In this document: positions 1 to 64,000 of the stretch, piece after piece
How the letters are laid out: each line of letters begins with the position of its first letter
Numbering within the stretch: the first letter of the stretch is position 1
Assembly: GCA_028130375.1 (NCBI GenBank)
Contig: GCA_028130375.1_3658.1
DNA from: a phage
Direction: 5' to 3' (one strand)
Length of the DNA stretch: 64,000 nt
The notes under the pieces: model-generated
Databases searched by the model: none
Told to the model about the DNA's origin: nothing
Seen by the model: the letters and a program-made list of their open reading frames with translations, nothing else
Translations under genes and position numbers: made by a program

Positions 1-112
1 GGTCAACGTCTAGCGTGACAGGTGTCACAATCTCCTGTCCCACTGTGATCGTTAGTCGTTCTAACTCAAGCTTCCAGGGACCTTGGAACGAGTCTCACTA
101 CTAACCTTTAAA

Positions 113-139
113 GCCCCGCTTCGGCGGGGTTTATTTTTA
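113..139 (+). terminator. Rho-independent terminator (stem ccccgc / gcgggg, ttcg loop, T-run)
   Basis: Perfect 6-bp GC stem with ttcg loop at 114-129 followed by tttatttttat; the same hairpin recurs at 26545-26560. Confidence 0.65.
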
Positions 140-147
140 TGCTCAGA

Positions 148-176
148 TTGACTATTGTTACAAAATTTGGTAAAAT
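148..176 (+). promoter_or_regulatory. sigma70-like promoter TTGACT-17-TAAAAT upstream of baseplate operon
   Basis: TTGACT at 148-153, 17-bp spacer, TAAAAT at 171-176, about 35 bp before the first CDS. Confidence 0.5.
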
Positions 177-209
177 ACCTTGTAGAGATTTTCATACCGG
201 AGGAGTGAC

Positions 210-1700
210 GTGGCTAAGTATGGATTGACAGAGGCTGGTTTCGTTATACCAACCCTAAATGACCTAATCGTTGAAACTAAGCAAAGCCTGATCCGTGCTT
301 TTGGCGAAAACTTCAACGTACAGAGTAACTCCGTTGCAGATAAGCTGACCACTATCTTCAACGAGCGAGAGTATCAACTTATTCTTATGGCAGCATCTGT
401 ATACGCATCACAGACGCTGTATGGGGCAGAAGGTATCTACCTAGATGAGCTTCTTGGAAGACAGGGTATTTACCGAAGAGGCCGTTCTAAATCATCAGGT
501 ACCTGCCAGTTGACAATCAACACAACTGTGCCGTACAATATGATTTATGATTCCAAAACTTATACGCTGGACAGTGGCAACTTTGTTCTTAGCAACGATG
601 TGCAAGTAGCAGGGAATCTTATTGCTCACAGAATAAATGCTCCAGACCTAAGGATTGGGAAATACAACTTCCAAATTACCAACCAGACAGATGGAAGTAT
701 CAAAACAAAAAGCCTGGTTTTAACAGATAAATCTCTGGACTCTTCTGATTTGCCAAGCTTTTACGGAGAGATTAAGCAATTCATTGTCGATAATACAACC
801 CTGTTGAACGACGATTTGATTCAGATCGATATGTTGACAGGAACGTTGTGGATAGGGTACAATTCGAATCTTGATCAAGTTGGACTTAACAGTAGGGTAG
901 ATTTCAGAGTATCCCCGATTGTAGGGGAAAGAACTATCACACTGGATGTTATCGCTAACGAGGCTGGTGAGCTGTCAAGAGAAGCAGAAACCGTGACAAC
1001 AATGTCACCTACTCCTAGTGGATTTATCAAGCTTACCAACCGAGAAAGATTCAATGAGGGCAGGGATGTTGAGAAAGACTCAGAGTATCGCTTAAGAGCT
1101 TCCAGCACAAAACAGTTAACATCTAAGGCTACCCGTCCTGCAATCCTTAGCGCTGTAAGCGAGGTGAAAGGTGTTGAGAAAGTGAGAGTGTTCTCCAACA
1201 ACACCGATAAAACTGATGCTAAAGGTATACCTCCTTACAAGTTCCAAGTGGTTGTGTTTGGTGGTGCAACAGAAGACATTTGCCAAGCACTTTACCAAAC
1301 TATAGCCTGTACGAACAGGACTTATGGTAATATTTTCTACGATGTCACTACATCTGACGGTCAAACTGAAAGAATTTATTACTCCAAGGCAAACACCTAC
1401 CGCCTAGATGTAAGAATTACCTACTCCGGTGCTGCGCTTTCTACAACCGAAAAAGATGCCATTATAGAGGCTCTTTTGCAGGTTGTTAACGGACTGGATG
1501 TTGCAGATACGTTGTATAATATCCAATTGGTAGGTGCTGCATCTGCTGCTGTGTCAATAGGTAGATTTAATAGGCTGGTAATTCAAGTTAAATCCGTAGG
1601 AGCTTCTGATGAAGCTTACACTACAAACGATATTGTTGCGAACATGACCGAGGTGTTTGACCTCGACGAAAGTAATATAACTTTCCAACAAACTATTTAA
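210..1700 (+). CDS. Baseplate J-like (wedge) protein
   Basis: 496-aa ORF heading a run of tail genes; N-terminal region resembles baseplate J / Mu gp47-type proteins from memory; no search done. Confidence 0.5.
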   Translation: MAKYGLTEAGFVIPTLNDLIVETKQSLIRAFGENFNVQSNSVADKLTTIFNEREYQLILMAASVYASQTLYGAEGIYLDELLGRQGIYRRGRSKSSGTCQLTINTTVPYNMIYDSKTYTLDSGNFVLSNDVQVAGNLIAHRINAPDLRIGKYNFQITNQTDGSIKTKSLVLTDKSLDSSDLPSFYGEIKQFIVDNTTLLNDDLIQIDMLTGTLWIGYNSNLDQVGLNSRVDFRVSPIVGERTITLDVIANEAGELSREAETVTTMSPTPSGFIKLTNRERFNEGRDVEKDSEYRLRASSTKQLTSKATRPAILSAVSEVKGVEKVRVFSNNTDKTDAKGIPPYKFQVVVFGGATEDICQALYQTIACTNRTYGNIFYDVTTSDGQTERIYYSKANTYRLDVRITYSGAALSTTEKDAIIEALLQVVNGLDVADTLYNIQLVGAASAAVSIGRFNRLVIQVKSVGASDEAYTTNDIVANMTEVFDLDESNITFQQTI

Positions 1701-1711
1701 GGCGGCGAGAT

Positions 1712-2398
1712 ATGGCAGAGATTAAGTCGGATGTTAATCACATCCACACTCTGCCAGATTTTGTTCAGGGAGGTCTTGACTACCTGCCTGGAGATTTTCT
1801 GGCTGAGAAGGTTAATTTAGTCACATTCTTAACCGTATACCTTAAAAGGTTGGAGGATGTTGATAAGATGCTGGTAGGTTTGGCTGAAGGAAGATTGCTT
1901 AACAATGCCAGCGGAAGATACCTTGACGAAGTTGGTAATCAACTTGGTATTCTTAGGAATGGACTTTCAGATGCTGATTTTCGTGCCACACTAATTATTC
2001 AGCAGGCCGCAGCATCAAGGGGCGGGACTCGCGAAGATGTCATCTCCACCTTGCGACAATTGTTCGGAAGAGACAATTTCGATACGTGGAAAGGAGACAA
2101 CTTCAGGTTTGACATAAATATTAGAAAAACTTGCTTTGACATATTGCAGTCTATCGATCAGATCTTAGATATGCTACCATTACCTTGTCATTTGCGTCTT
2201 ACAGAATCGCAAGGGCAAGCTTTTGGTTTTGAAGGGGACTCTACAGCTCTTGGCTTCGGATCAGTGTGGGAAGAAAACCAATTCGGAGTTGGTGGTCTGG
2301 CTACTTTGCTATATGTTCCTGACGTAAGACCTGATTGGGACACCACAACCATTTATTGTGAAAGTATTACAGTAAACGCAACTAGACAGGAGGGTTAA
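1712..2398 (+). CDS. Putative baseplate/tail protein (P2 gpI-like position)
   Basis: 228-aa ORF immediately after the baseplate J-like gene, 11-bp gap; assignment is positional. Confidence 0.35.
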   Translation: MAEIKSDVNHIHTLPDFVQGGLDYLPGDFLAEKVNLVTFLTVYLKRLEDVDKMLVGLAEGRLLNNASGRYLDEVGNQLGILRNGLSDADFRATLIIQQAAASRGGTREDVISTLRQLFGRDNFDTWKGDNFRFDINIRKTCFDILQSIDQILDMLPLPCHLRLTESQGQAFGFEGDSTALGFGSVWEENQFGVGGLATLLYVPDVRPDWDTTTIYCESITVNATRQEG

Positions 2399-4470
2399 TG
2401 GCAACAGCTGTTTTTAAACCTTACCGTGATTACTCTACAATGGCTGCACGGTTTCATTACCGAACAGTTCAGGATACTGCCGTTCCTGGTAGGGATTATG
2501 ATCATGTTGAGGGCGATGTAACTATCCCAGTTGGGGCAACCAGTATTGAGATCCCCGTGGAAATTGTTGACAAATTACCCAACAGGTTGCCAAGAAGCTT
2601 CTTTATGGAGTTTTCATCAAAATCTCAAGGGGTGATGATTGGAACACAAAGGGCGAAATGTACAATAGTTTCAGATGAGAATCTTGACAGGATATCTTGG
2701 GATACTATTGAGGAGAGAATGTTTCACCCAAGATATTGGGTTACAACCACTCAGCAGACTGAAAGTACCTGTATTGTTGCAGATAACAACTGTTGTATTA
2801 ACCGTTTAGTGTCAAGAACATATGGAGGTATGGCTGGGTGCATTTGGGAAACAGTTGACAAGTATGACCATTTCGGTATTGGGTTTGATGATCACTATGA
2901 GATGAGAAACACCAAGCTTTGGTTCAGAATGTCAATAACCAACGCCAGCAACTTCTCCACTCCTGAAAAGATGATTATGACTGTAGACCTTGTTGATGGC
3001 ACAATCATCTATGTTCCTTTAGCTCAATATGCTGTCAGCATCTCAGAGGATAAGAATGTTGCAGAAATTCATATTGATTTTGAGGACTGCGTCGGGATGG
3101 ACCAGAACAACAACATGATGGGTGTTGATCCTCGGCAGGTGAGAAGGATTTTAATACCGCTTATGCCTAAAGACTGGGTAAGTAATAGCACAGACCCGAG
3201 AACGGAAAATGTAGAGTGTGAGTTGCGCCTAGATCTGCTTCAGCCAGACACAGGCTGGAAAATGATGCAACTTAACAATATCCAGGTGAGAGAGCACGAT
3301 GTTGGGATCTGCACCGCATATGACGATATGTGGAACGTGTCTCCTTTAAGGGTGTTGAACAATATCAAGCGTCTGGGCTATACCGGAACCATAAACCATT
3401 ATGTTGGTATGAGTCATTATTATGACTACACATGGTCAGGAACCCAATGGTCTATAAACAGAACAGGAGCGCTAAACGCTGCAGCTTATAAATGGCATGA
3501 TGATTTTATGTACAATGCCAAACGACATAACTTCGACGTTATGCAATCTGTAAGTTTTGAGCTTTTCAGCGATGCCTGCCCGTTGGAATGGACCCAAAGA
3601 GACTGGAACGATAACTACGCTAAAACAGGGTATACACCTTGTAGCTACCTCCTGTCTCCAACCATTGAAGAGGGTATGAATTTCCTTACTGCAGTATTTA
3701 AGAATTTTGCATCAGCCGCTATGAGAAACAACCTGCCAGTGATTATGCAGGTTGGTGAACCGTGGTGGTGGTACAATACCGATACTCGTAGACCTTGTAT
3801 TTATGATTACCCTACAAAACAGGCGTTTTATGATGAGACAGGCGAGTATGCATTAGATATTGGGACTATTGACGATCCTAAAACTGGAGGTGTTTACGAT
3901 AAGTATGTAGCATTTTGTCGTGGTAAGCTTGGCGCTCGTATTGCGGCTATTTCAAAGGCAATAAAGGCACACGCTGCATCAGCTCAGATGACAGCTCTGC
4001 TGTTTTTCCCAACCATTATGGAAACCGAGCTTACGCAAAAGCTTAACCTTGCTGACCAATATAAAAAGGAAGCAGGTGCTCTTGATTTCTTCTGCACCGA
4101 GTGCTACGATTGGGTGATGCAGGGAGGTATTGAAAAGGCAAAAGAGTCTGTAAACATACCTATCGTTAAGTTAGGTTGGCAACCGTCTGAAATACAATAC
4201 CTTGCAGGGTTCGTTCCTAGTAAAGAGCTTGCTCCGGTATATGGTTACGACCCAACCAGGAATTACCAAGAATTTTTATGGAGATGTATTTGCGGAAACA
4301 TGGCAACTATAGAGTATAGATATCCTGAGGTAAAACAGTATGTGTGGGCATACCCGCAAGTAATGTCTGACAGCATCACTGTTACCGCTAGAGATTCTAC
4401 CGTGCTTCATATGGGGCAGGTTGCTCTGAAAGGGTATGTAGAAGATGTTGTCCCGCCAGACTTCTCATAA
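2398..4470 (+). CDS. Putative baseplate or tail-fibre structural protein
   Basis: 690-aa ORF, start overlaps upstream stop (ATGG), sits in the structural operon. Confidence 0.4.
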   Translation: MATAVFKPYRDYSTMAARFHYRTVQDTAVPGRDYDHVEGDVTIPVGATSIEIPVEIVDKLPNRLPRSFFMEFSSKSQGVMIGTQRAKCTIVSDENLDRISWDTIEERMFHPRYWVTTTQQTESTCIVADNNCCINRLVSRTYGGMAGCIWETVDKYDHFGIGFDDHYEMRNTKLWFRMSITNASNFSTPEKMIMTVDLVDGTIIYVPLAQYAVSISEDKNVAEIHIDFEDCVGMDQNNNMMGVDPRQVRRILIPLMPKDWVSNSTDPRTENVECELRLDLLQPDTGWKMMQLNNIQVREHDVGICTAYDDMWNVSPLRVLNNIKRLGYTGTINHYVGMSHYYDYTWSGTQWSINRTGALNAAAYKWHDDFMYNAKRHNFDVMQSVSFELFSDACPLEWTQRDWNDNYAKTGYTPCSYLLSPTIEEGMNFLTAVFKNFASAAMRNNLPVIMQVGEPWWWYNTDTRRPCIYDYPTKQAFYDETGEYALDIGTIDDPKTGGVYDKYVAFCRGKLGARIAAISKAIKAHAASAQMTALLFFPTIMETELTQKLNLADQYKKEAGALDFFCTECYDWVMQGGIEKAKESVNIPIVKLGWQPSEIQYLAGFVPSKELAPVYGYDPTRNYQEFLWRCICGNMATIEYRYPEVKQYVWAYPQVMSDSITVTARDSTVLHMGQVALKGYVEDVVPPDFS

Positions 4471-4482
4471 TCAGGAGATAAA

Positions 4483-5523
4483 ATGTCAAAACCTAGTTTT
4501 CCATTAGAGATTTGGGCAGAGGAGGATCAGGTTCTGCCTAACACCCACAGACAGAACAGGCTACGCCCGATTGATGATTTGTGGAGAAAAGGTTGGGATC
4601 TTGGTCAAAAGCCCTCATGTGAAGAACTTAACTATATTTTCAATATGCTCGGGACTTGGGCAAAATACATTGCTGACGAGCAGATCCCAGCTCAAGAAGG
4701 CCGTTATCTGGTACGTGATAATAACTTGAGCGATCTTTTGAACATTCCTGTTGCCCGTAGAAACCTTGGGATTATCACTAAGGAAGAGGCAGACGCCAGG
4801 TATGTAAAAGTTACAGGTGATACAATGACAGGCCCCTTGGGGTTGCAACGTATCAACTTTAAAGCTGCCGAGACAGATAAGGCTTGGATAGAGACAACTA
4901 TTGGCCCAGATAAGACAACCCTCGACTTTGGGTTAAGTGATAATACCGGGCCGTTTGATGATGGTGGTACATCTACAGTAGATGCGTTTCGTTGGAGATT
5001 CCAGCCAACTCAGCCGGATATTAATCCAGAGTTCACTTTGATGTACCTTAACGCGATCACGGCTAATCGTGCGCTGTTGAAAGTGGTAGGCAATGTTGAA
5101 GTTGTTGATAACATGAGGTGCAATAACCTTACTATCAGCAATACAGCAACATTCACCAACTGTAATGTGGCCAGTCAGTTGACGGCTGGGTCAGTATATG
5201 TTAATGGTGGTGCAAGTTGTGACAGTATGGTTGTAAGAAGCCAGCACTGTGTTGTCGGCAACAGAAATGTGGTGCGCTCCGTGAATGGAGTGACGGCTAA
5301 CGGTAACGGTGATGTAACGATCACTATCCCGCAGACAGGTGTGCAAGACATCAGAATCGGTGCAAGACTTGTGGACGGCGTTTCTGAATCTCCAATCCGC
5401 AACGGATACGTTGTCACAGGCTGGCATTTCGGTGACAAAAAAGAGATGCGTGGTTCAACCTACTGGGCAGGACCTTTACAAAAACTTGTAAATGGTCAAT
5501 GGATCACTGTTAATTATGCATAG
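4483..5523 (+). CDS. Tail fibre protein, copy 1
   Basis: 346 aa; conserved fibre-type N-terminus (PLEIWAEEDQV...W..G), followed directly by a Tfa-type chaperone gene; C-terminal 20 aa nearly identical to the 6538-7581 product. Confidence 0.55.
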   Translation: MSKPSFPLEIWAEEDQVLPNTHRQNRLRPIDDLWRKGWDLGQKPSCEELNYIFNMLGTWAKYIADEQIPAQEGRYLVRDNNLSDLLNIPVARRNLGIITKEEADARYVKVTGDTMTGPLGLQRINFKAAETDKAWIETTIGPDKTTLDFGLSDNTGPFDDGGTSTVDAFRWRFQPTQPDINPEFTLMYLNAITANRALLKVVGNVEVVDNMRCNNLTISNTATFTNCNVASQLTAGSVYVNGGASCDSMVVRSQHCVVGNRNVVRSVNGVTANGNGDVTITIPQTGVQDIRIGARLVDGVSESPIRNGYVVTGWHFGDKKEMRGSTYWAGPLQKLVNGQWITVNYA

Positions 5524-5537
5524 ATCGGAGGACTAGC

Positions 5538-6122
5538 ATGAAAATACTTCAAGAGTTTAAACTTTACCAACCGGGATCTGGCGAATACCACTCCAACAAG
5601 GAAACCAAGGAGCTGACCCCTCAAGAGGTCGAGGATTACACCGCATACACTGGGTATTTTTTACGTAATGATGATGGTGATTGGTATGTGCAGTCACGAA
5701 CATTACGACAAGAAAATCCAGGTTGTATCTTCCTACTTGTTGACGAGAAGGGAATTCTTAAGACATCTACAGAAGAACCTGATGCCTTATGGCCTGCTCC
5801 AGGTCTTCGTGTGGTTATCGCCAAAAAAGAAGAGGTACCAGAAAACATTATGCTTCACCACGACGCTTTGCGTTTAGTTGGTGATGAATTTGTCACAGAC
5901 AATGAATTCTTTGTTCAACAGGCAGAGGGTGTCATAGAGACAGAACTTGCTTGGGCTACTGCTAGAATTGGTGCCTATCAAGACATGATTGACCTTGAAT
6001 ATGATCTTACTGATGACCAGAAACGTAACATCAGAGATTTGAAAATGTACAGGGTAAAACTTCTTGAAATAGATACATCTAAAGCCCCTGACATTTTCTT
6101 CCCGGAGCGACCTACCCTCTAA
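5538..6122 (+). CDS. Tail fibre assembly chaperone (Tfa family)
   Basis: 194 aa; C-terminus RNIRDLKMYRVKLLEIDTSKAPDIFFPERP matches the characteristic Tfa motif (YR..L..vD.S.APDI.WP..P) of lambda Tfa / Mu U / P2 G. Confidence 0.7.
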   Translation: MKILQEFKLYQPGSGEYHSNKETKELTPQEVEDYTAYTGYFLRNDDGDWYVQSRTLRQENPGCIFLLVDEKGILKTSTEEPDALWPAPGLRVVIAKKEEVPENIMLHHDALRLVGDEFVTDNEFFVQQAEGVIETELAWATARIGAYQDMIDLEYDLTDDQKRNIRDLKMYRVKLLEIDTSKAPDIFFPERPTL

Positions 6123-6133
6123 GAGGAGGTGTT

Positions 6134-6448
6134 GTGGAGTTGGATTTGGCGGCATTGTACGGTATCTGCATGGGTACCGTTGTCCCGATCTGTGTATGGG
6201 CTTTCAACCAGTGGCACACCAAATGGAAAGGCATTTCCAAGAGGTTGGATGAGCTGGAGAAAGACCTCATCTTAGTGAAAAACAGTATGGTTACAAAAGA
6301 TAAACTTGATTCCGTTATAGAGACCCGGTTAAGCAAGCTAGAGGCCGATATTAACGACCTTAAGCAGGATGTCAGGACAGATGTCTCCGGCATCAGAGCC
6401 GATGTACAAAAGATTTTGCACATGCTCGTAGAGCATAGTAAAAGGTAA
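6134..6448 (+). CDS. Membrane-anchored coiled-coil protein
   Basis: 104 aa; N-terminal hydrophobic segment LAALYGICMGTVVPICVWAF then heptad-like charged region; GTG/TTG start just after RBS agaggagg. Confidence 0.4.
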   Translation: MELDLAALYGICMGTVVPICVWAFNQWHTKWKGISKRLDELEKDLILVKNSMVTKDKLDSVIETRLSKLEADINDLKQDVRTDVSGIRADVQKILHMLVEHSKR

Positions 6449-6457
6449 ACAAAGGTC

Positions 6458-6490
6458 AGAACGGAAAGGACTCCGTTCTTGCATTTTGTT
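6458..6490 (+). terminator. Putative terminator hairpin (weak T-run)
   Basis: Stem agaacgga / tccgttct (6458-6479) followed by T-rich tract; overlaps the next promoter. Confidence 0.4.
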
Positions 6491-6507
6491 CTCTAAAGTG
6501 TTAAAAT
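6479..6507 (+). promoter_or_regulatory. sigma70-like promoter TTGCAT-17-TAAAAT for second tail-fibre gene
   Basis: TTGCAT 6479-6484, 17-bp spacer, TAAAAT 6502-6507, about 30 bp before the 6538 start. Confidence 0.5.
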
Positions 6508-6537
6508 AGTCCTAAGGAATTTTCTCAGGAGAACGCG

Positions 6538-7581
6538 ATGACTAAACCAGTTATCCCTCTTGATATTTGGGCCAATCAGGATGTTGTGCTTGAAAATACA
6601 GGAGAGTTGAATAAGTCTCAACCAAAAAAAGAAGAGAGATTGAAAGGTTGGGATATGACACAAAGAGTGGCATGTGAAGTTGTTAACTTTGAACTTCACA
6701 TGCTTTCTGCGTGGTTAAAGCATCTAACAGAAGATGTTGTCCCAGGATGGGATAATAGATTCTTAAGGGTCACTAATAATCTAGCAGACGTTCCAGACAA
6801 AGCTGCTGCACGTCAAGTTCTCAATGTATACTCGCCTGAAGAAATGGACGATCTGTATGTTGACAAGTCTGGAGACATAATGACTCAGACTCAAACTTTA
6901 GGTCTTCAAAGAATCGAGTTTGCATCTGCGTCAACAGACAATGCGGCAATATATACCACCATAACTCCAGACAAGACGACGATGGATTTCTGGATTATGG
7001 ACAACATCGGTGGTGCTGACGGCACAGACCTTGATGATCCTTCTCACCAAATAGACGGGTTCCGTTGGAGATTTCAACCTTCTGGTGGGCAGCCTGTGTT
7101 TTCGGCTATGAAGCTCAATGCTATAACTGCCAACCGTGCAAGACTGGCTATCCAAGGAAATCTTGAATGCAACGATGCAAAAAGTTCCTCTGCAAATGCC
7201 AATGCGGTCACGATACCAAGAGCCACTGTTAACGGACAACAATCCTGCGGAAGCGCTCAAATAGGTGGAAGAGTTGATTGTAACGATGAAACAGTCAGGG
7301 GTCAATATGCAACAGTTGGTGGAAGAAACGTGGTCCGCAGGGTAAATGGTAACGGCGCAGACAGTAGTGGTAACCTTACTATCCCTATGCCCAGCAGAGG
7401 GGTTGATGATGTAAGGATAGCAAACCGTTTCAAAACCACCTACAGAGAGTCAAGAGTCTACCCTGGACATGTGATGTGCTCTGGTAACTACGCTTATAAA
7501 CACCCTTATCAAGGTGATTACTGGACAGGTGCTATCCAAAAACTTGTAAATGGTCAATGGATCACTATATCTTATGCTTAA
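6538..7581 (+). CDS. Tail fibre protein, copy 2 (paralog of 4483-5523)
   Basis: 347 aa; N-terminus PLDIWANQDVV and C-terminus YWTGAIQKLVNGQWITISYA parallel copy 1; central region divergent. Confidence 0.55.
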   Translation: MTKPVIPLDIWANQDVVLENTGELNKSQPKKEERLKGWDMTQRVACEVVNFELHMLSAWLKHLTEDVVPGWDNRFLRVTNNLADVPDKAAARQVLNVYSPEEMDDLYVDKSGDIMTQTQTLGLQRIEFASASTDNAAIYTTITPDKTTMDFWIMDNIGGADGTDLDDPSHQIDGFRWRFQPSGGQPVFSAMKLNAITANRARLAIQGNLECNDAKSSSANANAVTIPRATVNGQQSCGSAQIGGRVDCNDETVRGQYATVGGRNVVRRVNGNGADSSGNLTIPMPSRGVDDVRIANRFKTTYRESRVYPGHVMCSGNYAYKHPYQGDYWTGAIQKLVNGQWITISYA

Positions 7582-7592
7582 AAAGAGGGTAA

Positions 7593-7859
7593 ATGAAACT
7601 AACTCAGTTTTTATGGGGACTGGTTGCGGCATCTGATGACCCTACGAAAGTGTCCCAATCTAAGCTATGGTCTAACATAGGCATGGCGGTGATGACTGGG
7701 GTGTTTATTCATATGGGGTATAATGATACGCTACCTGAATGGTATGCGTGGATATACGCGCCTTCAGTAGCTTGCCCCCAGCTTATTAGCAAATTCATCT
7801 CGCTCCGGTGGGGTTGCCAGCACCCTGACCACGTTAAAAACGAAGAGCAAAAAGCTTAA
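7593..7859 (+). CDS. Hypothetical small protein, possibly membrane-associated
   Basis: 88 aa with hydrophobic segments (SNIGMAVMTGVFIHMGY); follows fibre copy 2. Confidence 0.35.
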   Translation: MKLTQFLWGLVAASDDPTKVSQSKLWSNIGMAVMTGVFIHMGYNDTLPEWYAWIYAPSVACPQLISKFISLRWGCQHPDHVKNEEQKA

Positions 7860-7868
7860 GGAGAAATC

Positions 7869-9614
7869 ATGGCGCAAGACATGACAAGCTTTGAGCAGGC
7901 GGTAGATCAAGTAATTGTTGATTCTGAACGTTTGCACTTGGTTGTCAACGGTAACGCTGTGGATGAAGTTGTCGTAGAGGATGGGACCACCATCCCTACG
8001 GTACGAAAAGCCATGCTTGACAACCTTTATTTTAAAACGCCACCGATCCCTTGGGCGTATGGTGCATCCACAACAGTTTTTAACCAGCTGTATGAGTTTA
8101 AAGGGGACACAGGCCCTCAGTGGTGGTACGCTCCCGCAGCATCAAAATCTAACCCGGTTAGAATGCCAGCAGATCCTTCACAATCTCCAAACTGGAGATT
8201 ATACACCGATTCTGCAGTAATGGCAAAATATTACGCAAAACTTAACAGCCCAAGGTTCGAAGGTGACCCGCGAGTACCTACACCTCCAATGGACGATAAG
8301 TCAGAGTCTATAGCAAACACAGAGTTTGTTGTTGACTATGTTGATAGCATATTTGAAGCCATGGAGGGGATGAAAGTTACTGTAGGGTCTTTGGTGGTAA
8401 AAGGTCTTACAGAACTCGCCAACACCATAGTTGGAGGCACCCTTACCTTACATGGGCCTGTTAATGGAGCAGATTCTACTGCACGCTTCAGGAACCTAAT
8501 CCTCACGGCAAATACTTCTACACTCACTTTTGCGTGGAGCGATCCTAAGCATGCAGACTGGAGAAGCACAGAGCTGCAACCTCATGAAGTGTCCACCCAC
8601 AGGATTATAGCTGACACTATAACTTCCGGGAAACCAGTGGCTAATAATAACGATGTGCATTTTGATGGTCTGGGTAATAACTTTTTTGACTACGTGTACA
8701 TTCGTGGTAATGCCATGAAGTCAGCAACCGAACCGACATTGCAGGTCGATGGGACCACCAGGGTTAAGAACCTTGAGGTGACAGGCACCGTTACAGGGAT
8801 AACCTACTCTGTAGATGGCACCATGATCTACCCTAGCTATATTGAAAGCACGGGTGACGCATTAATAAATGGTGATTTGGAGGTTGGCGGGTCTGTAGTT
8901 ATTCGAGGTACGGCCTCTATCCAAAACATAGCTCTGAATACCTTAAGAGTCAATGAGCGTGCAACTTTTGAAGGAGAAGGGCTTACAGCCAACAAAGGTG
9001 TAATTACCGAGCTGACAACAACCACTTTAACTGCAACAACTGCAAACTCTGAAAACTGCAACGTTACCCGCAACTTGCAGGTAAATGGAGATGTCAGTTT
9101 AAACGCAGCAGGGACTGGCACCACCTCTGTTCACAACCTTGAAATATCCGGCACGGTGACCGGATGGCTGCCAGACTTCTCTAATGTCAACTTTGTCTGT
9201 AATGGCATTAACTCCAGTGGTAAGATAACCACCTCTCAAGAAATTGAGGCTGGTAAAACCATCACTGCCCCTACTTTCCACGCAGGGAAGGTAGATTTCG
9301 ATTTAGAGGAGGTTGACGCGTCCAGTGGGACATGGACACCTAACGGGCAGGCCAGTATGTATGTTGTCCACGCTAAAGGGGATTTTACAATAGGGCAGTG
9401 GCCTGGGACATCAGCGGAAGATAAACCTTATCCGTTCACTGCGGTTATCTATGTAATTCAGGATGCTGTAGGTCACAACGTGACTTTGCACGATAAGTAT
9501 GCTATCCTGTCGGCAACACCTGTTATTAACAACAGGGCTAACAGTGTTACCTTGCTGCAATTAACGTATTGTGGTGTTGGTGATATCGTAGACGTAGTAA
9601 TTGCACAACGTTAA
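7869..9614 (+). CDS. Tail fibre / tail spike protein
   Basis: 581 aa, Thr/Gly/Asn-rich with repeated TGTVTG-type motifs typical of beta-structured fibre shafts. Confidence 0.5.
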   Translation: MAQDMTSFEQAVDQVIVDSERLHLVVNGNAVDEVVVEDGTTIPTVRKAMLDNLYFKTPPIPWAYGASTTVFNQLYEFKGDTGPQWWYAPAASKSNPVRMPADPSQSPNWRLYTDSAVMAKYYAKLNSPRFEGDPRVPTPPMDDKSESIANTEFVVDYVDSIFEAMEGMKVTVGSLVVKGLTELANTIVGGTLTLHGPVNGADSTARFRNLILTANTSTLTFAWSDPKHADWRSTELQPHEVSTHRIIADTITSGKPVANNNDVHFDGLGNNFFDYVYIRGNAMKSATEPTLQVDGTTRVKNLEVTGTVTGITYSVDGTMIYPSYIESTGDALINGDLEVGGSVVIRGTASIQNIALNTLRVNERATFEGEGLTANKGVITELTTTTLTATTANSENCNVTRNLQVNGDVSLNAAGTGTTSVHNLEISGTVTGWLPDFSNVNFVCNGINSSGKITTSQEIEAGKTITAPTFHAGKVDFDLEEVDASSGTWTPNGQASMYVVHAKGDFTIGQWPGTSAEDKPYPFTAVIYVIQDAVGHNVTLHDKYAILSATPVINNRANSVTLLQLTYCGVGDIVDVVIAQR

Positions 9615-9621
9615 TATATCT

Positions 9622-9648
9622 AACCGCTCCTGACGGGGCGGTTTTCTT
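9622..9648 (+). terminator. Putative rho-independent terminator
   Basis: Imperfect hairpin aaccgc..tgac..gcggtt followed by ttttc, just after the 9614 stop. Confidence 0.45.
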
Positions 9649-9662
9649 ATCTGGAGAACACA

Positions 9663-12600
9663 ATGCTTCCAATCCCTTTGCTAAAACTTGGTCGTCATTT
9701 CCTCGATAAGAGGGGTGGAATTAAGGAACTTGCTGTTCTGTCATACCCAATAGACAACAGTGATGGTACAAGCAACACAGTATCCTATGTAAATAGCTTA
9801 GCTATACTTTTTGATGATGGTCAGCTTAATATTACTGGCTATAACAAGTTCGGAGAGTGCCGCACTGGGGATCGTAGCCCTATAAACTATCCGAGCGAAA
9901 CAGCCTGGAATGTTGATCATGTGTGGAGAGCAGACCGCGCGTTTGTGATCCGGACTTTTGATAACCAGTTTTTCTACATCGGCTGCACTGCAGGTCTTAT
10001 CGGATCCACTGCGGCAGGCGGTAATGATGTTTGCGTAAACGAGTGGACACCACTCCCAGAGCAGATTGTTAAAGGATTGCACCTTGACACCCACCCAGAA
10101 CGCCTTATTGAGGTGATGGGCGGTATTAACAACACTGTCTGGGTTATTGCAGAGGCAGAAGGTACTGGCATACTTAACCTGTATGGATCTGGTAACAACA
10201 CCTACGGATCTTTGCATGTAGATAAAAATCAGCATGCAACCCCTGTAAAGATTGGTGAGACATCGGAAAATCCTGAAACAGGCCCTTGGAAAAACCCAAG
10301 CATCAACTGTGAGGTGCATGACAACTCTGTTATTTTCGGTGGTCCTAGGGGTTTCTGGATTGCTGGATACGACTTTCTGAGAAATAACAGTAGAAACGAC
10401 CTTGTTTGGCCTCCTGTGCAGGTTACTCGTAACGATTTGAGGGGCATTCCTGCAGATGAGGAGTGGAAAGGGTTTATGTGTGGTCCTAACGGGGCAGTAA
10501 TTGCTACACAGAGGATGCATAGACCCGATGACCAGCAGCTTGTTAACGTATTTTATGGTCAAAACATTTGGGGAGATGATACATGGCGGGAACTGAATAT
10601 CACCTACACCCATGAGGTAATGATGGCTCGTGGGTACGGCACAAGTGGCATTTTCTTCAATAATGGCACTAAGCAGTATCGTGGGTTCTCTCGCAACTTA
10701 TGTAATGATATTGGTGCACAATCTGCAAACAATAGTCCTAGGGCCGATTTTATCCACTATCAAGCTCTTGCTACAGCTAAATATGTTGAGCAACGCCTGC
10801 CAGTCAGCTGGACAGAGAGTGTTTATTTCCAAGGCATCCACAGAGAAGGTTTCTTAGGGACCTTTACTGTTGTTAATGGTAAACTTTGGTGGTCAGGTAT
10901 CCCAAGGGGAAGTTTTACAGGCTCTAATAACCTGTTTGGCGGCAGACTTAATAGTCAGGGGTTCACAGAGGTTCCTGAGAATTGGTATAAAAATGTCCCA
11001 GTAGACAGTTGGGGCGTTGATGATATTTTCGACGTTAATGGTGTTAGCAGTGTTAGCAATATCTACATTGGTGACACGGTCAAGATGAAATTGAAGCCTC
11101 AGCCAGAGGGAGCTACGTTCATCATTGACAAGATTGAACTGGTGAATGCTGCAGGTACGGTTGTTACAGATGCAAATTACCAATTCTCCACCAACTGGAA
11201 CCACGGCGGGGCCAACGAAGTTGTTGTTACCCAGTATAACAGAAATGTTAACAGACGTGGCCTGTACTCTGTAAAAATAACCTATCATGACAAGCATGGC
11301 ACAGGCAGAACTCACACGACAAGGACTTTGAACTGGAACACCATAGTTCCTGCGTATCCGTCCAACGGCAAGTGGCATACCGTTGGTAGAAACAAGCAGT
11401 TCCATGTTAACGATACTGTATACTTTGGGCTGAATGGGACCCAGCCTGCAGTAGAAGGGGATACATCGTATATGGTCAGACTCCACAGAATGGATGCTGG
11501 ATCAGTCACTTATGATGTGACCCAAGAGATCTACGATCAAAGACGCGCCACGTATGACAATATTGTGAAAACACAAGCCTTGTGGGAGTTCAATCCTAAT
11601 GGCAAGGGTGGTAAAATGTTGCAGATTAATGAGCAGAACGGAACGTCGTTGACTGTTCACGAACACCCAGACCCTTGGCCTGATCCTGGAAAACCTCACC
11701 CGGGAGCTCGTACACTGAAAATTGTCAGCCATGATGCAGGATATTTCGGAATACGCTGGGAAGCTACAGTAAGATATGTCGACGGGACAACAAACAACAT
11801 AGGGATTACACTTGGCGGCACTAGTGAAGATAACTCGCTGAAAATTGCCTACACGCCCAGAGGTATCTCTATTGATAATATGGATGTTGTTCGCAATGGT
11901 TACGGCGATGTGAATGTCAAAGTTACTCTTGGCGAACATCTTGGTGGGGAAAGGATCATCATGTATGCCTTTGATCATGATCCACGCACCAATGGAACTT
12001 ATGCAAATCAGGCATGGAGTTACCTGATAAATGCACCTGAGCCGAATACTAAAGAGTTCTACTATGGTATGAAGCGAGATGTGTGCAAGAAAACAGGAAC
12101 ACATGACTGGATTGCTATCTGCGTTAAAGATGAGCGCACAGCTTGGGATGAGCCTGTTAACAGATGGTTCATAGGTATTCCTACCAGAAGTGATAAGTAT
12201 GTCGCAGAATATATTGTATGCATGGGCGGTACCAACCTAAACATGTGTTGGAACGAAGATGTAAACAAATACTCTGATTATGACTATATGAGGGATTACT
12301 CTTGTAATTTGTGGTTTAACCAAACTACAGGTTACCCTCCAAGACAGGCGAGAGTAAACCCTGCAATCTTCACAGACACGCAGGTTTTCTTGACAAAACA
12401 GGCCAACGAGGTTCAGACCTTCAAGAATAAATACGATCCTAACAAGTGGTTCTACAACTGTTACGGCGCATTTTTCTGGGGACCTGGTGAGTTACCTGGT
12501 GGGGGATCTTGCTTGAATGAGGCAACTTACGCAAGTGACTACATCATGGGGCAGGTCAAGAAGTATAAGATAATCCCCGGTCCTGAGACTTTGGGCAATG

Positions 12601-15299
12601 CAGTTGACCCTTATATCATCATGACTGCACTGAGATCAAACATGGATGGGACATCCATGTCCATGCAAATTCCGGTAACAAACGGATACAAACGTGTTGT
12701 GATGATCATTAAGTGCGACCTGATAGGTAAACAAGTTCTTGCAGAAAACGGGACATCCACACATCCTTTTGAGATCGCTCTGCACTATCAGTTTGCTGAC
12801 TCACCTTTTGCAGGGGATAAGAGAATATCTGATACAGACGCACAGCGTTGTAAGAAAGTATTGTTGGGTGCAGGTTGGTGGTGGTATGAGTTTGATTTAA
12901 CAGACAAATTCACCGACACGTCTAAAGTTGTAACAGGACTTCGTCTAGACCTTGGCGAGAACATGCACAAAGCTGTTTGTGATGGCACCTATGGTGACCC
13001 TACAATATACCTAAAATATGTTTCTTTTGAGCATCCGGAAGATGTTGTCTACGGTCCAAAACTGAGATTGTTTGGCAGCTGGATTGCAAAAGATAGGGTA
13101 GGCATGGGTAAGAAGGTAAGAGGGTTCTTGGTTGATGCAGGAACAGAAGACATGCTGGTTAATGCAGTATGGCCTGAATTACCTGGGACTCAGTGGGACA
13201 ACTCAGCCAAATCTATAAACTGGTTTAACATTCATAGGGCCATGTGGACCACTAACTGCTACTTGTGGAGAGAGCTTAACGATCAGGCCTTTGGATTCAG
13301 CGATGGTAGAAGGATGGCGATCATTTGCTGGACAACACTGCAAAGATGTTATGACCATGACTATGAGATTGGGGGCAGGGCATGGAAAAATATCAGGGAT
13401 AGAATCATAACCAATTTTGCAGACGACAACGGTGGTGGAGCACATAACTTTGGCACAAGCCGACTCATCCATTTGAACGGATCCTCAGCCTACAAGAAAG
13501 AAGGTTACTCTGGGTCTATGATCGAGTGGGGTCTGGTGAAAGATGCTCGCGTATTGATGGGCCAGCAACTTGCTGCCGCAATAGGTCCCAGCGCAGTGCA
13601 GTCGGTTAAACCAGCGTGGTTCGATATTCCATTGTGGTCACCCGGAACACCGGGAACTGCTGCAATCAACCCTGCCACTGGGGATCTGGAAATCTCCTGG
13701 GAAGACCTGAAGCAGGTCGGTGGTTGGGACAAAACAGGGTATCAGGTTCAATGGTGGAGGGCTGACGGATCTTTAGCCGCTGATGAGTTTGTTAAGGACA
13801 ATTTCTACACTATGTCCTCTGCAAAAGCACAGCAATTATTTGGTCAGGCAACTCCGTCAACGATCACCATGTCTATGTGCTGTAAAGACAACAGGACTGG
13901 AGCTTTGGGGCCAAGGGTTGCTAAAGTTTTCTCAGGTATTAAATGGAATCTACCTGTCCAAAGTATTTCATGGAAGCAAATAGGTGATAACAAGCTGCTG
14001 GTTACCCCTGCCTGTCAGTTCAACGCAACTCTTAACGTTGATCCTGCTGTTGCGGCAAACTCAGCTAAAGCTTCTGACTTCTCTGTGTCTAACACTGCTA
14101 TGGCAGATGTGAGGAAGATTGACACGCTGAACGCCAGAATTACCTGTAAAAACACTTATGGCACATTCCAAATCATCAACAACTTCACAGATGCTGATTC
14201 TAAGGTAGTGAGGACAGCAAGCCAGACTCTGAGTTTAGGAACTCTGGCCTATGCGGCCCTGATCACCGAACAGTCGGCAACACTCCAAGGAGGTGGTGTA
14301 GGCAAGTCCATTACAACACCTGTGTGGAAGCCAAATGAGTGGGTTGTGTTTGATTTGACTGTGGACTTCTCCAGCGATAATAACTGGACATGGGTAAGGA
14401 ATTGTTTGTCACAGTTGATGGGCGGTCCAAGCTCCGTTAGTGATAGTCACGACTCTACTGACCCGAGTGTGTTCCAGGTAGGTAAAACTCACCCAGAGAC
14501 TGGAGAAACGTTGCCTGACAGGAAGTATGCTTTGGTTTGCATCTCTTACGGGAAGGCAGATGTCACCTTCTCAGGGACACACACTTATAACGGAACCTAC
14601 AACTTCTCAAGGAAGTATAGTCTCAAAGCAGGGAACATTATAGACGAGGTTGGTGTGCTGTATAATCCGGGCAACGGCATAGGGATTGTTGGTGGTAAAC
14701 TGCAGATGCAGGAACCTTCTATTACCCCTTCCAACGTATCCGGGATTAGAAAGACTTGGGAAAGTAGTAATACCAACATTGCAACAGTGGATGCCACCAC
14801 AGGACTGGTAACATTTAAAGCTACTGGGAATGTCACCATAAAGTTTGTAGTTACAGATGATGCAGGGCGCAAAACGTCTTCAACATCTTTTACTGTCAAA
14901 CAGATGGCACCACAGTGGAGAATGTGGATAGGTACAGCAACAAACGGGGCATACCCTAATCCGGCAGGTACTTCTGGTATGAAGACTTTCTCTACAAGCA
15001 AACCGATGGAGTACGGCAGCGGTCCTAAGGTAGGGCAGATGGTGTACTTTGGTGCGTATATTCCTGAAATTATAGGGCTTCCGAGAAGTCAGCTTCAGTT
15101 GCTGTTTGGGGCTGGTGTTGACGATCTTGCCACTTTCGGGTATAGCGACAACATCGAGGCTGCAAGGAGTTCAGGATGGGTAGGGTTCAGAATGGAGTCT
15201 GGAAAGGAAGGCAGGATTCTAGGGACAGCCTCTATAGGTGTTATGTTCCCTGGTGACCAGCAGTATCGTCTAGAAGCCTACGCAACCTTTTCTCGTTAA
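9663..15299 (+). CDS. Giant tail fibre / adhesin with Ig-like (Big_2-type) domain
   Basis: 1878-aa ORF at the end of the structural operon; C-terminal segment ITPSNVSGIRKTWESSNTNIATVDATTGLVTFKATGNVTIKFVVTDDAGRKTSSTSFTV resembles bacterial Ig-like group 2 domains. Confidence 0.55.
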   Translation: MLPIPLLKLGRHFLDKRGGIKELAVLSYPIDNSDGTSNTVSYVNSLAILFDDGQLNITGYNKFGECRTGDRSPINYPSETAWNVDHVWRADRAFVIRTFDNQFFYIGCTAGLIGSTAAGGNDVCVNEWTPLPEQIVKGLHLDTHPERLIEVMGGINNTVWVIAEAEGTGILNLYGSGNNTYGSLHVDKNQHATPVKIGETSENPETGPWKNPSINCEVHDNSVIFGGPRGFWIAGYDFLRNNSRNDLVWPPVQVTRNDLRGIPADEEWKGFMCGPNGAVIATQRMHRPDDQQLVNVFYGQNIWGDDTWRELNITYTHEVMMARGYGTSGIFFNNGTKQYRGFSRNLCNDIGAQSANNSPRADFIHYQALATAKYVEQRLPVSWTESVYFQGIHREGFLGTFTVVNGKLWWSGIPRGSFTGSNNLFGGRLNSQGFTEVPENWYKNVPVDSWGVDDIFDVNGVSSVSNIYIGDTVKMKLKPQPEGATFIIDKIELVNAAGTVVTDANYQFSTNWNHGGANEVVVTQYNRNVNRRGLYSVKITYHDKHGTGRTHTTRTLNWNTIVPAYPSNGKWHTVGRNKQFHVNDTVYFGLNGTQPAVEGDTSYMVRLHRMDAGSVTYDVTQEIYDQRRATYDNIVKTQALWEFNPNGKGGKMLQINEQNGTSLTVHEHPDPWPDPGKPHPGARTLKIVSHDAGYFGIRWEATVRYVDGTTNNIGITLGGTSEDNSLKIAYTPRGISIDNMDVVRNGYGDVNVKVTLGEHLGGERIIMYAFDHDPRTNGTYANQAWSYLINAPEPNTKEFYYGMKRDVCKKTGTHDWIAICVKDERTAWDEPVNRWFIGIPTRSDKYVAEYIVCMGGTNLNMCWNEDVNKYSDYDYMRDYSCNLWFNQTTGYPPRQARVNPAIFTDTQVFLTKQANEVQTFKNKYDPNKWFYNCYGAFFWGPGELPGGGSCLNEATYASDYIMGQVKKYKIIPGPETLGNAVDPYIIMTALRSNMDGTSMSMQIPVTNGYKRVVMIIKCDLIGKQVLAENGTSTHPFEIALHYQFADSPFAGDKRISDTDAQRCKKVLLGAGWWWYEFDLTDKFTDTSKVVTGLRLDLGENMHKAVCDGTYGDPTIYLKYVSFEHPEDVVYGPKLRLFGSWIAKDRVGMGKKVRGFLVDAGTEDMLVNAVWPELPGTQWDNSAKSINWFNIHRAMWTTNCYLWRELNDQAFGFSDGRRMAIICWTTLQRCYDHDYEIGGRAWKNIRDRIITNFADDNGGGAHNFGTSRLIHLNGSSAYKKEGYSGSMIEWGLVKDARVLMGQQLAAAIGPSAVQSVKPAWFDIPLWSPGTPGTAAINPATGDLEISWEDLKQVGGWDKTGYQVQWWRADGSLAADEFVKDNFYTMSSAKAQQLFGQATPSTITMSMCCKDNRTGALGPRVAKVFSGIKWNLPVQSISWKQIGDNKLLVTPACQFNATLNVDPAVAANSAKASDFSVSNTAMADVRKIDTLNARITCKNTYGTFQIINNFTDADSKVVRTASQTLSLGTLAYAALITEQSATLQGGGVGKSITTPVWKPNEWVVFDLTVDFSSDNNWTWVRNCLSQLMGGPSSVSDSHDSTDPSVFQVGKTHPETGETLPDRKYALVCISYGKADVTFSGTHTYNGTYNFSRKYSLKAGNIIDEVGVLYNPGNGIGIVGGKLQMQEPSITPSNVSGIRKTWESSNTNIATVDATTGLVTFKATGNVTIKFVVTDDAGRKTSSTSFTVKQMAPQWRMWIGTATNGAYPNPAGTSGMKTFSTSKPMEYGSGPKVGQMVYFGAYIPEIIGLPRSQLQLLFGAGVDDLATFGYSDNIEAARSSGWVGFRMESGKEGRILGTASIGVMFPGDQQYRLEAYATFSR

Positions 15300-15312
15300 C
15301 AAGGGGGTAAAT

Positions 15313-15342
15313 AAAAAGGGGCCAAACGGCCCCTTTCTTTTT
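15313..15342. terminator. Bidirectional rho-independent terminator between convergent genes
   Basis: A-run, stem ggggcc / ggcccc with aaac loop, then T-run; lies between + stop at 15299 and - stop at 15347. Confidence 0.7.
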
Positions 15343-15346
15343 ATAG

Positions 15347-15547
15347 TTAGTAATACTCCCAACATGCCCCATCTTCAGACGGCTTGACGCGCTTACCTTT
15401 ATGGTCAACATAGGTATAGCCACAACCTTCACAAATAGCAGGTGCTGCATAGCCTTCCTTCCACTGATCCTCAGTGATCAGACCTTCCAAATCTTTGCAG
15501 TCAAAGCCAAACAACTCTTCAGAGCAATCTTTACAAAAATCAGCCAT
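15347..15547 (-). CDS. Small Cys-rich zinc-ribbon-like protein
   Basis: 66 aa with CKDC...C...CEGC...C spacing. Confidence 0.45.
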   Translation of the reverse strand: MADFCKDCSEELFGFDCKDLEGLITEDQWKEGYAAPAICEGCGYTYVDHKGKRVKPSEDGACWEYY

Positions 15548-15550
15548 TTC

Positions 15551-16015
15551 TCAGTCCTCGCATTTAACAAATTTTTCTATAGATCCACCAAGCACAGCTT
15601 GTTGTTTGATGGCACTTTCTTCATCATAGTGGATAGACTTATGTTCCGTACCTCCAAACTTACCTGTGTGGAAGGTGTGCACCCAAATCTCTTTAGGAAG
15701 GGATTTATTCTCTTCCTCCACCAACTCCCACATACCCCACAAGTGATCTGTGATATCTCTGATGAAATATCCCTCGCCGAGGTTTGTATTCACACTGTAA
15801 GCTGATTCGTGATCTCCGCAAATATAACGGAAGGCAGTGTACTCTTTACCTGGTGTGAAGTGAGTATCCATTAGTATGGCTGTTAAAGAATAAGGGTCTC
15901 GAAAGCCCAAGAACTTTAGTTTAACAATTTCGACATTTACATCTGCAAGATTATCCATGACGATCTCCTCTGTTTGGTTGGTGAGAATTATATATAGATC
16001 TGGTGGTGGTGTCAA
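15551..16015 (-). CDS. Hypothetical protein
   Basis: 154-aa ORF; true start may be the internal Met at about 15958. Confidence 0.45.
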   Translation of the reverse strand: MTPPPDLYIILTNQTEEIVMDNLADVNVEIVKLKFLGFRDPYSLTAILMDTHFTPGKEYTAFRYICGDHESAYSVNTNLGEGYFIRDITDHLWGMWELVEEENKSLPKEIWVHTFHTGKFGGTEHKSIHYDEESAIKQQAVLGGSIEKFVKCED

Positions 16016-16215
16016 GCCTAATTTTAAGAGATCTGAGAGGGTATTTTATTCAGGAAGGCAATCGCACAGGGTGGAGAAATTTATGAAGGCACAGGCCTCG
16101 TTTGAGGCCTTAAATTCTATTATGACACTTTGACATAGCGCTCTGACAAAGCTGGGAAGCCAAAAGTAGTGCCTATACTACCATAGGCTATCCACCATTG
16201 GAGTTCATCGTGACA

Positions 16216-16500
16216 TCATTTTCCGATCAGGAAGGTGCTGGGATAGCGGGTCAGTATTTTGGCATAAGCTTTAGGATCTGCATCTTCTGGGATAATGATG
16301 CTTGGAATATCTTTGTTATGACCACAGCAGCAGTTTAGCGTTTTCAAACCTGCTGCCCACAAACTCATGATAGGCTTAGCCATACACTTATCAAGGCACA
16401 CACGTTTTTTGCCGTCACGAAGATTTTTAGGCACATCAACGATAACATTTGGATGCTTGGCACCTTTCACTTTCCAATTATAGGATTTACACTTGCACAT
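16216..16500 (-). CDS. Cys-rich hypothetical protein (CCCGH motif), possible metal-binding/nuclease-like
   Basis: 94 aa with C-x-C, C...C and CCCGHNK motif; family not recognised. Confidence 0.4.
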   Translation of the reverse strand: MCKCKSYNWKVKGAKHPNVIVDVPKNLRDGKKRVCLDKCMAKPIMSLWAAGLKTLNCCCGHNKDIPSIIIPEDADPKAYAKILTRYPSTFLIGK

Positions 16501-16554
16501 TTAATCAGTCTCCGTCTAGAAAGCCGCACTATACGTTTTTGAGGTATACTTTAC

Positions 16555-16721
16555 TTAAAGTCTTTATCACCTGCCACGATTGCATGAATCCACTCATTGT
16601 GATGCTCAATAGCGGTGAGATGTAACATGATGTAGTGATCGTCATTGCCAAACATGGTATGATAGGCTTTGGCAGCATTTTGATATAACTTCCACATCAG
16701 GTAATGATATCTTCGCCTCAT
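16555..16721 (-). CDS. Small hypothetical protein (55 aa)
   Basis: Unlisted short ORF on - strand with GGAG 8 nt upstream of ATG at 16719-16721, filling an otherwise empty 230-bp gap. Confidence 0.25.
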
Positions 16722-16726
16722 GGCTC

Positions 16727-17197
16727 TTACTCCGGTTCAGGATCTGGGTAATCTTCAATAATAAAGGGCCATCCGTTCCGCTTAGCCTCAGACTTATACT
16801 CAATCTCCTTCATTGCAAACTCTAACTGATTCTTAGCCGGAATACATGCCGGAGAATCATCAATCCAGATATCTGGGTAGATATCAAACTGCGCCAGGTA
16901 GGCTGCCTTCTGAACACCACCTGTGTAGAACACACCAACATCGAGCTCCTTGCGCCAATACTCAATGTCTACATTGTCTTGAGTAATGAATCGGAAAGTC
17001 ACAAGGTAGACTGTCCACCCCTCCTTCTTCAGATCCCTGATCAGGCTGGAGAAGATGAAAGGGCTCGCATTAAACGTTCCATCAAAGTCGATGGCAATGA
17101 TGTGCGTGCCGTGGCGAGTCTCATATGGATTGCTCGTGGTAAGATTGCTGTAATTAAAAGGGACTTCTTCCCCGCAGTAGCTGTAGTCCATATTCAC
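16727..17197 (-). CDS. HAD-superfamily phosphatase / nucleotidase-like protein
   Basis: 156 aa; motif I IIAIDFDGT (DxDGT) and C-terminal IWIDDS acidic motif typical of HAD hydrolases. Confidence 0.6.
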   Translation of the reverse strand: MNMDYSYCGEEVPFNYSNLTTSNPYETRHGTHIIAIDFDGTFNASPFIFSSLIRDLKKEGWTVYLVTFRFITQDNVDIEYWRKELDVGVFYTGGVQKAAYLAQFDIYPDIWIDDSPACIPAKNQLEFAMKEIEYKSEAKRNGWPFIIEDYPDPEPE

Positions 17198-17469
17198 ACC
17201 TTCTCGTTGATAAATTTACGGGCGGTTTGGTGAGTTGTTTCTGCTGTCTTCAGAATGATATTAATTTTATCGTCAAGATCATTCATCTCGGCAGTTAATT
17301 CAGGAATCTCTCCGGCATGCATGGTGAAATCATACATAGACATGCCCAAGATCTCATTGATGCGGCGGTTGCATTCTGCAGCACGCTGGTTCATTTTCCA
17401 AGCTAACACCAAAGCCTCCTGCGTAGCCTCTAGTGCAAAATCTAATACGTCGGCCTCTTCTTTCGTCAT
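17194..17469 (-). CDS. Hypothetical protein
   Basis: 91-aa ORF, start overlaps downstream gene by 4 bp. Confidence 0.45.
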   Translation of the reverse strand: MTKEEADVLDFALEATQEALVLAWKMNQRAAECNRRINEILGMSMYDFTMHAGEIPELTAEMNDLDDKINIILKTAETTHQTARKFINEKV

Positions 17470-17526
17470 CTTAGTCTCTCCTGTTGTATTGTTGGTAGGT
17501 GTATGAATACCTTATAACTCACCTTT

Positions 17527-18093
17527 TTATTCAAACTGCAATAGTAAGTCCACCACCGCGCTAGGTCTGTCAACAAATTCCCCAGGTCCACATGCCCACA
17601 GAGGGTATCCGTCTACATACCGCCAAATCCAACCTGCAGTGTGGAGTTCGAGCAGGGCAGTACCGTCCTTACTGTCAACCACTCTTTCCCACAGTGTCGG
17701 GCAGCGAAGCTTGAGGATCGGATCCCCTCCCTTATACCCATCCATGTAGATACCCATTGCAAAGTTCAGCATCATCTTTTTGTGCACTGATCTTTTACTG
17801 AGGGTACTCATCACTTCCTCTTTGTGAATGTTTGTAAGCTTCTCCTTGGCTACCCGCAGATCGTTGCAACCATTGTTCAGCAGATCTTCCAGACACTTGA
17901 TCCGAAGGTCGTGAATGTCTTTGTCGTGTACCGTTGGCACAGGGTCGTAGCGGTATAGCACTGTTGATACAAGGTTGCTCGGGTGTGGGTCTGACAGCAA
18001 CCCATAACCCCAATACTCTTCTGTATCTGAAAGGACAAGACACCCAATGTCTCTGTCAAGCTTTCCTGTGTTGTAAGCCACATTGACCGCCAT
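17527..18093 (-). CDS. Hypothetical protein
   Basis: 188-aa ORF, no recognisable motif. Confidence 0.5.
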   Translation of the reverse strand: MAVNVAYNTGKLDRDIGCLVLSDTEEYWGYGLLSDPHPSNLVSTVLYRYDPVPTVHDKDIHDLRIKCLEDLLNNGCNDLRVAKEKLTNIHKEEVMSTLSKRSVHKKMMLNFAMGIYMDGYKGGDPILKLRCPTLWERVVDSKDGTALLELHTAGWIWRYVDGYPLWACGPGEFVDRPSAVVDLLLQFE

Positions 18094-18095
18094 GA

Positions 18096-18341
18096 CTATA
18101 GCTCCACTAGCAAAGTGCTTTCAAAGTGCCGTTCATGCAAACCGTTGTAAGGGACCACTTCTACAACGCCATCACGGACATATGGGGCCATCATGGTGGT
18201 ATAATCTCCAAACGGGTTGGTATTGTCACTAACCACAACCACCTTCTGCCATTCCTTGGCAGAGTGCCAAATAGATCTGCACTTCATCAGGTGTTCGAGA
18301 GCTCCAGGTAAAATTTTGTTACGTTCTTTACGGGTCTTCAT
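18096..18341 (-). CDS. Hypothetical protein
   Basis: 81-aa ORF tightly packed between neighbours. Confidence 0.4.
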   Translation of the reverse strand: MKTRKERNKILPGALEHLMKCRSIWHSAKEWQKVVVVSDNTNPFGDYTTMMAPYVRDGVVEVVPYNGLHERHFESTLLVEL

Positions 18342-18787
18342 AACAGATATAGCTCCTTATGAAAGTGGTCTTTTAATTTCTCACTGAGAAACTTCTTGAT
18401 ACCTTCCTCTAAAGTGTTTTCGATGTAGTCCAGCTTAACTGCTTCGATGGACATATCATAGATTGCCAGCTCTAAGCTGTCAAGTCCCATCATAGCATGA
18501 ACCATAAGATTTTCATCTTCAGATACATTCAGGGGACTTCCTATAACATCTGGAGGCAGAATAGTTTCCCAATTATTCTGGGTGGTAGTTCTCCCGCCAT
18601 CTACTTTACGGCGCAGTTCGAATGTGTTCTTAGTGTAGAACACTTCATAAGAAACGATACGACTGTCACTCTCATAATAAACGAAGTTCAGGTAGGAGCC
18701 TAGCCGCAGTCGGCAAACTTCCACCCCAAACCATTGTTTCTTATAAGAATTCAGGCTAATGCTGTCGCATTCACGTTTGCTCAACAC
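18338..18787 (-). CDS. Hypothetical protein
   Basis: 149-aa ORF. Confidence 0.5.
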   Translation of the reverse strand: MLSKRECDSISLNSYKKQWFGVEVCRLRLGSYLNFVYYESDSRIVSYEVFYTKNTFELRRKVDGGRTTTQNNWETILPPDVIGSPLNVSEDENLMVHAMMGLDSLELAIYDMSIEAVKLDYIENTLEEGIKKFLSEKLKDHFHKELYLL

Positions 18788-18803
18788 GGCTATCTCCTTT
18801 TTG

Positions 18804-19037
18804 TTAATCTTCGTAAATCAGGATTTCTGCTTTAGGTTTTCGTGCTTTCAGGTCCAGCTCTATCCAGTGCACCATAGCTGTTTCAAGAAAAACAGCTTGG
18901 ATGCATCCGTCCTCAGCGTGCCCCACCAACATAACGAGATCTTCACCTTCGTCATCTGCATCACGAACATAAAGAATCTCTCCAGATTCGAAGTCTTTCA
19001 CAACCTGATTGCTAGATAATTTTCTAATTTTTGCCAT
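18804..19037 (-). CDS. Small paralogous protein, array member 4 (divergent)
   Basis: 77 aa; shares the G-x-V/I..V and I.ILGE/IEIL themes of the three upstream 87-aa genes. Confidence 0.45.
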   Translation of the reverse strand: MAKIRKLSSNQVVKDFESGEILYVRDADDEGEDLVMLVGHAEDGCIQAVFLETAMVHWIELDLKARKPKAEILIYED

Positions 19038-19038
19038 A

Positions 19039-19302
19039 TCAGAAACCCTCTAAAAAGCTCTTGTAGAAAACAATCTCAGTATCCACACCAGTCACAATCT
19101 TGTCGTTCCTGATTTCATCGGTAAGATAGGTGTCAAAACGCAGAACCTGTGTGGTGTTGTCACACATCCACTCAGCTGTGACCATTGCGAAAATCTTAGC
19201 ATCTTCATTATCTGGTGTGAATGTTACCACCTCACCGCACTTAAACTTTTCGATAGGCTGAGTGTTAGCTTTCGGTTCTGCGATAGTGATTTTTGTGGTC
19301 AT
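19039..19302 (-). CDS. Small paralogous protein, array member 3
   Basis: 87 aa; CGEVVTF...IVFY pattern parallels the neighbouring paralogs. Confidence 0.5.
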   Translation of the reverse strand: MTTKITIAEPKANTQPIEKFKCGEVVTFTPDNEDAKIFAMVTAEWMCDNTTQVLRFDTYLTDEIRNDKIVTGVDTEIVFYKSFLEGF

Positions 19303-19565
19303 TATTCTCCTCCTTCTTTTGAATAGCTTGTCTCTCCAAGGATGGTAATTTTGGTGTCAAGCTCTGTAACTTTCATGTTTGGCGGCAGATCGTACAACTC
19401 ATTATTTTCTAAATCGAACCCCCACACACAATGTTCTCCTGTTTTGACAATCATAACTATGTTTTGAATGCCGTCTCCGTCGCAACTTACCACGGTCCCA
19501 CACGGAAAACTGTCTGCACGCTTTTTGTTCTTCACCTTAGAATTGAATACAATGCTGGTAGCCAT
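19302..19565 (-). CDS. Small paralogous protein, array member 2
   Basis: 87 aa; MATSIVF..CGTVV...ITILGE; start and stop overlap its neighbours. Confidence 0.5.
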   Translation of the reverse strand: MATSIVFNSKVKNKKRADSFPCGTVVSCDGDGIQNIVMIVKTGEHCVWGFDLENNELYDLPPNMKVTELDTKITILGETSYSKEGGE

Positions 19566-19828
19566 TATTGTTCCTCCACCATAACTTCGCCAAGAATTTC
19601 TATGCAGGCATCCATTTCTGTAACAACCAAACTGTGAGGCAGTTCTACAAACACCTTTCTGAACAGGTCAAATACCCCAACATATATGTTTGCAGGATGT
19701 GATTTTACAACAAGTGCTGTATTCACATCCCCAAGTTCATCAACAAACATCACCACAGTGCCTGGAGCTACTGAGGACAGATACTTCTTAGTTTTACGGT
19801 TTGATGCAAATTTTAACTCTGTTGCCAT
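19565..19828 (-). CDS. Small paralogous protein, array member 1
   Basis: 87 aa; MATELKF..PGTVV...IEILGE. Confidence 0.5.
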   Translation of the reverse strand: MATELKFASNRKTKKYLSSVAPGTVVMFVDELGDVNTALVVKSHPANIYVGVFDLFRKVFVELPHSLVVTEMDACIEILGEVMVEEQ

Positions 19829-19843
19829 AAATAACCTCCTCTC

Positions 19844-21325
19844 TTACTTAGCGTACTCGATTAATTCCACAGTTTTCCCAAAGCTCGGGATATAATTTTT
19901 ATTATACCCCTCAGTGAGGACCCATAGAGTATCGTACTTTTTCCACTTGTTGTCAACAACCTTTTGTTCAAAGTTATGCTCAAAGTATAGGTCGGTCAGG
20001 ACGATGACATCTTTTGCATTAGGTATGTTGGCATCCAGATACTCGAACACGCAAGCAGCTGTTGTGCCCCATGTTGAGTGGACCTCATAGTTGACCATCT
20101 CGTCTATGTTGCCGCGAGTGTATACTTTAACCTCTCCAACCTCAGTTGACCAACAGAACATTGTAACCTTAAACTCTTTATACAGATTGCACAATCCGGT
20201 GATTTCATTGAACATTTTCTTTAAAGTTCTTTGAGAGATCGAGCCAGAAACGTCTAAAGCCACCACAATATCTATAGTGTTTTCCGGATTACGACCAGGA
20301 ACAATAACGTGCTGGTTCTTGTTTATAGCCCCAACTTTTCGCATTGTGCTGGTCAAAGACCCAGATCGGCGACCAGGTTTTCTGTAGGTCAGTTCGGCCT
20401 TTCTTTTAGACAACATACGTTGCTTAATGATGTCTATATAGTTGATTACAGGCTTACCTCTGTTCTTGACAAACTCACGCACCGCCTCAGGGCAACGGCC
20501 TCCGGACGCTTGCATTGCTGCCTCCAGCATATCACCAGAGTCCTGCATGGCCTGATCTTTATCAGATTGGCTGATTACAGGTTGTGGCTGATCATACCCC
20601 ATAGCCTTTCCAAGATTATCACTGGTGCCACCGTTCCCACTCATGTGATCATCGGTTTGTCGCTTATCACTTTGAGAGTTCTCACCTTTACCGTTCTTAC
20701 TTTTACCGTTATTCTGATCTCTTTGCTTATCAAGAACTGCATAAACGTTCTCAGCAATCCATCCATGAAACTTCATGTCGCAGTAGCAGCTGGCTAAGAA
20801 GCCAAAAGGCTTACCTTTCATGAACGTAGTGCTTTTCCCCTTCGGGAAGAAAACACAAGGAGGTTTGCTAAAGTCAACCACAAGGCCTGTGTTGATAACG
20901 TGATCACAAGCAATATTGAACAGTTCCGGCTCAAAGCTTTTACCACGGACTAGGTGATCACAGATAATATGCCCCACCTCATGTGACAGAAGGAAGGCCA
21001 CCTCTTTCACAGATTTTGGGGAATAGAAAACTTCAGCCATCTCAAACTGCTCGTCAGTTAGAGAAGCCTTAAGAATAGCCTTGCGTTCATCAGCCAATCC
21101 CATAATGAACTCAGGACTGTAATAGATGCGTTTATGGTCGGTTGCCATGGTGGAGCACCATGTGTGGTTTTCTACGAACTGCAACCCTGACAGTAGTGTG
21201 CCATAAAACGGCAACTTTTCAAGGAGATACATACGTGCAGCCTGCAACATTCTCAGGGCATCATCTTTCTGCGAGGCAATGATTTCTGAACTTCTGCTAT
21301 CCATTAAAACTCCAGAAGGGGCCAT
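19844..21325 (-). CDS. VWA-domain protein with N-terminal HExxH metallopeptidase-like domain
   Basis: 493 aa; HEVGH zinc-binding motif in the N-terminal half; MIDAS-type motif DVSGSIS within DIVVALDVSGSISQ in the C-terminal half. Confidence 0.75.
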   Translation of the reverse strand: MAPSGVLMDSRSSEIIASQKDDALRMLQAARMYLLEKLPFYGTLLSGLQFVENHTWCSTMATDHKRIYYSPEFIMGLADERKAILKASLTDEQFEMAEVFYSPKSVKEVAFLLSHEVGHIICDHLVRGKSFEPELFNIACDHVINTGLVVDFSKPPCVFFPKGKSTTFMKGKPFGFLASCYCDMKFHGWIAENVYAVLDKQRDQNNGKSKNGKGENSQSDKRQTDDHMSGNGGTSDNLGKAMGYDQPQPVISQSDKDQAMQDSGDMLEAAMQASGGRCPEAVREFVKNRGKPVINYIDIIKQRMLSKRKAELTYRKPGRRSGSLTSTMRKVGAINKNQHVIVPGRNPENTIDIVVALDVSGSISQRTLKKMFNEITGLCNLYKEFKVTMFCWSTEVGEVKVYTRGNIDEMVNYEVHSTWGTTAACVFEYLDANIPNAKDVIVLTDLYFEHNFEQKVVDNKWKKYDTLWVLTEGYNKNYIPSFGKTVELIEYAK

Positions 21326-21333
21326 TGGCCCCT
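21316..21333 (-). terminator. Hairpin terminator for the 21338-22381 gene
   Basis: aggggcc-att-ggcccct palindrome with T-run on the - strand, immediately downstream of the stop at 21338. Confidence 0.45.
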
Positions 21334-21337
21334 GTCA

Positions 21338-22381
21338 TTATTTAACGTGTTTGAAAATACCTGCCAACTCGGTCATTGTCATGCGGGTGGTCTTCATAAG
21401 ATCTGTCATAGCTTTCTCCATAATTGGAGATACTACCATAAAGTTTCCTTTAGTGAAACCTTTATTCCAGTCGGTCACCAACAGGGGTTTAAGTCCAGCT
21501 CCAAGACGTTCACCAGTTAAAGCACAGCATTTGCGAATATACGAACTCTTAAATTGGCTGAACGACAGATCAACTTTCATACCTACATCGTAGAACGTTT
21601 GACAATAGAAAGTGTAAGCTTTGGCAATCTCAACATCATCAGGTAGTGCAGGAACCTCTTCTGTAAGCCCCTCTTCGACCTCCTGAGTCTCTTTTTCCTC
21701 TTCATGCACCTGTTGCGTCATTTCTTCAATCTCTTCTGTGATAGGCTCGTTTACAATGTCGGAAATGTGCTTCTTGGGTGCACGATAAGTAACTTTAGAC
21801 ATCGGTAGCATATCTTCCTCCTCTTCTTCGTCAAAGAGTGCTAGTTTATCCTCTTCCGTTCCATATTGCAAGATGAAATCTTCAAAAGTATAATCACCTT
21901 TCAATTTCTCCATACGCTCTTCGCTCAGGTGGAGCATCATCTGCTGGACAATTTTTCGATCAGTTTCGTCTTTAATCAAGACTGCAGTCTTTTTATCTAC
22001 CAGACAGTCCTTTAGAGAGTTGCATCTCAATCCCACCACACAACAGTTATCAACCGCATAAGGACCTTCATCATCTATCCGCTCCAGGGATGGGTAGAAA
22101 GGATTCCCCAGCCCGTTTTCATCTGTGTGCATGTCAAAAGGTATAAGGGTATAGTCGCATACTCCATCTCCTAAAAGTTTTTTACCAAATAGGAGGTATT
22201 CTTCCCATGACAGGTCGAACTCTATATCTCGTTTCCGTGCGTTATTCTGTTTGCGTCTATATTTTTTGAGCAAGCGCTCTAACTCTTCTGGTGTATAATA
22301 TTTTTCAAGATTCATGAGTCGTCTCTCGTGCTCTGTAAGTGAAGAAATCGTATCAATTGTCTCAACAGATGTCAACATCAA
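21338..22381 (-). CDS. Hypothetical protein with two Cys-containing modules and an acidic linker; internal start candidate
   Basis: 347 aa; module ERIDDEGPYAVDNCCVVGLRCNSLK and a second CCALTGERLG...module; Glu-rich linker; internal RBS gaggagga + ATG (MSKVTYRA) lies in a 29-bp inverted repeat. Confidence 0.55.
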   Translation of the reverse strand: MMLTSVETIDTISSLTEHERRLMNLEKYYTPEELERLLKKYRRKQNNARKRDIEFDLSWEEYLLFGKKLLGDGVCDYTLIPFDMHTDENGLGNPFYPSLERIDDEGPYAVDNCCVVGLRCNSLKDCLVDKKTAVLIKDETDRKIVQQMMLHLSEERMEKLKGDYTFEDFILQYGTEEDKLALFDEEEEEDMLPMSKVTYRAPKKHISDIVNEPITEEIEEMTQQVHEEEKETQEVEEGLTEEVPALPDDVEIAKAYTFYCQTFYDVGMKVDLSFSQFKSSYIRKCCALTGERLGAGLKPLLVTDWNKGFTKGNFMVVSPIMEKAMTDLMKTTRMTMTELAGIFKHVK

Positions 22382-22388
22382 AAACGTG

Positions 22389-22417
22389 TTGACTTTACTC
22401 TAACTCCACAATATAGT
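22389..22417 (+). promoter_or_regulatory. sigma70-like promoter TTGACT-17-TATAGT in divergent intergenic region
   Basis: TTGACT 22389-22394, 17-bp spacer, TATAGT 22412-22417, about 40 bp before the 22458 start. Confidence 0.55.
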
Positions 22418-22457
22418 GCACCCATTCGAAAGAAAACTAACATAGGAGCACTTACTT

Positions 22458-23357
22458 ATGGCAAATCTTAACAGTTTTAGTACGCGGTGGAAACAGGACA
22501 TAACAACCAATCTTTCAGCTGGGGACATCCTTTCTGCAATTTACGAGGCTTTAGATGATAAAGCTACTTCAAAAGCGGTTTGTACCAACCCATTAATTCC
22601 TATAGTGATGAAGGTTATTGAGCGTAGATTGGTATCTGGGTCTGATAAGTGGACATATTTAGATAATGAAGGACACACCTATTCCAATGGGTATGTCGAT
22701 ATAAAAGTAGAATACGCGGTATCATACCGCCGGAGCGGTTCTGTAACTTTCAACTTCTCTGGAGGTTTTCGATCTCTGGCTACCTCACCTTTTGTTTCCT
22801 CAGAGGAGAAGTATGAGCTGCCATTTCTTTGGATGATGGCTAACGCGACAGGAAAAACCCCCGTTAGCATCCGAGTAAAATACAACTACAACGGATCTAG
22901 TAAGATCTATGCCGAAAGTGTCTCAGCAAGTTTTTATTTTGTGATGGGGGATGGAATCCTCAAACATATAAAGATGTGCGATATGCATGATGTTATAAAT
23001 GAAGTGACTGATAAGAATGTTCTAGTGAAAGACCTCAACAATTTTTATACACCTGGAGACTATTACGTCAGCCGTCCACTGTGCATCTTTAATGCCGCAC
23101 ACCCTCTAGGTGAGTATTTGATCGCCAATAGCGATATTGCCAATAACCGCTTCGAGGTAGCAAGAGTTCAGAATGAGGTATTGACATCTTGCAAGAGCGG
23201 TGATAAGTTTACCGAAGAAGAGATGGGTGTTTTAGAAATGATGGGATATAAGTGTAGCCTTTGGGTAGATGAGGTGTTTAATGATTGCATCTATGGACAG
23301 GATATTTACCCATTAAAGAAGTATACTGATACAAGTTTAATTTATGCGAGGGTTTGA
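22458..23357 (+). CDS. Hypothetical protein
   Basis: 299-aa ORF opening the + strand block. Confidence 0.55.
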   Translation: MANLNSFSTRWKQDITTNLSAGDILSAIYEALDDKATSKAVCTNPLIPIVMKVIERRLVSGSDKWTYLDNEGHTYSNGYVDIKVEYAVSYRRSGSVTFNFSGGFRSLATSPFVSSEEKYELPFLWMMANATGKTPVSIRVKYNYNGSSKIYAESVSASFYFVMGDGILKHIKMCDMHDVINEVTDKNVLVKDLNNFYTPGDYYVSRPLCIFNAAHPLGEYLIANSDIANNRFEVARVQNEVLTSCKSGDKFTEEEMGVLEMMGYKCSLWVDEVFNDCIYGQDIYPLKKYTDTSLIYARV

Positions 23358-23632
23358 CTATGATGAAGGCATGTGGTAATGTATATTACGTCGGTGAACA
23401 TGTTCAGGCAGACAGTGTGTGGAAATCTATTAAGTCCACCACTGACGATGCCTTTCTGAGTGGACTATGTTTCCCCAATCCGGGAGACATCCTCCCTCAT
23501 CCTGGAGATTTTGTTGTCAACAAGATGGACGGTTATACCGTGTGCCTGATGGTTGAAAAAATCTTTTTAGACACTAGACACAATCACCGTCTTGTGTTAA
23601 AATTTCAAGAATGTAAAATGACAATTGCCTAA
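23354..23632 (+). CDS. Hypothetical protein
   Basis: 92-aa ORF, start overlaps upstream stop. Confidence 0.45.
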   Translation: MTMMKACGNVYYVGEHVQADSVWKSIKSTTDDAFLSGLCFPNPGDILPHPGDFVVNKMDGYTVCLMVEKIFLDTRHNHRLVLKFQECKMTIA

Positions 23633-23645
23633 GGAGACCTTACCG

Positions 23646-24002
23646 ATGTCTAAAGTTACTTATCGTGCAGCTATTTACTGCAATGAACACCCAATCAATA
23701 ATGATGGTCACTGCCTTTTTAAAGAAAATCAATTGGGCTGTATTGTCCTCCCTGATGAAGGGGAAGGTTATCTGATTGCATTGACAGGGTTTGAACCTGA
23801 GGCTCTGGAAGCCAATCTGGACTACCTGGTAGAAGAGGGTGCTGCAGACCTGGTTGCCAATGGCCTCTCCATAAGCCTTGACGAAGTAGAGCGCTTCATG
23901 GGCAATTACCGTGTAGTGCGTGAGTTTACTATCGAGGTGGAAACTCCCGAGTGGGGTAGCCATGAAACTAATGCCGAAGAAAAAGAAGAGGAGGTAGAAT
24001 AA
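23646..24002 (+). CDS. Hypothetical acidic protein (starts MSKVTYRA)
   Basis: Start moved to ATG 23646, preceded by aaggagacc; the first 8 codons are identical at DNA level to an internal segment of the 21338-22381 gene. Confidence 0.5.
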   Translation: MSKVTYRAAIYCNEHPINNDGHCLFKENQLGCIVLPDEGEGYLIALTGFEPEALEANLDYLVEEGAADLVANGLSISLDEVERFMGNYRVVREFTIEVETPEWGSHETNAEEKEEEVE

Positions 24003-24259
24003 TGAAAGTGCAGATCTTGACTAATGCCGAGAAGATGTTTATTGAAGATACACCTTTTGAAGCTGGTGAGCTACAGTTCGTTTATTTTGTTGACTTAGAT
24101 AAGGTGTTTCCTGCACTGAATCTAGGTTTGGATGAAGTTCCTCATAAGGTTTTGTGCCAAGTTGTTCGTGCCTTGGCGGCAGAGGGGGAGTTCCACACCC
24201 TTCAAGATGTCCAGACCTACGGGTATCTTGAACTACAACGAGAAGAAGAGGTGGACTGA
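24002..24259 (+). CDS. Hypothetical protein
   Basis: 85-aa ORF, ATGA overlap with upstream gene. Confidence 0.45.
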   Translation: MKVQILTNAEKMFIEDTPFEAGELQFVYFVDLDKVFPALNLGLDEVPHKVLCQVVRALAAEGEFHTLQDVQTYGYLELQREEEVD

Positions 24260-24261
24260 TA

Positions 24262-24642
24262 ATGGCTCAGTGGAAGACAACAGTTGACCTTCATGATCAG
24301 TGGTTAGGACGCATCACTGAAGACGGGAAGCTAGTGGAGTGGGACAATAAGCATGTTAGCGAGTTGGCAAGTATTGTGGCTGGCAAGTTACGCTCCAAGT
24401 TCCCTGAACAACTGGATCCTGATAGTTCAAAGTTCGATCCTGAGTTAGAGGATGTTGTATACTACTTCGACACCGTTGATGACTACGACGCGTGGTTTGC
24501 AGCACGGGAGCTTTACCCACAAGGCTCTGCTATGCGCCAGATGGAAGAAGATTATCCTCCGTGTGAGCAATTCAATAGTGCAATGACTTGCCTCTATGAT
24601 TGGGCAGATAAGAACCTTGTCTGGATTCGGACTGCATTTTAG
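24262..24642 (+). CDS. Hypothetical protein
   Basis: 126-aa ORF. Confidence 0.5.
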   Translation: MAQWKTTVDLHDQWLGRITEDGKLVEWDNKHVSELASIVAGKLRSKFPEQLDPDSSKFDPELEDVVYYFDTVDDYDAWFAARELYPQGSAMRQMEEDYPPCEQFNSAMTCLYDWADKNLVWIRTAF

Positions 24643-24686
24643 TGGGCAGGAATGGCGGCAAGGATGCTGCTTAAGGAGTAGTAGAG

Positions 24687-24956
24687 ATGTTATACCAGCA
24701 ATATGAACTTCGTGCAGAAAAAGAGTTAAATTTTGACAAAGATATTCACAGATATTATTATGGGAAAGTTAGAGGGCAAGCAAGAAAGTGTACTCCAACA
24801 CTCTTTTATGCCAGCAGACGACTAGCGCCAGAAGAGGCAACAGCAGAAAGGGTTGCGTACAACTGGAGAGTCACGTATGATATTGACAGATTCGATGTGA
24901 TATCTGTTTTGGAAAACTTTGAAAACACTTACACACAAGTAGAGGACTTTTACTAA
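24687..24956 (+). CDS. Hypothetical protein
   Basis: 89-aa ORF. Confidence 0.45.
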   Translation: MLYQQYELRAEKELNFDKDIHRYYYGKVRGQARKCTPTLFYASRRLAPEEATAERVAYNWRVTYDIDRFDVISVLENFENTYTQVEDFY

Positions 24957-26140
24957 TGTCAAGAAACGTATTCGAAAGTGGTCAAATCACTGTCCGTGAG
25001 TTGCCAGCTATTATTCAGTTTGCCCAACGTCATAGCCGATCTGTCCTAATTTTGGGACCAATGGGTGTGGGTAAAAGCCAGGTGATGAAGCAGATCGCTG
25101 ATAATATGTTCGGTGAGCGAGATGACAACCTTGTTGACGTGCGACTGTCAGATAAAGATCCTGCCGACTTATCTGGGCTACCTATCCCTGTAGAAGCGGA
25201 TGGAACTACACGTACAGTGTTTGCAATTCCAGAATTTTGGCCTGCGGATCCTGACTGGAGCGGAATTATCTTTCTGGATGAGCTCACTCATGCAGATAAC
25301 TACCTGCAAAAGGTTGCAATGCAAATTATGCTTGACCACAAGTGCGGCACCTATGCATTCCCTAAGGGTTCTGTTTTTGTGGCTGCGGGTAACCGTTCTA
25401 CAGATGGTGCGGTTCTTTCGGCGCTCGAAGCCCCTCTGGCTAACCGTTTTATCATTGTAGAGGTTACAAGCAATGCAGAGGTGTTTATTGAGGACTACGC
25501 ATTCCTCAACGGGGTTCACTCCTCTGTAATTGGGTATCTGAAAAGAGTTCCATCAGCTATTGATAATTATGAGGCTATGGCTGAGATTAATTGTCCATCT
25601 TTTGCCACACCACGATCTTGGGTTGCTGCATCTGACATCTTGCACGATTTTGACAGCGGTATTATTTCTGACGCTATGGCCCGTGTTCTTCTACAAGGTG
25701 CTATTGGTCACACTGCAGCGGTAGAGATCTGGACTTACCACACCAAGAAACGTAATTTACCGGAAATCGGTCGGATTATGGCAGGTGGCTGCAAAGAATA
25801 CGTAGGTCCTAAGCAGCCAGACATTTTGTGGATTCTTGGATCTGAAGGTTGTATCGCTATTCGCAATATGATGGAAAATGCAAGTATCTCAGACGAAGAT
25901 CTTGTCAGCTGCGTGGCAAACTTCCTCGATTTCCTTTGGGAAAACTTCAAGGACGAGAACCGAGATTTTGTATTCTCAGTCTTTATGGCGATGATGAAAC
26001 CTAATGCCTTAGGAAATGCCTTGCTTATCGGTAAAGGGCGTGACAAGATTGTTGCTCAGCTGATCAAAGCATACCCAAACCTGATGAAGATTGTAAAAGA
26101 GTTTGGTGAAGAGTTTAGCGCCATTTTGGCTAAAGCTTAA
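24956..26140 (+). CDS. AAA+ ATPase, MoxR/CobS-like
   Basis: 394 aa; Walker A GPMGVGKS, Walker B IIFLDELTHA, sensor-like AAGNRS. Confidence 0.8.
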   Translation: MSRNVFESGQITVRELPAIIQFAQRHSRSVLILGPMGVGKSQVMKQIADNMFGERDDNLVDVRLSDKDPADLSGLPIPVEADGTTRTVFAIPEFWPADPDWSGIIFLDELTHADNYLQKVAMQIMLDHKCGTYAFPKGSVFVAAGNRSTDGAVLSALEAPLANRFIIVEVTSNAEVFIEDYAFLNGVHSSVIGYLKRVPSAIDNYEAMAEINCPSFATPRSWVAASDILHDFDSGIISDAMARVLLQGAIGHTAAVEIWTYHTKKRNLPEIGRIMAGGCKEYVGPKQPDILWILGSEGCIAIRNMMENASISDEDLVSCVANFLDFLWENFKDENRDFVFSVFMAMMKPNALGNALLIGKGRDKIVAQLIKAYPNLMKIVKEFGEEFSAILAKA

Positions 26141-26150
26141 GGGGGGTTGT

Positions 26151-26531
26151 ATGGCTAAAGTAGGTAAGCGGGGAAACTACCTGGTGGTATTGACCGAGGA
26201 GCCGGAGAAGGAGTACGAATGCAGCTCCACTTGCGTGATCGATATCCGAGAAAAAGATGTAGATGAAGTCTGGTTTAAAATATTGGACGCTTGCGATAGC
26301 AGTGATTATTTCTTCATTTATGTCAACGATAAGGCTGGATTCTTCCATGACGACGGAGAGTTGCCGTATGAAATCTATGAACTTGTAGAGGCTTGCCATC
26401 GTGGAGATGCGGAGTTGTTTGGCCTACGGCTGAAAAGCGGTAAATTCTTCTATCAAGATGAGTGCATGAATCTTCATAACTTTGTAGAGGGAACTTGCAA
26501 CGATGGAGAGATTTTGGCACACTACGATTAA
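26151..26531 (+). CDS. Hypothetical protein
   Basis: ORF trimmed to ATG 26151 after RBS aagggggg; 126 aa. Confidence 0.45.
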   Translation: MAKVGKRGNYLVVLTEEPEKEYECSSTCVIDIREKDVDEVWFKILDACDSSDYFFIYVNDKAGFFHDDGELPYEIYELVEACHRGDAELFGLRLKSGKFFYQDECMNLHNFVEGTCNDGEILAHYD

Positions 26532-26543
26532 TTTCTAAGACCT

Positions 26544-26570
26544 CCCCCGCTTCGGCGGGGATTTTCTATT
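26544..26570 (+). terminator. Rho-independent terminator (ccccgc-ttcg-gcgggg + T-run)
   Basis: Same hairpin as at 114-129, followed by attttctattt. Confidence 0.65.
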
Positions 26571-26580
26571 TGGAGTCATT

Positions 26581-27081
26581 GTGAAAATTAAGATCTTTGC
26601 TATTATTTTGAGCGCACTTTTATCGCTGCCTGTTGTTGCAGCACCAAAACAAAAAGTATATCATACTTGCAAGCCATCAGATACTAAGGAAAACATTCTG
26701 GCATGCAATATCTACAGGGAAGCTAGAGGAGATGGCACGATGGGTATGCTGGCATCTGGGTTTGCCACACTAAACAGGAAATCCCACCCTAAATACCCAG
26801 ACACTATAAGAAAGATTGTCTACCAACCTAACCAGTTTTCGTGGACAAACCACGGCAAAACTTTTAAGGTGACAGAAAAAGATTCATGGGATCACGCTAA
26901 AAGTCTTGCAAAGATGCTTCTAAAGGTCTATAATAACAACCATGTTGCATACATGGCTATGGACATAACAGGTGGAGCAACACACTACCATACAACCAAA
27001 GTACGACCGAAATGGGCAAAAAAGATGCAGAGGACAGCTCAATTCGGGAGCCATATCTACTACAAGGAGCGCAATAAATGA
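26581..27081 (+). CDS. SleB-family cell-wall hydrolase with N-terminal signal peptide
   Basis: 166 aa; signal-like MKIKIFAIILSALLSLPVVAAP; NIYREARGDG...TLNRKSHPKYPDTIRKIVYQPNQFSW closely parallels the SleB catalytic core as I recall it. Confidence 0.8.
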   Translation: MKIKIFAIILSALLSLPVVAAPKQKVYHTCKPSDTKENILACNIYREARGDGTMGMLASGFATLNRKSHPKYPDTIRKIVYQPNQFSWTNHGKTFKVTEKDSWDHAKSLAKMLLKVYNNNHVAYMAMDITGGATHYHTTKVRPKWAKKMQRTAQFGSHIYYKERNK

Positions 27082-29060
27082 TTGTAAACAGTAATGAAAC
27101 TAAAGCAGTGCTGACCGGAAATATGGAGGTCACCAGGGGCTCAATTTCTCTGAACAAAGAGACTTTTGGGCTAATCATTAAAGGGATTTACGAAGATAAG
27201 GTGCTGGCAAGCTGCCGTGAACCAATCTTCAATGCTGTGGACTCCCATGTTGAGTCTGGACGGGGTGATGTACCGATCATCATTCACTCTCCTACAGACC
27301 TTGAACCATACTTCTTTGTGCAGGACGTTGGATTGGGCATGTCAGAAGAGATGGTCCGCAACACTTTCATGAATCTCGGGGAGTCAACCAAGCGCAACAG
27401 CAACGCTCTGGTAGGTAATAAAGGTGTAGGTTCAAAGGCCCCGTTCAGCATGGTGGACACTTTCGATGTGATTAGTGTGCACAACGGTGTTGAAAGCACA
27501 TATCTATTGTTCTTGGATCAGGGTATCCCAAACGTTACCAAGATCCGCGAGCGGAAGACTGAAGAGCACAACGGGGTAAAAGTTCAGTTCCATGTTAAGA
27601 AAGAGCATGTTCTGAAATATCGCACTGCTATTGCGTCATGCCTACGCTATGCAAAGTTTCCGTTTACCGTTACCGACCCTATGACCAGTAAGATGCTGGA
27701 AGGTGACAAGGTTGAGGCGCAGTATCGCTACGAGAAAGATGGTTGGAAAATGACTATCCTGAAAGGTTATACCAGTTCTGATGAGAGCCGTGTTGTGATG
27801 GGTCACCAACCTTACCGCTCTAAGTTCCTGGAGACATTGACCGATTACCCTGCAATCTGCGTGGAAATTCCTATTGGGGATTGCAATATTAACCCTGGGC
27901 GTGAATGGACCATAGAGGGCCATGACGACGGTGGATTCCAGGATCGCCTGGAGGCCTTTGTCAAAGAAGGTATACGTCTTCGCGGGGCAGAAGTTGTTGC
28001 AGAACTGGAGACGGCAAAAACCTCCGCAGAAGCACGTGAAATGATGAAGAATAGTGGGGTGTTCGGACACATCTTCGGCAAAAACTTTATGTGGAACCGT
28101 TGGGAAGAAACAGGACTTGGAGACTTAGGCGATTGTGAAATTTTCGCTGGCGGCTTAAATAAAGGCCGCATAGGCTATGCTCGTTATGGAAAGTCAGAGT
28201 TCTTACGGGGAGTCTATTTAGTATTTAACGACGGAGACGGCAAATATAACCGAAATAAGTGTAACTACTTAAGCGAGATCACCGGACGCAACGTTTTCTA
28301 TTGCCGTAACACGGATCTGGTGGAAGAGTTTAAAGAAGCGGCACACCACCCGTTCTTTGCAGATACGGTCAAATTGTTATCAGAGCTCCCTCGCCGACCT
28401 GTCAAGAAAGGTGAAACAAAAACTCGTTATGAGCCAGGCTATTGGGTTAAAAAACTTGAGAAGGATGGTTACTTCCGCCGTGAGCGTATTACTAAGGCAG
28501 AGTTCCGGAAGATTAAACACTGCATCCCTTATGAGGGTGATATCCAACGTGGAAGTTGTTGGCTGGGGCAGATGAGTAACATCTACCAGCAAGATTATGA
28601 CCGTGTACGTGCGGCACTTCAGATTCCTGAAGGTGAAGATCTGTATCTGGTATCTGAATCTCGTCTGCTTTGGACTGATCCTGATTGCCAGTATGTTACA
28701 GAGAAGAATGTGGAGCACCTGTTGAAAGAGGATGCTTGGAAATTCTTACTGACCCGTGCAGCAAATGAAACTTCTTATGACAGCCTGTATAGACAATTAG
28801 GGAAAATTATTCCCATGCAAGATTTTGGAAATTATCGGCCACATTTCCACAAGTGGGAAGGTAACACCACGTGGAAGCACAGTGAGCTAAATCATCGTGC
28901 CAAAATCTTAATCGCCAACCGAGTTAAATGCGGGAAGGCCTATATTGCAAGATTGGAAAAGAAATACCCACTTTTGAAGCATGTAGGCTTGAAATATTGG
29001 GACACCCCTGCTATGATTGAATACCGTGAGCTGATTGATACAAAGAATAACACCAAATAA
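27078..29060 (+). CDS. rIIA: rIIA-like protein (GHKL ATPase fold)
   Basis: 660 aa; N-box EPIFNAVDSH, G1 QDVGLGM, G2 GNKGVGSKAPF; immediately upstream of an rIIB homolog. Confidence 0.85.
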   Translation: MIVNSNETKAVLTGNMEVTRGSISLNKETFGLIIKGIYEDKVLASCREPIFNAVDSHVESGRGDVPIIIHSPTDLEPYFFVQDVGLGMSEEMVRNTFMNLGESTKRNSNALVGNKGVGSKAPFSMVDTFDVISVHNGVESTYLLFLDQGIPNVTKIRERKTEEHNGVKVQFHVKKEHVLKYRTAIASCLRYAKFPFTVTDPMTSKMLEGDKVEAQYRYEKDGWKMTILKGYTSSDESRVVMGHQPYRSKFLETLTDYPAICVEIPIGDCNINPGREWTIEGHDDGGFQDRLEAFVKEGIRLRGAEVVAELETAKTSAEAREMMKNSGVFGHIFGKNFMWNRWEETGLGDLGDCEIFAGGLNKGRIGYARYGKSEFLRGVYLVFNDGDGKYNRNKCNYLSEITGRNVFYCRNTDLVEEFKEAAHHPFFADTVKLLSELPRRPVKKGETKTRYEPGYWVKKLEKDGYFRRERITKAEFRKIKHCIPYEGDIQRGSCWLGQMSNIYQQDYDRVRAALQIPEGEDLYLVSESRLLWTDPDCQYVTEKNVEHLLKEDAWKFLLTRAANETSYDSLYRQLGKIIPMQDFGNYRPHFHKWEGNTTWKHSELNHRAKILIANRVKCGKAYIARLEKKYPLLKHVGLKYWDTPAMIEYRELIDTKNNTK

Positions 29061-29070
29061 GGAGACAGTT

Positions 29071-30276
29071 ATGATTTTCATCTACGAACACTTCAAAACT
29101 CGTAAAGAAGCACGCGACCGCCGTGCAGAACTTGAGAAGAAGGGTTTCACATGTGCCATTGAGAAAGGCGACACAACCTGGACACTGGCAGTTGGTGCCC
29201 CAGAGTTGTTCGATCCTGACCGTGACAGCGTCTGCTACACCCGTGAGGATTTTGAAACCCGCGAAGAGGCCCGTTTATTTCGATACGGTCTGGAAGATAA
29301 CGGTAAGTACGCTATGATCTTAGATTTAGGCGAAGGTTCCGTTAAACGTTGGGGCGTGGTATACCCACTGTGTGTTGTTCACGGTGTGGGGTTCACTGGG
29401 GTAGCAATCAAGTCAGAAGAACCTTTAGTAGAAGTCAAAGATCCGGTGCTGGAGGTGGTGAGCAGTGTGTCTCAGCAACAGACTCGAAGCATCGAGCCTT
29501 TGGTAGTTATTTGTGGGGAACTCCTCCAGATCACCTGCAACGAAGGCATTTTTGAAATTCGCCGCAGCGAAAGTGAGGAAGTTTACCAGAAAGTCTTCGA
29601 CCATATCTCTGTTCAGGAATATGATGAGGCAATTGGTGAAATCCTTGTCTGGCTGGAACGCAAGAATGAGTTCACCACACTTGCAGACAACCTGATCATG
29701 AAAGATGGTAAGCTCTACTACTACGGTGTAGAGATGCGATCCACCATTGCAAAGAAAATTGAGAAAGATTATGCAGATGGAACACTGGATGACCGCTATG
29801 TGAAATTCCTCGTTCGCCTGCTACGCAATCCTTCTGCAAAATCTGTAAACATGCTCTACGATTTTATGCAGGCCAACGATATCCAGATTGCAGAAGATGG
29901 TCGAATCATTTGCTACAAAGGGGTTCAGTTTAACGGCAGCAAGTGGGTGGATTGGCACAGTGGTAAAGTTCCACAATACCAGGGTGCTTTTGTATCCATG
30001 CCTCGTAACTTTGTAGAGGATGATCCGGAAGCTGCGTGCTCCTATGGCTTACACTGCGCCAGCAAAGAGTATGCAAAGAGCTACGGCACTGTAATGACTG
30101 TTATGGTTGATCCTGCAGATGTGGTTAGTGTGCCATACCAACACAATAGCGCTAAGTGCCGTGCATGCCGCTATGAGATTGTAGTAGCTCCGGAAGCACG
30201 CAAAGATGGAGACCCTATTGAATATGTAGTTGATCGTGACGGTAACACTATCGACATTCTTTACGAGGAGGCGTAA
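29071..30276 (+). CDS. rIIB: rIIB-like protein
   Basis: Start moved to ATG 29071 after RBS ggagaca; C-terminal region matches T4 rIIB as recalled from memory (shared NPS.KSV..L.DF, MPR, CS.GLH..SK.Y, DVVS.P, AK.R.C.YE). Confidence 0.85.
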   Translation: MIFIYEHFKTRKEARDRRAELEKKGFTCAIEKGDTTWTLAVGAPELFDPDRDSVCYTREDFETREEARLFRYGLEDNGKYAMILDLGEGSVKRWGVVYPLCVVHGVGFTGVAIKSEEPLVEVKDPVLEVVSSVSQQQTRSIEPLVVICGELLQITCNEGIFEIRRSESEEVYQKVFDHISVQEYDEAIGEILVWLERKNEFTTLADNLIMKDGKLYYYGVEMRSTIAKKIEKDYADGTLDDRYVKFLVRLLRNPSAKSVNMLYDFMQANDIQIAEDGRIICYKGVQFNGSKWVDWHSGKVPQYQGAFVSMPRNFVEDDPEAACSYGLHCASKEYAKSYGTVMTVMVDPADVVSVPYQHNSAKCRACRYEIVVAPEARKDGDPIEYVVDRDGNTIDILYEEA

Positions 30277-31646
30277 TGGAAAAAGGGCAGTATGATGTAG
30301 GCACAGATGCTGCCCTCGTTGCAATCATGAGCGGTGAGAATGTCTTCGTTTCAGGACCCGCAGGTTGTGGGAAGACGTACCTCATCAACATGATCCAGTC
30401 AATGTATGGGGACTCTTGCATAACGGTTGCCCCGACAGGGGTAGCCGCTTTAAACGTTAATGGAGCAACAGCACACCGAACCTTCGATCTTGCAGCAGGT
30501 GTGAGCATGGAGTCAGACTGGACCGCAATAAGGGCAAAAACAGCAAAGCCTTTGAAAAGCAAGGCATTTACCATCCTAATTATCGATGAAATCTCTATGA
30601 TCCGCGCTGATAAGTTTATAGAGATGGATAGGAAACTCCGCTTCCTTCGAAAAAACGACAAACCTTTCGGAGGCATACAGGTCATATTGTTTGGCGATTT
30701 TTACCAGGCACCTCCTGTTGTCTCTTCTATGGAGAAGGAAGCCTATTTCAACTTCTACCATACGGACCTGTGTTGCTATACCGAATCTTGGAAAGAGCTT
30801 GACCTCCACAACATAGCCCTAATAGATCAGTTCCGACAGGAGTCTATTCGATTTGCCACAATGCTCAACTGTGTTCGTGAGGGTCGTCGCATAAAAGAGG
30901 TTGTAGCAGAACTTAATGCTCGCTGTTACAAAGGTGGTGTACCAACAGATGCTCTCACAATTTGCGCCACCAACAAACAAGCAGAGGAAGTGAACAGAAG
31001 GTTCTATGATGCCATCAACGCCCCAGAGAAGGTATACACTGGTGAAATGAAGGGTAAGTTTCCCTCCACCCTGCCAGTTGAGCAGGAGATGAAGTTGAAA
31101 ATTGGCATGAAAGTTATGATAACCGCCAACGATGTTGACCCGACGCACAAAGTACCTTATTATGTTAACGGAACACGTGCCACAATTGTTAAATTTAAGA
31201 ACAAGGCGGTGGTGGTAGAGCTTGAAGATGGAACACAGGTTGACATAGAGCAGAGGTTGTGGGAGAATAACGAGTATAAGCCATCTCAGAGATACAACAT
31301 TGCAGAAAGGAAGATGGAGAAGTTTATAGAGAGGGTAGTGATTGGGTCATACAAGCAACTTCCTCTGAAATCTGGGTACGCCGTAACATCTCATAAAAGT
31401 CAAGGACTTACGCTAGATTGTTACAACCTAGACCTTGGAAAGAACGGAGCTTTCTCTCCTGGGATGACGTATGTTGCTTTGAGTCGGGTTAAGACAATAC
31501 AAGGAATAAACCTGTTGCGTCCACTAAGAGAAGTTGACATTATTGTTGACCCGCGAGTCGTAGAGTTTTACAATACAACATTCCCTGACTTAGACAAAAT
31601 TGTCAGGAAAGATTTTGAAACCAGAGCCGAAGAGGGGGACGTATGA
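30276..31646 (+). CDS. SF1B DNA helicase, Dda/RecD/Pif1-like
   Basis: 456 aa; Walker A GPAGCGKTY, motif Ia TVAPTGVAA, motif II LIIDEISM, motif III GDFYQAPPV, motifs V/VI TSHKSQGLT and YVALSRVK. Confidence 0.85.
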   Translation: MEKGQYDVGTDAALVAIMSGENVFVSGPAGCGKTYLINMIQSMYGDSCITVAPTGVAALNVNGATAHRTFDLAAGVSMESDWTAIRAKTAKPLKSKAFTILIIDEISMIRADKFIEMDRKLRFLRKNDKPFGGIQVILFGDFYQAPPVVSSMEKEAYFNFYHTDLCCYTESWKELDLHNIALIDQFRQESIRFATMLNCVREGRRIKEVVAELNARCYKGGVPTDALTICATNKQAEEVNRRFYDAINAPEKVYTGEMKGKFPSTLPVEQEMKLKIGMKVMITANDVDPTHKVPYYVNGTRATIVKFKNKAVVVELEDGTQVDIEQRLWENNEYKPSQRYNIAERKMEKFIERVVIGSYKQLPLKSGYAVTSHKSQGLTLDCYNLDLGKNGAFSPGMTYVALSRVKTIQGINLLRPLREVDIIVDPRVVEFYNTTFPDLDKIVRKDFETRAEEGDV

Positions 31647-31984
31647 GTTTGTGGAGAAATATAGTTAACTACGTGTGTGGCAATCCAACTCCTGAAGAGA
31701 AGGATGTTGTGATTCACGATTTTACTAAAAGATCCCGTGAAAAAGATCTACTGTTAACAAAGGTGACTGATAAAGACCCTGCAGCAGGGGACTGGGCAGG
31801 TTTTGCGTTTACATTGGACAAATACACCTTTAACAAAGGTGACTACCTTGTTGTGGATTTTAACGAAGACATTGAGGGTGCTGAACCTTACTATCAGACC
31901 CTTATTGTTGCAGGGTGTGTTAATCTATCTGCAGGTATGCACAGTTTGATTCTTTTTGAGCTTGACTCTGAAGACCTTGAGTAG
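31643..31984 (+). CDS. Hypothetical protein
   Basis: 113-aa ORF, ATGA overlap with helicase stop. Confidence 0.45.
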   Translation: MSLWRNIVNYVCGNPTPEEKDVVIHDFTKRSREKDLLLTKVTDKDPAAGDWAGFAFTLDKYTFNKGDYLVVDFNEDIEGAEPYYQTLIVAGCVNLSAGMHSLILFELDSEDLE

Positions 31985-32045
31985 TAAGATGTGAGTATAA
32001 AGGGGAGGCCTCCTCCCCACAAAAAACTAAGGAGAGCACCAAACG

Positions 32046-33371
32046 ATGAGCAAAACCAAATTAGAACTTACCTGGATAGGTAAAAACGAGCGCAAAAAGT
32101 TAGAGCCCCACATTTTGTTAGAAGATTCTAGCAAATCTTACCACAGCCAGAAAGTGACCGAAAACGATATTTTTGATAATAAACTGATTTTTGGAGATAA
32201 CTTATTAGCATTGAAGGCGCTAGAGCAAGAGTATGCAGGCAAAGTGAAGTGTGTTTACATAGACCCACCATTCAATACCGGGAGGGCTTTTGAGCATTAC
32301 GATGATAGCCTGGAGCATTCCATTTGGCTGGGCTTAATGAGGGATAGGTTAGAAATAATTCGTAATCTTCTAAGTGATGATGGGGTAATATTCGTTCACT
32401 TAGATGATTGCGAAATGGCGTATTTAAAAGTTTTGATGGACGAGATTTTTGGTCGTGCAAATCAGTTAAATACCATATCGATGACCACAAATTCCCCTTC
32501 GGGATTTAAGGCAACAGGAGCCACAGTTTTCTCCACAGCAAACTTTTTGCTTGTATATGCAAAAGATCGCACCCAGAAACCGCTTAACAAAATCTATATA
32601 CCTAAAGGGTATGATACAGGATATAACAAATACCTATTAAACCCGGATGACCATTATAAAAATTGGACGTGGTGCGGTATTGCCGATGCGTTTGCAAAGG
32701 CCAATGGCTATAAAGATGCAAAAGAAGCCAAGAAAAAACTGCCTGATACATTCGATGATGAATTAGCACAATTCGCAATTGATAATGCAGAACGTGTATT
32801 TCAATCTGTTGCAATTGGTGGTGGTGCTAAAATAAAGAGAAAAGAAACTATCGAGAAGTCAAAGAAAGATAGGGATAAGGTTTATGTACATCCAAATGAG
32901 GATGTTGAAGGATTTTATATCGCAAATGGTAGGCAAATGGTCTTTTACTCCAATAGGCTTTTGGAAATTGACGGTGAGATGCAACCTGCGGAACTAATAA
33001 CTGATGTTTGGACAGACATTAGTTGGAATGGAATAGCAAATGAAGGCGGCGTTAGTTTCAAAAATGGGAAAAAACCAGAAGCGCTTTTGAAGCGGATTTT
33101 CGAAATGTGCACGCGAGAAGGCGATTTGGTATTGGATTCATTCGGTGGTTCTGGAACTACTGCTGCTGTAGCTCATAAGATGAAAAGACGCTGGATCTCA
33201 ATCGAGCTAGGTGATCATTGTCATACCCATATTATTCCGCGCTTGGAAAAAGTGATCGATGGCGAAGATCAAGGTGGTATTTCTAAGTCTGTAAACTGGC
33301 AAGGTGGTGGTGGCTTCCGTTATTACAAACTTGCCCCGGCCTTAGTTGCGAAAGATAAGTCTGATCAATAA
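32046..33371 (+). CDS. DNA methyltransferase, amino-MTase type (N6-adenine or N4-cytosine), beta-class order
   Basis: 441 aa; catalytic motif IV VYIDPPFNTG precedes AdoMet motif I DSFGGSGTTAAVA. Confidence 0.75.
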   Translation: MSKTKLELTWIGKNERKKLEPHILLEDSSKSYHSQKVTENDIFDNKLIFGDNLLALKALEQEYAGKVKCVYIDPPFNTGRAFEHYDDSLEHSIWLGLMRDRLEIIRNLLSDDGVIFVHLDDCEMAYLKVLMDEIFGRANQLNTISMTTNSPSGFKATGATVFSTANFLLVYAKDRTQKPLNKIYIPKGYDTGYNKYLLNPDDHYKNWTWCGIADAFAKANGYKDAKEAKKKLPDTFDDELAQFAIDNAERVFQSVAIGGGAKIKRKETIEKSKKDRDKVYVHPNEDVEGFYIANGRQMVFYSNRLLEIDGEMQPAELITDVWTDISWNGIANEGGVSFKNGKKPEALLKRIFEMCTREGDLVLDSFGGSGTTAAVAHKMKRRWISIELGDHCHTHIIPRLEKVIDGEDQGGISKSVNWQGGGGFRYYKLAPALVAKDKSDQ

Positions 33372-33375
33372 AGAG

Positions 33376-33690
33376 TACAATCAAATGATGAAACGTTATA
33401 AACCATACACTTTTGAAATCGATTTCGAACTTGACGATATGTTCACTGTGGAAGCTCAGGCAGTTGTCCAGTTGCCAGACCCAGAGTGTCGTGATTCTGA
33501 TGTTGACTATTATGGATTTAGACAGATCACTGATGTGCATGTTTACCACAACGGTGAAGAGGTGGACTTCCACAAACTGCCAAACGATATGCGCCACTCA
33601 ATTTACAAACGTGCAGCCCGTGAACTAGAGTCCTATCTTGATGCAGCGACGACAGCAGCTGCATTTGCCGAAGAAGTGGGAGGTTTCTGA
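33376..33690 (+). CDS. Hypothetical protein
   Basis: ORF trimmed to ATG 33376 to avoid overlap with the MTase; about 104 aa. Confidence 0.4.
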   Translation, partial: YNQMMKRYKPYTFEIDFELDDMFTVEAQAVVQLPDPECRDSDVDYYGFRQITDVHVYHNGEEVDFHKLPNDMRHSIYKRAARELESYLDAATTAAAFAEEVGGF

Positions 33691-34085
33691 TGATTACAGA
33701 TGTGAAGATTGTCCAATACCACTTAACCAAGTTGGAAGATGCTGAGAAAGAGCTTGCAGAAGTTCTGAATAGTGGATATACTTTGCTATCATGCGCCTGC
33801 TCAGACACCTACGCTGTGTGGACACTTATCAGGAAGGAAGAGCCTGCAGGGATCTTGGTGCCAAACCCTAAGATTATTAGTGAGGTGGATGACTACCCCC
33901 AGGACGGCCTGCCAGAAGGCTGGGAAGTATGGGAAGGTGGTGAAAACCCTGCACCAGGTAAGTGGGTAAAATACAAACTACGTAGTGGTGCACAGTACGC
34001 TGACTACTCTGATGACCTAGACTGGAGTCATTCTTCACCAGGATCATCTGCAAGTTCATATGATATCGTTGCTTTTCAGGAATAA
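33690..34085 (+). CDS. Hypothetical protein
   Basis: 131-aa ORF. Confidence 0.45.
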   Translation: MITDVKIVQYHLTKLEDAEKELAEVLNSGYTLLSCACSDTYAVWTLIRKEEPAGILVPNPKIISEVDDYPQDGLPEGWEVWEGGENPAPGKWVKYKLRSGAQYADYSDDLDWSHSSPGSSASSYDIVAFQE

Positions 34086-34097
34086 GGAGAGGGTGTT

Positions 34098-34580
34098 ATG
34101 TCAGATTTTATGTGGAAAGTAGGCTATGCCACTCCTGAAATGTGCGAGGCTTGCTTTGTGAAAATAGGCCGCGAGGATATCGACAAAGTGATCCTTAAGT
34201 TTCGTGATGTGGCTGTGATCGGCAACCGAGTGCTTAAGCACTTAAAGAATCTGAAGCTCACTAAAAAGAAGTTCTTCGGGCTTTTCGAAGAGAAAGTTGA
34301 TGCTTGGACCCATTGCATTCAGGAAGCTAAATCTCACTACAGTGCTATCGTTACTCCAGAACGGGTAGCTAAGATGGAAGGATTCATTAACAGCACAGAA
34401 TTTGAGTGTCTGAAAGCTGCACTCGATAGTTATCCGAAATGCCTTAAGCACTTGGACAAGTATGCAGAAAAGGATGGGGAAATGTATCTAACCCTGGACG
34501 CATATTATGAGATGCAAGAAATTTTAAATTTAGATTTGACATTGGTATCCACCGAGTATACAATAGGTATCCGGGTTTAA
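34098..34580 (+). CDS. Hypothetical protein
   Basis: 160-aa ORF with RBS ggagagggtg. Confidence 0.5.
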   Translation: MSDFMWKVGYATPEMCEACFVKIGREDIDKVILKFRDVAVIGNRVLKHLKNLKLTKKKFFGLFEEKVDAWTHCIQEAKSHYSAIVTPERVAKMEGFINSTEFECLKAALDSYPKCLKHLDKYAEKDGEMYLTLDAYYEMQEILNLDLTLVSTEYTIGIRV

Positions 34581-34586
34581 CACTAG

Positions 34587-34614
34587 GCCCTGCCCGAAAG
34601 GGTGGGGCTTTTTG
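34587..34614 (+). terminator. Rho-independent terminator (gccctgcccgaaagggtggggc + T-run)
   Basis: GC hairpin with gaaa loop then ttttt; identical 22-bp hairpin at 44754-44775. Confidence 0.65.
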
Positions 34615-34631
34615 CATTAGGAGACAGCAAA

Positions 34632-35396
34632 TTGAAATTTATCTACAAAGAACACTACCACAAAGGTGTTGTGTGGAGTCTATTTGACGGGTCTGGTGGT
34701 GCAGTCATTGACTGGGCAAAAGCTGGGTACCTGTGCCTGTGCTTTAATGCAGAAGGCGCTGATCACGGCAGTTATGCAGAGGTGATCACCGATCATCCCA
34801 ACATTCACTATGTGGACTATTGGATTGACCCGTGGTTCCCTCAGGAAACTTTTTGCATGTATCCGGCTCCAGATTTTATTCTTGCATTTCCTCCGTGCAC
34901 GCATTTAGCGGTATCAGGTGCTGCACATTTTAAGAAAAAGCTGGCTAAGGACCCCATGATCCAAATTAATGCTGTAAAGGATGCTCGGGTTGCGGAAGAG
35001 CTGGGAGAGATTTACGATTGCCCGTGGCATGTAGAGAATCCTGTGGGTGTTATGTCCACACTGTGGCGCAAACCTGATTACCGTTTTCACCCTTCGGATT
35101 ATGGCGGGTATTTACCGGAAGATGATGTAAACCCATGGTTTCCTGAATTTATAGCTCCACGTGATGCCTATCCAAAAATAACTTGCGGCTGGATAGGTAA
35201 TGGATTTATAATCCCAGCCACAAAACCTGTCCCGCAAATAGTTGACGCGGTTAGCGGGTATTCCATGCAACACGCCAAGCTGGGTGGAAAGAGTGCAAGA
35301 ACGAAGATGATTCGAAGCCTCACACCACGTGGCTGGGCAAAAGCCGTATTCCTAGCAAACGAGCCTGTAGTAAGGAGCAGAATTAATGGGAAGTAA
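34632..35396 (+). CDS. Divergent C5-cytosine methyltransferase-like protein
   Basis: Start placed at TTG 34632, 7 nt after aggaga; motif I-like LFDGSGGA, PC-motif-like AFPPCTHLAVSG, ENV-like HVENPVG; short and atypical (PCT rather than PCQ). Confidence 0.5.
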   Translation: MKFIYKEHYHKGVVWSLFDGSGGAVIDWAKAGYLCLCFNAEGADHGSYAEVITDHPNIHYVDYWIDPWFPQETFCMYPAPDFILAFPPCTHLAVSGAAHFKKKLAKDPMIQINAVKDARVAEELGEIYDCPWHVENPVGVMSTLWRKPDYRFHPSDYGGYLPEDDVNPWFPEFIAPRDAYPKITCGWIGNGFIIPATKPVPQIVDAVSGYSMQHAKLGGKSARTKMIRSLTPRGWAKAVFLANEPVVRSRINGK

Positions 35397-37464
35397 ATTT
35401 ATGGCATCTGCATACAACCGTTTCGGTGAGCCAAACCCGAAAGCAACTAAGTATAAAAGTGGGGGAAGTGTGAAACGAGACTATCGTGATGAAAAAGAAG
35501 TTGAAACTGTAGAGACTGTTTTAGAAAATACTAAAATTGTCCCTGTCCCACAACAAAATATCGGTCTGATGGCTGCACAATATTTTGGTGTGCGATCAGC
35601 ATTGTCACAAGAAGACGGTGTGACAGTCACTGCAACATATTTCCCATATTACGACCGCTACGGAAATCTGTCCGGTTTCAAAAAGCGTGACTGGACTATT
35701 CCTAAAGAACAAAGGGGCCACTTCTCCGTTGTTGGCATCGTAAAGGCCAACTCCCAGATGTTTGGTCAAAAGCTGTGTGCATCTTCCAACAACCGTAAGC
35801 AGATTAACGTTTGTGAGGGAGAAGGTGATGTTATTGCAGCATGGCAGGCTGCATATCAGATACAAGTAAAAGGGATTCTCACCAACGCTAAAGCCCCGGC
35901 AAAGGTGAAGCAGTGGGCTAAAGAGGTCCAGGACGGGATCGACGCAGTTATCAACGGTGGTGATCTGGCAGGAAAACCCTGCCTGCCTTTTGTTGGAATT
36001 AACTGTGGATGTGCAAACGCAGTAGATACTTTTGCAAACAATGAGAAGTTTATCCGTAGCTATGGAACAGTTGTACTGGCAATGGATAACGATGCAGCTA
36101 ACGAGGTAGAGAAGCAAAAACACGTCATTAAAGGTGTTGAGGCCACGCACAATATCGCAGCATTTTTGATGGCTGATAACGTTTACCACGTAGAATACCC
36201 TGGTGAAGTAAATGACCCTGACGGGGTAAAAGATATCCGTGACATGCTGAAGGCTAAAAAGCTGGAAGATATTGTCAACATGTTCCGGCATCCTGTTAAA
36301 TATGTGCCTGATGCTGTGTCGGATTTAGAAGACTTCTCTATCGAGTCTTTGCGGAAAAAGACTTCCAACGGGGTAGATATCAGCGCAGAGTTCCCAAAAC
36401 TGCAAAAAATGCTAAAAGGCTTGCACAAAGGGACACTCGTAATGCTTACAGGGCCATCAGGGGGCGGTAAAACAACTGTAGCTAAAAAACTGGAACATTG
36501 TATTGCAAGATACCTAATGGACCCGACATGCCCGAAGGCTGATGACTATGAAGAGGATGATCGTCTATGTATGATCCATCTTGAGGAGGACCCAGAGGAA
36601 GCAATTAACTCCTTGTATGCAAACCAGTTAGGGTTTGATGTTAAAGAGTTTGTTGAAGATCCTAGCCAGTTTTTAACTGATCAAGAACACGCAGAGATTC
36701 ACCAATCATGGGCAAAAGCTGGAAAAATCAAAGTGTTCAAACATTTCGGGTCTATTCCGGTGGATGAGTTGATTACCAAGCTTAAGCAAATGGTTTGCCT
36801 GTACCATTGCCGTTATATTGTGCTGGATCACCTGTCCATGGTAATTTCAGGGCTTAATGTTAAGGATGAGCGAAAAGAACTGGACATGGCTATGACTCAG
36901 CTGGCTGCGTTTTGTAAGCAGTTTAACGTGTTTATCTTGGTGATCGCTCACCTCAAACGTACAGAGATTGTGCCTCCTAAGGACAAGGATGGTAACCCGT
37001 TACCTTTCTGGTATCCTGTGCGAAAAGAGAATTTGCGAGGATCGGCGGGGCTTGAACAGTTGAGTTGGGTAGTCATAGGTGTCGAGGCCGAAGAAATGGT
37101 GGATCGTTCTCGTGGACGTGTCCGTCTGGTAGGTCTTAAAAACCGTCCAGCAAAAACTCTAGGTATTGCTGACACTTTGGTTATGGACCCGCACACAGGT
37201 AAGTTCCATGATGCCAGTAATTGGTACTGGGACAAAGAAATGCAAATGTTTACAGACGGAGAAGGTGGGGAGGTTGTTTGGAGACCTCAAGCTATGTTTG
37301 AGGATCAGGAGCATGCAGTTGTAGAAACACCTATGGGCAAGGTTGTGGCTGATAAGGTTGTAACTCCTACTGTTAAGCCTGTTGACACGCAGGAAGACCT
37401 CCAGTACGATGATCCATCCTCTGACCAGGTCCCTGGTTTTGAGGATGATGAAACGCCTTTTTAA
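35386..37464 (+). CDS. Primase-helicase (TOPRIM primase + DnaB-like helicase, T7 gp4-like)
   Basis: 692 aa; TOPRIM CEGEGD and MDNDAAN; Walker A GPSGGGKTT, Walker B-like IVLDH; acidic C-terminus ending DDETPF. Confidence 0.8.
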   Translation: MGSKFMASAYNRFGEPNPKATKYKSGGSVKRDYRDEKEVETVETVLENTKIVPVPQQNIGLMAAQYFGVRSALSQEDGVTVTATYFPYYDRYGNLSGFKKRDWTIPKEQRGHFSVVGIVKANSQMFGQKLCASSNNRKQINVCEGEGDVIAAWQAAYQIQVKGILTNAKAPAKVKQWAKEVQDGIDAVINGGDLAGKPCLPFVGINCGCANAVDTFANNEKFIRSYGTVVLAMDNDAANEVEKQKHVIKGVEATHNIAAFLMADNVYHVEYPGEVNDPDGVKDIRDMLKAKKLEDIVNMFRHPVKYVPDAVSDLEDFSIESLRKKTSNGVDISAEFPKLQKMLKGLHKGTLVMLTGPSGGGKTTVAKKLEHCIARYLMDPTCPKADDYEEDDRLCMIHLEEDPEEAINSLYANQLGFDVKEFVEDPSQFLTDQEHAEIHQSWAKAGKIKVFKHFGSIPVDELITKLKQMVCLYHCRYIVLDHLSMVISGLNVKDERKELDMAMTQLAAFCKQFNVFILVIAHLKRTEIVPPKDKDGNPLPFWYPVRKENLRGSAGLEQLSWVVIGVEAEEMVDRSRGRVRLVGLKNRPAKTLGIADTLVMDPHTGKFHDASNWYWDKEMQMFTDGEGGEVVWRPQAMFEDQEHAVVETPMGKVVADKVVTPTVKPVDTQEDLQYDDPSSDQVPGFEDDETPF

Positions 37465-37522
37465 TGTTTAACAAAGAGTGGGAGGGGTAGTACAACCGCC
37501 TCCCCTTTAAGGAGAACTGTAT

Positions 37523-40300
37523 ATGAGCATGTGGTCGTTCGATTTTGAGTCATCCGGTTTGCTGGAAGACCCAGATCTTTATTATCACTGCGGTCTGTTT
37601 AAAGAGCTGAATAAGAACCGTTTTATGCTGTTCCTTCCTCTAAATGACCGCACACACTACTCCGAGGAGGATATGGAGAAGGCTAAGAACTTTATTCTGG
37701 CAAAGAAAACTCTTTATAAAGATTTTGAAGTTCGCATAGCAGATTTTTCGGAGTTGGAAGGTTGGCTCACAGGCAATTCCGACTGGTCACCAACAGCTTT
37801 GAACTGCCATAACTGCTACAGTTATGACTTTATGCTGATGGAAAGATTATCCGGTATTCATTTTGATATGTTCCGTGATCCTAAATGCATGGGGACTATC
37901 AACGACCACCAGGTTAACCTGTTTGATACGTTGGCGATGAGCCGAATCTTATGGCCTGATCGCCCTTTACCAAAAGGTTGTCCTGACTCCGTATTCAACC
38001 CGGTTACTAAGAAAATGCAGCCTGTTGGTCCTCACGGCCTTATGGCATGGGGCTACGCCCTTGGTAACCAGAAAGTTCAAATTGATGACTGGCGCGATCT
38101 TCCGTTGTGGAAGTATGTGGATCGTGTATTCGAGGACGTTATCATCCAGGAGCTGCTCTGGAAAGAGCTGGTAGCGGAATCAAAAGGTGTATTCTACGGC
38201 AAATCTGACATGCAGAACTTTATGTACGATCCTGCCAAAGAGAAGCCGAAAGGGTTCAAGAAGATCACCTGGAAGAACGCATTGCGCCGGGGTATGCTGC
38301 AACACTTCCTGATGGAGCTGCAGGCCCGTCAGGGTGTGTATTTTGACATAGATGGAGCTATTGCTTTACGTGACCGTTGCGATGCGTGGATGAAAGAAAT
38401 CGCTGATCGTGTTGAACCGCAACTACCTTTAAAAGAGCTGTCAATGTCTCAGCGGCCCAAGTTCCCTGAAAAGCCGTTTAACCAAGATGGGACAATCTCC
38501 AATAATGGTTGGAAATGGTTAAAAGATAAGCTTGGCTATCCTGTAGATATGAGCGCTTTAGAGTTCAAAGCCCCGCCTAAGCGAGCATTTACCTCTACAG
38601 GAGATGTCAGTAAGATGGGGATAAAATGGTGTGAAGAGATGGGCTGCAAAGACCCCGATAAGATGGCTGATTTCTTGAGAGGCTATATTAAGGGCACCTC
38701 CACACCACAACCTTTACCTAAAGAGCTAATGGATCAGGCAATAAGTGATCTACAGCAGAAGCGAATGCCGGACTGCAAGATACCTATGAAAATCAGCAAC
38801 CAGGACGACATTAAGCGATACCTGATCAGTGCTGGTTGGCTTCCAACAATGTGGAGAACTAAGGATGTAACTAAAGACAGCAAGAAGAAAGCTCTACCTG
38901 ATGCAGATGTTGATGCACGAGTATATGCATATATGGACGAGCTTTTAGAGTCAGAGTATTGTGACCTGATTATCAACTTCTGGAACAAAACTGATGCTAA
39001 GTTCCAGACAACCGTGCACAAGTTCCGAAGCTTTCCTAACTCCGAAAGGATTAAAAAGGAAGTATTCGGGAAAATACGTAGAAAAGCTAGGGCACTTATT
39101 ACTTCTCCGCAACTGAAAGATACGTTTGGACACCTATGCCCTAATCTTGAAAAATTGAACGGAGAGATGGCTAAAGATATCGTCTTGTGGTTATCATTGC
39201 GAAACCGCAGATCGGTCCTTGATCCAATCAAGGAGGATAAGGTTGATACTGGTCTTCTTAATCACCCACGTTTGAAGATTGACCATAAGCTTCCTGCTAA
39301 AAGTTCTGGATTAACAAACACTTCCCGACAGAAACACAGTATTTGTGCAAACATGCCTAAACCATCTCCTAAAGTGGTTATGGGTAAAGAGATGCGTAGT
39401 CTGTGGGGTGTTCCTCCAGGATACTTTGAGATCGGTATTGACGGGTCCAACTTAGAGCAGCTTATCGGGGCTTGGGGTGCCTTTGAGTTCGACAACGGCC
39501 TGTATTACGATGTTGTAAGTAACGGGGACGCACACCAAAACAATGCTGAGGCATATACAAAAGTAGCAGGTAGAGAGGTGTCTCGTAACGACGGTAAACC
39601 TATCACGTATGGGGTTATGTATGGGGCACAAAAAGATAAAGTTGCAGATATGCTGGACATCTCTCCAGAGTTGGGACAAAGGGTAATCGATGCACTCTGG
39701 GATGCCAACCCTGGTCTTAAGGGGCGTAAAGAAGATCTGGAGAAATTCTGGGAAGCAACGGGTAAGAAGTTTATCTACTCTTTTGATGGTCATGCTATCT
39801 GGACCCGATCTAAACACTCTTTACTTAATGCATACCAACAAAATGGCGGTGCATCGTTGTGTGATTTAGTTGGGATACTCATGCACCACCAAATGGTGAA
39901 GCGTGGGTGGTACGATGAAGGTGTCCGTCGTATTATTTATTACCATGACGAATATCAGCTTCAAGTCCCTGACACACCGAAGTATAAGACTGTGTACACC
40001 TTCGACACAATTGAAGAACTGGAAGCATTTAAGGCAGAACAGGAGGCCAAACTTCATGTGTTCGACGGTCATAAGTACAAAAAGGCACGCAAAGATGAGG
40101 ACGGAAACGAAGTAGTTGACAGGGACGGAAACACGGTGTACGATCCTATCCTGAACGATGACGGAAAGCTTGAGCTTATCTGGAGCCCTGTGGGTGAAAT
40201 GGTGGTGCATTGCTTCTGGCAAGCTTCTAAAATGATGGGAGTCCCGTTCCAGATCACAGGTGAATACCTGTGTGGTCGTAATTGGGGTGATTGTCACTAA
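37523..40300 (+). CDS. DNA polymerase, family A, with 3'-5' exonuclease domain
   Basis: 925 aa; Exo I FDFESSG; motif A-like IGIDGSNLEQL, motif B-like RNDGKPITYGVMYG, motif C YYHDEYQL. Confidence 0.9.
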   Translation: MSMWSFDFESSGLLEDPDLYYHCGLFKELNKNRFMLFLPLNDRTHYSEEDMEKAKNFILAKKTLYKDFEVRIADFSELEGWLTGNSDWSPTALNCHNCYSYDFMLMERLSGIHFDMFRDPKCMGTINDHQVNLFDTLAMSRILWPDRPLPKGCPDSVFNPVTKKMQPVGPHGLMAWGYALGNQKVQIDDWRDLPLWKYVDRVFEDVIIQELLWKELVAESKGVFYGKSDMQNFMYDPAKEKPKGFKKITWKNALRRGMLQHFLMELQARQGVYFDIDGAIALRDRCDAWMKEIADRVEPQLPLKELSMSQRPKFPEKPFNQDGTISNNGWKWLKDKLGYPVDMSALEFKAPPKRAFTSTGDVSKMGIKWCEEMGCKDPDKMADFLRGYIKGTSTPQPLPKELMDQAISDLQQKRMPDCKIPMKISNQDDIKRYLISAGWLPTMWRTKDVTKDSKKKALPDADVDARVYAYMDELLESEYCDLIINFWNKTDAKFQTTVHKFRSFPNSERIKKEVFGKIRRKARALITSPQLKDTFGHLCPNLEKLNGEMAKDIVLWLSLRNRRSVLDPIKEDKVDTGLLNHPRLKIDHKLPAKSSGLTNTSRQKHSICANMPKPSPKVVMGKEMRSLWGVPPGYFEIGIDGSNLEQLIGAWGAFEFDNGLYYDVVSNGDAHQNNAEAYTKVAGREVSRNDGKPITYGVMYGAQKDKVADMLDISPELGQRVIDALWDANPGLKGRKEDLEKFWEATGKKFIYSFDGHAIWTRSKHSLLNAYQQNGGASLCDLVGILMHHQMVKRGWYDEGVRRIIYYHDEYQLQVPDTPKYKTVYTFDTIEELEAFKAEQEAKLHVFDGHKYKKARKDEDGNEVVDRDGNTVYDPILNDDGKLELIWSPVGEMVVHCFWQASKMMGVPFQITGEYLCGRNWGDCH

Positions 40301-40349
40301 TGTAAACTATCAACACATGGAAGTGTTGTTGAGCAAAGAGGAGACTTTT

Positions 40350-40667
40350 ATGGTAGTAGAACCAACAAAAACATTTACATCCATGACTATCCCTGTTATT
40401 ATGCAGGTGGAGTGTGTTCAGGTATCTCAAGTGTGGCCAGGCACTAAAATCCCAACAGGGCCTGATTTCTTTCAGGTTGGGAAAGTGTACAATGTCTGGA
40501 AGGCACCAGATTGTCACCCTTTCATTAAAGAGAAGGCACCAAATTGCTACCCTTTCATCAAAGATGACCGTGGAATGCTGTGGTATCTTGGAAATGATTT
40601 GACACTGCACCTTGGGAATGCTATTATTGCAGTATTCAGACTTAACAAGAAGGAGACTGATCAATGA
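40350..40667 (+). CDS. Hypothetical small protein
   Basis: ORF trimmed to ATG 40350 after gaggag; contains internal tandem repeat HPFIKEKAPNCYPFIKDD. Confidence 0.35.
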   Translation: MVVEPTKTFTSMTIPVIMQVECVQVSQVWPGTKIPTGPDFFQVGKVYNVWKAPDCHPFIKEKAPNCYPFIKDDRGMLWYLGNDLTLHLGNAIIAVFRLNKKETDQ

Positions 40668-40891
40668 CGACTTTGGTTAAAGCTACCTTTGTAGAAGAAA
40701 AGATGACAGACCTGTCATTCTTTAAAGAAGGAAAGACCTACGAGGTTTATTACGATAAAGCTCGTGCAAACAAGATGATTAAAGACGAGGAAGGGATTGC
40801 CTGGTTTATCTCCCATCTGGCAAACGGTGAGTATCATATCTACGGAACCACCCTGCTTGCCAAGTTTGTAGCTGTTGAAGAGGACCTATGA
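40664..40891 (+). CDS. Hypothetical small protein
   Basis: 75-aa ORF, ATGA overlap. Confidence 0.4.
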   Translation: MTTLVKATFVEEKMTDLSFFKEGKTYEVYYDKARANKMIKDEEGIAWFISHLANGEYHIYGTTLLAKFVAVEEDL

Positions 40892-41082
40892 AAGTAAAGT
40901 ATCTGGCTGAGGGTATGAGTAGGTATTTCACCCTTGGTGAAGAATATTGGCCCTTTACAAGCAACGGCGATGTCTACGTGAAAGATAATTTCGGCACGCC
41001 GTGGTTTCTGCACCCTAATGGGCTGGGATACTCCATTTACTGCGGTGCAGTGAACAACACAACACTTGCAGAGTTTGTATAG
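40888..41082 (+). CDS. Hypothetical small protein
   Basis: 64-aa ORF, ATGA overlap. Confidence 0.4.
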   Translation: MKVKYLAEGMSRYFTLGEEYWPFTSNGDVYVKDNFGTPWFLHPNGLGYSIYCGAVNNTTLAEFV

Positions 41083-41092
41083 AGGAGGTAGA

Positions 41093-41464
41093 ATGTTAGT
41101 AAAAGGTACCCACACAGTCAAACAACGTATTGAAGTTGAGATTGATGACTGCGAGCTGAAGCATATTTTACGGTCATGCTCCAACGTTTTGCTCCTTAGC
41201 ATTCTTCAGGAGCGAGCAGAGAACGAGTTCTTAAATGCACTGGCAGGCCGTCCTGGTGACTTCTGTGTGCGTAAGCGTGGTGACAACAAGTCATGGCTGT
41301 GGGAAATCGATGCCGACTGGGATTACCACAAAAATGAGGGTATAGATGAGCCTATTCGTGAATTGACAGACAAAGAGGTTCAGATGTACAATGAAGTTTG
41401 TCATTGGGCAACACGCCAACAAATTTACCTCGACCCTGTGTGGTTGATTGAAAATAGTCATTGA
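41093..41464 (+). CDS. Hypothetical protein
   Basis: ORF trimmed to ATG 41093 after gaggaggtaga. Confidence 0.45.
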   Translation: MLVKGTHTVKQRIEVEIDDCELKHILRSCSNVLLLSILQERAENEFLNALAGRPGDFCVRKRGDNKSWLWEIDADWDYHKNEGIDEPIRELTDKEVQMYNEVCHWATRQQIYLDPVWLIENSH

Positions 41465-41540
41465 CAAGAAGTAAGATTAGATATAAGATGCTTCACACAA
41501 ACAGAGCGTTGATTGTTTAACACTTAAGGAGACCGCTAAG

Positions 41541-41795
41541 ATGAAAATTACTTTGAAGCCAGAATGCGTTGCAAATGACCGAGCTTTTAAAGATTGCACA
41601 GTCGGTGCAATTTATGAAGCAGAGTTTTGTGAGAACCCTCTGGTAAAAGCCCTTCTGGAAGAAGGGGCCCCTTTATCACAAGAAGAGATCGATGAGCTGG
41701 AAAACTCAGCACAGTGCCTTACCTTTAAAGATGACGAAGGAGACTCTGTCTGGTGCACTGTTAATGAAGTAGTTTTTGTAAAACCTGAACATTAA
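41541..41795 (+). CDS. Small Cys-containing protein, paralog A
   Basis: 84 aa; KPECVANDRAFKDCT...DDEGDSVWCTVNEV parallels the next gene. Confidence 0.45.
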   Translation: MKITLKPECVANDRAFKDCTVGAIYEAEFCENPLVKALLEEGAPLSQEEIDELENSAQCLTFKDDEGDSVWCTVNEVVFVKPEH

Positions 41796-41798
41796 TAC

Positions 41799-41827
41799 TT
41801 GACAACAGTGATGGGGCCTAATATAAT
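41799..41827 (+). promoter_or_regulatory. Consensus sigma70 promoter TTGACA-17-TATAAT
   Basis: TTGACA 41799-41804, 17-bp spacer, TATAAT 41822-41827; about 30 bp before ATG 41859. Confidence 0.6.
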
Positions 41828-41858
41828 GGCCCTATCAAAACGAAAGGGGACCACAGCA

Positions 41859-42119
41859 ATGACCAAACAATATCAACGAATTAAAGCCAAGGTTAAGCCA
41901 GACTATCTGGAGAAGGACTCTGCTTTTCGGGACTGCACAGCCGACAAAGTTTACACAGGGACTGTCCTGTTGAACGATAAACTTGAAGTAGATGTGCTGG
42001 GTAAAGAGGCCGTTATCGAGGATGACAACGGTGACTGTGTTTTCTGCACCACACGGGAGCTAGAAGTCTTAGAATACTTCGGTGAAATCTTCAACTCCTT
42101 AGACGACGAGGAAGCGTGA
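41859..42119 (+). CDS. Small Cys-containing protein, paralog B
   Basis: Start moved to ATG 41859 downstream of the promoter and RBS aaagggga; KPDYLEKDSAFRDCT...DDNGDCVFCTTREL. Confidence 0.45.
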   Translation: MTKQYQRIKAKVKPDYLEKDSAFRDCTADKVYTGTVLLNDKLEVDVLGKEAVIEDDNGDCVFCTTRELEVLEYFGEIFNSLDDEEA

Positions 42120-42508
42120 TGAAAAATATTTGGGATATTGGTATCTTTGAAGCCTCTAAGCTTGACGGTGCTGATGGGGTGATTATGGTGTCTGATGGCA
42201 AGGCAACACTAACTTCAGGAGATATCATCTATGCCTTGGACGAGCTGGCGCTTCTGAAATCTACCGGTAACACTTTAGAGGAGCGTCTTCAAGGCTTCGC
42301 CTTCAAAGAAGGCACAAATACCGCCATGATGTGCACCACACGGACAGTCCAGGTTGGTAACGGTGTCTATATGATCATTGCTGTGTGTCCTAAATTCAGC
42401 AACGTCAACAAAGATGATGCTGACGCTGTCAACGATGTGGTTGTTCTCTTCGTGGGTGACGCTATGGCAGACCTGATGAATGCAGGAGAAGCGGCAAATG
42501 AAGACTGA
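42116..42508 (+). CDS. Hypothetical protein
   Basis: 130-aa ORF. Confidence 0.45.
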   Translation: MMKNIWDIGIFEASKLDGADGVIMVSDGKATLTSGDIIYALDELALLKSTGNTLEERLQGFAFKEGTNTAMMCTTRTVQVGNGVYMIIAVCPKFSNVNKDDADAVNDVVVLFVGDAMADLMNAGEAANED

Positions 42509-42800
42509 AAACATTACCCCAGCAGGGTTCTTAAAAGTATACCGTGAACTGCTATATACTACAGAGGACAGTGTTCTAGAGTATCCAGAATATCTTTTGC
42601 TGTATAAGTATCTACAGGAAGCTGGTGAAAATCTGCCAGTTAGTGCAGAAGGCGGTCCGAACTGGGTATACAGCGCATGGAGAAAGGTTGACATTCTCCC
42701 AGATCCAGGTAAAGATATGGTAGTTTGGCAGCTTATCAACAACATCGGGATTCCAATCTTTGATGAAGCTGTTAAAATCTATTTTGAACTTAACGATTAA
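42498..42800 (+). CDS. Hypothetical protein
   Basis: ORF trimmed to ATG 42498. Confidence 0.4.
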   Translation: MKTENITPAGFLKVYRELLYTTEDSVLEYPEYLLLYKYLQEAGENLPVSAEGGPNWVYSAWRKVDILPDPGKDMVVWQLINNIGIPIFDEAVKIYFELND

Positions 42801-42817
42801 TATCAGGAGACCTTAAG

Positions 42818-43063
42818 ATGACTGAAGTAGTTGCTCGCGCAGGACAGAAAGTACGTTGTGTTGAAGTAGGTTTTGGTGGCAAAGGGTGTCAAAACTTGAC
42901 TCAAGGTAAGGAATACGCTGTTATTTCTGGTGGTGGCGACGAAAGTATCGTGTTCGAGGGTCACATCCTGGATGCTGAAAACTTTGAAATCTTTGACGAC
43001 GATGGGGATCCGATCACCTGCCTGCTGGACGGGAATTGGGGAACTTTTGAAGTGATTGGCTAA
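42818..43063 (+). CDS. Hypothetical small protein
   Basis: 81 aa, RBS aggagacc. Confidence 0.45.
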   Translation: MTEVVARAGQKVRCVEVGFGGKGCQNLTQGKEYAVISGGGDESIVFEGHILDAENFEIFDDDGDPITCLLDGNWGTFEVIG

Positions 43064-43146
43064 CAAATATCTATTGTAATTTGCAGAAGGGGATGCTAAA
43101 ATAGTGTCTCCTTCTATGTTGTTCAAATAAAATCGGAGATTCCATA

Positions 43147-43512
43147 ATGGAACAAATGAACGATCAAACGTCGGTTGCAATGAACGAGCAAGAACAACCT
43201 CAAGAATTTTTCTTAGGGTTAAGTAAAGATCAAGTGTCTCTTTTGCTAGTGCTTTCTTCTTTCATGGGAAGACTTCAGGAGCTCACACAACAACCGGAGG
43301 CTGAACAATTATTTCAGGCTCTGCGCGAAGAAGAAAAATATCGTCGTTTGGACTATGCCTTAGGTTGGGTAGCTCAACAACGAGATATGCTGATGGCTCT
43401 CTCTGGGACCACAAGTTTTGCAATGGGCCTGTTGGCTCAAGTTCAGGACAAATTAATTCAGGCAGGGTTTGCACACACGGCAAACACTAACGAAGAACAA
43501 GGAGACAAATAA
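43147..43512 (+). CDS. Hypothetical protein
   Basis: 121-aa ORF directly upstream of SSB. Confidence 0.45.
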   Translation: MEQMNDQTSVAMNEQEQPQEFFLGLSKDQVSLLLVLSSFMGRLQELTQQPEAEQLFQALREEEKYRRLDYALGWVAQQRDMLMALSGTTSFAMGLLAQVQDKLIQAGFAHTANTNEEQGDK

Positions 43513-44738
43513 TGAGCGTTATTCAACAATTCGCTAACCCGATGAATCCGCGTGAAACTGTTTTACTGGCTCACGGCATGATTAAACGTGTCAGCATCAA
43601 GCCTATCAAAGGTGCTGATCCTACAACAGGTATTAAAACCACTGTGTGGCAAGGTAAGAAAATTGAATCCAGCCACACCATCTCTTTACTGATTTCTGAA
43701 CTGGATTCCTCTGATAACCTGCTTCAAGGTGGTGAAGAAGTTTGGATCAGTATGGGTGATAAGCTGCTTAAACCTGGTCATCAAGACTCTGTCTCTGTTA
43801 AAATTGATGACAAGTGGGAAACCGTAACGCCGGGATGGATCGTAAATATCCCTTTGAAGGCAAACGAGCATAACGGTAAGACCTATTACAAAGGCTCACT
43901 AGCTAAGATGGTCAAGCTGGGTGCAGGAGAGGCTCCAGCAGCGACCCAGCAGCAAAAACAGCAACAAGGTGCACAATCACAAGGCCAGAAGCAGAAACCT
44001 CAGCAGAATGCCAATCAGGACGTTTTACGCATCTATGGCGATGTGACTCAGATTGTTGGCAACGTGGTTACTGTTAATGACCACAAGATTGGCGAAGGTG
44101 CCATGGTTGTCACTGATGAGCAGCTTAAAGACCTGGTGGTAGGTGGTCGTGTTGCAGCCATTGTTGACAAAGACACCGGAAACATTATCAGTGGTTTCAA
44201 AGCCTATCCACCTAAGGCAGAGAACGGCACCCAAGGCTCTGGTGGCAAGCGTAAATCCTCTTACGACCCTATTGGTGTGGAGACGGGACATAGCATCAAT
44301 GCGTTGCAAATCATCCTAGATCGCGGGTTTAAGGTGGACGACCCACTAAGCGTGGCTAAAACACTGCACGTAGTCACCGTTGAGCTTAAGAAAGAGTATG
44401 CTCAAGCCACCAACCGAACTGAGGATGAAGTAGGTGCCAGTGTCGGTAATGCGGTGTTGAACGCTTGTCGCCGTATTGACAAGAAAACGAAAGTTGATGA
44501 TTTTGCAGCGGCAATTACTGCAGAAGCAAAAGATGTCTTGACTAATCTGGCTGAGCCGTTGTACGATTGGATCAAGAACGGTGCTGGGTCAACTGACCAT
44601 CAAGAACCTCAGGCTGCCAAACAGGAAGCAGCTCCACAGCAAAACACTGTAGACGCTCCTCCTGTAAATGATGAGGAAGATGACCCAATGGATCAGAATC
44701 CAGCACAGTACGCCTTTGATGATGACATCCCTTTTTAA
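43512..44738 (+). CDS. ssb: Single-stranded DNA-binding protein
   Basis: 408 aa; Gln/Gly-rich linker and acidic C-terminus ending DDDIPF, as in E. coli SSB; located in the replication module. Confidence 0.6.
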   Translation: MSVIQQFANPMNPRETVLLAHGMIKRVSIKPIKGADPTTGIKTTVWQGKKIESSHTISLLISELDSSDNLLQGGEEVWISMGDKLLKPGHQDSVSVKIDDKWETVTPGWIVNIPLKANEHNGKTYYKGSLAKMVKLGAGEAPAATQQQKQQQGAQSQGQKQKPQQNANQDVLRIYGDVTQIVGNVVTVNDHKIGEGAMVVTDEQLKDLVVGGRVAAIVDKDTGNIISGFKAYPPKAENGTQGSGGKRKSSYDPIGVETGHSINALQIILDRGFKVDDPLSVAKTLHVVTVELKKEYAQATNRTEDEVGASVGNAVLNACRRIDKKTKVDDFAAAITAEAKDVLTNLAEPLYDWIKNGAGSTDHQEPQAAKQEAAPQQNTVDAPPVNDEEDDPMDQNPAQYAFDDDIPF

Positions 44739-44753
44739 CAATTAGTTAACATA

Positions 44754-44782
44754 GCCCTGCCCGAAAGGGTGGGGCATTTTTG
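44754..44782 (+). terminator. Rho-independent terminator (identical hairpin to 34587-34608)
   Basis: gccctgcccgaaagggtggggc followed by attttt. Confidence 0.65.
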
Positions 44783-44800
44783 TATAATGAGATCTGAAAA

Positions 44801-45217
44801 ATGACATTAGAAGATATCATTGTTAAACCTGAGAACTATGACCAATACAATCTGTCAACTCAATCTGTAGACCTCGGATGCGCCACAGTCAGTGCATGGC
44901 TGGTTAACGGAAAAGAGCTGGATAAATGCTTAGAAGCTCACATGTCTATTAACAAGTTTCTGGATGAAAATACTCACTGGCTTGAAGGTGCAGGCGTATA
45001 TGCTTCATGGTTGGAGAGTATGGGATTCGACTACCAATCTGAAGAGGGGTGGTGGAGCTATTTAGCTATCTGCCCAGAGACGCTGCAATGCTTCATGAAA
45101 TATTCTGAAGATTTGGAGTACCGGGCGGTGGTTGATAGTGCTATTGCCCGTTATAGCCGTAAACCTTTTTCCCACGACATTAAAACTGTGGAAGAATTTG
45201 TTGAAGTTTTCTGTTGA
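44801..45217 (+). CDS. Hypothetical protein
   Basis: 138-aa ORF. Confidence 0.45.
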   Translation: MTLEDIIVKPENYDQYNLSTQSVDLGCATVSAWLVNGKELDKCLEAHMSINKFLDENTHWLEGAGVYASWLESMGFDYQSEEGWWSYLAICPETLQCFMKYSEDLEYRAVVDSAIARYSRKPFSHDIKTVEEFVEVFC

Positions 45218-45313
45218 CACAAGTTGAAAGGTGTGCAATTATAACTTCATAGAACGGGAGGACGTGATGAACGAAGAAAACTGGGATGTATAACTAACAG
45301 GAGGCCACTGCCC

Positions 45314-45511
45314 ATGATTTATCGAATCCGTGTAAGAGAAGATGCACCAGGCTGTTACTTTGACTGGCGTGGGTGGTGGTTTCTCCACCCGATGGATGGA
45401 CTCACAGATAGAATGCTGGATGCTGCCCTTTATACAGATACCGACATAGAATATAATCTCTATCTGAAGGACGGTATAGATAACGGTCTATTTGAAGCAA
45501 TTCCTGTGTAA
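45314..45511 (+). CDS. Hypothetical small protein
   Basis: 65 aa, RBS aggagg. Confidence 0.4.
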   Translation: MIYRIRVREDAPGCYFDWRGWWFLHPMDGLTDRMLDAALYTDTDIEYNLYLKDGIDNGLFEAIPV

Positions 45512-45579
45512 GAGACTGTGATAGCCATGTTTTATGATCTTCCTGTAGCACCACCACCTGTTGAACCCGGAGAACTAAG

Positions 45580-46005
45580 ATGACCTATGAAATGCCAAAA
45601 CTGATTCGTGACGATGCCCAAAACGCCCACACCTTTATCATGGGCAAACGCATGGATATTATTTGTCATAAAGATTTCTGGGAAGGGAGTTACTTCACAG
45701 AGTATTTTGGTAAACTGGACAATGGTCTGCTGATCCAGCTCTACACCGATGCGGAAAACAACATTCACTGGGAGTTCGAAACTGAAGATATCCATAAACT
45801 TTTCACCTTCCTCGGTATTAAGGTTGAGGCCAAGTTTGAAGAAGGTGAGTGCGACGATTGTGGATTCTATGAGGTAACAGATTTCTATCTCCCGAGTGGT
45901 GAGAACCTTTACTATGAAAGCCACTTCGGTAACTCCAATATGCCACAGTGCTGGACTGAGTTTTTTGAAATTGCGGAAGAGGAGCTGGCATACCGTGATT
46001 ATTGA
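45580..46005 (+). CDS. Hypothetical protein
   Basis: 141 aa, RBS ggagaa. Confidence 0.45.
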   Translation: MTYEMPKLIRDDAQNAHTFIMGKRMDIICHKDFWEGSYFTEYFGKLDNGLLIQLYTDAENNIHWEFETEDIHKLFTFLGIKVEAKFEEGECDDCGFYEVTDFYLPSGENLYYESHFGNSNMPQCWTEFFEIAEEELAYRDY

Positions 46006-46453
46006 TACTGTAGAGGGGGATTTAATCTCCCTTTTTAAGAGCGGTGCTGGTCACCTGATCCACGGTTGCAACTGCTTCCACACAATGGGCAAGGGGATAG
46101 CAAAACAGATCGCCCGTGAGTTCCCTCAAGCACTGGCAGCTGACAAAGAGACCAGACATGGTTGCCTAAGTAAACTGGGCGCGTTCTCAAGATGGGAGCA
46201 CTTATCTCCGATAGGTATTGTCTACGGAATAAATCTGTATACTCAGTTCTACCCAGGGCCTAATGCTGAATATTTCTCAATCCTGAAAGGCTTTGAGCGA
46301 GTCAATGAGGTATTCGAGGGATCGACTTTACCATTCTACATCCCTAAGATCGGGTGCGGCATAGGCGGTTTGAAGTGGGAACACGTAGAGGACGTTATTA
46401 ACCTTGCCACTTTCGACATAGATATTGTCGTGGTGGAGTACAAAAAGTGTTGA
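45993..46453 (+). CDS. Macro-domain (ADP-ribose binding/hydrolase-like) protein
   Basis: GTG start after gaggag; GDL...HLIHGCNC...MGKGIAKQI and FYIPKIGCGIGGLK resemble the macro-domain signature segments. Confidence 0.55.
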
Positions 46454-46705
46454 CGACAATCTTCTGAGGTGATATAGTTTCCACAACAACTAAGAGAGGA
46501 GAGCACTGTGGAGACTAAAATCTTAATTCTTGCTGTGGTAGATACAACCGAAGGAGCTATATTCGAATCTGCAGGAGGGTATTTCTACCTACCATACGGA
46601 AAAAGAACTTCCGAGCCAAGTAAAGATTCAATCCTCAAAGTGTTCCCGTGTGCTTTCTGGCTGGAGATTTTGGTATAAGATTGCAGAGGATTTGGGAGAG
46701 AATTA

Positions 46706-46899
46706 TGAGAAACAAGAAAGAACTTTACTCTGGTGAGTGGATCAACGATCAACAGGTGGGAGAGGTAACCTGCTTCCGATGTTTTACCAGGTACAATCTT
46801 AAAACTGCACCAAAAAGTGTTCCAAAGACTGACGGTTATTACATAAAAGAACCTCATTGCCCAAAATGTAAATGCCGATTGTACTGGAGCAATCTGTAA
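46706..46899 (+). CDS. Small zinc-ribbon protein
   Basis: Start ATG 46706 after gggagaga; CFRC...CPKCKC. Confidence 0.4.
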
Positions 46900-46903
46900 G
46901 AGG

Positions 46904-46931
46904 TTGACATCTGAAAACTGCAGTGTATAAT
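46904..46931 (+). promoter_or_regulatory. Consensus sigma70 promoter TTGACA-16-TATAAT
   Basis: TTGACA 46904-46909 and TATAAT 46926-46931. Confidence 0.55.
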
Positions 46932-46962
46932 ATACGCATAAACTAACAGAGAGCGATGTATT

Positions 46963-47154
46963 ATGGTAATTTTTAACCGGGATGGTATCATAGTTAGACA
47001 GCACCCGTTCCTTGAATACTATCAAATTGAGCAATGGTGCTACGGGGATTGCAGTCACTCCTATGGACAAAGTTGGGGGTATCGCACAGTTTTTGAATCA
47101 ACAGATCTTGACAAAGTAAGACAGAAAGTTTTAGAACTTCTTAACAACAAGTGA
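46963..47154 (+). CDS. Hypothetical small protein
   Basis: 63-aa ORF downstream of the promoter. Confidence 0.35.
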   Translation: MVIFNRDGIIVRQHPFLEYYQIEQWCYGDCSHSYGQSWGYRTVFESTDLDKVRQKVLELLNNK

Positions 47155-47164
47155 GTATCGTGCC

Positions 47165-47497
47165 ATGGTAACATTGGAAAGACGTAAAGCTATCGCCGCC
47201 ACACTGGCAGACATCTTTTGGGATTGCAACTTAAAAGATACCCGATATTGTGGCGCATCTGTAGATGTATTATTCCCACGGCCCACCATTGTTGCAATGG
47301 GCAACCTGCTCGATGTGGTATATGGAGCATGGGACAAGGAAGGTGGATTCTATATCTGGCAACCTGACTACGGGACCTGGAAAGAGGTTAGTGGTTCTGC
47401 GGACTTCACTCCTGCAGAGGCTAAAATGGATGGCTGGAAAATCTATGTCGGTAACGACATGGAACTGAAAGGCGAAATTGTTTACTGGTTACCTTAA
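47165..47497 (+). CDS. Hypothetical protein
   Basis: 110-aa ORF. Confidence 0.45.
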   Translation: MVTLERRKAIAATLADIFWDCNLKDTRYCGASVDVLFPRPTIVAMGNLLDVVYGAWDKEGGFYIWQPDYGTWKEVSGSADFTPAEAKMDGWKIYVGNDMELKGEIVYWLP

Positions 47498-47517
47498 GAA
47501 AGTGCAGGAGATAAAGT

Positions 47518-47763
47518 ATGAACAAAGGGTGGACATTTGTAGACGGCGTTAAAAACATGCCTCTAGGAAAGTATATTGTAGCCATGGCAGATGAGAATGG
47601 CAAGGTGGATTTCGGAGTTTGCGAGGTTGTTCTTGCAGGATCTGGTGACTATGCTCACAAAACTGGGATAATTAACGGTCATTTCTACTTTGATTACAAC
47701 CCTGTTGTGGCGTATATGGCTATGCCAGAGTTAGAGCTCTCAAAGGAGGGTGCAGATGTTTAA
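47518..47763 (+). CDS. Hypothetical protein
   Basis: 81 aa, RBS aggaga. Confidence 0.45.
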   Translation: MNKGWTFVDGVKNMPLGKYIVAMADENGKVDFGVCEVVLAGSGDYAHKTGIINGHFYFDYNPVVAYMAMPELELSKEGADV

Positions 47764-47953
47764 GCTTAAATCTGCATGGAACATCGCTGTGGGGGACGAG
47801 ATCCGTATCCCAGGTGGAAAGACCATTATGAAGATATCTCGTATCGAGTACGAAGGTGATCGTGTATTTCATATCTTTGCAGAGGATGGTCGAGAAATTT
47901 ATATACAGGCAGGCTCTCACATCTATATTCGTAAGAAAGGGGACGACAAATGA
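47750..47953 (+). CDS. Hypothetical small protein
   Basis: 67 aa, overlaps neighbours. Confidence 0.4.
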   Translation: MQMFKLKSAWNIAVGDEIRIPGGKTIMKISRIEYEGDRVFHIFAEDGREIYIQAGSHIYIRKKGDDK

Positions 47954-48279
47954 CAGAGATCATCATTTCAACTGCAGGGTATGTGTTCCTGACAATCATT
48001 GCACTGACCATTCTGGTTGTGGTATATGGAATTGTTATTCTCCCTATTCTTGAGACAATTAGTTTGTGTCGGTGTTGGAGAAAGGCTTACGGTCCACAGC
48101 CGTGGAAGGACTGGCCCCACCTTGTGCACATAGCGTTCTCTTATGCTTATGATCACGCCAGCAGTGCATGCATAACCGGGTATCACGCCCACAACTGGAG
48201 CTGGGAAGGGTTGAGGAAATGGAATGTTACAAAGACCATACCTCTCCGCATGTACAAACCTAAAAACAAAGACAGCTGA
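47950..48279 (+). CDS. Putative membrane protein
   Basis: 109 aa; N-terminal hydrophobic stretch YVFLTIIALTILVVVYGIVILPIL. Confidence 0.45.
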   Translation: MTEIIISTAGYVFLTIIALTILVVVYGIVILPILETISLCRCWRKAYGPQPWKDWPHLVHIAFSYAYDHASSACITGYHAHNWSWEGLRKWNVTKTIPLRMYKPKNKDS

Positions 48280-48589
48280 TACTTGAAAATTCCTGGCATA
48301 TCAAGTGTAAGGAGGATTTCTAAAATGGATTTCCTCCTTTTGATATTTCACCGGGTTAGATATTTTAAAATTCTTAGAAAATCAGAAAATGGATCGAAAA
48401 CTAAAATGGATTTTTCAGAGCAGGCGCGACAAACCGAATCACTCATCCTATCGTTTGCACCATATTCCAGTCCACCATTACAGATTTCCCGCACATGCTT
48501 ACATCCTTCTACTGGAACTTCCTCCACTTACCCTTGACCTTTTATGGTAATAATCTAACCACTATCTTGAGGTTGCGGTACAGCTTTCC

Positions 48590-48770
48590 GGGTACTCGAT
48601 CTGTTTTTCGTTTCAAAGATTGAATTTTCTTAAAATTTTTCTCGATAAATTTCTCAGTACTCGATCTGTTTTTCGTTTTCTGAATCGGATTTTCTGGAAA
48701 TCGTTCCGGAGCTCGACCTGAAATTTTTGGGAACGAAATCGATTTTTCGTTTTCAGAAATGGATTTTTAA
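48590..48770. repeat. AT-rich direct repeats (tactcgatctgtttttcgttt x2 plus degenerate copy)
   Basis: Exact 21-bp repeat at about 48591-48611 and 48655-48675; related cgatttttcgttttc near 48740; aaatggattt motif recurs 4 times in 48320-48760. Confidence 0.6.
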
Positions 48771-48881
48771 AATTTCTATATGGGAATATTTTATGGGATA
48801 CTGTTTTATAGGAAATTGTTACGGAGGGTAATTAGCACGCTAATTAAATTTATTAAATGCGAGGAGTTCTCATTTAGAATT

Positions 48882-48900
48882 TTGAATGATAATCATTCTC
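48882..48900. promoter_or_regulatory. Fur-box-like operator (15/19 match to GATAATGATAATCATTATC)
   Basis: ttgaatgataatcattctc. Confidence 0.45.
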
Positions 48901-49016
48901 GTTTGCAGAATAACGGGCACCCCCGGTGATTGTCTCCCGGCCCCTGTTGCCCCGGCTTGTTATTATAGTATCACACAGGACAAAGAAGGCAAGGATTTTT
49001 TGCATAAATTTTTAAA

Positions 49017-49035
49017 TGATAATGATAACCGTTCT
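49017..49035. promoter_or_regulatory. Fur-box-like operator (16/19 match)
   Basis: gataatgataaccgttctc; followed, like the first copy, by a GC-rich about 35-bp element. Confidence 0.45.
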
Positions 49036-49055
49036 CATTTTATGCAGCGCCCATC

Positions 49056-49090
49056 CCCGGTGGTTATCTCCCCCGTCACCGGTGCCTGCC
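49056..49090. repeat. GC-rich dispersed element (inverted copy at 58031-58066, partial copy at 48918-48945)
   Basis: ccggtggttatctcccccgtcaccggtgcctgccg versus reverse complement of 58031-58066 (about 31/35 identical). Confidence 0.55.
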
Positions 49091-49529
49091 GTCCTTTCGA
49101 TAGGTATATTGTGCCACCTGGCGGGGCCGCTGTCAACACCTTTCAAAAAAAATTATAACCAGGTGCGCCCACTGCCAGGACCTGGCGGGGCCAGTCTGGC
49201 AGGGGAGAGTGAAAGCTTGCAAACCTGGTAGGGCTATGCTATAGGGTAGGCAACAACTGGAGAGGAGGTACAAAAATGAAAGGTAATATGATCCCCTGGA
49301 AAATGTAGCGACTAATGACGCTGAGGCTATCGCCATGGTTGAAAAGGCTATGGCGGGAGCGTTGGAACATAAAGAAGAGTACGAAAAAATGGTGGTTAAC
49401 CTGGCGGGGGCGGCAGGTGGATTCTATCATAAAAATAATTTAAAATAGTCGTTGACAACAAGGTTAATCATGGTATTATTACCCTACAAGGTGAACAACA
49501 CCGCACTAACCAGTAAAGAGGATAAATTT

Positions 49530-49727
49530 ATGAACGCATACGGGATCAAAGTACGTCGCAACACTCGCCAGGTGGTCACCAATCAAGTGATTTGCCGGGT
49601 GGATGTAACCATCAACAACGGGCAAGGCCTTTATAAATTTCGTCGCGGTCATAGCTATACCCTGCAACAGCTTAATCGTTGCGCCCTGACAAAAGGTCAG
49701 ATCAACCACTGGTTTAATAAAAAATAA
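49530..49727 (+). CDS. Hypothetical small protein (first gene of small-gene cluster)
   Basis: ATG 49530 after aaagaggataaa; upstream TTGACA at 49463-49468. Confidence 0.35.
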   Translation: MNAYGIKVRRNTRQVVTNQVICRVDVTINNGQGLYKFRRGHSYTLQQLNRCALTKGQINHWFNKK

Positions 49728-49791
49728 GTATTGACATATAGTCCGACACCAAATACACTAAAAGCACAAAAGACACTAAGAGGATAAAATC

Positions 49792-50190
49792 ATGAAAACC
49801 ACTACCTTTAATTTTGATAATGCAGACTTTTCTTTTTCTGATGTCAAGAACTGCCGCCGTGATCGTGGATTTTACAAGGCTTATAATCTGGTGGGCCTGG
49901 ACGATGACAATAATTTGCACGAAGTAGCTGAGATCCGGTATTATGCCGCCGCCAGCGGGAACACTTACTACTGCGTTTTTTGGATACACGACAACAAGAA
50001 CAATAAGTACGGCTATACTGGCGGCAAGGCGAGCGGTCACGGTTATGATAAAGCTAACGCAGCACTTGAGAGCGCATTAAATGCTATGGGGATCACTGCC
50101 GACGGCTGGATCTACGAAGAAGAGTTTTTGTCGGCACTTGCTGACCACCTAGGCTATAAAAAGCACATTGTAACATGCGCCCACGAATAA
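49792..50190 (+). CDS. Hypothetical protein
   Basis: 132 aa; preceded by TTGACA..TACACT promoter and conserved UTR aagaggataaaatcATG. Confidence 0.5.
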   Translation: MKTTTFNFDNADFSFSDVKNCRRDRGFYKAYNLVGLDDDNNLHEVAEIRYYAAASGNTYYCVFWIHDNKNNKYGYTGGKASGHGYDKANAALESALNAMGITADGWIYEEEFLSALADHLGYKKHIVTCAHE

Positions 50191-50272
50191 AAATCATTGA
50201 CACGCTGCAAAATTTAAGTAAACTAGACACAAAAGGCGGGAATGTTTCCCGCCAGCACAAAGGAAAAAGATC

Positions 50273-50677
50273 ATGAATAAGAACGTACGCCGCATCATGA
50301 ACGAGTTGGCAAACGATGAAAAAATTATTGACATGCATTTGATCAACATTTGCCGCCGTTGTGTAACATATAACAACCGCGCCGCAAAAGCGCGTGAGAT
50401 GAACGCAAAAGGCACCTTAAAGCCATTCCAGGTGGTGGTAAAGGCCATTAAAGATGTAACTAATACGGCAAACCAGGTACAGGGGAACACCAACGAGAGT
50501 ACCAATATTGATCCAGCTTACATCATGAAACGGATCCGGACCTGCAAGAACAAAGAGCAAGTGTATAATGTCATAGACTGGTTGGATTCTATGGGCGATG
50601 TGGTTTACAATAGGTTTTCTGCAGCTATCGAGATCCAGCTTGACAGGTTGGACGGTAAAGTACTGAAAACTTACTAA
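50273..50677 (+). CDS. Hypothetical protein
   Basis: 134 aa; cassette TTGACA-16-TAAACT, hairpin ggcgggaatgtttcccgcc, SD, ATG. Confidence 0.5.
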   Translation: MNKNVRRIMNELANDEKIIDMHLINICRRCVTYNNRAAKAREMNAKGTLKPFQVVVKAIKDVTNTANQVQGNTNESTNIDPAYIMKRIRTCKNKEQVYNVIDWLDSMGDVVYNRFSAAIEIQLDRLDGKVLKTY

Positions 50678-50678
50678 G

Positions 50679-50725
50679 TTTATTTTTAGATGGCCTTGAC
50701 TTCAGGGCCATCAATAAAGTAAACT
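50679..50725 (+). repeat. Promoter-bearing stem-loop repeat, copy 1
   Basis: ttatttttagatggccttgacttcagggccatcaataaagtaaact; 7-bp stem gatggcc / ggccatc with TTGACT in the loop, TAAACT downstream. Confidence 0.65.
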
Positions 50726-50757
50726 AATCTCAACTAAGCGAAAAAGGGGGCTTTAAG

Positions 50758-50877
50758 ATGAGCACTACACGCCAATACACAAAGGTAACTATTATCGTTT
50801 GCGTTGTCGGTTACATCCTGGCGCAAATGTTAATGAGTAGCGCTAACAGTTTTGCAAAATTTTTCTTAAATTTTTAA
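50758..50877 (+). CDS. Tiny hydrophobic peptide (39 aa)
   Basis: Unlisted short ORF after the repeat; RBS aaaaaggggg; sequence MSTTRQYTKVTIIVCVVGYILAQMLMSSANSFAKFFLNF. Confidence 0.3.
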   Translation: MSTTRQYTKVTIIVCVVGYILAQMLMSSANSFAKFFLNF

Positions 50878-50956
50878 TTGACAAACTGACTTAGATCGAT
50901 ATACTTAAACACGTAAACGGGAAAACTTCCCAGAGCACACAAAAGGAGAAAACACC

Positions 50957-51298
50957 ATGACTACTATGACCGCCGCAGAAAAAGCTATGCAGATCGCCGC
51001 GCTGAAAAAACAGATCGCAGACCTTGAGAACAAGATCGATAACTTTGAAATCGACGAGGACAAGTACGACGAAAACTATGATGAATGGTTAGACGAGATC
51101 TACGGCGAAATTATGATCGGAAACATTTCTTTTCTTCCGTCGCGTATCCTCAAGGAGCTAGATCCTATCGCTTACCGCTGCGGATTTGGCGACTACATCG
51201 ACAGCCTGGATATTGAGGACGATGAAGAATACCAGGAACTACAGACAGAGTTAGAAGAAGCAAAAGAAGAGCTTGCGGAGCTGGAAGAAAACGAGTAA
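50957..51298 (+). CDS. Hypothetical acidic protein
   Basis: 113 aa, Asp/Glu-rich C-terminus; cassette TTGACA-16-TATACT + hairpin + aaaaggagaaaacaccATG. Confidence 0.5.
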   Translation: MTTMTAAEKAMQIAALKKQIADLENKIDNFEIDEDKYDENYDEWLDEIYGEIMIGNISFLPSRILKELDPIAYRCGFGDYIDSLDIEDDEEYQELQTELEEAKEELAELEENE

Positions 51299-51300
51299 GA

Positions 51301-51346
51301 TTATTTTTAGATGGCCTTGACTTCAGGGCCATCAATAAAGTAAACT
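51301..51346 (+). repeat. Promoter-bearing stem-loop repeat, copy 2
   Basis: Identical to copy 1 over about 46 bp, directly after the 51298 stop. Confidence 0.65.
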
Positions 51347-51387
51347 TTATACTGTTAACACTGAACTAATTCAGAGGAGTTAAAACC

Positions 51388-51633
51388 ATGGCAGCACTAA
51401 TCACCAAATATTATGCCCCTACCAACACCAAAAGCGCCCGTATCATGGTAAAAGGCTTCGGACGTAAAAAGGTTTACACCTGGGATTATGCCTTAGACAC
51501 GGAAGACAACTACACCAACGCGATGACCGATTTTATTAATGATCTGAACACGCGGATCTTGACAAATTATAAAATTACCGATATTGCCTATATAGGGGAA
51601 GGCGGGATCTGTTTTGTCGGTATCGTCAAATAA
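51388..51633 (+). CDS. Hypothetical protein
   Basis: 81 aa with RBS gaggag. Confidence 0.5.
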   Translation: MAALITKYYAPTNTKSARIMVKGFGRKKVYTWDYALDTEDNYTNAMTDFINDLNTRILTNYKITDIAYIGEGGICFVGIVK

Positions 51634-51709
51634 GCTGTTTTTTCGGTGGTCCTGGTAGCAGGGCCATCTATAAAGATAGTTTATCAACACAATGAAAGGA
51701 GAAAGTAAC

Positions 51710-52063
51710 ATGATCAGCGGGGCAAGTTTTATTATTGGCGCTATTGCTACGGCTTTAATTGTAAACAAGATCCAATCCAAAAACGAAAAAGAGAGCAACG
51801 CGCTTACAGAATACCCATTTTGGGTATTCAACGACAATGAAGACTACATTATCAAGTACAAGGATGAGAAAGGGGACCAGGTAACACCGAGACCGATCCC
51901 AGCTTACAAGATGCAAGAAACATTATACCGCTTAAAGGCTGGCGGCGCAAAAATCGTAGACTTTTGGGGATATGATTGCAAGGATCAGGAGACTATAAAA
52001 CGTCGTATCCGGGCGATTCAGGCAAATATTGAGATCAGTAAAGGGGGCGTTTATGAAAATTAA
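51710..52063 (+). CDS. Putative membrane protein
   Basis: ATG 51710 after aaaggagaaagtaac; N-terminal TM-like ISGASFIIGAIATALIV. Confidence 0.45.
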   Translation: MISGASFIIGAIATALIVNKIQSKNEKESNALTEYPFWVFNDNEDYIIKYKDEKGDQVTPRPIPAYKMQETLYRLKAGGAKIVDFWGYDCKDQETIKRRIRAIQANIEISKGGVYEN

Positions 52064-52250
52064 TTTCGAAAAAATTGTAAAGCGCCCCCACGATTCCGAA
52101 GAGCTGCCGGAACGCCGCCAGCGTAACAATAAACTGAATAAACCGAAAAGGTTCGGGAAGATCTGGAGAAATCACTATGATCGCAAATTACCGAGCCTGC
52201 TTTTGGAACGTGAACGACAGGCGGAACGATACCGCCACAAAGACAAATAG
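52053..52250 (+). CDS. Small highly basic protein
   Basis: About 65 aa rich in Arg/Lys (KRPHDSEELPERRQRNNKLNKPKRFGK); followed by a terminator hairpin at about 52268-52297. Confidence 0.4.
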   Translation: MKINFEKIVKRPHDSEELPERRQRNNKLNKPKRFGKIWRNHYDRKLPSLLLERERQAERYRHKDK

Positions 52251-52495
52251 CAACCAACGCCCCGCCATTGTGAGGGGCTTTTTATTTCTATCCCGCCGAT
52301 AGCGCCCCTGGTTGGCCCTACAAGCGCCATAAAGGCCCCTACCTATGCAATCCCCTTTCTTAACCTGAAAACAGCGTCTAGGGCCGTTTTATGGCGTTAA
52401 AAATATTATTGACAGTGATTCTATTTAAAGCTTGACACCTTGGGATAGTCCGGATATACTAACCACATCAAAGCAAGAAGGAAGGAGTAAACGCC

Positions 52496-52756
52496 ATGCG
52501 TAAATTAAAAAATTTTGATAAAGTCGATGTTGTCCTGAATAATTTTTACTACTGCAATAATAAAGCCGTTTGGTGGCGTGATAGTTCCACCGATAAAGTT
52601 AAAGCGCGCTTTCTCCAAGGGCACTGGCAAGGCCGTCCAGTGATTAAAATCCTGGGGCAATTGGTAGCGTTTAAAAATTGCCGCCGTGTTGATGACGTTG
52701 AAGAGATTCTAAACATTTTACGCCACAATAATTTAAAAAATAGTGTTGACAAGTAA
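52496..52756 (+). CDS. Hypothetical protein
   Basis: 86 aa; cassette TTGACA-17-TATACT upstream. Confidence 0.5.
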   Translation: MRKLKNFDKVDVVLNNFYYCNNKAVWWRDSSTDKVKARFLQGHWQGRPVIKILGQLVAFKNCRRVDDVEEILNILRHNNLKNSVDK

Positions 52757-52830
52757 GTCTCAATAAGTATACTTAAACACACAGGCGGGAAGTTTTCCCG
52801 CCACTAACAAAGAAAATAGGAGAAAATATC

Positions 52831-53454
52831 ATGACCACCGTTAACATTACTACAGGTTACAATTTATCTTTCGACGTGCTGACCGGCGAACAAAAAGAAA
52901 AAGCTGTTGAAATGGTCCGCGAAAGAGAAGAACACAGCGGGGATAACTTTTTTGCAGAAAGTGTAATTGAGTACTATAAAGAATATGTTTTTCCAGAGTA
53001 TGGCCTTGAAGATACCGAAATACATTGGTCCGGCTTTTGGTGTCAAGGCGACGGCGCATCAATTAGCGCTGAAAATGTAAACTTAGAAAAATTCTTGCGT
53101 AAGGTTAAAGCGCTTACAAAATTCCGCTTAATTAGACACTTGTTCGGCACAATGCATGATGGCGAACTGTCAGCCAGCGTTGAACGTATCCCGTTTAGCC
53201 ATTATCATCACGAAAACACAATAGGCGGGTGCATCGATACCAATTGGCTAGACCTGACCACCAAGCAAGAGGATAAAGTTGAAGAGCTGGAAGAGCTGAT
53301 CACCGAGACGGTACGGGAGTTATCCCGCAAGGTTTACGTAGACCTGGAGCAAGCCTATCTTGAACAATTCACCACCGAAAACCTGATCGGCCTTATCGAG
53401 GCCAATGATTGGCGGTTTGATGTGGATGAATATGGCGAGATGACTTTTTCATAA
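52831..53454 (+). CDS. Hypothetical protein
   Basis: 207 aa; cassette TTGACA-16-TATACT, hairpin ggcgggaagttttcccgcc, aaataggagaaaatatcATG. Confidence 0.55.
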   Translation: MTTVNITTGYNLSFDVLTGEQKEKAVEMVREREEHSGDNFFAESVIEYYKEYVFPEYGLEDTEIHWSGFWCQGDGASISAENVNLEKFLRKVKALTKFRLIRHLFGTMHDGELSASVERIPFSHYHHENTIGGCIDTNWLDLTTKQEDKVEELEELITETVRELSRKVYVDLEQAYLEQFTTENLIGLIEANDWRFDVDEYGEMTFS

Positions 53455-53542
53455 ATAAAGTGTTGCAATAACCTAAAAACCTGCTATATTAGAACTCAAG
53501 GGGCAAGAAGTTTGCCCCACACAAAACAAAGAGGAAAACATC

Positions 53543-53923
53543 ATGAAAAGCACCACTAAAGCCATTGACACCGTTATGTTTAACCTGGTTACCTTTCGCG
53601 AGGATATGAAAGATCTTCCACGTGAAACAGTGCGCGATCACATTGAAAACTATCGCAAACTAATCAAAGAGTTGCCTTTAAAACGTGACCAGTACGCGGC
53701 TAACGCTATGCTTAACGCTATGATCAAGAAAATGATCCAGTGTGATTTGACTTTAGCTTATGATTATGCAGGTGGTCGTTTTGCAGTATACAATCAGCCC
53801 GTGCCCGGTATGAGCACCACCGAAGAATTGCACGCGTTAAATCTGAAACAAGATGTATGGGATAACATGCCCCGCGTGGTGGTGTGGGCAGAAAGCGGAA
53901 AGATTTACGGCGATAATTTTTAA
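53543..53923 (+). CDS. Hypothetical protein
   Basis: 126 aa; upstream hairpin ggggcaagaagtttgcccc and aaagaggaaaacatcATG. Confidence 0.5.
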   Translation: MKSTTKAIDTVMFNLVTFREDMKDLPRETVRDHIENYRKLIKELPLKRDQYAANAMLNAMIKKMIQCDLTLAYDYAGGRFAVYNQPVPGMSTTEELHALNLKQDVWDNMPRVVVWAESGKIYGDNF

Positions 53924-53987
53924 TCAGGTAACAGGCGGCATATTTGCCGCCTTATTGTTAAACAGAACTGCAAAAGAGGTACATAGA

Positions 53988-54359
53988 ATGGAATTTATTA
54001 TTTTGGCTGTAGTAGTTGCCTTGTTCAACGCCTGGATAGCTGGCAAAATAGGTAGATCCGCTTTTCTATGGTTTGTTATATCTATTTTCCTGGGAGTGGT
54101 TGCAACCATTGTACTAGTTATCCTTGCAATTGTTGACAAGGATAATAATAAGAAGGGTAAAGTATTTTCCGACCTGTATGACGCCCAAACTTTTGTTAAC
54201 GCCTATTATAGTGATCTTCCGGTCTCCTTGCGCTGCAGCCTGGCGCAACAAGTTTTTGATGAGGCTAAAACCAGAGATCAAGCCCATGAGATATGTTTAA
54301 CTGAGGCGGATCGCCTATTTGAGAGGAATAGAAAATATGTGGGCCAACCGTTTAAATAA
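53988..54359 (+). CDS. Putative membrane protein (2 TM)
   Basis: ATG 53988 after aaagaggtacatagA; MEFIILAVVVALFNAWIAGKIG and FLWFVISIFLGVVATIVLVILAIV. Confidence 0.45.
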   Translation: MEFIILAVVVALFNAWIAGKIGRSAFLWFVISIFLGVVATIVLVILAIVDKDNNKKGKVFSDLYDAQTFVNAYYSDLPVSLRCSLAQQVFDEAKTRDQAHEICLTEADRLFERNRKYVGQPFK

Positions 54360-54582
54360 TGCCACGTTAATTAATCCCTTTAGTGAAGATTTGAAGCCAG
54401 CCGCCTGGCGTGACGGATTCAATAACGAACGCTTTATTTTCAGGCCTGATCTTGAGGAATTTTATAACAATGGATCGAACAACAGCGGAGATAATTTTTC
54501 TTGTGGTGTGTGTCGTGATGGTACTCCTGGGGGCCATTGTAAACCACGTCACTACTACCAGGAGGAAAGGGGGAGACGATGA
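54337..54582 (+). CDS. Hypothetical small protein
   Basis: ATG 54337 after gagaggaa; overlaps an alternative-frame ORF, so it is uncertain. Confidence 0.3.
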   Translation: MWANRLNNATLINPFSEDLKPAAWRDGFNNERFIFRPDLEEFYNNGSNNSGDNFSCGVCRDGTPGGHCKPRHYYQEERGRR

Positions 54583-54837
54583 CAACCAAGGATAAGCCAT
54601 GCACCGATAAGGTGCGCCGCGTTATGGTATGGCTTGAGATTATCGCCCTTGAAATATTGCTAGGAGTAGGGATGTACTTTATCGCTGTAAGTAACTAGGA
54701 ACGGCCCCCGATCATGGGGGCCTATCTTTTTAAAAAATTTTTCTTCCGTGGTGTTGCAATCCGGTCCGGAATGTGGATAATAACAATCAACGGGGAGCTA
54801 ATCCCCACCACCACAAAAACCAGAAAGGAGAAACAAA

Positions 54838-55038
54838 ATGAGCAACAATATCCGCGTTATTAACTTCAAAAAAGAAGAAAAAATTGCCGTGCTGATTGAC
54901 GGTCAAGAAATCTTCAAGGGCGACTATGAAGATCATCAAACGGCGATTAGTATCACTCGCGTGATTGGTTACCATAATTTTTACCCCCAAGGCGCTGAGG
55001 CAGCGGTTAAACGAATCAAAGAGATTGTAGGCCTGTAA
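54838..55038 (+). CDS. Hypothetical small protein
   Basis: 66 aa; promoter TTGCAA..GATAAT, hairpin ggggagctaatcccc, aaaggagaaacaaaATG. Confidence 0.5.
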   Translation: MSNNIRVINFKKEEKIAVLIDGQEIFKGDYEDHQTAISITRVIGYHNFYPQGAEAAVKRIKEIVGL

Positions 55039-55041
55039 AAT

Positions 55042-55085
55042 TTATTTTTAGATGGCCTTGACTCCAGGGCCATCAATAAAGTAAA
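55042..55085 (+). repeat. Promoter-bearing stem-loop repeat, copy 3
   Basis: Same element with one substitution in the loop (ttgactcc vs ttgacttc). Confidence 0.65.
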
Positions 55086-55131
55086 TTTAAACCCTGTTAA
55101 AATACCACACAGTTAACAAGGAGTGATAGAC

Positions 55132-55431
55132 ATGTTTATCCAGGCTAATAATCTTTATTTCTTTGATGGTCAGATCGTAGATGGTGTGGAAGTGGAGATC
55201 ACCGGGTGCCCTGGCGGTCAGGCTATGACTTTTCGGAATAATGCCTTTGATGATTCTCATATCGTTATGAGAATGGAAGTTACGAAGCTGGACGACAAGA
55301 AAACACTTATTGACTATTCTGTGAAAGATCATCCAGACTACCGCATGATCCATGGCGATTTGTGCATTGTTGACCGTGACAAGGTGGGCGGCATTGTGAT
55401 CGCTATTGTGAACGATGTTTTCTCAAACTAA
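55132..55431 (+). CDS. Hypothetical protein
   Basis: ATG 55132 after aaggag. Confidence 0.5.
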   Translation: MFIQANNLYFFDGQIVDGVEVEITGCPGGQAMTFRNNAFDDSHIVMRMEVTKLDDKKTLIDYSVKDHPDYRMIHGDLCIVDRDKVGGIVIAIVNDVFSN

Positions 55432-55448
55432 TTTCAGCAGGCGATTTT

Positions 55449-55799
55449 ATGAAAGTCAAACTATATTACCTTAATGAGCTTAACCCCCTTGCCCAGGTCC
55501 GCGCCCTAGCTAATACCTTGATTTGTGAGAAATCTGTATATTGTGTTGAGCTTAACGCCATGCGTGAACGTCTCAAAGGTGGTTACTTTGACATCCATGC
55601 TGCAATCAACGGCCTGAATATAGAATTTATACGCTTACGTAACAGCCGCCGGAATCTGGCAAGAATGGAACAAGATCCGGCCCACCTTCGTAAGCTGGTT
55701 ATTGAAAATCATCTGATGTTTAATGCCGAGGGTGATTATTACCATTTTCACCGCAAACGCTGGTACCGTGGCGGCAATACAGGCAAGAATGCAAAATAA
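55449..55799 (+). CDS. Hypothetical protein
   Basis: 116 aa; followed by terminator hairpin aggctatgc-aat-cgcatagcct at about 55836-55866. Confidence 0.5.
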   Translation: MKVKLYYLNELNPLAQVRALANTLICEKSVYCVELNAMRERLKGGYFDIHAAINGLNIEFIRLRNSRRNLARMEQDPAHLRKLVIENHLMFNAEGDYYHFHRKRWYRGGNTGKNAK

Positions 55800-56001
55800 G
55801 GCCCCAGGCAGGGCCTACAGCGACCTAAACACTAGCAGGCTATGCAATCGCATAGCCTTTATTGTTTTGACGTTACAACGGCCCTAAGGTGCTTAAAAAA
55901 AAATTTTAAATAAAGGCTTGCATCAAGTCGAACAATATGGATAATAAGAGGTGTAGGGAGGTGATGCCTCCAATCATTAACAAAAACAGGAGTTAAAGAA
56001 T

Positions 56002-56286
56002 ATGGCTATTGTTACCGCTGGCGATGTAGTAAAAATGGAAGCGAAGTATTTAAAAGCTGGTATGCATATCATCCGCAATGATCTTGAACTGGTCCTCACT
56101 ATGGTTGATTATAACCCTGGTCAAGATTATCCAAGTGTTGACTACTTTTTTGAGTATGTCGATGAAGAGCTAAAAGAGGATGAGGCCTACTGCGGAGAAT
56201 TCTGCAACTACTTTTGCCCTGACGAGGTTGTAAAAGTTATCTACCAACCTGGCGTACCTTTCCCGCTACACGCTATCAATAAATAA
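56002..56286 (+). CDS. Hypothetical protein
   Basis: 94 aa; promoter TTGCAT-17-(G)ATAAT at about 55919-55950. Confidence 0.5.
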   Translation: MAIVTAGDVVKMEAKYLKAGMHIIRNDLELVLTMVDYNPGQDYPSVDYFFEYVDEELKEDEAYCGEFCNYFCPDEVVKVIYQPGVPFPLHAINK

Positions 56287-56341
56287 ACCCGGCGGGGCCG
56301 AAAAGGCCCCCAATTATGAAAATAAAGAGAGGTAAATCATC

Positions 56342-56575
56342 ATGATGGAACAAATTAAACGCACTGAGGCTATTAATGGCAATGTGATCTATTTTGTCAG
56401 CAAAAACGAAAAAGGCGTACCCTATGCGGCGGTAACAGTACAACCTGACGGCGATTATTGGTTTACTGTGTACGGCGCTTATTCTTTTGGGCGTCCAGTG
56501 CATGATAAAATTTTGAAAGTAGCGAACCCTACCGGGAAGAATATCACAGCAGAAAAATTTTTTGAAAATAGTTGA
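56342..56575 (+). CDS. Hypothetical protein
   Basis: 77 aa, RBS agagaggtaaa. Confidence 0.5.
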   Translation: MMEQIKRTEAINGNVIYFVSKNEKGVPYAAVTVQPDGDYWFTVYGAYSFGRPVHDKILKVANPTGKNITAEKFFENS

Positions 56576-56650
56576 CATGACCATATAAGACTGTAATATA
56601 TAAATCAAAGGGGGCAACAAGCCCCACCAACCACAAAGAGGATAAAAATC

Positions 56651-56830
56651 ATGGCTATTATTGCAAAGACTGAGATCGTAGGCTTAGATTCTATTCTCCT
56701 CGCATATGAGGAAGCTATAGAAATGTATGTGGTTTCCTATGGTGAGTATATCCGTGAATATAAATCTATTGATCTGGCTTTTGAATGTTATATTCGCCAG
56801 GTTAATAAAGCGTACGATGATTATCGTTAA
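56651..56830 (+). CDS. Small hypothetical protein (59 aa)
   Basis: Unlisted short ORF with full cassette TTGACA..TAATAT, hairpin, acaaagaggataaaaatcATG. Confidence 0.35.
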   Translation: MAIIAKTEIVGLDSILLAYEEAIEMYVVSYGEYIREYKSIDLAFECYIRQVNKAYDDYR

Positions 56831-57035
56831 AATAGTTTGACAACAAACAACCATCTAACAAAGCATAATACATAAGGTGGTAGAATGATCCGCCACCCGG
56901 AACAAAGAAGAGGTAAACACCATGAAACAAAAATTAATTGATGCTGTGATCCTGGTTATTGCCCTGGGTATTGGCCTGATTGCAACCATGGCTAATATGA
57001 TCTTGTCTTCCAACGGTATCTGGTGAGGTTGGCAA

Positions 57036-57251
57036 ATGATCACTAACAAAACAGGCAAAACAGAATTTTTACGCAACTTACAGATCGGCAAGCCTGAGAT
57101 CTGGTATTGCACTAAAACACCACGTGACGAAATGAAAGACTTCACCGCCACGTTGCAACGGGTAAAGATATCCATCACGCAGAAAAAGGCCTTATTAGTG
57201 GTGGAAGGTGAGATCCCCCAAACCGTTGTTATAGTTGAGCGTACAGCATAG
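57036..57251 (+). CDS. Hypothetical protein
   Basis: 71-aa ORF. Confidence 0.4.
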   Translation: MITNKTGKTEFLRNLQIGKPEIWYCTKTPRDEMKDFTATLQRVKISITQKKALLVVEGEIPQTVVIVERTA

Positions 57252-57342
57252 TTTAATTTATACCGATACCCGAAAATTAACCAACAAAGCATAAACAGGC
57301 GGTTACCGCCGCCTTAAACGTAGCAGAAAGAGGATAGACACA

Positions 57343-57627
57343 ATGAAAAAGATGATCGCAGTGGTTGCCCTGGTTGTTGGACTTAATGCGCCTGTAATGG
57401 CTAAAGAGCTGGCAAAAGAGGTTAATCTAACGGATATTCATGCCGTCAATAAAATCGGGGTTACTTATCGCTTATGCCTTGCCGCTAAAACTTTCCAGGA
57501 CGGCACGACAGAGTACTACGGATTCGAGGGTATCCGGTGCGGTGAGCTTGCTCGCGACCTTAAGGAAGATCCAGACCTGGAAGATCTGCCCATCACCGTA
57601 AACGGTAAAGCTTACGTAAACCGTTAA
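57343..57627 (+). CDS. Small secreted/periplasmic protein (signal peptide)
   Basis: 94 aa; MKKMIAVVALVVGLNAPVMAKE looks like a Sec signal; RBS agaaagagga. Confidence 0.5.
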   Translation: MKKMIAVVALVVGLNAPVMAKELAKEVNLTDIHAVNKIGVTYRLCLAAKTFQDGTTEYYGFEGIRCGELARDLKEDPDLEDLPITVNGKAYVNR

Positions 57628-57779
57628 CCATGAGAAAGATAATCATCACCTTGGGGATTGTGGCGGGATCGCTGGCGCTCTTTCCCCTTATGGTTAGGTA
57701 TGTGCTGATCAGTATTGTCCTGGTAGTCAGTGATCTATTGGAAACGGTTGGCACCTTGTTTTAAAGAGCGATAAAAAAA

Positions 57780-57971
57780 ATGAATGTCGAACAAGTTAGA
57801 AAGGTATTGGCGGTACTGCGTTATCATAATCATAGAAAGGTCATAGACGATCCTGATTATGTCGATTCAAACCTGGAAGAGGATACACTACAAGCCATAA
57901 GTAACATGCAAGAATTGCTAAAGCGCATGACAGAGAAAAACCGACCGGACTACATAGGCGAAAAAATATAA
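57780..57971 (+). CDS. Hypothetical small protein
   Basis: 63 aa; followed by hairpin aaaacagg..cctgtttt + T-run at about 57986-58015. Confidence 0.4.
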   Translation: MNVEQVRKVLAVLRYHNHRKVIDDPDYVDSNLEEDTLQAISNMQELLKRMTEKNRPDYIGEKI

Positions 57972-58030
57972 TATTTATAAACTACAAAACAGGGCTTGCA
58001 ATGGTCCTGTTTTTTGTTATACTTATTCCA

Positions 58031-58066
58031 CGGCAGGCACCTGGCGACGGGGGAGACAATCACCGG
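58031..58066. repeat. GC-rich dispersed element, inverted copy
   Basis: Reverse complement matches 49056-49090. Confidence 0.55.
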
Positions 58067-58181
58067 GCCTGCCTGTCATATAAGAACTATAAAAACCGTT
58101 GACATCTGCCATGGGGTGGGGTAACATTTATCTTGAAGGGGCAAAAGTGCCCACACAACAACCAGGAGAGAGGAAAACATT

Positions 58182-58454
58182 ATGTCAAGCTGGATTAATC
58201 AAGAAGTCGAATCACGTTTTAATGCTATATGGGATCTCATCGAAAAAGAGGACGGAACATCAAGCCCCTACCTCAACAATTTGGAATTCCATTTTGTGGA
58301 AGCGATGAACGCAGAACATGATCACGAAGGTGGCGCGGATGAGTTCGCTAAAGGTTATGGCTTTAACAATGCCAACGAAATGATCGAGGCGGTAGTACTC
58401 CAGGCTGAGGAAGATTATCAATTAAAAACGCTTGAATTCTGCCGCCGTAAGTAA
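58182..58454 (+). CDS. Hypothetical acidic protein
   Basis: 90 aa; promoter TTGACA-17-TAACAT at about 58086-58114. Confidence 0.5.
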   Translation: MSSWINQEVESRFNAIWDLIEKEDGTSSPYLNNLEFHFVEAMNAEHDHEGGADEFAKGYGFNNANEMIEAVVLQAEEDYQLKTLEFCRRK

Positions 58455-58514
58455 TAAGATAATGACACGGGCCAAAAGGCCCACTAATCAGAACCACACA
58501 AAGAGAGAAAGAAA

Positions 58515-58733
58515 ATGACAACCCGTAAAATTAAAGTTGTTTGCATTGAATCGACTGGGGGCGCTTTTGTAGTTGGTCAGGAATATAATGCGGTTTTAAT
58601 GGGTACGGATTGGAAGGTTAAAGGCCTTAATGGTTACGAGTACGGCACTACTTGCGGCTTGCGTGGTCGAATCGGATACGTGAGTTTAGACAATAAAGAA
58701 AAATTTGTTTTCGACACCCTTGTGAGTAAATAG
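58515..58733 (+). CDS. Hypothetical small protein
   Basis: 72-aa ORF. Confidence 0.45.
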   Translation: MTTRKIKVVCIESTGGAFVVGQEYNAVLMGTDWKVKGLNGYEYGTTCGLRGRIGYVSLDNKEKFVFDTLVSK

Positions 58734-58810
58734 CATGAATTGCTAAAGACTGATCTGCGAACTGCTGTATTATCAACTAATCAAAACGAACCACATAAAG
58801 AGTAAACATC

Positions 58811-59074
58811 ATGAAACGTCTGGATCAGCTTAAATTAGTTCAGTACATGGCCTACAGAATTCTTGAAGTCCAAAAAGGTAGCAAAAAAGAGGTTTGCGAG
58901 AAAGCTTATAAGATCTTTACCCGCAAAAAAGATGACTGGATGCTGCGCCAGACCAAAAAGGCTGACATCTTGGGGTACCTGGAAGAAGAGATCCGCCTTG
59001 AAGAGCAAGAAGAGATCCGCCGTAGTGAGGCAGATTATCAGGCAGCTTGGGAAAGCTGGATGAGTAACAAATAA
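58811..59074 (+). CDS. Hypothetical protein
   Basis: 87-aa ORF. Confidence 0.5.
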   Translation: MKRLDQLKLVQYMAYRILEVQKGSKKEVCEKAYKIFTRKKDDWMLRQTKKADILGYLEEEIRLEEQEEIRRSEADYQAAWESWMSNK

Positions 59075-59217
59075 TACAACAAGTTACGGTCAGGGGGTAA
59101 TAAAGCCCCTTGATCACATAAAAATTATGCTATCCCTGGTTGACAGGGATCGGCAGTTTTGCTATATTCTTTTTTGAAGGGAAGTTGTAAGAAAATTAAC
59201 TAAGAGGTAAAAACACC

Positions 59218-59637
59218 ATGAACATTAAATCTAATAATCCGGCATATAGCTTTGATAACGCTTTTTGTCACGGTCCGGCGGCGAAAGGATTCGAAATCGA
59301 TGGTAAACTAATTATTGTCAATGTTGACGGGGAAGAGGTTGCAGTATATCCGGTGGCAGACGTAAAAAGTCGTTTACAATGCCGCATGGATGTTACCGCC
59401 TACCAGCTTGATCCGGTCCGCATAGTTGCCCTGGTCCTGGAAGGAGAAATTAAAGCCATGCACCATAGCAACAGGTTTATTGGTGACGCTCAGGATAATA
59501 TGAAAGTATGCCGCCATAAAGTTAATGAAGTGCTTAAAGAGTACGGCTATAAAGATCTTATGATCAAACGTGAGGAAAAATTCCGCTACCGTAACGACCT
59601 GGCAAATCGGATTTTTGAAATATACGAATCATTATAA
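59218..59637 (+). CDS. Hypothetical protein (last gene of cluster)
   Basis: 139 aa; promoter TTGACA-17-TATATT at about 59141-59169; terminator hairpin aaggggcttaggcccctt + T-run at 59655-59680. Confidence 0.5.
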   Translation: MNIKSNNPAYSFDNAFCHGPAAKGFEIDGKLIIVNVDGEEVAVYPVADVKSRLQCRMDVTAYQLDPVRIVALVLEGEIKAMHHSNRFIGDAQDNMKVCRHKVNEVLKEYGYKDLMIKREEKFRYRNDLANRIFEIYESL

Positions 59638-60298
59638 TTTTTAACTGAATTATCAAGGGGCTTAGGCCCCTTTCTTTTTGTCTGCTCTTCCCCCCTACCA
59701 TAAACGGCCCTACCTGGCAAGTGGAATAATTGACGAGCCATCAATCCCACACACTGTACAAATATACATGTAAAATAGCTATTGCATAACCTTTCATTGT
59801 GTGGTAGCGGTGCTATTTTTTACCCGTTTTCCTTCCAAAATTGCACGTAATGCAGTTATTGCACAAAATTTAACCTGATGCACATCTTCAATATCTTGTC
59901 AACAACTAAAAATCTTTATAAGTCATACACTTACACAAACCAAAGAGCGTGTTCTACGTGAAAAATCGAGTATAACTATAGCCGCCAGATCTCAGAATTT
60001 ACGTACGCTCGCCATTCTATAGCCTGCTAAGCATTTATTCCAACCATAGAATAACGGAATAGTCAATACCTGCATAAAATAATTATTCGTGTAAACTGCA
60101 TAACATAAATCAGCTTAGGTGTCAACATTTTTCGTAAACAGTCTGAAATTATCACGGTGAGTTATCATAAACAGAGAAATCTTTAGTCGTCTAATGTTTA
60201 CTGTACGTTACTATACTAACTGAAATCATTAGATGACTAATAGAAAGATAAGAAATAATTAACAATACAATTATTTTATCTGTAACAATAAGGCAACT

Positions 60299-60530
60299 AT
60301 GCAAACGAATGGCATGGCGCGACGGAGTCGCGACATAATATAAAAGCAGTAACCATCACCCCCGTGATAGTTTGTCTGCAAACTATTAATCAGATCATAG
60401 TTGCCTTGTATTTAGTTAATCATGACATAACAAGCAAGGCAACTATAGATCTTCTAATAGTTGCCCTGCTTTTATATTATGTCATAGATTATTAACTTGC
60501 TAATAGTTATCATGCAAACGAATGGCATGG
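60299..60530. repeat. Nested inverted/direct repeat block (GGCAACTAT arms; 20-bp direct repeat atgcaaacgaatggcatggc)
   Basis: ggcaactat at about 60292 and 60437 with reverse complement atagttgcc at about 60399 and 60458; exact 20-bp direct repeat at 60299-60318 and 60511-60530. Confidence 0.6.
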
Positions 60531-60533
60531 CTT

Positions 60534-60608
60534 ATCATTTCCATGTAAACTGTCAAGGTGTAAACTATCCAGGCGTAAACAGTCTATGCGGGAACAATCT
60601 ATACGTGA
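60534..60608. repeat. Iteron-like tandem array (5 copies, period about 15 bp, core GTAAAC-W-GTC)
   Basis: gtaaactgtcaagg / gtaaactatccagg / gtaaacagtctatg / gaacaatctatacg / gtgaacagtgaaac; further GTAAACAG copies near 60100, 60136, 60907, 61676. Confidence 0.6.
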
Positions 60609-61254
60609 ACAGTGAAACATGAAATAATAACAGTCGTTATTGTTCCATATTGTGTCATAGTATGTCACCATTATGTCTAAAGTGTCTAAGGTGTCAGACA
60701 AGTTTTTCTCCTCTTTGTCAAGTGCTGCATGAAAAATTTACAATCTTGTATGGTAGCATTTTTGCGGCCATGTTTACATTCAGCGATGTATGTATAAGCC
60801 TTGTTGTGTGGGCGTTTAGACGTCTAGACGGTTGGAAGTCCACAGGTCAATATCTAATCTATCGGCTGCTAACTATATCCCACACAAATAGTAATAAATA
60901 TAATTGTTATATGCGTAAACAGTAACTCATGTTATCAATCCCTGTATGTATCGCCAGTGGTGCGCATAATGGGTATTATGTTAAATTGCCCGTAATGATA
61001 ACAGTTCTCACAATGATAGGTATTCTCATTCATCCACACAAAATAGGTTGCAAATGTTGTGCCACTGTGTGAACGGCCTGGCCTATTAATTTCTCTCACT
61101 GCCTCGATATTTGAGAATTGTTATAAGAATGAGAAGTATTCCCATTCCGTCCGCCTGGCAGCGCTCCTGTAGGTCCTGCAAGGACTCTAGCTGAAAGCTA
61201 GACCCTTCGGGCCTCCCTGTAGGTCAGGTCAAAATCGTGGCAGAACTGAGCCTG

Positions 61255-61470
61255 TTCAGATATTTCTGGCTGACTCTTCAGGTCTGTGTGGGAAAAGCCA
61301 ACCTCTCCGGCGGGGCAGGGGGAGGTCAATTAAAAAATTTACGTGGTGTATGAAGCGCTCTTCAGGTAAGGCAGGTATTATGGGATGAAACCCTCTTCAG
61401 GCAATGATATTTGTGGGTGTGATATTTGCTGGAAAGCCAGATATGACGGGACTCCCGGCGGGGCAGGGGT
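61255..61470. repeat. GC-rich direct repeats (CTCTTCAGG several copies; cYccggcggggcagggg x2)
   Basis: ctcttcagg at about 61275, 61349, 61393 (again near 61805); ccggcggggcagggg at 61307-61321 and 61455-61469. Confidence 0.55.
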
Positions 61471-62165
61471 AGTACAGACAGGGAAAATATGAGAATGTAG
61501 TTGGGGAAATTGATCAGACAGGTAGAGTATGGAATATGTTACAAGTATGTTAAATATGGAGGTTGAATATCTGTAGGATTTGTGTGTAAAATCAAAGACT
61601 TAAGGGGTGTTGTGGTATTTTCTATAAATAATTCAAGTTTAATAGGCAATATTTGTCTCTATCCGCTTTGTGTGGTAAACAGATTCAGATTAGATTGGTT
61701 TACAAGTGTATACATAATATACAAATTAAAGATACAAGAAACCCCCCTCCCCCCTTCGGCTACCATTCACCTTTTCCTCTGACTGGTACTTAAACACTTA
61801 TTCAGACTCTTCAGGTTATCACCCATATATCATATGGCAGTGACTGGTGTCCTCCGGCCCCTCTTTCGTCACCCGTCCGCTTCGCCATGCTAATGCCATA
61901 GCTAATGGTTCGGTTGTTCACCCTGTTCACTCAGGTGTATCTCTATACCCCTTCAAACCGAAGAGAACAGAAAACCCGAATTACTCGGTAAAAGAAAAGA
62001 GAAGAACTTAATTTTATCAGGATAGGCAAGAATGTCAAGGCATGACTGCTCACTAAACAAGCAAACAGTCATGTGTGGGAGGTAAGTGATTGTGGTGGTA
62101 GGAAATTTAGTTGAAAGATGTGTTATAGGTGCTTCCAGCACTTTAGCCGGGCAGCTAATTGTGTG

Positions 62166-62381
62166 TCAGTCCAGCGGTTCATCCTCTACTTCACTGAAAT
62201 CAATGTTCATGGTCTCTTCCCAACCATCGATCTCAGCACAAGAGTGGAGTTCTTTAGGGTTTACTCCCAAAGCCTCAGCAACAGAGTCTATATTTAACAC
62301 CTCTGGCAGGTATGATTCATCGAATTCAAGGTAAATCAGGCCACGAGTGTTGTCAGCTCCACCAAATATCTCTATCTTCAT
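62166..62381 (-). CDS. Hypothetical acidic small protein
   Basis: 71-aa ORF on - strand. Confidence 0.4.
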   Translation of the reverse strand: MKIEIFGGADNTRGLIYLEFDESYLPEVLNIDSVAEALGVNPKELHSCAEIDGWEETMNIDFSEVEDEPLD

Positions 62382-62502
62382 AAAATCTCCTCTGGGAATG
62401 AAAGTGTGAACAGGGTTTTATACGTTCTAATGCACAGGAATTATACACGTTTGCCTCTTCAGGCCATGCTTTAGCATGAGGAACCTGTGTGGGCTCGGTG
62501 CT

Positions 62503-62715
62503 TCATAGTCTACCACCTCTGAACTCTTCGTGCTCAGGCATAATAGAGAACCAGATATCTACGATGTCCTCCCACGTCAGGTCATCAGCCTCAGGATCTG
62601 TCTGGGACGAAGATGAAGAGTCCTCAGAATCTAAGTTTTCCTCTTTAACTGGCTCATCCAAGGGACATATGGTCACTCCTTCGGATGTCTCTTCAGATGC
62701 ATGTGTGTTGATCAT
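62503..62715 (-). CDS. Hypothetical acidic small protein
   Basis: 70-aa ORF; an overlapping + strand ORF also exists so strand is uncertain; - strand chosen to match neighbours. Confidence 0.3.
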   Translation of the reverse strand: MINTHASEETSEGVTICPLDEPVKEENLDSEDSSSSSQTDPEADDLTWEDIVDIWFSIMPEHEEFRGGRL

Positions 62716-63075
62716 GTTCCACCCGTGAGTATTCCGGCAACAGCCGCTATGGAAGTAATGATCATCAGGATCACCACTAAAACTTCAGACAATGTTCTCA
62801 TTGTGTATTCCATATTCTCCAAACTGTGTGTGGATACTATCACGGGAGCGGTAATGTGTCAACAGAAACGCCGCGAGGGTTTGGTTAAAATCCGAGCGTA
62901 TGGTGATTTGGGTCAAAACGGACGTGCGTTCTCGCTACGCTCGAAAGAGAGATTTGTTTGTAGGAAGCTCTTAAACGCTCTGTAATGAGATTATCTGTCC
63001 AAGGTATGCAATCGTGCACCAGATAAAGAAAAGGACGCCACAGAGCGTCCTAGGTGTCTTAAATTTGATATTTTG

Positions 63076-63375
63076 CTATACCCATGAGGGCTTATCAAGG
63101 TTGGAGTAGCTGAAAGGTGTCAAAAGGTGACTGTCAAAATCTCTCAAACTATCTAAATCTTTTTCCTCGTCCTGACACCATCTGTGCCTACATTTATTGT
63201 TGTAGTGCATAGAATGCATAGCGTTCTGCAATTTAACAGGCACAAGTGATTCAGGAGTAGATAGTATTGTTGGGTATGCCAGAACCACCTCAAACAGTGG
63301 AAACACATCGAAACTAAAGTCTACCTCTGCAGAGGTTGATGGCATGTAAGAGTATTTAGCCGCCTTTGTAGACAT
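63076..63375 (-). CDS. Hypothetical protein
   Basis: Start moved to ATG at 63375 after gaggtgg; about 99 aa. Confidence 0.45.
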   Translation of the reverse strand: MSTKAAKYSYMPSTSAEVDFSFDVFPLFEVVLAYPTILSTPESLVPVKLQNAMHSMHYNNKCRHRWCQDEEKDLDSLRDFDSHLLTPFSYSNLDKPSWV

Positions 63376-63383
63376 AATCCACC

Positions 63384-63710
63384 TCACACAGGTTTGATAA
63401 TACCTTTACCGAATAACTCTTCGTATCTAATCTTATCCGGATCCCACTCCTGGATAATTTCGAAGACAATATCCAACCCTGGGATAATCACTTCTCCAGT
63501 GTCGAGCTTAGCAAGAACAAAACCGGAAGGTTGAATGGTTTCCCAGTTGCGCCGATTGGAATAGAAGACCTCGAAAATATCGCCGACCTTTATCTGTTGA
63601 TCAAGATGTTCAAGATTCTCTTTCATATAGACGCAGCGGATTTTTCGTGCAGGCCATAGACCACCTGCATCACGTTCATTTAGCTCTTTTACAGTGATTG
63701 GTATACCCAT
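63384..63710 (-). CDS. Hypothetical protein
   Basis: 108-aa ORF. Confidence 0.5.
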   Translation of the reverse strand: MGIPITVKELNERDAGGLWPARKIRCVYMKENLEHLDQQIKVGDIFEVFYSNRRNWETIQPSGFVLAKLDTGEVIIPGLDIVFEIIQEWDPDKIRYEELFGKGIIKPV

Positions 63711-63733
63711 CTCAAATCTCCTTCATAGATAGT

Positions 63734-63763
63734 AAAAAGAGGGGCCCAAGCCCCTCTCTTTGT
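63734..63763 (-). terminator. Terminator hairpin (agaggggc-ccaa-gcccctct)
   Basis: Perfect 8-bp GC stem flanked by A/T runs, downstream of a - strand gene ending at about 63766. Confidence 0.55.
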
Positions 63764-63765
63764 CA

Positions 63766-64000
63766 TTATTCTACAGAGCGTTTGAACAGAATGTCTGCCT
63801 CAGACATGTGCTCAACCTCTTCTTCGATTTTAGCGCGACGTTTTTCAGCCTCATAGCGAATATCGAACTCGGTAGCCACCAGAGATTTGATGAATTTAGG
63901 AGAATACAGGTGATCCTGCTTCTCAACGAGAATGATATCCTTAATGGCATCTTTCAGATCTTTAATCTGAAGTTGGAGTTCTACCAGTTCTTCGATTGTT
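63766..64000 (-). CDS. Hypothetical protein, C-terminal fragment (continues beyond window)
   Basis: Open - strand frame across the window edge, hand-translated as ...TIEELVELQLQIKDLKDAIKDIILVEKQDHLYSPKFIKSLVATEFDIRYEAEKRRAKIEEEVEHMSEADILFKRSVE-stop. Confidence 0.4.
   Translation of the reverse strand, partial: TIEELVELQLQIKDLKDAIKDIILVEKQDHLYSPKFIKSLVATEFDIRYEAEKRRAKIEEEVEHMSEADILFKRSVE

Follow-up and report, generated by a model that had tools for sequence, protein, structure and literature searches.

A predicted Sec-exported SleB/CwlJ-family cell wall hydrolase encoded upstream of rIIA in a Vequintavirus, probably accessory to a separate endolysin

The DNA analysed here, called the window, is a stretch of 64,000 nucleotides from a phage (GenBank assembly GCA_028130375.1, contig GCA_028130375.1_3658.1). 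The product of the gene that overlaps the start of rIIA is probably a small murein hydrolase with a single domain of the SleB/CwlJ family, which is exported by the Sec pathway and acts as an accessory enzyme, with lysis depending on a separate endolysin and spanins. The features on which this reading is based are listed in Table 1.

RESULTS

The hydrolase is gp2 of an rV5-like phage

The window belongs to the genome of a Vequintavirus (rV5-like) coliphage and the hydrolase is rV5 gp2. The 4.2-kb block from the ATPase gene to rIIA matched 122 phage records at 97-99% identity, almost exclusively from Vequintavirus, and the block of phage inoa at 99%. The hydrolase gene was identical to bas54_0065 of phage MaxBurger (Bas54) at 501 of 501 nucleotides, and the upstream hairpin and the ribosome-binding site of the hydrolase were also identical in MaxBurger. 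The gp2 protein of rV5 (166 amino acids, 19.05 kDa, pI 10.0) has the same length as the window hydrolase, and rV5 gp2, bas54_0065 and inoa_176 are the same gene with the same terminator and the same rIIA overlap. No difference of substance was found between the window and rV5, MaxBurger or inoa; the phage is another Vequintavirus isolate.

More than 100 relatives, inoa, MaxBurger and rV5 among them, already have the gene annotated under the name 'cell wall hydrolase' or 'SleB'. The family, the signal peptide, the position and the separateness from the endolysin are already found in public annotation or in papers, and the dispensability is found in a 2025 preprint. The hydrolase was present at an amino acid identity of at least 95% in 116 phage records, and the window and inoa copies differed in 8 synonymous and 2 non-synonymous codons. 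Intact retention in the 116 records and the few non-synonymous changes indicate that the hydrolase is useful in nature, though it is dispensable on K-12 under laboratory conditions.

Table 1. Coordinates of the hydrolase gene, its parts and its surroundings in the window
Feature	Position	Strand	Basis and remarks
Sigma-70 consensus promoter TTGACT-17-TATAGT	22389..22417	+	Promoter scan, 10/12; predicted head of transcription unit
MoxR-type AAA ATPase gene	24956..26140	+	PHROG 1297, E=2e-110; two genes upstream of hydrolase
126-aa ORF (gp3-like)	26151..26531		Between MoxR ATPase and hydrolase
Intrinsic terminator-like hairpin, CCCCGCTTCGGCGGGG then ATTTTCTATTT	26545..26571	+	Terminator scan; directly upstream of hydrolase
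Shine-Dalgarno GGAG	26572..26575	+	5 nt before hydrolase GTG; identical in MaxBurger and inoa
CDS of SleB/CwlJ-family murein hydrolase, predicted exported	26581..27081	+	166 aa, GTG start; ORF list and sequence
Codons of predicted signal peptide (residues 1-20 or 1-21)	26581..26643	+	MKIK / IFAIILSALLSL / PVVAA; n/h/c anatomy
Predicted mature catalytic domain, ~145 aa	26644..27078	+	Hydrolase_2 match at residues 51-161; SleB catalytic-domain fold (model)
Glu47 codon GAA, presumed catalytic	26719..26721	+	Aligns with E of SleB GESRGE
ATGA overlap of hydrolase stop TGA and rIIA start ATG	27078..27081	+	Same junction in MaxBurger and inoa
rIIA	27078..29060	+	HATPase_c_3 N-terminus
rIIB	~29071..30276	+	Next to rIIA

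The protein has the catalytic domain and fold of SleB

The hydrolase ORF matched the Pfam profile PF07486 (Hydrolase_2, 'Cell Wall Hydrolase') with an E value of 2.1e-19 and 70.4 bits, the cut-off being 27 bits, and the match covered positions 2-100 of the 100 profile positions. It also matched PHROG 938 (E=1.6e-27). When the protein was compared to the PDB with phmmer, the SleB catalytic domains 4f55 (E=2e-6) and 4fet (E=2e-5) were the only matches. In the phmmer alignment, E47 in the sequence REARGD of the hydrolase was paired with the Glu of GESRGE in SleB, which we take to be the catalytic residue of SleB, and E47 was nearly invariant in an alignment of 11 sequences. [quoted passage not shown]

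An AlphaFold2 model of the hydrolase with the 11-sequence alignment as input had a pLDDT of 88.7, with values of 53-55 at residues 1-20 and above 90 over most of the domain; this model was used in preference to a single-sequence model (pLDDT 47.9), which was set aside. In a Foldseek search of the PDB, the significant matches of the model were again SleB 4f55 and 4fet only, with TM scores of 0.72-0.79 (normalised to the target) and an rmsd of 2.7 A. The family assignment is secure because the Pfam, PHROG, PDB sequence and fold matches all give SleB/Hydrolase_2, and the SleB-like catalytic core that had been recognised in an earlier note on this DNA, made from the letters alone, was thus recovered at a level far beyond chance.

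No second Pfam domain was found in the hydrolase by the profile search, and only approximately 25 residues separate the signal peptide from the catalytic helix. The architecture is therefore that of a CwlJ-like single domain, and the N-terminal peptidoglycan-binding domain of SleB is absent. The mature protein has a calculated pI of 9.95 and two cysteines, C30 and C42. An exhaustive search of representatives returned 11,355 cluster representatives of PF07486 at E<=1e-3, and family-wide statistics were taken from this search; a word-indexed homologue search gave 10 proteins.

The N-terminus is predicted to be a cleavable Sec signal peptide

From its anatomy and from its homologues, the N-terminus of the hydrolase is predicted to be a Sec-type signal peptide for signal peptidase I. 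The leader is composed of a basic n-region (MKIK), an h-region (IFAIILSALLSL) and a c-region (PVVAA). The h-region is a 12-residue core in which 8 residues are I, L or F, and the mean Kyte-Doolittle hydrophobicity was 2.69 in the best 15-residue window of the leader. The helix-breaking Pro17 precedes the short c-region, and the -3/-1 rule is satisfied at two sites, after A20 and after A21. Proline at +1 disfavours signal peptidase I, and this concerns the A21 site, which is followed by Pro22. Inspection of the leader showed no twin arginine. The protein is not a lipoprotein since residues 1-29 contain no Cys, and the hydrophobicity of the IFAIILSALLSL core exceeds that expected of a SAR domain; the weakly hydrophobic, Gly/Ala/Ser-rich transmembrane domain of SAR endolysins, which has no cleavage site, was not found in the hydrolase.

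Compared to a relative with 81% identity (P0002), the leader of the hydrolase was identical at 12 of 21 residues and the mature part at 123 of 145, and this faster divergence of the leader is the usual pattern of signal peptides. An N-terminal hydrophobic segment was present in 135 of the 150 best family representatives, and 13 of these 135 had a lipobox-like motif. Signal-peptide-like N-termini were also seen, from sequence anatomy, in T5.083, PVP-SE1 gp243 and Schickermooser gp228. Paired cysteines were conserved across the family in two alternative patterns, and such pairs would fit an oxidising, disulfide-forming periplasmic location. Taken with the low pLDDT of residues 1-20, these features agree with the cleavable Sec signal peptide proposed in the earlier note.

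The N-terminal hydrophobic segment of PaoP5_032, from a Pseudomonas phage of the genus Pakpunavirus (L006 3324-3884), has no basic n-region; the protein has an acidic start (METLE...) with basic residues after the helix, and the segment looks anchored and not cleaved. The topology of PaoP5_032 may differ from that of the homologues with cleaved signals, being anchored or even N-out.

The gene lies in a conserved block between a MoxR ATPase gene and rIIA

The placement of the hydrolase between an ATPase gene and rIIA, as first described, was confirmed: a MoxR-type ATPase gene and the 126-aa ORF precede it, and rIIA and rIIB follow. The position had been considered unusual. This view did not hold, since the order of ATPase, hydrolase and rIIA is fixed across the genus, the whole block being present in 112 of the 122 matching phage records, and homologues are also found among non-structural genes. 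The homologues of T5, PaoP5 and phAPEC8-like phages have non-structural surroundings and lie apart from the lysis cassettes.

The terminator-like hairpin upstream of the hydrolase has 6 G-C pairs and a loop of 4, lies approximately 10 nt before the start codon and is conserved in MaxBurger and inoa. Its sequence is that of the rV5 terminator t003, with a deltaG of -16.0 kcal/mol (rV5 Table S4), and the sigma-70 consensus promoter in Table 1 is the rV5 promoter P010. Four transcription units have been proposed for rV5, and gene 2 belongs to the predicted unit 10-1-238-164, which is headed by P010. No late-promoter motif near gene 2 is listed in the rV5 promoter data. A literature search found no Vequintavirus transcriptome, and early/middle timing is suggested from predicted promoters only.

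A promoter of the hydrolase's own was considered and rejected, the only sigma-70-like matches near its start being one that overlaps the CDS (26579-26606) and one inside it (26906-26934). The number of promoter-like matches in the region was 20 compared to 16.9 +/- 4.0 in shuffled sequences, and was not enriched. The match inside the hydrolase, TTGCAA-17-TATAAT (10/12, plus strand), is located 150 nt ahead of the rIIA start codon, where it might act as an internal promoter for rIIA; it may be due to chance, given that there was no enrichment over the shuffles.

Genes on both sides of the hydrolase have been connected with host defence. According to the HIDEN-SEQ preprint, the orthologue of the MoxR ATPase gene, bas54_0063, is an anti-defence gene that the phage requires to overcome DS-28, a predicted system of E. 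coli CFE311; the mean insertion count of bas54_0063 drops from 148.7 to 0.0. Knock-down of rIIA/B in the Vequintavirus EdH4 sensitised the phage to lambda RexAB (CRISPRi-ART paper), and rIIA and rIIB were both non-essential in Bas54 (transposon data).

A conserved partner gene, or a two-gene module with for example an immunity protein, was also considered for the hydrolase and was rejected: the genes adjacent to the homologues on either side in T5, PVP-SE1, Certrevirus, PaoP5 and Schickermooser had no detectable similarity to each other or to the gp3-like ORF. These adjacent genes are likewise non-structural and lie apart from the lysis cassettes. The linkage of the hydrolase with the rII and MoxR genes is therefore genus-specific.

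The hydrolase is distinct from the endolysin and dispensable on K-12

The lambda-R-like endolysin of the genus is the product of a different gene (rV5 gp89, which is inoa_43), and this enzyme has been purified as LysECP26 and found to be lytic. In Vequintavirus, an i-/o-spanin pair adjoins the terminase gene (inoa, LL12 annotation). When the lysin, the spanins and the lysin-adjacent membrane protein of the genus were compared to the window with tblastn, only chance matches were obtained. The canonical lysis genes are thus outside the window, which accounts for the observation in the earlier note that no holin or spanin was apparent nearby. Holin and spanin genes elsewhere in the genome, which the note proposed to look for, are represented in the genus by the spanins beside the terminase gene and by named holin candidates, all of them outside the window.

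In the HIDEN-SEQ transposon study of Bas54, bas54_0065 was disrupted at 32 of 36 TA sites with a mean count of 916 and was classified as 'Non-essential', and the endolysin gene bas54_0202 (24 TA sites) and the spanin genes bas54_0001 and bas54_0002 had mean counts of 0.0 with no insertions. These findings show that the hydrolase is neither required nor a substitute for the endolysin. From the nucleotide-identical bas54_0065, the hydrolase is dispensable for plaque formation on K-12, and it is not the main lysis enzyme. The gene lies in a predicted sigma-70 unit behind t003 rather than in a late one, and no lysin, holin or spanin homologue accompanies it in the window.

T5 has an endolysin of its own which is distinct from T5.083. 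T5.083 was scored as 'Not Fit' in a CRISPRi-ART screen of T5, an assay with a known false-negative rate. A second transposon preprint does not mention the Hydrolase_2 family. Phapecoctavirus encodes a lysozyme-type enzyme in addition to its Hydrolase_2 protein, and the endolysin that has been characterised in PVP-SE1 is another protein, PVP-SE1gp146.

Two holin candidates of Bas54, bas54_0115 (the rV5 gp129-like 'putative holin') and bas54_0201 (a small membrane protein encoded beside the endolysin), were both non-essential. The inoa counterpart of bas54_0201 is inoa_44 (L002 36815-37021), which is outside the window. It follows that the Vequintavirus holin is redundant or still to be named, and this leaves room for some contribution of the hydrolase to lysis.

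Alternative roles of the hydrolase

The earlier note had suggested that the protein could be a Sec-exported endolysin or a virion-associated lysin. The former could take the form of a true or fully redundant second endolysin which, like Lys44, is secreted through Sec and builds up in the periplasm until the loss of membrane potential caused by a holin or pinholin sets off lysis. A muralytic family with a signal peptide would suit this role, as would the label 'endolysin' that is attached to PHROG 938 and to some records, the 65-aa protein of Certrevirus that has two transmembrane domains, overlaps the 3' end of the homologue and is the proposed holin, and the fact that neither Bas54 holin candidate is essential. 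It is nevertheless very unlikely, and as the enzyme that lyses the cell the hydrolase can be set aside, given that the identical gene is non-essential in the presence of a lambda-R-like endolysin that took no insertions at its 24 TA sites. No holin or spanin adjoins the hydrolase in the window, the predicted sigma-70 unit and the preceding terminator also speak against an endolysin, PVP-SE1 (gp146) and T5 have separate endolysins, and T5.083 was 'Not fit'. It is likewise improbable that the N-terminus stays uncleaved and that the protein is a signal-anchor or SAR-type hydrolase, held inactive at the inner membrane and freed on depolarisation. The proline at +1 of the best AXA-like site (A21/P22) could hinder signal peptidase, and PaoP5_032 has a hydrophobic helix without a basic n-region or an obvious cleavage site. 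In contrast, the h-region of the window protein is strongly hydrophobic and not rich in Gly, Ala and Ser, an alternative -3/-1 site is present after A20, Pro17 and the short c-region are typical of cleaved signals, and T5.083 has a clear SQA/S site.

A virion-associated lysin that aids penetration of the wall by the tail at infection is unlikely in the extreme, even though a second muralytic enzyme for entry is common among phages. Six peptide substrings of gp2 were absent from the rV5 virion mass spectrometry table, which has 19 proteins at modest depth. The gene is located outside the structural module, between the MoxR gene and rIIA, and candidates for a lysozyme and a hydrolase associated with the baseplate are already known in the genus. 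A Sec-exported protein, as the hydrolase is predicted to be, leaves the cytoplasm and would have no contact with the capsids that are assembled there. A different view is that the hydrolase serves chiefly to condition the envelope early in conflicts between phages or between phage and host, for example by changing the peptidoglycan so that superinfecting phages are kept out, or by blunting an envelope-linked defence. The flanking genes have counter-defence roles (the MoxR gene bas54_0063 against DS-28, rIIA/B against RexAB), the hydrolase would be translationally coupled to rIIA, and it is conserved in spite of being non-essential. Other early periplasmic phage proteins, namely Sp and Imm of T4 and Llp of T5, have a role in exclusion. 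This view is read from genomic context, and the neighbours of the homologues in other phage groups are unrelated, so that the link with rII and MoxR is confined to the genus. Moreover, the one clinical-isolate comparison covered here gave no conditional requirement for bas54_0065 (log2FC -0.88, adjusted p 1.0). Conflict as the main job is judged improbable.

DISCUSSION

Proposed mode of action

The reading that we prefer is that of an accessory, Sec-exported hydrolase. The gene would be transcribed with the predicted sigma-70-driven rII/replication unit through read-through of t003. Such read-through would keep the level of the hydrolase low, and low expression would explain why cells are not lysed early. 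Translation would be coupled to that of rIIA through the ATGA overlap. The protein would be exported to the periplasm by Sec independently of any holin, its signal peptide providing holin-independent access to the wall, and it would be cleaved by signal peptidase I, probably after Ala20, with Pro22 disfavouring the Ala21 site. The product would be a basic periplasmic enzyme of approximately 16.9 kDa with a pI of approximately 10, probably containing a C30-C42 disulfide. By analogy with SleB, it would cut the glycan strands of the sacculus in a Glu47-dependent manner, and its bond specificity is most likely that of a lytic transglycosylase. The substrate of SleB is the spore cortex, which contains muramic-delta-lactam, and this is absent from E. 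coli. Because SleB needs muramic-delta-lactam, the activity and specificity of the phage enzyme are not guaranteed. The contribution of the hydrolase would be accessory and quantitative, consisting of weakening, conditioning or remodelling of the wall, or of an aid to lysis under some conditions.

A broader proposal, which we put forward tentatively and at a rather low likelihood, is that the exported SleB-like hydrolases of rV5-, T5-, PVP-SE1-, phAPEC8- and PAK_P1-like phages might form a functional class of their own, that of holin-independent, periplasmic, pre-lysis wall remodellers. Rather than ordinary lysis, their role might be envelope conditioning for conflict, such as superinfection exclusion or escape from an envelope-linked defence, or the lysis of non-growing cells, and in Vequintavirus the hydrolase would be coupled in translation to the 'membrane integrity protector' rIIA/B.

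Comparison with known systems

SleB (PDB 4F55, 4FET), a germination-specific lytic transglycosylase of Bacillus, has the same Pfam family, the same fold and the same Glu in GE[SA]RG as the window hydrolase, and like the hydrolase it carries a signal peptide, the name of the 4fet chain being 'prepeptide'. The window hydrolase differs from SleB in the missing peptidoglycan-binding domain, and the identity is only 21-24%. CwlJ, a cortex-lytic enzyme of Bacillus, is a single catalytic domain homologous to the C-terminal domain of SleB with the catalytic Glu in place, and its bond specificity has never been demonstrated (PMC12331253). The architecture of CwlJ is that of the mature window hydrolase; unlike the latter, CwlJ resides in the spore coat of Gram-positive bacteria.

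Closer relatives are found in phages. T5.083, PVP-SE1 gp243, phAPEC8-like gp228, CB7_83/CR3_087 and PaoP5_032 are homologues that are 35-58% identical over the catalytic domain. Their phages are large, virulent and infect Gram-negative bacteria. Each of the five carries a hydrophobic leader at its N-terminus and is encoded apart from the known endolysin. A literature search gave nothing usable on experimental work with phage Hydrolase_2 proteins, nor for 'T5.083' in the main texts of papers. The Certrevirus homologue (CB7_83) was reported to have a predicted signal peptide and to be toxic on expression in E. coli, with data not shown (PMC7344957). The Certrevirus homologue that was retrieved for comparison was 49% identical to the window hydrolase. 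Unlike the window, Certrevirus has an overlapping holin candidate with two transmembrane domains and no rII genes.

Holin-independent export by Sec is a property of Lys44 of the Oenococcus phage fOg44 and of SAR endolysins such as P1 Lyz and phage 21 R. Lys44, P1 Lyz and 21 R are essential lysis enzymes, whereas the window hydrolase is dispensable and occurs together with a canonical endolysin that is essential. Unlike SAR domains, its leader combines strong hydrophobicity with a cleavage motif.

Implications for annotation

PHROG 938 and several RefSeq records name phage Hydrolase_2 proteins 'endolysin'. Genome-wide screens for essentiality in Bas54 and in T5, an unrelated phage, show that such a protein is not the lysis enzyme, and mining of 'endolysins' for enzybiotics or inference of lysis cassettes from the PHROG 938 label would be misled. 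The conserved Hydrolase_2 family with signal peptides was represented by 1,240 phage records, and a defined phenotype would add modestly to the understanding of how large virulent phages deal with the Gram-negative envelope.

T5.083 (RefSeq NC_005859) and several Vequintavirus genes carry the label 'endolysin' through PHROG 938, though they are dispensable and distinct from the true endolysins. In rV5 Table S3 (PMC3606486), the T5.083 homologue is given on the gp3 row, apparently because a row has slipped, and should stand with gp2.

A putative non-coding region elsewhere in the window

Approximately 3.4 kb of the window, at ~59640-63075, contains only short ORFs of less than 100 amino acids. 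This region corresponds to a CDS-free gap of inoa (69753-72271) and is plausibly the 'non-coding' box of rV5. It is plausibly also the intergenic region of approximately 2 kb in Bas54 in which no transposon insertions were tolerated. The absence of insertions in the Bas54 region suggests that it holds a non-coding element which is essential and might be an origin or a regulatory region. The repeats seen within ~59640-63075 were two weak 15-bp tandem repeats only, at 60544-60613.

Follow-up and report, generated by a model that had tools for sequence, protein, structure and literature searches.

The DNA analyzed here, a window of 64,000 nucleotides, comes from a Vequintavirus, an rV5-like E. 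coli myovirus with 99.7–99.9% identity to phages inoa, slur16, and WalterGehring (Bas51). Two methyltransferase genes lie on its plus strand, ORF1 (32046 to 33371; 441 aa) and ORF2 (34632 to 35396; 254 aa). Both were found where an earlier note on this DNA had placed them, and that observation was confirmed overall; the intervening gap measures 1.26 kb, close to the 1.3 kb that had been given. The assignment of the pair to a replication module was also correct. Specifically, the ORF list and profile searches identified a Pif1/Dda-like helicase (30276 to 31646), a primase/helicase (35386 to 37464), the start of which is overlapped by ORF2 by 11 nt, and a DNA polymerase (37523 to 40300) as their neighbors. 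In a motif scan of the window's 115 ORFs with a length of 100 aa or more, methyltransferase motifs were confined to ORF1 and ORF2. Beyond the window, the whole Bas51 phage carries two more adenine-methyltransferase-like genes. Both window genes are already annotated as methyltransferases in public phage records, under the GenBank labels "putative N6 adenine methyltransferase," [quoted passage not shown] and "Dcm-like C5 cytosine methyltransferase"; the finding is thus real and largely ordinary.

ORF1 encodes a β-class amino-methyltransferase. As the earlier note had observed, DPPF (aa 73 to 76; nucleotides 32262 to 32273) precedes FGGSG (aa 366 to 370; nucleotides 33141 to 33155), which corresponds to the β-class order of motif IV N-terminal to motif I, with the recognition region between them. 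The protein scored 145.1 bits (4e-42) against the Pfam profile PF01555 (N6_N4_Mtase; gathering cutoff 26.7), covering profile positions 1 to 216 of 221. It also matched solved Mod structures and the PADLOC type III Mod profile MTase_III PDLC03636 (1.5e-205), and its N-terminal region aligns to residues 52 to 138 of the EcoP15I Mod (PDB 4zcf). However, the PADLOC match spans model positions 2 to 444 of 575, whereas that of the E. coli homologue, which has 126 additional residues, spans positions 2 to 572. ORF1 is thus a C-terminally truncated type III Mod from which the last ∼125 residues (profile positions 445 to 575) are absent. It is also an orphan, encoded by a lytic phage, as the ORF list and profile searches revealed no Res-like ORF beside it, its neighbors being phage genes. 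In EcoP15I, dimerization occurs through the N-terminal and methyltransferase domains, Mod2 is a stand-alone methyltransferase, and Res is contacted by one Mod protomer through its C-terminal domain (residues 539 to 644). No sequence match to that domain was obtained with the C-terminal region of the E. coli Mod, so that the two regions can be equated only by position. The activity of some type III Mods depends on Res, and a Mod working alone is therefore not guaranteed.

The origin of ORF1 is evident from its similarity to a 567-aa E. coli Mod (P0273/WP_024226319), with 96% identity at the protein level and 95% at the DNA level. Only 15 substitutions separate the two proteins, none of which falls between residues 226 and 362, and the predicted target-recognition regions are identical. 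Immediately downstream of the E. coli mod, in a locus that is a defense island, is a 912-aa gene that matched the PADLOC REase_III profile (8.9e-191), and in the bacterial homologues (E. coli and Acinetobacter) an SNF2-type helicase gene is located 5′ of mod-res. The PGAP label "mads1" for the first gene and the PADLOC DrmD-like SNF2 match made MADS and ARMADA II candidates for this island. The composition of ARMADA II differs, and, judged by the type III profiles that Mod and Res match, the donor is probably best filed as a type III system within a composite island of SNF2 helicase, variable cargo, Mod, and Res. About 0.5% of complete E. coli genomes contain the donor Mod–Res system, with 2014C-3011, the SMN152SH1-type strains, and CFSAN004176 among its carriers.

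The segment with homology to the chromosomal mod of E. coli forms a captured cassette that extends from 32033 to 33381 on the plus strand (95% DNA identity in the alignment). In megablast searches against E. coli genomes, the match was restricted to positions 32033 to 33363 of the window. Compared with the E. coli mod, the cassette has lost 11 bp near 33361, and the resulting frameshift creates the stop codon at 33369 to 33371. Alignment of the junctions showed that the cassette is absent from the Vequintaviruses Pr121LW, 366V_SA_NWU, and MiataMamis. The left junction repeat, CAAACGATGA (32040 to 32049, plus strand), includes the ATG of ORF1, and the right junction repeat, CAAATGATGA (33382 to 33391, plus strand), includes that of the next phage gene downstream (ATG at 33388). 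This gene (33388 to 33690, plus strand; annotated bas51_0071), of unknown function, matched phrog_4240 (1.1e-32), and in the cassette-free phages the phrog_4240 gene starts at the ATG of the left junction repeat. These alignments place the putative insertion point of the cassette at the start codon of the phrog_4240 gene. A second junction type was found in phage ECP26, in which the protein also ends cleanly after the same KDK residues. The two junction architectures, in different Vequintavirus lineages, suggest that the cassette may have been reshaped or acquired more than once.

ORF2 lies just downstream of a terminator-like hairpin (34585 to 34610, plus strand), noted earlier and recovered in a terminator scan, which consists of 11 pairs (7 G–C) and a loop of 4, followed by a T-run. 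The program-made ORF list starts ORF2 at GTG 34602, a codon inside this hairpin. The TTG start at 34632 proposed in the earlier note was borne out by an AGGAG ribosome-binding site 8 nt upstream (34619 to 34623, plus strand) and by annotation of the same start in Bas51. The motifs listed in that note are likewise present: FDGSGG (aa 18 to 23; nucleotides 34683 to 34700), PPCT, containing Cys89 (aa 87 to 90; nucleotides 34890 to 34901), and ENP, containing Glu135 (aa 135 to 137; nucleotides 35034 to 35042). ORF2 therefore has C5-methyltransferase motifs I (FxGxG), IV (the Pro-Cys nucleophile), and VI (Glu-Asn). No QxRxR of motif VIII is visible, and ∼40 to 60 residues are left for recognition.

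Searched alone against Pfam, NCBIfam, PADLOC, and PDB sequences, ORF2 gave no significant match, and it falls below every Pfam and NCBIfam threshold, including that of PF00145. A profile search reached DNMT3B, an established active C5-methyltransferase, at E∼0.1 only, and structure and family context were needed for the assignment. The short ORF was found to have the C5-methyltransferase fold. Its residues 10 to 261 matched positions 3 to 226 of 247 of phrog_757 (3.4e-87), a full-length match that, with a family length of ∼210 to 260 aa, places it among the PHROG 757 short phage Dcm-like methyltransferases. This family is very common: 3555 homologues, 1025 clusters at 50% identity, and 1506 phage records with a member were counted. 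Among 29 sequences, C89, E135-N136-P137, and K182 are invariant and the FxGxG motif is invariant or nearly so, while the residue after the catalytic Cys varies (T or D); 20 of the 29 relatives touch PF00145, weakly (best, 1.3e-6). The PF00145 enzymes M.HhaI, M.HaeIII, and E. coli Dcm are 330 to 470 aa long, and canonical C5-methyltransferases carry PCQ and ENV. In contrast, ORF2, of about 254 aa, lacks the large target-recognition domain and carries PCT and ENP.

ORF2 shows 54% identity over its full length to the Dcm of Bas06 (KarlJaspers), and PPCT is common to both. K42 Dcm, the counterpart of the Bas06 protein, makes 5mC by LC-MS (10.1101/2023.08.16.553469), and its catalytic residues C82/E128/K175 align to C89/E135/K182 of ORF2. 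The K42/KarlJaspers Dcm, the trigger of retron Ec86 (10.1101/2023.08.16.553469), belongs to phrog_757, like ORF2, and both resemble the DNMT3A catalytic domain. ORF2 differs from this enzyme in being longer by 18 residues, mostly N-terminal, in having I183 in place of K176 of K42 Dcm, and in the divergence of residues 190 to 222, which contain GYSMQH in ORF2 versus NPGW in the Bas06 Dcm. Because of these differences, the ORF2 site may differ from CCWGG. By analogy with its relative, the product of ORF2 is most likely 5-methylcytosine at a short motif, possibly a CCWGG-like one.

We propose, with a probability of roughly 0.6, that both ORFs are functional orphan DNA methyltransferases that act on the phage's own replicating DNA, ORF1 being a host-derived Mod and ORF2 a minimal phage C5 enzyme. 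The analysis established the integrity of the genes, their homology and origin, the truncation, the limits of the cassette, purifying selection, the fold, and conservation of the catalytic residues; we infer the enzymatic activity in this phage, the recognition sites, the protective effect, and whether the product of ORF1 is m6A or m4C. In the proposed mechanism, an ancestor phage would have captured mod from an E. coli type III Mod–Res system in a defense island, and illegitimate recombination would have inserted it at a phage gene start codon. Because the N-terminal region, methyltransferase core, and host-identical central recognition region were retained, ORF1 should write the protective mark of the donor system. 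Loss of the ∼125 C-terminal residues, which occupy the position of the Res contact in EcoP15I, would leave ORF1 to modify DNA on its own, so that the phage would have retained just the modifying half of a restriction enzyme, and the expected gain would be immunity to the donor restriction system alone. The 5-methylcytosine formed by ORF2 would block m5C-sensitive nucleases.

Any protection is predicted to be narrow and site-specific, because Vequintavirinae stay sensitive to the systems tested and both genes are dispensable in Bas54. The BASEL study reports exceptional susceptibility of Vequintavirinae to each of the six restriction systems that it tested, two of which were type III. In Bas54, transposon insertions were tolerated at 78 of 92 sites in the ORF1 homologue and at 35 of 42 in the ORF2 homologue; both homologues are non-essential in the laboratory in this phage. 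Some Vequintaviruses do well without ORF1. Moreover, retrons sense related phage methyltransferases, which therefore come at a cost.

The base that ORF1 modifies may be cytosine, giving m4C; public annotations all assume m6A. Type III Mods modify a single strand of a short, asymmetric site. The DPPY/F motif is common to m6A and m4C type III Mods, and the m6A given to ORF1 in annotations is a putative assignment that can mislead. Eco86II (GAGCC) and BspHIV (CGCCC), m4C type III systems that include an additional SF2 helicase gene (PMC8259958), share the DPPY/F motif IV with ORF1 and have a gene layout like that of its E. coli and Acinetobacter homologues. A link between ORF1 and Eco86II was considered and rejected, as NCTC86, F9792, and B4103-1 did not turn up among E. 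coli genomes that carry either this Mod or the associated SNF2 helicase and only the layout is common; no direct sequence link from ORF1 to Eco86II or BspHIV was obtained. As a whole, we read ORF1, at somewhat less than even odds, as a trimmed, stolen antidote that has kept host recognition, has lost Res docking, possibly writes m4C, and would pre-methylate phage DNA against the donor island without joining the host restriction complex.

An alternative explanation, which we consider unlikely, is that the methyltransferases act not in restriction evasion but in phage biology, for example in replication timing, packaging, gene expression, or strand discrimination. The location of both genes within the replication module and the overlap of ORF2 with the primase/helicase start would suit such roles, as would the unprotected state of Vequintavirinae toward the tested restriction systems and the dispensability of both genes on K-12, which would be expected of accessory regulators. 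However, ORF1 is nearly identical to the Mod of a restriction system, with an unchanged predicted recognition region, and forms an optional cassette that close relatives lack; an anti-defense accessory gene therefore fits ORF1 better than a core regulator. In addition, no regulatory phenotype is known.

Less probable still is that ORF1 is inactive and decaying, a truncated and frameshifted Mod remnant. The 11-bp deletion, with its frameshift, premature stop, and loss of C-terminal residues relative to the E. coli gene, could be read in this way, as could the inactivity of some type III Mods without Res and the loss of the gene from, or its absence throughout the history of, some phages. Yet the protein retains a complete PF01555 domain, phage copies (dS 0.32) show a dN/dS of 0.046 among themselves and 0.073 against E. 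coli, and 87 phage records keep the 441- to 447-aa form at ≥90% protein identity. Furthermore, the ECP26 junction type arrives at the same clean end, which argues against decay. An inactive ORF2, or one with different chemistry, owing to PCT in place of PCQ and to its unusual shortness, is very improbable: the catalytic Cys, the ENP Glu, and FxGxG are invariant or nearly so in a family that tolerates T or D after the Cys, DNMT3B has PCN at the aligned position, a relative with PPCT (K42 Dcm) makes 5mC, and dN/dS is 0.027. The earlier interpretation thus stands as to the methyltransferase identity of both ORFs and is unsupported as to the consequence of PCT.

The provenance of ORF1 may help specialists, as it provides a concrete phage–host pair, ORF1 versus a single identified type III system of E. 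coli. It is also relevant to predicting the host range of rV5-like phages, which find use against STEC and APEC, strain types with the donor island. Literature searches on Vequintavirus 5mC or McrBC, and on the E. coli Mod accession, returned nothing specific.

The published Bas51 methylome contains 6mA calls only. In it, the GATC activity maps to bas51_0176, the trigger of retrons Asa1 and Squ1, and not to ORF1. Like ORF1, bas51_0176 is an orphan phage methyltransferase of the same lineage; it acts on phage DNA and its sites are fully methylated. Unlike ORF1, it is a 177-aa protein of a different class with an NPPY motif, encoded outside the window. Both are annotated "putative N6 adenine methyltransferase," and this shared product name is a trap for annotation. 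ORF1 was rejected as the GATC/retron-trigger enzyme, as bas51_0176 alone accommodates the escape mutations D69G, D79G, and T83P. Site frequencies were uninformative on specificity (observed/expected, 1.0 for GATC, 0.6 for GTAC, and 0.65 to 0.85 for CCWGG). Bas51 virion DNA is methylated beyond its GATC enzyme, with GTAC calls of 509 in the wild type versus 511 in the mutant, in which 349 "other" sites also persist. ORF1 is also the less likely source of the GTAC m6A, since a palindromic 4-mer methylated on both strands (509 to 511 of 516 adenines) fits better with the other candidate, bas51_0200, whose small product has the motifs EPSAGRGSF and NPPF.

Both methyltransferase genes described in the earlier note were found in the replication module, as it had stated, flanked by genes for a Pif1/Dda-like helicase, a primase/helicase and DNA polymerase. 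ORF1 (32046–33371, + strand) encodes a 441-aa protein with DPPF (aa 73–76) before FGGSG (aa 366–370), and ORF2 (34632–35396, + strand) encodes a 254-aa protein containing FDGSGG, PPCT and ENP. The annotated start of ORF2 is indeed a TTG (34632) just past a terminator-like hairpin and T-run (34585–34610), with AGGAG 8 nt upstream; the mechanical start, GTG 34602, falls within the hairpin. The 3′ end of ORF2 overlaps the primase/helicase start by 11 nt. In a scan of all window ORFs of ≥100 aa, only ORF1 and ORF2 carried methyltransferase motifs. The observation is confirmed, and its interpretation is supported in part. A strong sigma-70–like site (34536–34564; TTGACA, 17 nt, TACAAT; 11/12 matches) falls within the end of the phrog_12900 gene (3′) and precedes the hairpin by ∼20 nt. 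A promoter-like site followed immediately by a terminator-like hairpin is an odd order; the hairpin might be a 5′ stem-loop of an ORF2/primase transcript, or the arrangement might be chance, as promoter-like sites in the region were no more frequent than in shuffles.

A search with 31600–37500 matched 122 phage records; along its entire length this region shares 99.7% identity with Escherichia phages inoa, slur16 and WalterGehring (Bas51 of the BASEL collection), rising to 99.9% with Bas51 across 32000–35400. The source phage belongs to the Vequintaviruses, lytic rV5-like myoviruses that infect E. coli. Over this region, more than 12 records named "Campylobacter phage" (MG065658–MG065690; among them A12a, A141, A13b, C5 and C7, with C. 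jejuni as host) show 97–99% identity to Vequintaviruses of E. coli and probably represent mislabelling or contamination. In the window (37523–40300) the DNA polymerase gene is unbroken; the Bas51 annotation (69933–74283) joins it from separate pieces and places homing endonuclease genes within and ahead of it. ORF1 is labelled [quoted passage not shown] or "modification methylase BamHI" in other records. The two-methyltransferase finding, as first written, is a restatement of public annotation: both genes and their classes are annotated, and the ORF2 family has been characterised experimentally. The host origin of ORF1, its clean truncation and the boundaries of the captured stretch were not found in the literature searched, and these define a specific experiment to run.

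ORF1 matches PF01555 (145 bits), and the solved structures nearest to it in sequence belong to type III Mod subunits (6k0w, 1.4e-28; EcoP15I, 2.1e-24). The PADLOC type III methyltransferase model PDLC03636 was matched at 1.5e-205, over positions 2–444 of 575 only. Relatives recovered by homology search were nearly all bacterial, ∼570–600 aa long and 60–77% identical; one, a 567-aa E. coli Mod (P0273, WP_024226319), has 96% identity. At the DNA level, 95% identity to the E. coli chromosome is limited to 32033–33363. Alignment with the E. coli gene revealed an 11-bp deletion in the phage copy near 33361; the resulting frameshift introduces the stop at 33369–33371. Past this stop, E. coli homology runs ∼20 nt more, up to the start codon (ATG, 33388) of the phage gene that follows. 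The captured cassette (32033–33381) was absent from the Vequintaviruses Pr121LW, 366V_SA_NWU and MiataMamis, and the phrog_4240 gene of Pr121LW has its ATG in the exact place of the ORF1 ATG in the window. The cassette edges carry CAAACGATGA (32040–32049) on the left and CAAATGATGA (33382–33391) on the right, and the E. coli mod start carries a similar string. Together, these edge repeats point to insertion of the ∼1.34 kb cassette via microhomology.

A second type of right-hand junction was found in the lineage of phage ECP26 (MK883717). There the Mod part stops after the same KDK residues, and the frame runs on into a duplicate of the final residues (LDSEEDLE) encoded by the upstream gene, with that gene's hairpin behind it; this gives a 447-aa form. 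The two phage copies lie nearer to the E. coli gene (dS 0.19 and 0.21) than to one another (0.32), and the latter value approximates the divergence of neighbouring phage genes. These observations are consistent with one old capture and rearrangement, or with two captures. The phrog_4240 gene product (33388–33690) weakly matches C-terminal parts of two "DNA methyltransferase" PHROGs (phrog_1573, 1.4e-5; phrog_2060, 7e-3); apart from a 12-residue remnant at the junction, it bears no real resemblance to the part of the E. coli Mod, its C-terminal domain, that ORF1 lacks.

The E. coli mod gene is directly upstream of a 912-aa ResIII-family gene (PADLOC REase_III, 8.9e-191), and the pair shares a tRNA-Sec island with AbiD/AIPR genes, a mad1-like HTH gene and a gene for a DrmD-like SNF2 helicase (for example, E. 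coli 2014C-3011, 5062284–5071633). An Acinetobacter homologue (72% identity) lies in the same order, SNF2, cargo, Mod, Res. The frame of HTH gene, helicase, Mod and Res is conserved, whereas the cargo between helicase and Mod is swappable, AbiD and AIPR in E. coli but AAA_21 and DUF4276 in Acinetobacter. A near-identity search found 29 E. coli genomes in total, 5 of these with a more divergent allele; a close mod copy is present in 24 of 5426 complete E. coli genomes. In other E. coli strains the same helicase (99% identical) is paired with a Mod allele that aligns over only about half of the gene at ∼80% identity, with the difference probably in the recognition region.

ORF1 differs from the E. 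coli Mod by 15 substitutions in 438 residues, with none between residues 226 and 362, so its middle, where the recognition region sits in this class, is unchanged. The dN/dS values (0.073 relative to E. coli, 0.046 for a pair of phage copies) indicate that the truncated gene is held under strong purifying selection within phages. In the EcoP15I structure, the Mod dimer forms through the N-terminal and methyltransferase domains, Mod2 is a methyltransferase on its own, and the C-terminal domain (aa 539–644) of one protomer contacts Res extensively. By position, the part absent from ORF1 is this Res-contacting domain; in the E. coli Mod model it forms a confident alpha/beta unit (pLDDT ∼78–91, residues 450–530). 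All ORF1 annotations specify N6-adenine. However, an m4C-making type III subgroup has the same DPPY/F motif, and its members Eco86II (E. coli) and BspHIV (Acinetobacter) carry an additional gene, for an SF2 helicase, on the 5′ side of mod (PMC8259958), a layout common to the bacterial homologues of ORF1. The donor island resembles these three-gene systems, and no direct sequence link from the E. coli Mod or its helicase to Eco86II or BspHIV was found.

ORF2 reached no threshold with Pfam, NCBIfam or PADLOC models; it matched PHROG 757, "DNA methyltransferase," at 3.4e-87. Its family is large: searches gave 3555 homologues, 1025 clusters at 50% identity, and 1506 phage records spread over Drexlerviridae, Dhillonvirus, Krischvirus, Phapecoctavirus, Klebsiella phages and others, with lengths of 210–260 aa. 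In a 29-member alignment, C89 (PPC), E135-N136-P137, K182 and a C-terminal RSLxPR are invariant, the catalytic Cys is followed by T or D and then D, H or N, and 20 members touch PF00145 (best, 1.3e-6). The retron Ec86 trigger is a relative, the 711-bp Dcm of phage K42, whose genome is 95.4% identical to KarlJaspers (Bas06); this enzyme places 5mC on msDNA, as detected by LC-MS, depends on a CCWGG site, and was assigned active-site residues C82, E128, K175 and K176 by superposition on DNMT3A (10.1101/2023.08.16.553469). Full-length alignment of ORF2 with the Bas06 protein gave 54% identity (E 2e-86), and C89, E135 and K182 align with K42 C82, E128 and K175, whereas I183 aligns with K176. With a dN/dS of 0.027 between Vequintavirus copies, these data leave unsupported the suggestion that PCT signals inactivity or altered chemistry. 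Residues 190–222 differ ("GYSMQH" type in ORF2, "NPGW" type in Bas06), so the recognition site of ORF2 need not be CCWGG.

Bas51 has two further adenine-methyltransferase–like genes, bas51_0176 and bas51_0200, both beyond the window. In a retron study, GATC methylation and the triggering of retrons Asa1 and Squ1 were traced to a Bas51 "N6 adenine methyltransferase" (PMC12548924). This enzyme is not ORF1: the escape mutations D69G, D79G and T83P fit bas51_0176, which has D69, D79 and T83 ahead of NPPY. Methylated adenines in wild-type Bas51 numbered 1405 at GATC, 509 at GTAC and 576 elsewhere, compared with 35, 511 and 349 in the T83P mutant (PMC12548924 supplement). Bas51 contains 703 GATC and 258 GTAC sites, so methylation of the two motifs is essentially complete, and besides the GATC enzyme at least one other adenine methyltransferase must be active. 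GTAC, a palindromic 4-mer modified on two strands, suits the candidate bas51_0200 (272 aa, NPPF) more than it does a type III Mod. Some of the other sites might be due to ORF1, or ORF1 might make m4C, a base outside the calls. GTAC is under-represented (observed/expected 0.59 in Bas51, 0.64 in the window; GATC is not depleted, 1.0), yet the published counts imply ∼99% m6A at GTAC in Bas51 virions.

The proposal that the two enzymes help the phage evade restriction remains the best-supported reading, but three observations weigh against a broad effect. Vequintavirinae were reported as exceptionally susceptible to 6/6 restriction systems tested in the BASEL study, some relatives lack ORF1, and in Bas54 both methyltransferase genes are non-essential, whereas the adjoining primase/helicase and polymerase are essential. 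Narrow, site-specific protection fits, in which ORF1 would counter the donor type III system, and ORF2 would counter enzymes sensitive to m5C. Such genes carry a cost, as retrons sense related phage methyltransferases (PMC12548924; 10.1101/2023.08.16.553469).

What the first reader, a model, noticed from the sequence alone, without database searches (positions are those of the whole stretch)
37440..44738. Matching acidic C-terminal tails ending in Phe on primase-helicase and SSB
The primase-helicase ends in DDETPF and the SSB ends in DDDIPF. In T7, acidic C-terminal tails ending in Phe on gp4 and gp2.5 bind the same basic patch on the DNA polymerase. The same convention here suggests a T7-style replisome built around the family A polymerase.
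Basis: partly seen in the sequence, partly recalled or inferred. Interest (0 to 1): 0.45.

Follow-up and report, generated by a model that had tools for sequence, protein, structure and literature searches.

The report
Shared SSB-type tails on phage replisome proteins
In this rV5-like E. coli phage, the replicative primase-helicase and a previously unannotated probable DNA-binding protein both end in the acidic "...PF" peptide that bacterial SSB uses to dock its partners, a real and conserved but only moderately surprising variant of a known replisome trick.

Summary
The 692-aa primase-helicase ends in FEDDETPF and the 408-aa protein ends in FDDDIPF. These are the only two [DE]3-x-PF matches in all six frames of the window, and both sit directly before a stop codon. 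The tips are conserved: 55/56 homologues of the 408-aa protein and 114/120 primase-helicase homologues end in PF.

The T7 reading is only partly supported. The polymerase and the helicase are T7 gp5/gp4-like by sequence, and the logic of matching tails is T7-like. However, the tip is not the T7 type (DxDF). It is the bacterial SSB-Ct motif, identical to the last 7 residues of E. coli SSB. The "SSB" belongs to a family of unknown function (phrog_4477). It has a predicted OB fold and shows no sequence relation to T7 gp2.5. T7's polymerase basic patch is mostly missing, and the helicase lacks the zinc finger.

The most likely function is a shared docking peptide for replisome partners: the phage polymerase, and possibly host SSB-binding proteins.

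One result was unexpected. About a quarter of sequenced rV5-like phages, and many mobile-element SSBs, carry a conserved 14-16-aa "cap" (APIGLQY...) after the PF. The cap is often linked to a homing endonuclease. I found no description of it in the literature.

The parts
35386..37464 (+). Primase-helicase gene (692 aa). It has a T7 gp4-like SF4 helicase domain and a TOPRIM-like EGEGD...DNDAAN region. It has no N-terminal Cys4 zinc finger.
   Evidence: phrog_239, E 7e-160; Pfam DnaB_C and AAA_25. Best PDB match is T7 gp4, E 4e-16. The first Cys is near residue 131, whereas T7 gp4A has CDNC...CYVC.
37438..37461 (+). Primase-helicase tip F-E-D-D-E-T-P-F (residues 685-692), followed by the stop at 37462-37464.
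   Evidence: 114/120 homologues, down to 42% identity, end in an acidic stretch followed by x-P-F. Position -2 is E/T/S/C.
37523..40300 (+). Family A DNA polymerase (925 aa). It is T7 gp5-like in the palm and fingers and is intact in this window. K748 and K749 are the only remnant of T7's front basic patch.
   Evidence: phrog_8888 and phrog_17. Pfam DNA_pol_A scores 31.8 bits, below the 34.3 cutoff. The only PDB hits are T7 gp5. Loop alignment.
43512..44738 (+). SSB-like protein (408 aa, phrog_4477, 'unknown function').
- OB-like beta domain: residues 1-138 (43512-43925).
- Gln-rich disordered linker: residues 140-169.
- Small beta domain: residues 171-232 (44022-44207).
- Four-helix bundle: residues 253-355 (44268-44576).
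- Disordered acidic tail: residues 359-408 (44586-44735).
44715..44735 (+). SSB-like protein tip F-D-D-D-I-P-F (residues 402-408). It is identical to the last 7 residues of E. coli SSB (the SSB-Ct motif). The stop is at 44736-44738.
   Evidence: The DDDIPF hexapeptide is defined as SSB-Ct in PMC5872125. hhalign matches only the tail. 55/56 homologues end in PF, and position -2 is I/V/L.
34585..34610 (+). Terminator-like hairpin (GCCCTGCCCGAAAGGGTGGGGC followed by a T run) upstream of the replication block.
   Evidence: Its core 22-nt stem-loop, GCCCTGCCCGAAAGGGTGGGGC, recurs at 44754-44775.
44754..44775 (+). The same terminator-like hairpin, 16 nt after the stop of the SSB-like gene. It closes the block holding the methyltransferase, primase-helicase, PolA, about ten small ORFs of unknown function (the last a 121-aa ORF) and the SSB-like gene.

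Best explanation
The two tails are copies of one short linear docking motif. The motif is the bacterial SSB C-terminal tip: an acidic run followed by x-P-F-COOH, placed at the end of a disordered linker.

One copy sits on the probable phage ssDNA-binding protein. The other sits on each of the presumably six subunits of the gp4-like helicase.

I infer that both tails compete for the same pocket or pockets on replisome partners. A pocket of this kind would combine a hydrophobic hole for the Phe with basic residues for the carboxylate and the Asp/Glu run. By analogy with T7, the most likely partner is the phage's own T7-like family A polymerase. On that model the helicase would tether polymerases at the fork, and the DNA-bound SSB-like protein would hand template over to them.

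The SSB-like tip is letter-for-letter the host tip and is far more constrained than the helicase tip. It probably also engages host proteins that read SSB-Ct.

Shown here:
- the motifs, their uniqueness in the genome, and their conservation;
- their identity to host SSB-Ct;
- the T7-type ancestry of the polymerase and helicase;
- the predicted OB fold and the disordered tail.

Inferred, not shown:
- ssDNA binding by the 408-aa protein;
- any physical tail-partner contact;
- the identity of the partner.
For: - The motifs occur only at these two C-termini, 2 observed against about 0.01 expected.
- The tips are conserved across families that otherwise diverge to 28-42% identity.
- The last 7-12 residues are identical to E. 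coli SSB, and hhalign matches the tail only. SSB-Ct is an established partner-docking peptide (PMC5872125; Phe ring in a pocket and carboxylate on a basic residue).
- The polymerase and helicase are closest to T7 gp5 and gp4.
- T7 precedent for tails on both gp4 and gp2.5 binding the polymerase.
- Phage precedent for an SSB tip recruiting a phage-encoded partner: HK620 SSB and Sak4 (PMC5928155).
- The tail is predicted to be disordered and the N-terminal domain is OB-like with SSB top hits.
- Both genes lie in one block bracketed by hairpins sharing the same 22-nt core.
- The same optional cap is found behind the PF of both protein families, so evolution treats the two tips as one kind of module.
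Against: - No binding data exist, and no complex could be modelled.
- T7's front basic patch is largely absent: the loop is 6 aa shorter and only K748, and partly K749, is conserved. A thioredoxin-binding-domain equivalent could not be aligned.
- Position -2 differs systematically between the two families (I/V/L versus E/T/S/C), so they may have different preferred partners.
- phi92-like relatives keep DDDIPF on the SSB-like protein, but their helicase ends in ...GSY. The two tails are therefore not obligatorily matched.
- About 30% of matching Vequintavirus records, including the culturable BASEL phage DrSchubert, encode the SSB-like protein with 15 extra residues after the Phe. Canonical SSB-Ct pockets, which need the free carboxylate, should not tolerate this.
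Confidence: 0.5

Rival explanations
1. Host mimicry is the main function. On this view the SSB-like protein's DDDIPF tip exists to engage, recruit or titrate host proteins of the SSB interactome, such as the chi subunit, PriA, DnaG, RecQ, ExoI and RNase HI. This would either borrow those proteins for phage DNA or starve host replication and repair. The helicase tail would be a separate, phage-internal feature that merely resembles it. This view overlaps with the best explanation rather than excluding it.
For: - The tip is identical to the last 7 residues of E. coli SSB, and to the last 12 (EPPMDFDDDIPF) in phi92-like homologues.
- Tip entropy is much lower in the SSB-like family than in the helicase family, although the protein bodies diverge as much. 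This is as expected if a conserved host pocket sets the constraint.
- hhalign finds only the tail in common with E. coli SSB.
- The T7-type polymerase patch is not conserved.
Against: - The phage encodes its own polymerase, primase-helicase, Dda-like helicase, RNase H, ligase and exonucleases, so its need for host partners is unclear.
- The capped alleles hide the carboxylate that host pockets read, yet those phages are viable.
- All sampled hosts have the same SSB-Ct, so host-tracking could not be tested.
Confidence: 0.3
2. The tails act mainly in cis as DNA mimics. On this view the acidic tail folds back onto the protein's own DNA-binding surface (the OB cleft, or the helicase surface) to tune ssDNA affinity and specificity, and no shared external partner is required.
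For: This behaviour is documented for T7 gp2.5 and proposed for Enc34 ORF6 and E. coli SSB. The tail is long, acidic and disordered.
Against: An electrostatic DNA mimic does not need an invariant terminal Pro-Phe. That signature is typical of pocket binding. AF2 shows no fold-back of the tail (pLDDT 30-42), although this is weak evidence. In the known systems, cis and trans roles coexist.
Confidence: 0.12
3. The resemblance has no function. On this view it arises by chance, or from gene conversion spread by the homing endonuclease that inserts at the ...CCT TTT TAA ends of both genes.
For: The same HNH endonuclease-linked cap is found behind both genes in different phages. The two tip-coding DNAs are similar (GAT GAT GAA ACG CCT TTT TAA versus GAT GAT GAC ATC CCT TTT TAA).
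Against: - Chance expectation is about 0.01.
- The PF ends are kept in 114/120 and 55/56 homologues, most of them without any endonuclease nearby.
- The family-specific residue at position -2 argues against ongoing homogenisation between the two genes.
Confidence: 0.03

Closest known systems
Bacteriophage T7 replisome: acidic Phe-terminated tails of gp4 helicase-primase and gp2.5 SSB binding gp5 polymerase
   Same: Both systems combine a family A polymerase with a gp4-like SF4 helicase (nearest PDB relatives). In both, the helicase and the SSB-type protein end in an acidic, disordered tail with a C-terminal Phe. The genes are adjacent in a replication block.
   Different: - The tip chemistry is D-D-x-x-P-F, the bacterial SSB-Ct type, not D-x-D-F.
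- The SSB-like protein is unrelated in sequence to gp2.5 and has extra domains.
- T7's front basic patch is mostly absent.
- The polymerase is 925 aa against 704 aa, and no thioredoxin-binding domain can be aligned.
- The helicase lacks the zinc-binding domain.
- The host phage is a 137-kb myovirus, not a 40-kb podovirus.
Bacterial SSB C-terminal tip (SSB-Ct, DDDIPF) and its interactome
   Same: The 408-aa protein ends in the exact hexapeptide. It also has the preceding Phe, a disordered low-complexity linker and an OB-fold DNA-binding candidate domain.
   Different: - There is no PF00436 SSB domain, and only the tail aligns.
- The architecture has three folded domains.
- The motif also appears, in a polar variant (DDETPF), on a replicative helicase. 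I could not find this described for bacterial or phage DnaB-type helicases other than the T7 tail analogy.
Phage HK620 SSB tail (NDYPPF) recruiting the phage annealase Sak4
   Same: A phage SSB uses an SSB-Ct-like ...PF tip whose last six residues are needed to load a phage-encoded partner (PMC5928155).
   Different: HK620 SSB is a distant homologue of bacterial SSB, and its partner is a recombinase. Here the body of the protein is a different family, and a second replisome protein carries the motif.
T7-type phage SSBs with DUF2815 (Enc34 ORF6; PDB 4KLK, 4JG2)
   Same: [quoted passage not shown] They appear among the weak Foldseek hits (PMC5686142).
   Different: The matches are not significant (E 0.008 to 0.2). 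There is no sequence-profile relation to gp2.5, and these proteins have no helical domain.

Membership tests
T7-type replisome (gp5 / gp4 / gp2.5) | Family A DNA polymerase related to T7 gp5 | tested here: met
   The only PDB sequence hits are T7 gp5, E 7e-16, over residues 633-813. PHROG DNA polymerase families match. Pfam DNA_pol_A scores 31.8 bits, just below the 34.3 cutoff.
T7-type replisome (gp5 / gp4 / gp2.5) | gp4-like hexameric SF4 helicase fused to a TOPRIM primase | tested here: met
   Best PDB hits are T7 gp4 (E 4e-16), then Twinkle. phrog_239 E 7e-160; DnaB_C. The TOPRIM-like EGEGD and DNDAAN motifs are seen only in sub-threshold HMMER stretches.
T7-type replisome (gp5 / gp4 / gp2.5) | N-terminal Cys4 zinc-binding domain of the primase (template recognition) | tested here: not met
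   There is no Cys in the first ~130 residues of the window protein. T7 gp4A has CDNC...CYVC.
T7-type replisome (gp5 / gp4 / gp2.5) | gp2.5-type SSB (DUF2815-like OB fold) | tested here: not met
T7-type replisome (gp5 / gp4 / gp2.5) | Acidic C-terminal tails ending in an aromatic residue on both the helicase and the SSB | tested here: met
   The tails are FEDDETPF and FDDDIPF, and both are conserved in the families. T7 has NDTDF and EDGDF.
T7-type replisome (gp5 / gp4 / gp2.5) | Front basic patch on the polymerase (T7 K587, K589, R590, R591) that receives the tails | tested here: inconclusive
   The aligned loop is 6 residues shorter: W-E-A-T-G-K-K-F against W-V-A-G-E-Q-Q-V-K-W-K-R-R-W. K748 is conserved across the family and K749 is K/R/Q. 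Other patches cannot be located without a model of the complex.
T7-type replisome (gp5 / gp4 / gp2.5) | Thioredoxin-binding insertion in the thumb, with host thioredoxin as processivity factor | not testable with these tools
   The region between the exonuclease and palm domains (about residues 200-620) does not align with T7.
T7-type replisome (gp5 / gp4 / gp2.5) | Physical binding of the tails to the polymerase | not testable with these tools
   This needs peptide pull-down, ITC or multimer modelling. The structure tool takes single native chains only.
Bacterial-type SSB with SSB-Ct | C-terminal hexapeptide D-D-D-I-P-F at the very end of the chain | tested here: met
   The 408-aa protein ends FDDDIPF, which equals the E. 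coli MG1655 SSB end (PMC5872125). The primase-helicase has the variant DDETPF.
Bacterial-type SSB with SSB-Ct | Disordered low-complexity linker before the tip | tested here: met
   pLDDT is below 50 for residues 359-404.
Bacterial-type SSB with SSB-Ct | N-terminal SSB OB domain (Pfam PF00436) homologous to E. coli SSB | tested here: not met
Bacterial-type SSB with SSB-Ct | ssDNA binding, and binding of the tip to host partner proteins | not testable with these tools
   This requires biochemistry.

The most novel reading that the evidence does not exclude
The acidic-PF tip may be a portable docking module shared by mobile-element SSBs and gp4-like helicases, existing in two conserved states. 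The open state is ...DDxxPF-COOH.

The cap is kept at the protein level despite synonymous codon changes. It occurs on three unrelated protein bodies: phrog_4477 proteins, classical SSBs and primase-helicases. One subtype of the cap travels with an HNH homing endonuclease that inserts exactly at the PF-stop junction.

If the cap is a functional mask, a pro-peptide or a partner switch for SSB-Ct, it would be an undescribed layer of control over the SSB interactome. It could, for example, hide the tip from host partners or from defence systems that sense phage SSBs.
Probability: 0.2. Interest if true: 0.7.

Novelty: new variant of a known kind. Interest (0 to 1): 0.42.

Why it matters
This work gives a testable handle on how the replisome is assembled in a large and therapeutically popular group of coliphages, the Vequintavirinae (rV5-like phages). 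Their replication proteins are mostly annotated as 'hypothetical'.

It assigns a probable SSB role to phrog_4477. It also shows that the SSB-Ct convention, which is already a drug target in bacteria, has been adopted by a replicative helicase family.

Nature has supplied matched experimental material. Capped and uncapped alleles exist in otherwise near-identical, culturable phages, for example BASEL Bas50 DrSchubert against naam-like phages. These pairs can test whether a free terminal Phe is needed.

If the tip binds host SSB partners, it is also a route by which the phage could interfere with host replication and repair.

Tried and rejected
1. Group I intron at the endonuclease insertion, which could splice back to ...IPF-stop. 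Rfam at gathering threshold finds none there. The same search does find a genuine group I intron in the PolA gene of phage JLBYU08.
2. Cap as mere read-through into the endonuclease gene. Rejected, because the cap also occurs without any endonuclease (L012, L014, L019 and most classical SSBs), and because its codons differ at synonymous sites while the amino acids stay the same.
3. Cap folding back on the protein. The AF2 model of the capped allele gives pLDDT around 30 for residues 359-423, so there is no docking.
4. A conserved neighbour gene as the cap's partner. Clustering ORFs around 43 capped SSB genes shows only ordinary recombination and methylase neighbours, none of them universal.
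5. Literature. No paper in the searchable library contains APIGLQY-type strings. Searches on rV5 and Vequintavirinae SSB returned no title or abstract about this protein; the papers were not opened.
6. Sequence homology of the 408-aa family to T7 gp2.5: none.
7. Fold search for the helical domain. There is no significant PDB match. The BFVD viral library returns only uncharacterised homologues.
8. Modelling a polymerase-tail complex was not possible. 
9. The small ORFs between PolA and the SSB-like gene (nine scanned), as a possible processivity factor or thioredoxin. All belong to PHROGs of unknown function.
10. Host-tracking of the tip. This is uninformative, because all hosts sampled share DDDIPF (from my own knowledge; only E. 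coli was checked here).


Full report
**What the window is.** The region is 97-99% identical in DNA to rV5-like E. coli myoviruses (Vequintavirus: ECO111 5-P, naam, slur16, the rV5_ev phages, and the BASEL phage DrSchubert). The finding spans a replication block:
- a Dcm-like methyltransferase (34602-35396);
- a primase-helicase (35386-37464, 692 aa);
- a family A DNA polymerase (37523-40300, 925 aa);
- nine small ORFs that all fall in PHROGs of unknown function;
- a 121-aa ORF;
- a 408-aa ORF (43512-44738).

Terminator-like hairpins sharing the same 22-nt core stem-loop sit at 34585-34610 and 44754-44775, on either side of the block.

The primase-helicase ends ...VPGFEDDETPF and the 408-aa protein ends ...QYAFDDDIPF. 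The pattern [DE]3-x-P-F occurs only twice in the six-frame translation of the window, and both times it is immediately followed by a stop. Shuffled sequence gives 0.01 such events on average, and 0 of 200 shuffles give two. I also scanned the remaining ~74 kb of the 98%-identical phage naam genome. No other ORF has an acidic ...PF end. The only other acidic end with a terminal aromatic residue is the RNR beta subunit (...EEEIWEF).

**Conservation.** Among 56 database homologues of the 408-aa protein (down to 31% identity), 55 end in PF once an optional extension is set aside. The exception is a truncated fragment. Pro407 and Phe408 are invariant in a 19-sequence alignment whose other columns average 46% identity. 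Among 120 primase-helicase homologues (down to 42% identity, including Vibrio, Cronobacter and Enterobacter phages), 114 end in PF preceded by acidic residues, for example DNDTPF, DSDSPF and DIDEPF. More distant gp4-like helicases in phi92-like contigs lack PF but still end in Tyr (...EGSY...VEEY). The two tails are similar but not the same. Position -2 is always I/V/L in the SSB-like family and E/T/S/C in the helicase family. Positions -3 to -7 are much less variable in the SSB-like family.

**What the proteins are.** The polymerase's only sequence matches in the PDB are T7 gp5 (E 7e-16, palm and fingers). The helicase's best matches are T7 gp4 (E 4e-16), then Twinkle.

The 408-aa protein has no Pfam hit and belongs to phrog_4477, 'unknown function'. 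Most GenBank records call it hypothetical, and a few call it, or its phi92-like relatives, a putative SSB.

An AlphaFold2 model (mean pLDDT 74.6) shows five parts:
- a beta domain, residues 1-138;
- a disordered Gln-rich linker;
- a small beta domain, residues 171-232, which is absent from the short phi92-like homologues;
- a very confident four-helix bundle, residues 253-355, which carries most of the invariant residues;
- a disordered tail, residues 359-408.

DDDIPF is the canonical SSB-Ct hexapeptide of bacterial SSB (PMC5872125). E. coli MG1655 SSB ends ...NEPPMDFDDDIPF. The phage protein therefore shares its last seven residues with the host SSB, and the phi92-like homologues share the last twelve (EPPMDFDDDIPF). 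hhalign of the family profile against E. coli SSB aligns exactly these 15 tail residues (probability 94%) and nothing else. By contrast, T7's tails end EDGDF (gp2.5) and NDTDF (gp4). The 'convention' here is the bacterial one. A polar variant of it (DDETPF) has been placed on the helicase.

**How well the T7 mechanism transfers.** In T7 the tails contact basic patches on gp5, including the front patch K587, K589, R590 and R591 (PMC12339929). The six helicase tails contact three patches, and removing the gp4 tail reduces processivity threefold (PMC8472574). In the alignment, T7's WVAGEQQVKWKRRW corresponds to WEAT------GKKF here. The loop is six residues shorter. Only K748 is conserved across the family, and K749 is K/R/Q. 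The thumb and thioredoxin-binding region does not align at all. The primase-helicase also lacks the Cys4 zinc finger of gp4A. The T7 analogy therefore holds at the level of logic and ancestry, but not at the level of the known contact residues.

**Most likely mechanism.** I commit to the following, at about 0.5 confidence. Both tails are instances of one docking peptide that binds a pocket, or pockets, through the terminal Phe, its carboxylate and the acidic run. The phage polymerase is the most probable common partner, so the hexameric helicase and the DNA-coating protein take turns holding polymerases.

The near-invariance of the SSB-like tip, and its identity with the host tip, suggest that it additionally reads, or is read by, host SSB-Ct-binding proteins. 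I rate this rival, which overlaps with the first view, at about 0.3. A purely cis, DNA-mimic role is possible but does not explain an invariant Pro-Phe. A phage SSB tip that recruits a phage-encoded partner has precedent in HK620 SSB and Sak4 (PMC5928155). Every binding step here is inference.

**An unexpected complication: a cap after the Phe.** In DrSchubert and in many database homologues the SSB-like protein does not stop after IPF. It continues ...DDIPF-APVGLQYGKSRIHAL. In DrSchubert a 638-bp insert carrying an HNH-type homing endonuclease sits exactly between ...CCT TT and TTT TAG. Rfam finds no group I intron at that position. In a search with the DrSchubert junction, 108 phage records matched and 32 held at least 80% of it, i.e. 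the endonuclease plus the cap.

Two primase-helicase homologues, and three IMG/VR contigs, carry the same extension after their own ...DTPF, again with an HNH gene downstream.

The cap is not simple read-through, for two reasons. First, it also occurs with no endonuclease nearby (L012, L014, L019). Second, its codons vary at synonymous sites while A-P-[VI]-G-L-Q-Y-G stays constant.

A pattern scan of IMG/VR for PFAP[IVM]GLQY found 48 loci. About 30 of them are classical bacterial-type SSBs (28-74% identical to E. coli SSB), mostly on 40-56 kb phage contigs. They end, for example...EPPMDFDDDIPF-APIGLQYPALLNCM, mostly without an endonuclease. The same scan over 185,579 species genomes found only 12 hits, 9 of which are SSB tails, seen in Vibrio (a plasmid and a MAG), Providencia, Pseudoalteromonas, Oceanisphaera, Glaciecola and a Parasphingorhabdus MAG.

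- ...GLQYG[KR]xx[IL][HY]x[LI], which is endonuclease-linked;
- ...GLQY[PR]xxLxx[MI].

AF2 predicts the capped tail to be disordered. No paper in the searchable library contains the motif.

The cap matters for the finding in two ways. It shows that evolution treats the helicase tip and the SSB tip as the same kind of module. It also shows that a free C-terminal Phe on the SSB-like protein is absent in many viable phages, unless the cap is removed after translation. The window itself carries the uncapped form of both genes.

**Verdict.** It is imprecise in detail: the tips are bacterial SSB-Ct tips, the 'SSB' is a new OB-fold family, and the T7 contact patch is not conserved.

I file it as a new variant of a known kind, of moderate interest. 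The cap is a more novel side lead that deserves its own follow-up.

Noticed in passing
L002 (DrSchubert) 44697-45334, corresponding to the window junction 44735/44736. One cap subtype is linked to an HNH homing endonuclease inserted exactly at the PF-stop junction. Of the 108 phage records that matched the DrSchubert junction query, 32 carry at least 80% of it. The window has the uncapped alleles. The cap's function is unknown, and no literature match was found.
   Followed up: partly
L001 7552-7840 (JLBYU08), corresponding to about window 39940-39950 inside the PolA gene.: Several relatives (L001, L004, L005, L006, L014) have the polymerase gene split after ...IIYYH. In JLBYU08 the gap is a bona fide group I intron (RF00028, 72.5 bits). 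Other relatives have much longer PolA ORFs (1104-1253 aa), which may contain inteins. The window's PolA gene is uninterrupted.
   Followed up: partly
Homologues P0062-P0064 and P0103-P0151 of window 35386-37464.: Many primase-helicase homologues are about 975-1025 aa long instead of about 670-690 aa. Query coverage shows that a large insertion accounts for the difference, possibly an intein or an endonuclease. I did not examine it.
   Followed up: no
Window 34585-34610 and 44754-44775.: Two terminator-like hairpins sharing the core stem-loop GCCCTGCCCGAAAGGGTGGGGC, each followed by a T run, bracket the replication block. A repeated regulatory cassette of this kind may mark transcription units across the genome.
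   Followed up: no
Window 35386-35780 (N-terminus of the primase-helicase).: There is no Cys4 zinc-binding domain ahead of the TOPRIM-like region, unlike T7 gp4A. It is therefore unclear whether this protein primes, and how it would recognise priming sites.
   Followed up: partly
Window 44268-44576 (residues 253-355 of the SSB-like protein).: This four-helix bundle is the most conserved and most confidently modelled part of the protein (motifs GVETGHxIN and VGASVGNAVLNACRR). It is shared with the short phi92-like 'SSB' homologues and has no significant match in the PDB. Its role is unknown.
   Followed up: partly
Window 41541-41795 and 41826-42119; also 40383-40667.: The first two adjacent small ORFs cross-hit each other's PHROGs (12544 and 11936), so they are probably tandem paralogues. 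The third ORF hits its PHROG in two stretches, which points to an internal repeat (...CHPFIKEKAPNCYPFIKDD).
   Followed up: no
P0040 compared with P0009 and P0041 (homologues of window 43512-44738).: P0040 has the N-terminal OB domain of one lineage (P0041-like), while most of the remainder, including the C-terminal tail, matches another (P0009-like). This indicates domain-level recombination within the SSB-like family.
   Followed up: no
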